DNA of 20,000 nt. Origin: an uncultured virus (IMG/VR IMGVR_UViG_3300010938_000024) (lineage: Duplodnaviria > Heunggongvirae > Uroviricota > Caudoviricetes). Location of the stretch: IMG/VR virus record IMGVR_UViG_3300010938_000024. The stretch is one strand, 5' to 3'. The position numbers were made by a program, and so were the translations under genes. Below are positions 1 through 20,000 of the stretch, in pieces (positions within the stretch are counted from its first letter, which is position 1; each line of letters opens with the position of its first letter). Below the pieces are notes generated by a model. The model made no database searches and was not told the DNA's origin. It saw only the letters and a list, made by a program, of their open reading frames with translations.

Positions 1-837
1 AGAATCTCTCTTTTCTTCTACTATATGAACCAAAGGAATAATATCATATACAGGATCTAAAATATCAAAATATAAAGATAATAATTTAACATCAAATTTA
101 GCATTATGACATATTTTAATTTTAGAACTACTAAATAAAGGCTTTAATATCTTTAAATCTACTAAATCAAAATTGAAAAAATAAACATCCTCTGTATTGT
201 CTATTGCTATAGCAAGACTTCTAATTTTATTATTTTTAGAAATCTCAAGAGAAGATGTTTCTATATCAAATACAAATTTTTCCGCATTTGATATTTTAGA
301 TAAACAATCAGACATATTATTATTCGTTACTATTACAGGATTTATATTATATTTTATACCTCCAGAAAGATTTCTTCTAAAATCACACCTTATATGATGT
401 ATTAAATCCTTCTTTGTATTTTTTATAATCTCTTTATATCCATATGTCGCTTGAATAGACATTCCGTTGCTTAATATTGGACTTAATCTGGATTTTGCAA
501 TCTTTCTGGAAAACCCAAAAGCTTCCCCGGCTAAAGCTCCACAAATAAATATTTTAACAGGTCTTACTTCTTTTATTTCTGCAAACAAACAATTTTTACA
601 ATTTTCTAATATTTGTTTATTTAATTTCTCCTTAATATCACACTTATATAAACTTGTTACATAGGCTAATTCTATATCTTTTACTATATTCTCCTGTTTT
701 AATAATTTACTATATCTATCTACTTCTTTATAATTATCCACTACAATCATAACAAGACTGGGTATCTGACCTTTACCTTTTTCAGGTTTATATTTACAAG
801 TTTTAATTAGTTCTTGATTATAATTTAAGTTTTCCAT
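1..837 (-). CDS. Phage DNA polymerase (probably family A, SPO1-like): N-terminal UDG-like domain plus 3'-5' exonuclease; 3'-truncated by the window edge
   Basis: Not in the ORF track. Manual translation from the ATG at 837 is open to position 1: MENLNYNQELIKTCKYKPEKGKGQIPSLVMIVVDN...YVTSLYKC...CKNCLFAEIKEVRPVKIFICGALA (UDG family-4-like), then FVFDIETSSL (ExoI) and KICHNAKFDVK (ExoII). It lies downstream of helicase and primase. The polymerase domain itself is outside the window. Confidence 0.85.
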   Translation of the reverse strand, partial: MENLNYNQELIKTCKYKPEKGKGQIPSLVMIVVDNYKEVDRYSKLLKQENIVKDIELAYVTSLYKCDIKEKLNKQILENCKNCLFAEIKEVRPVKIFICGALAGEAFGFSRKIAKSRLSPILSNGMSIQATYGYKEIIKNTKKDLIHHIRCDFRRNLSGGIKYNINPVIVTNNNMSDCLSKISNAEKFVFDIETSSLEISKNNKIRSLAIAIDNTEDVYFFNFDLVDLKILKPLFSSSKIKICHNAKFDVKLLSLYFDILDPVYDIIPLVHIVEEKRDS

Positions 838-1219
838 CTTTTATCAAAGTTCCTTCTTTTAACAAAGTAAGTGATATTTTTATAGCTTCATCAGGTATCT
901 TTGAATAAGGATATAATATCAAAGAAGCCGCAGTCTCTATATCTAAATCCTCTAATCCAATACTAGATAATACTTTTTTATTAAATACAAACAAATCCTC
1001 TAATTCTCCTCCATTTGTTCTACATAATCTCCCTTTTGATAGAAATATATATCCTAAATTACCATCAGGCTTATAAATATAAGGTGCTATTACAAAAACT
1101 GAATACTTAGAAAATTCAGTTTTTGTTTTGATTATTTTATATAAGGCTAACTCACACAAAAGTATAGCTTCTTGGAATTTTAGCCTTATATACTTTTTTA
1201 TTAAACTTTTGGGATCCAT
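818..1219 (-). CDS. Hypothetical protein (133 aa) in the replication operon
   Basis: ORF track gives 818..1237; start revised to the ATG at 1219 (MDPKSL) because GGAGG lies at 1231-1235. Overlaps the polymerase start by 20 nt. Confidence 0.7.
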   Translation of the reverse strand: MDPKSLIKKYIRLKFQEAILLCELALYKIIKTKTEFSKYSVFVIAPYIYKPDGNLGYIFLSKGRLCRTNGGELEDLFVFNKKVLSSIGLEDLDIETAASLILYPYSKIPDEAIKISLTLLKEGTLIKDGKLKL

Positions 1220-1346
1220 AAATTCTTTTTCCTCCAATATCTAAAATATAAATTACCAGATTATTAAAAGACCTTTTTTCTTTTTCTGATATTTTTTTTA
1301 GTCTTTTATGTAAATCATCAGGCAACCTTATTGTTGTTTTTACCAT
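1152..1346 (-). CDS. Arc/CopG-family ribbon-helix-helix DNA-binding protein
   Basis: KTTIRLPDDLHKRLKKISEKEKRSFNNLVIYIL matches the Arc pattern (alternating beta ribbon, LP turn, helix, RS.N helix). GAGGT SD upstream. Confidence 0.85.
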   Translation of the reverse strand: MVKTTIRLPDDLHKRLKKISEKEKRSFNNLVIYILDIGGKRIYGSQKFNKKVYKAKIPRSYTFV

Positions 1347-2190
1347 ACATAACCTCTTTTATGTATTTTTTTAATTTATTTACATTCTCTTCTATACAAA
1401 AAAATTCATCAGGGTCTCTGGAAATAGAAACTGTTTTAACAATAAATTCCTTCTTTAAATTTGATTTAAATTCAATAGCTCCATCCTTCCCAGCTTTATC
1501 ATTATCAAAAATAATAAACACAAATCTAGGAGCCATTTTATAAAGACTAAATAATTTTTCTTTTGAAAATCTAGTAGAAAAACAAGCACTTGCTGGAAAC
1601 CCACAATCTATCAATTTTAATGCATCAAATAATCCTTCTACTAGAATTATATAATCTAACTTGTCAAAATTAGGATATATATATCTTGAAAAATGAGAAT
1701 TGTTCACTGTTTTTTCAGAAGGCAAGTGCAACCACTTAGGAGAACCACTAAATTTTCTAATAGAATATCCTACACAATTTTTACCAAAATAATTATAAAA
1801 ATAAATTGGAATAATATATCCTAACTCATTTTTTCTAACATCAAACTTCTTCAAAGTCTTTAAACTGATATTTCTTATAACAGATTTCACTGGTTTATTC
1901 TCTGGCAATTCTACATTTTTTAATCCCTCTGTATATAAAACAATAGGTTCAAAATATAATTTTCTTCCTAAATCAGCTTTTAATCCTTTGTATTTTAATT
2001 TAAATAAATCAGTTATTTCTCCATATTTTTTACACCCAAAACAATAAAAACGCCCATTAGGATACAAAGTCAAAGAAGGAACTGTATCTATATGATCTGG
2101 AAAAATACATTTTATTCTTATAATATCTCCTATTTTTTTATAACTCAATCCTTTGTTTTTAATATTATTTTCTATTATATTAATATCCAT
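1318..2190 (-). CDS. dnaG: DnaG-type phage DNA primase (CHC2 zinc finger plus TOPRIM)
   Basis: CIFPDHIDTVPS...FYCFGC zinc-binding domain; TOPRIM motifs LVEGLFDALK and FDNDKAG; C-terminal DPDE; adjacent to the helicase. Confidence 0.92.
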   Translation of the reverse strand: MDINIIENNIKNKGLSYKKIGDIIRIKCIFPDHIDTVPSLTLYPNGRFYCFGCKKYGEITDLFKLKYKGLKADLGRKLYFEPIVLYTEGLKNVELPENKPVKSVIRNISLKTLKKFDVRKNELGYIIPIYFYNYFGKNCVGYSIRKFSGSPKWLHLPSEKTVNNSHFSRYIYPNFDKLDYIILVEGLFDALKLIDCGFPASACFSTRFSKEKLFSLYKMAPRFVFIIFDNDKAGKDGAIEFKSNLKKEFIVKTVSISRDPDEFFCIEENVNKLKKYIKEVMYGKNNNKVA

Positions 2191-2192
2191 TT

Positions 2193-3731
2193 TTAGTCCA
2201 ATAGACTTTTTGTATTTGATATATATTCATCTTCATCTATCTTTTTAATCTCCTTTTTTGTTTCTACTTTCTCCTCTGATACTAAAATAGGATTTACAAT
2301 ATCACACTTCATAAATTTTAATATATTAATTAGTTGCAAATTACCTTTTTTTATATCCCGTATGTTTCTGGCTTTTATAGTATAAAAATCATATACATTG
2401 CATATCTCTTCCTCTATTCTTTTATTTTTTTCTATATCCTCATATTTAAATTTTAATTCATCTTTATTCTTTTTAGAAGTTGTATCACTATAATTAACTA
2501 CTTCTACCCGCTTAGTAGAATTTTCTGATGGCTCCCATGTAAATACAGTATCTGCTGTTTCTGAAATAGCTCTGGAATATTTAACATCTTTTTCTTTAGT
2601 TTCATACTGAGCTAAAACAACTATTGGCATTTTATATGTTTTTGCTATATATTTTAAATCTAATGCTACATTCATTAAATTCTGCCACATAGGAGTTCCA
2701 TTATCCCCATATTTTATAAAATTGATATAATCTATAAATAAAATATCACACATCTTTTTTGAAACTAATTCTTTTATTTTTAAACTAATATCCGCAGTCG
2801 TTGGCTTATAATCAAGAGAACAACAACTATAAGATGATTTTTTTAAATCATTTCTAAAATTATTCTTTACCTTCTGTATAAAATGCTCTAAACCTAACAA
2901 ACATAATTCATTTTTATTCTCTTCATGCCAAAGAAGAGCAGAAGTTCCATCTACACAAACTTCTTGTATGTATCTTCTCTGTATTAAAAATCTATCTCTA
3001 ATACTCAAATTCCCAGACCTGATTTTTTCATAAGGAATTCCAGATATTAGAGATAAATACCTCGCTAACCACTCTTTTTTACTCATTTCTAAATTTAAAT
3101 ATACAGGATTATGCCCTAATAAAAACATATTCCTACCTAAATTTAAAGCTAATGCACTTTTACCAGTTCCTCTTTTTGCAGAAATAACAATTAATTCTTC
3201 TTCAAAAAAACCATTTATTAAATAATCTAAATGTTCGTATCCAGTCGGTATAAAATTTCCAAATTTGGGATCCTCAAAAGGAGTTAAATTCTGAGAACCT
3301 ATAACTACAGTTCCATCAATAGAATTAGATAAATTATTCACTATATCAAATAAATATTTTTTTGTTTTAGATATATTGTTTTCTTTAATACATTGATTTA
3401 TTTCATTTATAGACGGAATTATAATCCTTAATTCGCTGATTTCTTTTAATTTAGAAATAATTAATTCAAACTCATCCTGAGAAGTTTTTACTGAAGATAT
3501 TCCTTCTATAATTGATTCTATTTCTTCTTTTTTAAACTCAGAAACTAAATCTAAAGATAACGCTTTTAATCCCTCTAAATTAACAACATGATTTGTTTTA
3601 ATATAATTCTTTCTAATTAAATCATATAAAGATTTGGTAATCTGATTGCTGAAAAATACAGATTGAAGCTTCCTAAAATTATTCTCATTCCCTAATGACA
3701 GGTTTAAAGCTGCAAATTCTAAACTTATCAT
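2193..3731 (-). CDS. dnaB: DnaB-family replicative helicase
   Basis: IPTGYEHLDYLINGF, Walker A AKRGTGKS, NLEMS, Walker B FIDYIN, LAQ, YSRAISETAD, KAR arginine finger. AGGAGG SD. Confidence 0.93.
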   Translation of the reverse strand: MISLEFAALNLSLGNENNFRKLQSVFFSNQITKSLYDLIRKNYIKTNHVVNLEGLKALSLDLVSEFKKEEIESIIEGISSVKTSQDEFELIISKLKEISELRIIIPSINEINQCIKENNISKTKKYLFDIVNNLSNSIDGTVVIGSQNLTPFEDPKFGNFIPTGYEHLDYLINGFFEEELIVISAKRGTGKSALALNLGRNMFLLGHNPVYLNLEMSKKEWLARYLSLISGIPYEKIRSGNLSIRDRFLIQRRYIQEVCVDGTSALLWHEENKNELCLLGLEHFIQKVKNNFRNDLKKSSYSCCSLDYKPTTADISLKIKELVSKKMCDILFIDYINFIKYGDNGTPMWQNLMNVALDLKYIAKTYKMPIVVLAQYETKEKDVKYSRAISETADTVFTWEPSENSTKRVEVVNYSDTTSKKNKDELKFKYEDIEKNKRIEEEICNVYDFYTIKARNIRDIKKGNLQLINILKFMKCDIVNPILVSEEKVETKKEIKKIDEDEYISNTKSLLD

Positions 3732-3754
3732 TTAAATCCTCCTTCTTTTCTGTT

Positions 3755-3771
3755 AGTGGCATTATGCCACT
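3755..3771. promoter_or_regulatory. Perfect 8-1-8 palindrome over the -10 box (candidate operator)
   Basis: AGTGGCAT-T-ATGCCACT. A 1-nt centre and GC-rich arms in AT-rich DNA fit a dyad binding site better than an RNA hairpin. Confidence 0.55.
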
Positions 3772-3789
3772 TTCTGAAAACTATGTCAA
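3761..3789 (-). promoter_or_regulatory. Sigma70-type promoter for the replication operon
   Basis: Minus strand TTGACA (3789-3784), 17 bp, CATAAT (3766-3761) with a TGn extension, followed by the AGGAGG SD of the helicase. Confidence 0.75.
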
Positions 3790-3830
3790 GTAGAAATTAC
3801 TTTAAGTATTAATTTTTAATAAATATATTG

Positions 3831-4379
3831 TCATTGCAATATATTTCCATCTGTAAAAACAATTTCTTTTTTAAATTCTTTATTTAATACAAATCTATAT
3901 ACATCCTCTGGAGAAATTAATTGCAAACTTTTATTTTCTATTATGTCTTTATATCCTAAATCTATTAAATAATCTGATACAGATTCACTACATATAATCC
4001 CATATCCAAATATATTACTTTTCCTTTTAATTCCAAACCACTTTCTTAATAAAATAACAATTGCAAATCCTATTAATTGCAAATAACCATATACAGTTCC
4101 ACACTTTAATAATAAGTTGTTTAAAGCCTGCTTTTTATTTTTTAAATTTTTAGGCTTATATATTTCAACAGTAACTCCTTCTTTTATATATTTATTAAAA
4201 GGAACAATTGTTAATTCAAAATCTCCTGCTTCAATAACAAGACTATTTAAATAATCTCCTTCAATCCATTTATATATTACAAATGTATGAGACCACTGAC
4301 TCTTGGTGAACCATCTAATTATTTTACTTATAAAACTTCCTTTTATTGCACTAAAACCAATACATCCTTCTAAATTCAT
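3831..4379 (-). CDS. Permuted papain-like amidase (YiiX/YebB, NlpC/P92 family)
   Basis: FISKIIRWFTKSQWSHT (catalytic His first), G..Y, ICSE (catalytic Cys later), ISP.D, which is the permuted NlpC/P60 order. AAGGAGGT SD. Confidence 0.85.
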   Translation of the reverse strand: MNLEGCIGFSAIKGSFISKIIRWFTKSQWSHTFVIYKWIEGDYLNSLVIEAGDFELTIVPFNKYIKEGVTVEIYKPKNLKNKKQALNNLLLKCGTVYGYLQLIGFAIVILLRKWFGIKRKSNIFGYGIICSESVSDYLIDLGYKDIIENKSLQLISPEDVYRFVLNKEFKKEIVFTDGNILQ

Positions 4380-4549
4380 TTTTTTACCTCCTTCAAATAA
4401 TTAAATGTTATCTCATTTATAGGTTTATTTGATTTTATTTTTTTTATATTTGCTTCTTCCTCTACACCTTTAATAAATCCATTCTCATCTTTTATCCCTT
4501 TTTCTATTGCATTATTTGATATAACTGATACTATTACTTTTTCAGACAT
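4376..4549 (-). CDS. Small hypothetical protein (57 aa)
   Basis: Not in the track. MSEKVIVSVISNNAIEKGIKDENGFIKGVEEEANIKKIKSNKPINEITFNYLKEVKK fills the gap exactly, has an AGGA SD and an ATGA overlap with the next gene. Confidence 0.7.
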   Translation of the reverse strand: MSEKVIVSVISNNAIEKGIKDENGFIKGVEEEANIKKIKSNKPINEITFNYLKEVKK

Positions 4550-4552
4550 GAC

Positions 4553-5194
4553 TTATCCTATATTTGTAACCCACCATAAAGCACCTTTAAAATTAATATC
4601 AACAGTTCCATAAGATTTATATCCTATTCTATAATAAAGTCCAGGCATAAGCAACTCTGCACTTTCACTAATAAATTGAAATTCTGGATATTCTTTTACT
4701 TGCCATTTTTTAACAAATTTGGATAATTCAAACATAGAACCATATCCAAGAATGTTATCTTTATCTATAATAGAAAATTCTAAATAATCATCATCATGTA
4801 CATCATTTACATTTTTTATTTTATAAAACCCTCCTCTTAAATATGCCATTTCTGAAATTAAAATATCAAAAAAATTCTCCAATCCTGCTACTGCAGTAAA
4901 TTTCAATATTGTTCCATTTGAAGCTCCTGTCCATAAAGAATTTCCTCCAAAATATGTAAATGTAGGAACATTTATTTTATATCCTGTAGTATCAAATTCT
5001 TTAACTATAAATTGCTTAAAATTATTTTCAAAATCTGTAGCTTCATCTCCGGGTTTTATTATCTCACAACTAAAAACCATATTCCCTATATCTATCCACA
5101 AAAGATAAAAAGAATCAAAATCGGCAAATCTAATAGCCCTTTCTCCTTTAAATTGAAGTATTAAAACCTTAAATTGTTCCCAAGTCAGCTTCAT
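4553..5194 (-). CDS. Hypothetical tail-region protein (213 aa)
   Basis: ATGA-coupled to the upstream gene, AGGAG SD, beta-rich C-terminal half, located in the tail block. Confidence 0.6.
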   Translation of the reverse strand: MKLTWEQFKVLILQFKGERAIRFADFDSFYLLWIDIGNMVFSCEIIKPGDEATDFENNFKQFIVKEFDTTGYKINVPTFTYFGGNSLWTGASNGTILKFTAVAGLENFFDILISEMAYLRGGFYKIKNVNDVHDDDYLEFSIIDKDNILGYGSMFELSKFVKKWQVKEYPEFQFISESAELLMPGLYYRIGYKSYGTVDINFKGALWWVTNIG

Positions 5195-6441
5195 TCTCCT
5201 AAAAACTCAATAGTTAAATTATTTAACTTAGATTTTTTATTGAAATAAAAACCTATATCTTGCTCTCTTCTAATACTAAAAGAAACATCAATCTCTATAA
5301 TGTCTTTTATAGATTTATCCAACTGCTTATTATAAATATTAAAAACTTCTATTCCATCCGCCATAATATTTATTTTAATCCAATCTCCATTAAATTCTTC
5401 ATCTGGTATAATCCTAATTTTATTAATATTAACTTGCTCTGGAATTTGATACATTTCATAAAATATATCTTTACTTGGATCAAAAGGAACAAAATTTATA
5501 CCATCCGAACTAGACCATAAAGATTGAATTCCAAATCTAGAATTTCCTCCATGTAAGTAACATTTAAAATTTCCAACTAAATTTTTAAATCTTAATCCAA
5601 AATTATTTATATTCAATAAATTGTCTGTAAAAATAGTATAAATATCAGGATAATTTTTAATATAAAATGTCTTTTTATATGAGCTAAATTCTACTATATT
5701 CGCAGGAAGTCCTTCTATAATATCTACACTTATAGGAACAACATCTACAGTTCCCATAACTCCTTCTAATAATATATTATCTATATAGACAATATTATTT
5801 GAATCACCTGTATTTTTACAATAAAATTCTACTTTTATTACATTATTCCACTGAAAGTTTCCTTGACCAGTAATAGTCGCAGTACTAAATAAAAATTTCT
5901 TATTTACATAAGTTCCAAGTTCCTTTTCCTCTATATTAATATTCCATTCTGCCCACCTAGATCCATCACTAATCCTAAAACTAAACAACATATTTTTATC
6001 AATCTGCTTCCATACTAAATTTATTGCACTATAAACACTCCAATCTCTAGGAGTAAAAAAAGTATTTCTAACATATCCATTTTGAGCAGTAGAATATATT
6101 GCTGTTATTCCCATTACTTTATTATTATCCTCTACTATTAATTCCGGAATTATTTTTGATAAAGATGAACTAACCCATACTGATCTCAAAGCATTTGTAT
6201 TTAAATAACTCTCAAAATTATCTATTATTTCAGAAGTATTAGATTCTCCTGACATAATTAAATTTATACAATCTATCCAATTACAAATTCCTAAATATTT
6301 AATTATATCTTTTGTAGTATTATCTAAACTAATCACCAGATAATCTGCCAATTCAAAATTATTAAATAAAATAGGATGCAATTTGAACTTAAAAAAATTC
6401 ATTCCATAAGAAACCTGTGCTTTTTGAGTAGAAAATATCAT
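5191..6441 (-). CDS. Tail-associated protein with a carbohydrate-binding (CBM11/galactose-binding-like) jelly-roll domain
   Basis: RDWSVYSAINLVWK...FSFRISDG...FQWNNVIKVEF...VYIDNILL is typical of CBM11/CIA30-like folds. ATGA-coupled to the 1240-aa gene. Confidence 0.55.
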   Translation of the reverse strand: MIFSTQKAQVSYGMNFFKFKLHPILFNNFELADYLVISLDNTTKDIIKYLGICNWIDCINLIMSGESNTSEIIDNFESYLNTNALRSVWVSSSLSKIIPELIVEDNNKVMGITAIYSTAQNGYVRNTFFTPRDWSVYSAINLVWKQIDKNMLFSFRISDGSRWAEWNINIEEKELGTYVNKKFLFSTATITGQGNFQWNNVIKVEFYCKNTGDSNNIVYIDNILLEGVMGTVDVVPISVDIIEGLPANIVEFSSYKKTFYIKNYPDIYTIFTDNLLNINNFGLRFKNLVGNFKCYLHGGNSRFGIQSLWSSSDGINFVPFDPSKDIFYEMYQIPEQVNINKIRIIPDEEFNGDWIKINIMADGIEVFNIYNKQLDKSIKDIIEIDVSFSIRREQDIGFYFNKKSKLNNLTIEFLGE

Positions 6442-9400
6442 AATATATTAAAACCTACTAAACTATTATAAGGATTTGTAAGATTAGAAACAGCATTAGC
6501 TAATTCAAATCTATTTCCCATAATAAAAGTATAATATTGCGGATTCACATAAACACCATAATTTAGATTACTAGGATTAACAGTTACTAAGCAATTGTTA
6601 TTAATTACTTTATTATAATAAGGAGTGTTAGATCCATCACCTATTCTTATATAATTATTAATACCTGCTCCTGCTGTAGCAAAATTATAAGGATAAATTG
6701 TGTTTCCTTCTATAATATTATAATTTCCAGCTGACCCATAAATATAAATTAAAGCTATATCTTTTATACCTACTGCATCTCTAGCTATGAAACAATTCTT
6801 TATAATGTTATATGCCCTGCTAATATGAATAGTATGATTATTATTATAACCACCAGCAAGTGGATTCCAAGTAGCTATATAACTATTTAAAATTCTATTA
6901 TAATTTCCTCCTCCGGGAGGAATAAGGACAGCTGGTCCAGACCTATTAGTGATATAACAATGATCTATAACATTGTAAGATCCTTCAATATCTAATGCAA
7001 AACTTGTATTATCAGCATAAATATAAACATTTTTTAAATAACATAAATTTTTACCATTTTTTATTTTTACATTACCTCCAGTAACTATGTTTTCAAGATG
7101 ACAATAATCATTTAAATAAAGAGTTCCCTGTATTACTGGATAAGAACCTGCAAAAGGAAATCCTATTATTATACATCTTTCATTAAATCCTGGAGTTTCT
7201 GAAGGGCCATCATAAGTAATTCCTCCTCTTAATAAAATAAGACTATACCCATCATTAAAAGCATTTATTAGTCCATTAATTCCTGTATATTGATCTCCAT
7301 AAGCACTATCTCCTACTGTTACAAATCCAGAATTACGATTTATTTTTCTACTTAAAATAGTAAAATCAGCTATATCATTATTTTGAATACTTCCATCTAC
7401 TATTTTACTACTATCTACAGAATTTGGAGCTAATTTTTCCAGTGTAACAGCTGAGTTTGCAATCTCAACTGTAGTAATAGAATTAGGGAAAAGATTAATA
7501 CTGGCAATTCCTGGAGATTCTAAAGTACACTGGTCTAAATTTATACTATTTAAAACTGATACATCTCCTATACTAATACCTTTATTATTTCTAAATACAT
7601 AATTAATAACATTACTTCCATAAAACAATCTAGCAGATAAAACTTCATAAAAATTATTGTTCTCTATTACTGCTAGATTTCCATGATTGTAAAAAGGATA
7701 AGTTGTATTATTAACTAACTTAATATCATTATTGTCAAGAACCATTTTACTAAAAGTTTCAAATACATAACCTGCAGGAGTATCACTATCTAATTTAAAT
7801 TTACTATCTTTTATTGTAATAGTATTAACAGAAACTTTTAAATCCTCTATCTCACTCTTTTCAATATAACAATTTCCATAAATATCAGTAGAATTTCCTA
7901 TTTTTATTTTTCCAAATAATTTACAATTTTTAATAATTAAATTATTACATGGTGGATTTATTATAACACCATTATCTAAAATTCGTTTAACAATTAAATT
8001 GTCTAAAATAACATCTGGAAGAATTGTTAAATTAGTAACAGTTGTATCAATATCTGTCTTAAAAGTATAATCGTCTAATATTTCTATTACTTTTATTTTA
8101 TTAGTACCATCTGTTAAAAGATCATATAATTTCAATTTATATTTAAGTTTAGTAGTAGATTTAAATGTATTAGAAGATATTCTGGTTACTGTAATTCCAG
8201 TACCTCCAAATAAAGAAACTTCTGCTCCTGTCAAATCATGCAAATACAAAGTTCCTTGTATATTTAATTTACTAACTAAACTAATATTTTCATATAAACC
8301 TGATACAATAACAATAGGACTTGTTATTTTAAGTGTAATAGTAGTTGTATCTGTAGGAGAAACATTATCTAATATTTTTTCTACAATCTTATTCAAGTTA
8401 AGAATATTTAAATTATAAACATTTGAACCTGCAGTAAGATTAGTATCACTTTTTACAAACTTCTTTTTTAATACTCTGGGAGTAGTATTTATTCCATTAT
8501 TATAAAAATTCTTTGTAGAATTTTGATAAATTAATCCAAATATATTTAATTTATCATCTTCAGGAAATCTTAGTCCTGTAGGAAATAAACGGGCATATGT
8601 ATTTCCTCCAGAAATTAATGTTACTCCCAATAAACCATGAACTACATCAAGTCTTGAAAGACTTGCTCCTGGATAAGAATTTGTTTCAATTCTTTTTCCA
8701 TCAAATCTAATTATATAATAGTTTGTTCCATCTGTATAACCAAAATAAAGATCCGTTATTAGAACACTGGCAAAAAAAGAACTGACTGTTAAGGGAATAT
8801 CATAATATTTTATTATTTTTTGGGCTTTATAAATTACAATTTGATGTTTGCTAGAAGTATTTCTTAACAAAGCTATTATTTCTCTATCTATAGAATCTTT
8901 CAAAATATAAGCATCTGAAATATTATTGAAACTACTTAAAGAAGTAAAATTATATCCTAAATGATTATAAACATATCTATATAAAATATTATCCGATGTC
9001 AGTAATAATATTTTAGATTTGTTCTTAGTAAGAAAACATTCTGATTCTAATTTTGTTACATTAGACAAATTAGTGTTTGTATATTTAACTTGATAAATTA
9101 TATTAGAAGGAGATGTGGTATCCATTAAAATACAATACAAAGGATAATTTGTAGTATTAAAATAAACATATATCTCAAATAAATAATCTTTTCTTTGTTT
9201 AATATTAACTAAAGTTGCTGGCAAAGGAAGAGATAAAATTGAAGTAAGATTTTTTAATGCTATTAAATTTAAATTAGTATCATAAATTGCAAGATAAACC
9301 ATTCCTCCTGATATATAAATAAAAATCAATTGATCATCTTTTTTTGCTACATCATAATTAGTAACTGAACTTCCTACTCCAATTATTGTAGGTGTATCTG

Positions 9401-10160
9401 CCTGTAAATCATAAGAATATAGAACTAATTGATTGCTAGAATTAATTTGTGTCCAGATGATTTTATTATCTCCAAAACCTTCTACAAATTTTGATTTATT
9501 TGCAGGAGAAGAAAAAATAAATAATGTTTTATCGGCAGTTTCTAATTTAGAACCACTGTATTCCTGTTTAATTTTATTATTAAATAAATGTAAAATACCA
9601 CTTCTGGATAAAGAATTATTTGATGCTATTAAAGTAAAATATTTTCTTGCCGAAATAGTTGAATCAGGAACTGTAAATTCTTTTCCCCCTGCTGATTTTC
9701 CCTTAATATCTGAAAAAGAAATATTATTTAAAGCAGAATCATATGTAATTTCCCCATCTGAAATACCAGGATTTAGTCCATCTAAAGAAGTAATAGCATC
9801 CTCTAATTCTTCTTTTGATATTAAATCCGGATATTCAAAATCTTTACCATTAAAATATGCAATTACTGTGTCTATATCTGTAATAGATTCTTTTATAGTC
9901 ACTACAGGAGCTATATAAGGCAAAGAACTATCTATACTCCCTACTATATAATAAGTTGAATAAGTTGGTATGGCAAGAGTCATTTCATCCATCTCTGCCA
10001 TAATACCATTTGACATAAATTTAAAAGGACTTAATCTAATATAACCAGACTCTAAAAAAATAACAGGTTTTTCTAATAAACCTTTTGTATTTAATATATA
10101 TTGAATCTCATTAAGGGATTCAGCATTAAAAGAAGAATTACTTTGTAGTATTTTTCTCAT
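6438..10160 (-). CDS. Large tail fibre/tailspike protein (1240 aa) with right-handed beta-helix regions
   Basis: About 10-aa fibre repeats (NSITTVEIA NSAVTLEKLA PNSVDSSKIV DGSIQNNDIA) and C-terminal pectin-lyase-like repeats (YNVIDHCYI, YNRILNSYI, YNIIKNCFI, YNIIEGNTI, YNKVINNNC). Confidence 0.7.
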   Translation of the reverse strand: MRKILQSNSSFNAESLNEIQYILNTKGLLEKPVIFLESGYIRLSPFKFMSNGIMAEMDEMTLAIPTYSTYYIVGSIDSSLPYIAPVVTIKESITDIDTVIAYFNGKDFEYPDLISKEELEDAITSLDGLNPGISDGEITYDSALNNISFSDIKGKSAGGKEFTVPDSTISARKYFTLIASNNSLSRSGILHLFNNKIKQEYSGSKLETADKTLFIFSSPANKSKFVEGFGDNKIIWTQINSSNQLVLYSYDLQADTPTIIGVGSSVTNYDVAKKDDQLIFIYISGGMVYLAIYDTNLNLIALKNLTSILSLPLPATLVNIKQRKDYLFEIYVYFNTTNYPLYCILMDTTSPSNIIYQVKYTNTNLSNVTKLESECFLTKNKSKILLLTSDNILYRYVYNHLGYNFTSLSSFNNISDAYILKDSIDREIIALLRNTSSKHQIVIYKAQKIIKYYDIPLTVSSFFASVLITDLYFGYTDGTNYYIIRFDGKRIETNSYPGASLSRLDVVHGLLGVTLISGGNTYARLFPTGLRFPEDDKLNIFGLIYQNSTKNFYNNGINTTPRVLKKKFVKSDTNLTAGSNVYNLNILNLNKIVEKILDNVSPTDTTTITLKITSPIVIVSGLYENISLVSKLNIQGTLYLHDLTGAEVSLFGGTGITVTRISSNTFKSTTKLKYKLKLYDLLTDGTNKIKVIEILDDYTFKTDIDTTVTNLTILPDVILDNLIVKRILDNGVIINPPCNNLIIKNCKLFGKIKIGNSTDIYGNCYIEKSEIEDLKVSVNTITIKDSKFKLDSDTPAGYVFETFSKMVLDNNDIKLVNNTTYPFYNHGNLAVIENNNFYEVLSARLFYGSNVINYVFRNNKGISIGDVSVLNSINLDQCTLESPGIASINLFPNSITTVEIANSAVTLEKLAPNSVDSSKIVDGSIQNNDIADFTILSRKINRNSGFVTVGDSAYGDQYTGINGLINAFNDGYSLILLRGGITYDGPSETPGFNERCIIIGFPFAGSYPVIQGTLYLNDYCHLENIVTGGNVKIKNGKNLCYLKNVYIYADNTSFALDIEGSYNVIDHCYITNRSGPAVLIPPGGGNYNRILNSYIATWNPLAGGYNNNHTIHISRAYNIIKNCFIARDAVGIKDIALIYIYGSAGNYNIIEGNTIYPYNFATAGAGINNYIRIGDGSNTPYYNKVINNNCLVTVNPSNLNYGVYVNPQYYTFIMGNRFELANAVSNLTNPYNSLVGFNIL

Positions 10161-11095
10161 GTTCTAACAAAAAGAATTCCTTTACTGATATATGTATAAA
10201 AATCATAAGAAGTTCCATTCCATTTAACAAATACACCTTTTCCAGTATTTCCAGGTATCCAATTCTGGTTGATTGCAGTAAAATTTATTTGAGTTCTAGA
10301 AACAGAAGGAACCATTACTTGATTGTCTGCTTTTATCCAAACATATGGATCAGTAGGAACAGATTTATGTACTTTAATAAATAAATCCAATTTCTTAGGA
10401 TAAGTTCCAGGTCCTGATGAAGTAATCCATTGATTTTCTAAATAATCACTACTGCTTAAATCTATTGCTGTATCAAATACCTGTATTAATTCTCTATTTA
10501 TAAAATAGGGATAAAAATTACCAGATATTACTTCTCCTATCGGTATTTGATATATAGAACCTACTTTACCAAATTGATCTGCTGATATAAAAGGATCCCA
10601 AGAACCACTTATTGATATACTAGTTAATTGTACTGGATTAGTTGTAGCAGAAGGATCAAATTGCAAAACTATAATTCTATCTGATCCTGCTACTGCTAAA
10701 GAAAGTAAAGAATCAATTCTTATTATTTTTTTACTAAAATTACAAATAATCCCATTCACCTCTATATTCCCCGCATTCACTCCAAATATGGCTCCTGAAG
10801 GAACTTCACAAATACAATCTCTATTATACCCAGCTATTAAAGCAATTGCTTCTGCCAAGTCAGATAGAGTTGTAAAACCAGCTGCACTGGATATTGCAGT
10901 TTGCAAGGAACCTATATTATTATCTATAGATGCAATTTTATCTTGAAGAACTGCAAATCCACTTCTAGATTGAATTATTTCATTTAAATAATTATCTAAT
11001 AAATTCCAGTTATCATTAAGCAAACTTCCCCATGTATCTTCATCTGAATCTATATCTGGAACATTTAAACCTGCATAAATTGTTTTAGTAGCCAT
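10157..11095 (-). CDS. Putative tail fibre protein (312 aa)
   Basis: N-terminus GLNVPDIDSDEDTWGSLLNDNWNLLD is the common fibre-attachment motif, followed by a coiled segment. AGGAGGT SD. Confidence 0.65.
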   Translation of the reverse strand: MATKTIYAGLNVPDIDSDEDTWGSLLNDNWNLLDNYLNEIIQSRSGFAVLQDKIASIDNNIGSLQTAISSAAGFTTLSDLAEAIALIAGYNRDCICEVPSGAIFGVNAGNIEVNGIICNFSKKIIRIDSLLSLAVAGSDRIIVLQFDPSATTNPVQLTSISISGSWDPFISADQFGKVGSIYQIPIGEVISGNFYPYFINRELIQVFDTAIDLSSSDYLENQWITSSGPGTYPKKLDLFIKVHKSVPTDPYVWIKADNQVMVPSVSRTQINFTAINQNWIPGNTGKGVFVKWNGTSYDFYTYISKGILFVRT

Positions 11096-11108
11096 TAAAT
11101 TTTACCTC

Positions 11109-11690
11109 CTAAAAAGGTGAATATAATCTTCTGGTTATTGTTATATTTATATCTTCTTGATAATTAAGTGCTTCATCTGGATAATGTAATTTAAGATAAG
11201 CATGTAAAATAGGAGCCGGTGAATCCGCAAGAACTAAATCACATATATCAGTTCCTTCATTGTGCGAATTTACTAAAGTTCTGTATTGTGAATAAAATCC
11301 AATTTCATTTATTAAATAGGGAGGAGGAGGAGAACTTCTCTGCCCTAAATGAACATTTGTAAATGTTTTTGTGATTTCAATCCAAGCATTAACACTATCC
11401 TGACCAAATACAACATCTGTTTGATTTATTTTAGCCCAAAATAGAGGATTTACCAATCCAGCAATTGTTTTATCATAAGGGTTATTATTTTTTTCTGTTC
11501 CAATTAAAACTAAAGAAATAGGAGGATTAGCTTCTGTCTCTCCAGGCGGAGGAGTTTCTCCTGTAATTTTATCAGTTAGTCTTTTAACTCTATTAATTGT
11601 TCCATTTATTGTAATTAAATTATTATACTTTCTCTCAAAAAGTAAAATATTATTTTTATGAACCCGTATTATTATTTCACCACGATCCAT
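11109..11690 (-). CDS. Putative baseplate/tail-collar fibre-anchor protein (193 aa)
   Basis: RGEIIIRV...NNLITINGT...LIGT...INEIGFY...LHAY resembles tail-collar (DUF3751-like) proteins. It sits between the baseplate and fibre genes. Confidence 0.55.
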   Translation of the reverse strand: MDRGEIIIRVHKNNILLFERKYNNLITINGTINRVKRLTDKITGETPPPGETEANPPISLVLIGTEKNNNPYDKTIAGLVNPLFWAKINQTDVVFGQDSVNAWIEITKTFTNVHLGQRSSPPPPYLINEIGFYSQYRTLVNSHNEGTDICDLVLADSPAPILHAYLKLHYPDEALNYQEDINITITRRLYSPF

Positions 11691-11697
11691 TAAATTA

Positions 11698-11727
11698 ATT
11701 TTACCATATTTATAAATTTATTGTCAA
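11698..11727 (-). promoter_or_regulatory. Sigma70-type promoter, predicted leaderless transcript
   Basis: TTGACA (11727-11722), 18 bp, TGgTAAAAT (-10 at 11703-11698), 7 nt, ATG (11690). No SD. Confidence 0.7.
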
Positions 11728-13088
11728 ATTCCATCCCATTCATAATACGATTCTCCTCCAAATATTTCATACATAGGATGAAAATTAAGTGTTATTGAAC
11801 CAAATAAATGCTGACTAAGGGGTCCATCTTCCGTATCATAAAATTCAAAACTGTCCTGCATATATTTAACAAATCTCCAGATTAAATACGAATAAATAGG
11901 TTTTATCTTGTTCATTAAATCTATATCATAATAATCAAGTGCAATTTTATATATGCTATTTACTATAATCCTAAAATTATATTTCATAATTTTTTCTTTT
12001 GAAGGAAAAACTTCTATTGAAGTTTCTCCTAAATCTACATTTCCATCTAATACATAACAAGGAACTCTAAAAATATTATTCCCAAATGAAACATCCTTGT
12101 TCTCAATATCCAAAACAGTATTTATAAATTGCTTGTTATTTACAGTATTTATAATATGTTCTCCTATCTCTATTTTCACATCAGTATATAAATACTTAGG
12201 TTCTACTATTCTACCTTTACCTGTTCTGTAATATCCTAATTTCTTCATATCATCAAAATCTATATATAATTTATAATCTTGATTTATTAATACATCTGTT
12301 GTAAAAATAGCCATTGTTAGAGGCTGAAACCTTTTTACATTGTCCCCTTCTAAAAGATATAAATAATTCTCAAATCCACTCAAATTATATTCGTTGTTAT
12401 TTATTTTAATATAATTTGTTCCTACTTCTGTAACAACACCATCTTCATAAGAAATAGGAAATTTCATAAGAATATTCATTGCAATCCAAATATTATATAC
12501 ATTCTTTCTATTAAATAATGTGTACCATAAACCAGAGGCTCTATTTAAATAATCATCTGAATCTTCTGATTTTGGCAATTCTACTAATGACCCTATAGTA
12601 TCAAATATTTTATATTCTTGAACTCTATAAAAACTTGTATATATAAATTTAATATTATCAGGAGGTTCTCCTATTATAGATTTTTTAATTGCTAATTCAG
12701 AATTTGTATCAGTTCTATTATTTACAAAAAAATTAAATTTACCAAATTCATCTTTTTCTGGAATTTCAATAGAATTCTCTAAAATTGATTTGTAAAGAGA
12801 ATATACTTTATACAAAGGAAATGGAATATTATAAACATAATAATCTATTGAATCTACAGTAATTGTTGCCTTTATAACAGACAAATCAAATACATTCCAA
12901 CCTCGCATTGTGCCTGGAACAATATTAAAAATACGAGGTGCATAAAACAACTCAGTATATACAGAATCTATATGAGAATAAGACAAATCAATTGCTTTTA
13001 TTACTGATGCTAAAAGATCCCTATTTTTAACAGAAGCAAAATATTTTCCTAATCCAGATAGAAATTCTTTATATTGTTCTTCAGGCAT
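11724..13088 (-). CDS. Putative baseplate wedge protein (454 aa)
   Basis: IGSLVELPKSEDSDDYLNRASGLW resembles the G.l..l.r..E.D..Y..R motif of gpI-like wedge proteins, and there is a C-terminal MNKIKPIYS (KP motif). Context supports it. Confidence 0.5.
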   Translation of the reverse strand: MPEEQYKEFLSGLGKYFASVKNRDLLASVIKAIDLSYSHIDSVYTELFYAPRIFNIVPGTMRGWNVFDLSVIKATITVDSIDYYVYNIPFPLYKVYSLYKSILENSIEIPEKDEFGKFNFFVNNRTDTNSELAIKKSIIGEPPDNIKFIYTSFYRVQEYKIFDTIGSLVELPKSEDSDDYLNRASGLWYTLFNRKNVYNIWIAMNILMKFPISYEDGVVTEVGTNYIKINNNEYNLSGFENYLYLLEGDNVKRFQPLTMAIFTTDVLINQDYKLYIDFDDMKKLGYYRTGKGRIVEPKYLYTDVKIEIGEHIINTVNNKQFINTVLDIENKDVSFGNNIFRVPCYVLDGNVDLGETSIEVFPSKEKIMKYNFRIIVNSIYKIALDYYDIDLMNKIKPIYSYLIWRFVKYMQDSFEFYDTEDGPLSQHLFGSITLNFHPMYEIFGGESYYEWDGI

Positions 13089-13095
13089 TAGAAAA

Positions 13096-13125
13096 ATAAT
13101 AGCACAAAAATTATTTAAATTTCAA
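13096..13125 (-). promoter_or_regulatory. Sigma70-type promoter, predicted leaderless transcript
   Basis: TTGAAA (13125-13120), 18 bp, TGcTATTAT (-10 at 13101-13096), 7 nt, ATG (13088). No SD. A/T tract upstream resembles an UP element. Confidence 0.6.
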
Positions 13126-13148
13126 CAAAAAAAAATATTTTTTAAAAT

Positions 13149-13180
13149 TCCCCCCAGGGATTTGAACCCTGGGAGGGGGA
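13149..13180 (-). terminator. GC-rich hairpin ending the accessory cassette (probable terminator or processing site) with a tRNA-type T-loop
   Basis: Minus strand TCCCCCT-CCCAGGG-TTCAAAT-CCCTGGG-GGGA then ATTTT, 45 nt after the DUF3150-like stop codon. Confidence 0.55.
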
Positions 13181-13225
13181 TATAAAAGGGGGTGATTCTT
13201 CTTTCATATTTCTTATAGCAAAATT

Positions 13226-14095
13226 TTATTCCAATTTTACAATCTTCTTATCCCCTAAATTTTCAAATATATCAGATAAAGATCTACTTATTTTCTCAGC
13301 TTCTTTTTTAATTCCTGGAGTTATTTCTCCAGCAATTAACTTTTTTATAGATTCAACAGCTTCTTCTACAGGTTCATATTTTACAAAATTCAAAGATTGA
13401 ACTCTGTTTAACATTTTAGTAATACTCTCTTTTCTAGATTCCGTTATAGGCTTTCCTTCGGCTGAAGTTTTAATTCTATCACAACATTCTACTATAGTTT
13501 TATATAAATCCTCTAAAGCTACATTCACTACTTTATTAACTTCTAAACTTGCTTTATTAACAAAATCTTCTAAATTTTTATGCTTTGCAAGTAAAATATC
13601 CTTGCTATCTTTTAAACTGGTTACTAAATAATCAAAATAGAATTTACTTAAAATCTTTTCTTTACTGGGATATAGTTTTTCTATTTTCTCTAATAATTTC
13701 AAATCATAATCATGTTTTTCAAAAAACTTTTTATATTGTGCTAAAGCTTTCTTTTTAAGATTATTATAAGAATTAACAAATTCTTCAGCCTTCTTCATAT
13801 ATACAGACTCACCCTCTTTAAAAAATTCAGATATTTTTTCTAATTGGTCTAAAGGAATTATTCTGGCAGAACCTATTGGAAAAGGAAGAGTTAAATCATA
13901 AAATATAGATCTATAATGAGAAGATAATTTATAAAATTCATTAATCTTCTCTGCATCAATCAAATACTTACTGCCTAACATATAAAAATCAGGAATATCT
14001 TTTTTAGAAAGTTTCAAATCATCTGGATCTAAACGGGATTTTCCCGTCCAGAAACCAATAGATAATCCAACCAATAAAATATCATCATATATCAT
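13226..14095 (-). CDS. DUF3150-like protein (289 aa)
   Basis: LSIGFWTGKSRLDPDDL...LGSKYLID...TLPF...IIP...FVNSY...YPS.E.I..KF follows the DUF3150 pattern. Start revised to the ATG at 14095 after AAGGAGGT. Confidence 0.75.
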   Translation of the reverse strand: MIYDDILLVGLSIGFWTGKSRLDPDDLKLSKKDIPDFYMLGSKYLIDAEKINEFYKLSSHYRSIFYDLTLPFPIGSARIIPLDQLEKISEFFKEGESVYMKKAEEFVNSYNNLKKKALAQYKKFFEKHDYDLKLLEKIEKLYPSKEKILSKFYFDYLVTSLKDSKDILLAKHKNLEDFVNKASLEVNKVVNVALEDLYKTIVECCDRIKTSAEGKPITESRKESITKMLNRVQSLNFVKYEPVEEAVESIKKLIAGEITPGIKKEAEKISRSLSDIFENLGDKKIVKLE

Positions 14096-14111
14096 TCCAA
14101 AACCTCCTTCT

Positions 14112-14255
14112 TTACCCACAAAAACAATCTTTACAATTATCCTTATTTAAAGGACAACATAAATCCAAATTTATTTTTTTCAAATATTTGCAATTACATA
14201 TAATTCTGCCTTTTCTAATAGATATTTTAAATTTAATCTTTTTTAATTCCAACAT
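14112..14255 (-). CDS. Cys-rich microprotein (47 aa, 7 Cys)
   Basis: Not in the track. MLELKKIKFKISIRKGRIICNCKYLKKINLDLCCPLNKDNCKDCFCG has a GAGG SD and fills the gap up to the SD of the next gene. Confidence 0.6.
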   Translation of the reverse strand: MLELKKIKFKISIRKGRIICNCKYLKKINLDLCCPLNKDNCKDCFCG

Positions 14256-14424
14256 GAACTTTTTCCTCAATAGGTTCTACATAATATTCCTGTTTTTTTT
14301 TACAGGATAAAACATTAAAATTATTTTTAATCCAGTCATTTATACTATGTGTTTCACATACAGAACCCGTTCCCTGCATATCTATTGTTATTTTCCCTTT
14401 TCTTATTTTAAATTTAATTTTCAT
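14233..14424 (-). CDS. DUF2997-like small protein (63 aa)
   Basis: IKFKIRKGKITIDMQGTGSVC...NV...EYY matches the DUF2997 pattern (I.F.I..G.v..G.G..C...V...EYY). Canonical neighbour of DUF1257. Confidence 0.7.
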   Translation of the reverse strand: MKIKFKIRKGKITIDMQGTGSVCETHSINDWIKNNFNVLSCKKKQEYYVEPIEEKVHVGIKKD

Positions 14425-14719
14425 CTGCTACTTCCACCTCTATATCAATTCCATCCTGCACATCTTCTATAGATAATACATTTCCACCATATAAAGAAAC
14501 ATTATATAAAACTTCTTCTTTTAAATACTCATTTAATAATTTATCTACTTTATATTGATACATATTATCATAAATAATTTTATCTTTTTTAATAGTAATT
14601 ATCCCTCCTCCCTTTAATAAAATATTATTATCCTTTCTAATACAACCTAATCTTGCAATAACCTTATCTAATAAAATTTCATTGGTTAATTTAGCTTCTA
14701 CTTCAATTACTTGACTCAT
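14414..14719 (-). CDS. DUF1257/Ycf35-like protein (101 aa)
   Basis: Start revised to the ATG at 14719 (AGGAG SD). MSQVIEVEAKLTNEILLDKVIARLG...KLLNEY...G.NV...QDGIDIEV matches DUF1257. It follows the Ycf46-type ATPase. Confidence 0.7.
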   Translation of the reverse strand: MSQVIEVEAKLTNEILLDKVIARLGCIRKDNNILLKGGGIITIKKDKIIYDNMYQYKVDKLLNEYLKEEVLYNVSLYGGNVLSIEDVQDGIDIEVEVADEN

Positions 14720-16199
14720 CTTTAATTCTCCTGATTTTCTTGGTTTCCGAAGATCTATTTGATACATAAACAGCAAATTTATCAGCCCACTGTGCAATCT
14801 TATCTACATTTGAATTATACACAATAGGCTTTATTTTTTTTAATTCATTTAATAACATAGTCGTAGTTACAGGACTTTCTATGAAAAATGATTCTGTTAA
14901 TGCATTCTTAATTGCTGTTTCAATTTCAGCTCCCGTAAAATTAAAAGAAGCTTCTAATAAAGTATCCATTTCAAAATCATCTACATTTAATTTCCTTGAT
15001 TTTAAATGAATTTCAAATATTTCTTTTCTTTCTGATCTGTCAGGAACCGGTATATAAAATATCTCATCAAATCTTTCTTTTCTCAAAAACTCTACAGGCA
15101 AATCCAGAGAATTTGCAGTTGCTACTACAAAAACTCCCTCTGTTCTTTCCTGCATCCATGTAAGAAATATATTAACTACTCTTGCAGTAGTTCCTGCATC
15201 AGATCTCCCAGAAGATTCAACACCAGAAAATGCCTTTTCTATTTCATCTATCCATAAAACAATAGGACTCATTTCTGAAATCTGAGATAACATAGAGGTA
15301 ATATTACTTTCAGAAGCACCTACTAAAGACCCAAATATCTTAGATAAATCCATCCTAACTACAGGCATCCCTAAAAGACCACCAACAGATTTAGAAACTA
15401 ACGATTTCCCAGTTCCTGGAACTCCTAATAATAAAATCCCTTTTGGATATTCTAAACACATATTCTTTGCTTTAGTATAATTGTCTATTATCTTTTTTCT
15501 CTTTATAAGCCAGTCTTTTAAAACAGGCATACCCCCCACCATGTCAAAAGAAGGAGGATTAAATATAACTTCTAATCCTGCCTTCTTTAAAATATTCCTT
15601 TTCCCATCTAATAAATTATTCAAAAACATCTCTTTATTCTGAGAAATTGCACTTGCTATACTTACTATATTTATCAATTCTAATGTAGATAAACCTTTTA
15701 AATAATAAGTTACTTTATCTACAACTTCATCCTCTAATAAATATTTATCTACACTAGCATCCAAACTCTTCTCTACTAATTTTAAATATCTTTCTTTAAT
15801 TTGCTCTTTAGATAAAGGATCCCAATCTACTACTAATGCAAATTTATCAATATCATGAGGAAGATTTCCAAACCCTCCAGCTATTATAATTCTAGCTGCA
15901 TTTTCCTCTGCTAATTCTCTTACTAAATGAACTACTGCTGGTAAAGTTCTAATATTTAAATATTGATAAAATCCAGTAAATATCGTTGGAATTTTATCTG
16001 ACGCACAAGTTTTTAATGCCTGTATAGGATCTATCTTTCCATCATTGTTAAATCCACCATAAGGGGTCCATACCCTGCAAGATTTCTTATGATATTTATT
16101 ATATAAAAACTTAACCTCTTCAACCATATCAGATACCGCATATCCTCTAATCCAAACTAATGAAGGATCTGTTATTATAACTCTTTGTAAAGTAATCAT
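14703..16199 (-). CDS. Ycf46-type AAA+ ATPase (498 aa)
   Basis: VGGMPVLKDWL, PKGILLLGVPGTGKS (Walker A), SLVGASE, LWIDEIEKAF (Walker B), DAGTTARV, FLTWMQE, VATAN, RKERFDEIF, FTGAEIE; degenerate N-terminal domain. Start revised to the ATG at 16199 after AAGGAGG. Confidence 0.9.
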   Translation of the reverse strand: MITLQRVIITDPSLVWIRGYAVSDMVEEVKFLYNKYHKKSCRVWTPYGGFNNDGKIDPIQALKTCASDKIPTIFTGFYQYLNIRTLPAVVHLVRELAEENAARIIIAGGFGNLPHDIDKFALVVDWDPLSKEQIKERYLKLVEKSLDASVDKYLLEDEVVDKVTYYLKGLSTLELINIVSIASAISQNKEMFLNNLLDGKRNILKKAGLEVIFNPPSFDMVGGMPVLKDWLIKRKKIIDNYTKAKNMCLEYPKGILLLGVPGTGKSLVSKSVGGLLGMPVVRMDLSKIFGSLVGASESNITSMLSQISEMSPIVLWIDEIEKAFSGVESSGRSDAGTTARVVNIFLTWMQERTEGVFVVATANSLDLPVEFLRKERFDEIFYIPVPDRSERKEIFEIHLKSRKLNVDDFEMDTLLEASFNFTGAEIETAIKNALTESFFIESPVTTTMLLNELKKIKPIVYNSNVDKIAQWADKFAVYVSNRSSETKKIRRIKDESSN

Positions 16200-16209
16200 T
16201 TTTCCTCCT

Positions 16210-16641
16210 TTAAATTTGGTCAACCAATCTTTCGGTTTCTTTAATTACTTCAGGAACTGTCCAATAGTGGTCTTCACTTCCAGAATTTTTCCATAAATTT
16301 ATAAAATCCGCTTCCTCCATTCCATTTATTATCTTTTTTAAGTTGCTAGGTTTATATCTAAATGATAATACACTAGCTGGATCAAAATCTCCAAAATGAG
16401 CGCAATCAAATCCTATAACCCAATATTTTTTATCTTCTGAATAATCAGAATAAGTAATCCCACCATGAACATCCAAATCTTCTAATTCTTCACAGAAATA
16501 TTCTTTCTCAAATAACCTATGGTTTTTTGGCAATAATACATATCCGCATAAATGACCTAAGTATCTAATTCTAACTACACGACATATAAATCCTTTGTAT
16601 ATCCATTCCTTTACAATTTTATTATTCTTCATAGTTTTCAT
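16210..16641 (-). CDS. Conserved phage protein with GHLCGYV / VHGGITY / GFDCAH motifs (putative metal-binding)
   Basis: The motifs are visible in the translation. I recognise this as a widespread phage family of unknown function. ATGA-coupled to the upstream gene. Confidence 0.7.
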   Translation of the reverse strand: MKTMKNNKIVKEWIYKGFICRVVRIRYLGHLCGYVLLPKNHRLFEKEYFCEELEDLDVHGGITYSDYSEDKKYWVIGFDCAHFGDFDPASVLSFRYKPSNLKKIINGMEEADFINLWKNSGSEDHYWTVPEVIKETERLVDQI

Positions 16642-16991
16642 TTTTTTCTCCTTAAATTTTTAAAATCTATAAATATATTATTAATTCTCATAAATTTATC
16701 AAATTTATATTTTCTGCCTTTATTTTCTACATCATAATCTCCTTCTTTAATTAAATCCATTTTAGCATATAAAGGCTTTATTCCTAATTCTACTACTTTA
16801 GATATAACACTTAAAGGTGCTACAATCACCATCTCATCAAATTTATTTTTTCTAAAATAATTTACTATTTCCTCAGCATTATCAAAAGCATTTTCATAAT
16901 ATTTTATTTCTATTTCTCCAAATACAGATACTAAATCCTTCTTTTGAACTTCCAAAGCTTTATGTCTGGAAACCCATAGTATTTTTGTCAA
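16638..16991 (-). CDS. Small Rossmann-like protein resembling the Csx15/Csx16/Csx20 CRISPR-associated proteins (117 aa)
   Basis: TTG start after AAAGGAGGT. ILWVSRH...Q..DL...FG...VIVAPLSVISKVVELGIKPLYA...YKFDKFMRI. The CDS itself is well supported; the family call is tentative. Confidence 0.5.
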   Translation of the reverse strand: MTKILWVSRHKALEVQKKDLVSVFGEIEIKYYENAFDNAEEIVNYFRKNKFDEMVIVAPLSVISKVVELGIKPLYAKMDLIKEGDYDVENKGRKYKFDKFMRINNIFIDFKNLRRKK

Positions 16992-17040
16992 ATTTTGACC
17001 TCCTTTGGTAATAAAAATTTATTTTTTTTAATAAATTTTC

Positions 17041-17064
17041 AAGGGGGGGGTTATTACCCCCCTT
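17041..17064. other. G/C-run hairpin between baseplate J and the accessory cassette
   Basis: AAGGGGGGGG-TTATTA-CCCCCCTT. There is no clear U-tract on either strand, so it may be a weak terminator or a stabilising stem. Confidence 0.5.
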
Positions 17065-17136
17065 ATCCACCTAAAAAACTCTTTACCTGGATTAACCTGG
17101 GTAGAAATCCACCCTTATTTCAATAATATCTGAACC

Positions 17137-18753
17137 TCAAATTACTATAAAATCTGATAATACAAATTGAACTAATTTACTGGAAGGATTTAAAATAGAT
17201 TCATCTGTTATCACTTTCCATTTGCCATTTTTCTGCTCAATTTTAGCAGAAAATCTAGTAAAAGGAACTTCAACAAGAGCTTTAGGAGATACCTCCGAAA
17301 TTATACGAAATATCTCCGCAGCTTCCACTGATTCTCCAGGAGCTATTGAATATAAATATTCATTAATTTTAGTCTTTATCGTATCTATATCCAAAACCCC
17401 TGATATTTTCCTAACTACAATTGTAACTAATCCATATAAATATCTATAACTTAAATACTCAGAATGCAATACAGGATTTTCATTAATTACATTATTTTGT
17501 ATATCTAATTGTGTATCAAATATATCCAAAATAACCTTAAATTTTGAAACTCCCAATGTATCCAAACTATTTTTATTAGCCCAGATCTCCACTTTATCTA
17601 AATAAGAACCGAAATAATTCTTATTTCCTTTTAACAAAAAAATCCAGTTTCCTCCCTCATTGTAATTCCCCTGACCATATTTTCCTTTAACTTCACTGGG
17701 ATCTAAAGTTTTAAAATACCTGGAACCTACAGGAAAAGAATTCCCACTTGTATCCTGAATATCAGTAACTCTATAAATTCTTTTCCCAGTTAATGATGAT
17801 GTGTTTTTAAAAACATCAAAATTATCAGTATCAGATAAATCAATAGTTAATATTCTGTAAATTAAATTATTCCTAAAACTCTTTTTTTCAGGAAGCTCAG
17901 ATATATCTATTATCTCAGACATTACATTACTTAAATTCTTTTTTCTCAAAAACCAACCCTGATTAACCACTGAAGTTTTACAATATATATCTACAGCTGT
18001 TCCTACATGAACATTCTCAACTAAATCTCTCGTAACTTCTGAAGAACCACAACCATAACTGTACAATGCATCCACAGGATATAAACTTTTAATAACAGTA
18101 AAAATAGCATCATTTTGAACTAATTCTCTGGTAGCTAAAGACCTTTGTATTTTAGCATACAAATCTTCATTTGTTTCTTTCACAGAACTACCAGAGGGAA
18201 CTAAAAAACTATCATTCCCTATTAAATCATAAGATGTAGGAGTAATTCCTTCTACTCTAATAATTTCATCAGCTAAAGTTTTATAATCCTCTCCTACATC
18301 CTCTGCAATCACTGGAAAAATAATAAAATACATATTCTTAACAGAATCAAAATTAGATTCTATTTCATCTTTACTAAATGTATAAAAATCTTTAGCAAAA
18401 AATTTTGCCTCAGATTTATTATACACCGTAGTTAAAGGAGTTATATATGCCTTATCAGGTGCTGTTACATAATATATCTTTACATTTCCTTGATATTTAT
18501 CTTGAACTGCTCTCTGAACTAAAAAATTAGAAGCCAAAGAATCCATAGATTCTTCAGCCATTTCATTAAAATTCTTAAGATATAAATAAGAATTTACTAC
18601 TCTATATTTAACCCAAATATCAGATAAAACCGCATTTAAAGCTTTTACAAAAAATTCATAATAAGGAGTTCCAGGACGAATATCTGCATCCGGGAACTCC
18701 TCATTCAAAACTTTCTGTATAAACTGCTCTAAATTTAATTCCTCATCTGCCAT
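17137..18753 (-). CDS. Baseplate J-like protein (538 aa)
   Basis: DIRPGTPYYEFFV, MDSLASNFLVQR, G.VKIY, VIAE.VGEDY, ETNEDLYAKI, GTAVDIY and IKTKINEYLYSIAPGESV are hallmark baseplate J motifs. Confidence 0.82.
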   Translation of the reverse strand: MADEELNLEQFIQKVLNEEFPDADIRPGTPYYEFFVKALNAVLSDIWVKYRVVNSYLYLKNFNEMAEESMDSLASNFLVQRAVQDKYQGNVKIYYVTAPDKAYITPLTTVYNKSEAKFFAKDFYTFSKDEIESNFDSVKNMYFIIFPVIAEDVGEDYKTLADEIIRVEGITPTSYDLIGNDSFLVPSGSSVKETNEDLYAKIQRSLATRELVQNDAIFTVIKSLYPVDALYSYGCGSSEVTRDLVENVHVGTAVDIYCKTSVVNQGWFLRKKNLSNVMSEIIDISELPEKKSFRNNLIYRILTIDLSDTDNFDVFKNTSSLTGKRIYRVTDIQDTSGNSFPVGSRYFKTLDPSEVKGKYGQGNYNEGGNWIFLLKGNKNYFGSYLDKVEIWANKNSLDTLGVSKFKVILDIFDTQLDIQNNVINENPVLHSEYLSYRYLYGLVTIVVRKISGVLDIDTIKTKINEYLYSIAPGESVEAAEIFRIISEVSPKALVEVPFTRFSAKIEQKNGKWKVITDESILNPSSKLVQFVLSDFIVI

Positions 18754-19132
18754 TTGTTTTTAATTTTACTACTTTCTTTACTCCATTGTCAATTTTTTCT
18801 GCTTTCTCTAAATTATATATCTTTATTACAGGCTTAATTGTAATTAACTGCCTTAAATTCCTTTCTTCAGAAATTTCTTTTATTTTCTTAGTATTTACTT
18901 TTGGCTTTAATTCTATTACCTCCTCATATATACCATACTTCTTCAAAATATCCTCATCCGTAATAGCTACCTCATGAACCTCTTTCTTAATAATAAAATT
19001 TTCTATTTCAATAGCCTGATTGTTCTTCATCAAACCTAATAAATCATTCCTAATTAACTCCTCCTTCTTTTCTAGTAATTCTCTCTGCTTCTTTATCTCT
19101 ATCAATTCTTTTGCCATTTTTTTTACACTCAT
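18743..19132 (-). CDS. Hypothetical phage protein with N-terminal coiled coil (129 aa)
   Basis: Start revised to the ATG at 19132 after GGAGG. A K/E-rich helix is followed by D...L....G...V..KV..KK, loosely like Gam/Gp157-type small phage proteins. Confidence 0.65.
   Translation of the reverse strand: MSVKKMAKELIEIKKQRELLEKKEELIRNDLLGLMKNNQAIEIENFIIKKEVHEVAITDEDILKKYGIYEEVIELKPKVNTKKIKEISEERNLRQLITIKPVIKIYNLEKAEKIDNGVKKVVKLKTNGR
18763..18792 (-). promoter_or_regulatory. Sigma70-type promoter inside the upstream CDS, near-leaderless transcript for baseplate J
   Basis: TTGACA (18792-18787), 18 bp, TAAAAT (18768-18763), 9 nt, ATG (18753). No SD at usable spacing. Confidence 0.65.
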
Positions 19133-19142
19133 TTTTTCCTCC

Positions 19143-19178
19143 AAAAAAAAAGCAAGGGGTTTTACTCCCCTTGCTTTT
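19143..19178 (-). terminator. Intrinsic (rho-independent) terminator
   Basis: Minus strand AAAAGCAAGGGG-AGTAAAA-CCCCTTGC followed by T9, 4 nt after the upstream stop codon. Confidence 0.85.
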
Positions 19179-19182
19179 AAAA

Positions 19183-19728
19183 TTATTTTTTTAATTCTAT
19201 TAACGACTCATATATAGCCTCTTTAAGACTATCGGGGTCTTTCTTAAAATACCTAATCCAGTTTTTGTGGATGGTCACAAACCCATCCTTTACTGGACGA
19301 TAGTACTTATTTCTAAGTACTACCTCTACTTTCTTTTTGTTATCATCTTCTTCCGGGATATAAAACACCTTAAATCCGTGAAGGAAATAAGGTGTTTCAC
19401 CTAAACATGAAATTCTACAGTTGGGGGATTCATATTTCCCATATATAATCCTATCATTCAAATTACGGGATATTTCTTCTGAAATATCCCACAATTGAAT
19501 ACCTATTTCTTTAAAATCAAGGAACATTTTTGTTCCTTGATTTATACAACTTTTACAAATTCTATCTATGACTTCTTTATCAGACGGGAGTTTTACTTTA
19601 TACCTTTTCCCATTTATTTCAAAACAATCTACTCCCTCTTTTGAATCCTGAGGGAGGATTTCTAATCTATCTTTTACACCCGCTTTTATACGGGTGTAAT
19701 TGCAAATACTACACTTGAAAATTTCCAT
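19183..19728 (-). CDS. Hypothetical protein with two CxxC motifs (putative Zn ribbon; 181 aa)
   Basis: Start revised to the ATG at 19728 after AAGGAGGT. Contains CSIC and CKSC. Confidence 0.7.
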   Translation of the reverse strand: MEIFKCSICNYTRIKAGVKDRLEILPQDSKEGVDCFEINGKRYKVKLPSDKEVIDRICKSCINQGTKMFLDFKEIGIQLWDISEEISRNLNDRIIYGKYESPNCRISCLGETPYFLHGFKVFYIPEEDDNKKKVEVVLRNKYYRPVKDGFVTIHKNWIRYFKKDPDSLKEAIYESLIELKK

Positions 19729-19747
19729 TTTAAACCTCCTTATTTTT

Positions 19748-19891
19748 TTATCTCTTTGGTTTTGGCTTTCTAATGCTATACATATTAACCTCCTTCTGAG
19801 AAGTTTCAATTTTCCCAAGAAGGAATTTCCTTAAATAAATAGGAGGATCCCCTGGACGAGGAAAATCCTCCTTTATTATTTTTTTATCCAT
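19748..19891 (-). CDS. Small ORF (47 aa) with an in-frame internal start giving an 11-aa peptide
   Basis: Not in the track. AAGGAGGTGA SD, then MDKKIIKEDFPRPGDPPIYLRKFLLGKIETSQKEVNMYSIRKPKPKR. A second SD (AAGGAGGT) precedes the ATG at 19783. Confidence 0.55.
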   Translation of the reverse strand: MDKKIIKEDFPRPGDPPIYLRKFLLGKIETSQKEVNMYSIRKPKPKR

Positions 19892-20000
19892 TTATCACCT
19901 CCTTTACAATCTCAATGAATGACTTGTGTCATTGAGACAATTGTTCCCGTCTTTGGGGAGCCACCTATTTTACTCCGGCCTCCCCATCCAGACTCTACTT

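Follow-up and report, generated by a model that had tools for sequence, protein, structure and literature searches.

Phages are known to counter type III CRISPR signalling mainly by means of viral ring nucleases. Among the small proteins associated with type III systems, a ring-nuclease activity specific for cA4 has been demonstrated for Csx20 and Csx16. Csx15 had almost no activity, and a role as a sponge was raised for it by the authors of that study (PMC12409355). These proteins had been predicted earlier to be ring nucleases on account of their conserved histidine, arginine and acidic residues and of fusions to Csx1 (PMC8284326). Csx20 is reported to occur fused to Csx1, and Csx16 is reported to be related to Csx20 and to share the same small CARF-like core (PMC12409355; PMC8284326). 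A further broad-spectrum ring nuclease, Crn4 (Unk01), has orthologues in phages and plasmids; its fold is described as new and almost all-beta, containing a single short helix as well as an extended hairpin for domain swapping (PMC12830947). The numbers of deposited phage genomes with ring nucleases are given as 36 for AcrIII-1, 11 for Crn4, four for Csx20 and two for Csx16 (PMC12409355, PMC12830947).

The initial annotation of the 20,000-nt viral sequence analysed here, referred to as the window, proposed one small gene as a phage-borne relative of Csx15, Csx16 and Csx20. This proposal could be upheld in part. A remote homology to Csx20 was detected (88.7%, E 2.5e-6) and a sister clade of the protein is found in type III-D loci; the Csx20 HMMs of PADLOC and the Csx16 family PF09652 did not match the protein, and its own clade had no cas neighbours in the loci examined.

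The gene and its phage surroundings

The gene content of the window, which includes DnaB, primase, a PolA-type exonuclease, tail fibre, baseplate wedge, an AAA+ ATPase and a DUF3150 protein, together with the strand layout, identifies it as part of a tailed-phage genome. All ORFs of more than 100 aa are located on the minus strand, except for one at 9433-9918 (+) inside the 1240-aa tail-fibre gene. As stated in the initial annotation, no cas genes could be found in the 20,000 nt.

The ORF at 16638..16991, for which no strand had been given, was confirmed and assigned to the minus strand. It encodes 117 aa, has a TTG start codon and its product begins MTKILWVSRHKALEVQKKDL; the same protein sequence is also on record on a contig of 76,889 bases. 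The Shine-Dalgarno sequence AAAGGAGGT (16998..17006, minus strand), read from the sequence, is strong and is located 6 nt before the TTG. Just upstream, a terminator-like GC hairpin (GGGGGG-loop-CCCCCC) with a T-rich tail is located at 17040..17065 (-), 3′ of a baseplate-wedge-like structural gene (phrog_6, 17137..18753, minus strand), which provides the phage context; one such site was found as compared to 0.5 expected. Since the hairpin follows the upstream baseplate gene, the 117-aa gene starts a new transcription unit.

The next gene in this unit (16210..16641, minus strand) encodes a phrog_2164 protein of 143 aa and of unknown function, for which a search of the PDB by sequence gave no match. 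Its ATG and the stop codon of the preceding 117-aa gene share 4 nt (ATGA), which makes translational coupling of both genes probable. The third gene (14703..16223, minus strand) encodes an AAA+ ATPase of 506 aa (PF00004, phrog_8638) with about 30% identity to ATPases of Rhizobium and Mycobacterium phages. Downstream of the 117-aa gene the unit spans 13226-16641 (-) and comprises the phrog_2164 gene, the AAA+ ATPase gene, small ORFs and the gene of the DUF3150 protein, and the whole unit is wedged between baseplate and tail-fibre genes. Fusions of the ring nuclease Crn3 to an AAA+ domain are reported from cyanobacteria (PMC8284326).

Conservation, occurrence and predicted fold of the family

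The motifs listed in the initial annotation are all present in the protein and conserved across its family. They comprise strand 1 ending in S8-R9-H10, Q16..D19-L20, V55-I-V-A-P-L60, G70-I-K-P-L-Y-A76 and F97..F100.R102. An exhaustive HMMER search of 1.84 billion representatives revealed 380 proteins at E≤1e-3, 118 of them at E≤1e-10. Residue conservation was counted over 132 single-domain representatives, in which P73 is kept in all 132, P59 in 130, W6 in 126, S8 in 125, Q16 in 123, F97 and R102 in 121 each, F100 in 120 and H10 in 117. The motifs are thus not due to chance, and the ORF encodes a real, conserved protein. Its family, which has no name, is large and mainly viral and has the signature WxSRH..Q / VAP / P / F..F.R. 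Among the members with known taxa in the ESM Atlas clusters around the 117-aa protein, 44-65% are viral, and the family members are annotated as "hypothetical protein" by their sources.

For the 117-aa protein no match could be obtained in NCBIfam, in PADLOC or, at E≤0.01, in a Pfam copy that did not contain PF27247, and none of the 149 family representatives passed the Pfam cut-offs. Two database matches were discarded: phrog_26327, the only PHROGs match, with an E-value of 0.003 that was not useful, and an archaeal HAD model scoring 17.7 bits against a cut-off of 151.9. The tblastn searches with three diverse family members in 50,697 deposited phage records and with one member in 72,556 plasmids gave no match. 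In cellular genomes the family is rare; it was detected in two of 400 Clostridia genomes and, among 401 genomes of a single order, in the seed alone. A prior description of the family was not found in the open-access literature searched. A separate observation concerns genome G359, where a family match (E 4.1e-11; L033:9637-9990, minus strand) lies between recN and spoIVB, antisense to all of its neighbours and overlapping a plus-strand ORF of 154 aa.

The description as an alpha/beta protein is borne out by an AlphaFold2 model, built with an alignment of 93 sequences, which has a pLDDT of 96.6 and a pTM of 0.86 and shows a six-stranded, Rossmann-like alpha/beta fold. The elements follow each other as β1 (residues 2-7), α1 (14-24), β2 (27-31), α2 (39-48), β3 (53-56), α3 (60-68), β4 (74-81), β5 (88-90) and β6 (93-102). 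Strands 5 and 6 are neighbours in sequence, and Ser8 closes strand 1. CARF domains have a six-stranded Rossmann-like core in which strands 5 and 6 form a hairpin and a Ser or Thr stands at the end of strand 1. Set against this definition, the predicted layout of the 117-aa protein may be of the CARF type.

Comparisons by structure and by profile had been suggested in the initial annotation. The latter gave the Csx20 match described below; the former, a Foldseek search against solved structures, had a best E-value of 0.016, and the fold matches in the PDB are generic only. Searching the PDB by sequence, with the single sequence as well as with the profile, gave nothing below E 0.3, and SAVED structures scored no better than unrelated Rossmann folds on the same list. 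In a structure search of the Atlas, the nearest cluster was that of the CRISPR-associated MJ1673 (TM 0.70), all of whose members carry PF27247, and a TM of 0.66 was obtained to the N-terminus of a TIGR02221 CRISPR protein. The match of the predicted structures to the PF27247 cluster is taken as a lead only.

Among 155 representatives, 23 are head-to-tail tandem duplications of the domain, which suggests that the working unit is a dimer. One of these fusions was modelled with 20 sequences and gave a pLDDT of 92.3 and a pTM of 0.80 over the whole chain of 255 residues; from this confident model it seems that the two halves pack against each other in a defined way. His and Arg are mostly retained in either half, and in the second one Ser is often replaced by Thr and Gln by Glu. 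A search for longer fused family members revealed no Csx1 fusion and three proteins with unannotated N-terminal extensions. C-terminal extras are seen in P0013 (160 aa), whose tail weakly matches a ribbon-helix-helix domain (E 0.006, not passing the cut-off), and in P0042 (213 aa) and P0112 (305 aa), whose tails are Cys-rich and zinc-ribbon-like; these extras might serve in regulation or tethering.

Remote homology to Csx20 and two clades in different surroundings

For the comparison, Csx20 sequences were fetched with the PADLOC model, which gave matches in 19 of 389 genomes of Clostridia as well as in Methanocaldococcus jannaschii from the control set. A 2014 survey lists MJ1673 as a small protein associated with type III-A (PMC3973734). 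The M. jannaschii match is probably MJ1673, and Csx20 would then be the MJ1673 family, PF27247. Of 13 well-scoring matches, eight share an open frame with a protein of 549-620 aa, corresponding to the known CARF-HEPN-Csx20 fusion. The 12 fetched Csx20 sequences have the N-terminal motif LLIFSHxLTxxQ, which is close to the motif FSH.L..EQ given in the initial annotation, and the positions invariant in their alignment are S8, H9, Q15, W39, P44, W59, D68, Q73, G74, G77, Y95, T97, T98, R100, E104, H120 and R124.

With hhalign, the alignment of the window's clade (A2, 93 sequences) matched that of Csx20 (A4, 12 sequences) with a probability of 88.7% and an E-value of 2.5e-6 over 98 columns, nearly the whole domain; with either alignment reversed as a control, the best E-values were 0.17-0.21. 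At the level of sequence profiles this shows the family to be a remote homologue of Csx20, a kinship of superfamily level and not family membership. In the alignment H10 is paired with the invariant His, Q16 with the invariant Gln and the acidic residue 53 with the invariant Asp; G70, P73 and the aromatic residue 75 correspond to G, P and Tyr, and R93 and the aromatic residue 95 to R and F. Only H10, Q16, E/D53 and W/Y75 are conserved family counterparts of Csx20 invariants, the others being absent or shifted.

The distance is also seen with single models. The PADLOC HMMs of Csx20 (PDLC01659 and PDLC01384) did not match the 117-aa protein at E≤1, and gave weak N-terminal matches in register in three of eight single-domain members (1.1e-4, 6.4e-3 and 0.026). 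An HMM of Csx20 built in this analysis recognised two of 274 family proteins at E<1e-3. Csx16 was compared by way of PF09652 (Cas_VVA1548) and published descriptions; searches for Csx16 itself in sets of 401, 2 and 391 genomes gave no sequence, the controls being silent as well. PF09652 matched neither the 117-aa protein nor the 149 representatives at E≤0.01, nor six close relatives at E≤10. As judged from these models, the 117-aa protein is not a member of Csx15, Csx16 or Csx20 as currently modelled.

Both the family and Csx20 are alpha/beta proteins of about 120 aa with a His after the N-terminal strand and a Gln six residues on. In both, strand 3 is preceded by an acidic residue, strand 4 is of the G..P-aromatic type and the C-terminal strand is rich in aromatic residues. 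In contrast to the S-H of Csx20, the family has S-R-H, and it lacks the LP..L..WSN.PP insertion and the QGDFG loop. Where Csx20 has T-T-x-R, the family has A-x-M, and for several of the invariant Trp and Gly residues there is no equivalent. At the position of H120 in Csx20, the window's clade has Phe97 (121 of 132), whereas the CRISPR-linked sister clade has His and keeps the C-terminal F-x-H-V motif of Csx20. Unlike Csx20, the family is mostly viral and absent from the deposited phage genomes searched, and in the loci examined the window's clade lies outside type III CRISPR.

Pattern scans of genome, viral and metagenome collections gave 7, 18 and 48 loci, respectively, and 26 of the metagenome loci were scanned for their gene content; L064, a duplicate of L063, was left out, as were some duplicated neighbours in L061 and L068. 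By clade-specific HMMs the proteins of these loci were split into the A2 type, to which the window protein belongs (DEMVIVAPLSVI...KPLWAEM...GRxYRFxxFxR), and the A3 type (DVYAVVLP...ExEYxFxHxxW), which comprises 705 clusters. The two profiles match each other with 99.7% and an E-value of 3.5e-25, and the N-terminal motif ILWVSRH..Q is identical in both clades.

All ten cas-bearing loci contain the A3 type. They are type III-D loci and were found in four of the seven genome loci (L021, L022, L023 and L025) and in six of the 26 scanned metagenome loci (L079, L083, L084, L086, L092 and L100); their genes encode Cas10d, Csx10, RAMPs of the Csx7/Csm3 type, Csx19, the TIGR03986 RAMP and Cas6. In nine of nine loci with further sequence, the gene directly downstream of the A3 member encodes a CARF or CARF-HEPN protein of the Csx1/Csm6 type (PADLOC E-values of 1e-43 to 1e-99), and the tenth locus, L021, ends at the contig edge after the A3 member. 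The clade thus adjoins CARF2-type Csx1/Csm6 genes, the type to which Csx20 is often fused. That the family might be a copy of the CARF domain of its neighbour was considered and discarded, because hhalign showed no similarity to the adjacent CARF proteins.

A3-type members are frequent in gut phages, too, where genes such as those of RecT and reverse transcriptase lie beside them. The A2-type loci examined, which belong to viruses, an archaeal MAG and a small bacterial MAG, showed neither cas nor CARF genes as neighbours. In phages the neighbours of family members vary (DNA methylase, HNH, RecT, reverse transcriptase) and no conserved partner was found.

Several further features of these loci were recorded. 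In the type III-D locus of one Clostridia MAG, an array of at least six units of about 158 bp each lies between cas6 and the family member (L025:5700-7700). Strong SD sites and two very short ORFs, MRVLEEYM and MPTIDVSISW, are present in every unit, and ORFs of 42 aa (MRDFKEVPETLQSENRIEYHFNYENF...) are scattered between the units. The type III-D locus of a second Clostridia MAG (L022:2499-2794) contains MDMPRIDISFSW twice and a similar 42-aa ORF. The repeat array, which is not a CRISPR array, may code for peptides of a pheromone- or RiPP-like kind. In the type III-D locus of the first MAG, the second gene downstream of the family member (L025:10567-12084) encodes a 505-aa Schlafen/AlbA_2 and HATPase_c_4 protein, which has a PADLOC match to pAgo-associated SIR2-PNTD proteins; as a tyrosine recombinase gene follows it, this end of the locus may be mobile. 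In the small bacterial MAG (L020:5742-8788), a member of the window's clade lies just downstream of ThiF/E1-like and ubiquitin-like (Ub-Mut7C) genes and near a UvrD/PD-(D/E)XK helicase-nuclease interrupted by an intein, a region that could be a ubiquitin-like defence or phage module.

Candidate function and its meaning for phages

On the basis of sequence comparison, the window protein would represent a divergent, mainly viral Csx20-like family acting on cyclic oligoadenylate (cOA) either as a ring nuclease or as a sponge, and for these two roles taken together the odds are somewhat better than even. The reading preferred here is that of a ring nuclease which cleaves cOA and thereby blunts type III CRISPR signalling, with a probability of roughly 0.45. 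The 117-aa protein would form a two-fold dimer, in which the S8-R9-H10 loop after strand 1, Q16, the acidic residue 53, R93 and R102 would line a pocket at the C-terminal edge of the sheet. This dimer would bind the cyclic oligoadenylate made by the Cas10 of the host, most likely cA4, and cleave it. Effectors of the Csx1/Csm6 type would then stay inactive and the phage might escape type III CRISPR, as with AcrIII-1.

With AcrIII-1/Crn2 the protein would share the proposed role of a small, dimeric, viral enzyme that destroys cA4 and has cellular copies inside type III loci. It differs in its Rossmann-like fold and in having no Pfam match at all, AcrIII-1/Crn2 being a DUF1874 protein. Crn4 is of similar size and likewise combines a Thr/Ser-x-His near the N-terminus with a conserved Arg about 100 residues on, T13, H15 and R112 in Crn4 as compared to S8, H10 and R102 in the 117-aa protein. 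Unlike Crn4, however, the AlphaFold2 model has three helices of 9-11 residues that alternate with the strands and pack on the six-stranded sheet.

Because the CRISPR association belongs to the A3 sister clade and the homology to Csx20 is remote, other readings have to be weighed. Rather unlikely is an unrelated small Rossmann-like accessory protein of the phage, which would serve nucleotide metabolism, replication or morphogenesis together with the phrog_2164 protein and the AAA+ ATPase and would resemble Csx20 through a common fold. Such a role would suit a gene that has baseplate and tail-fibre modules on either side and is translationally coupled to one of unknown function, and it is consistent with the generic PDB matches, with an hhalign probability below 95% and with the 117-aa protein having no match in any library of defence or anti-defence proteins. 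It would, however, leave unexplained why A3 members stand directly upstream of Csx1/Csm6 in every informative type III-D locus, and neighbours that differ from phage to phage are typical of accessory and anti-defence genes.

A sponge, i.e., a dimer or oligomer that binds cyclic oligoadenylate tightly without cleavage and titrates the signal away from the effectors, is improbable, although homology and locus context speak for it just as they do for a ring nuclease. It would fit the loss, in the window's clade, of polar residues that are invariant in Csx20, namely T-T-x-R after strand 4 and H120, and the relative Csx15 shows almost no cleavage, for which a sponge role was brought up (PMC12409355). 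Yet His10, Ser8, Gln16 and the two arginines are nearly invariant, which is more than binding alone usually needs, and a cellular clade that is paired with Csx1/Csm6, as A3 is, should reset the signal by degrading it. The same fold and binding mode might also be directed at another ligand, such as cA3 or other signals of CBASS, Thoeris or Pycsar, but this appears more improbable still: the identity of ILWVSRH..Q in both clades argues for the same chemistry, and the SAVED matches do not stand out among the Rossmann folds.

If the ring-nuclease reading is carried over to the family, the 117-aa protein may be the founding example of a new anti-CRISPR family, a very large and almost purely viral clade of Csx20-like ring nucleases; this is proposed tentatively and at odds somewhat below even. 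The proposal covers hundreds of clusters at 50% identity, including natural single-chain pseudo-dimers, in a clade that the current Csx15/16/20, Pfam and PADLOC models do not detect and that is missing from the databases of cultured phages. A family that degrades or sequesters cOA would enlarge the anti-type III repertoire; the CARF-like ring-nuclease lineages inside type III-D loci would rise to five, and structural work could profit from the single-chain pseudo-dimers. Should the founding-family proposal be true, uncultured phages would degrade type III CRISPR signals far more often than the few cases counted up to now suggest.
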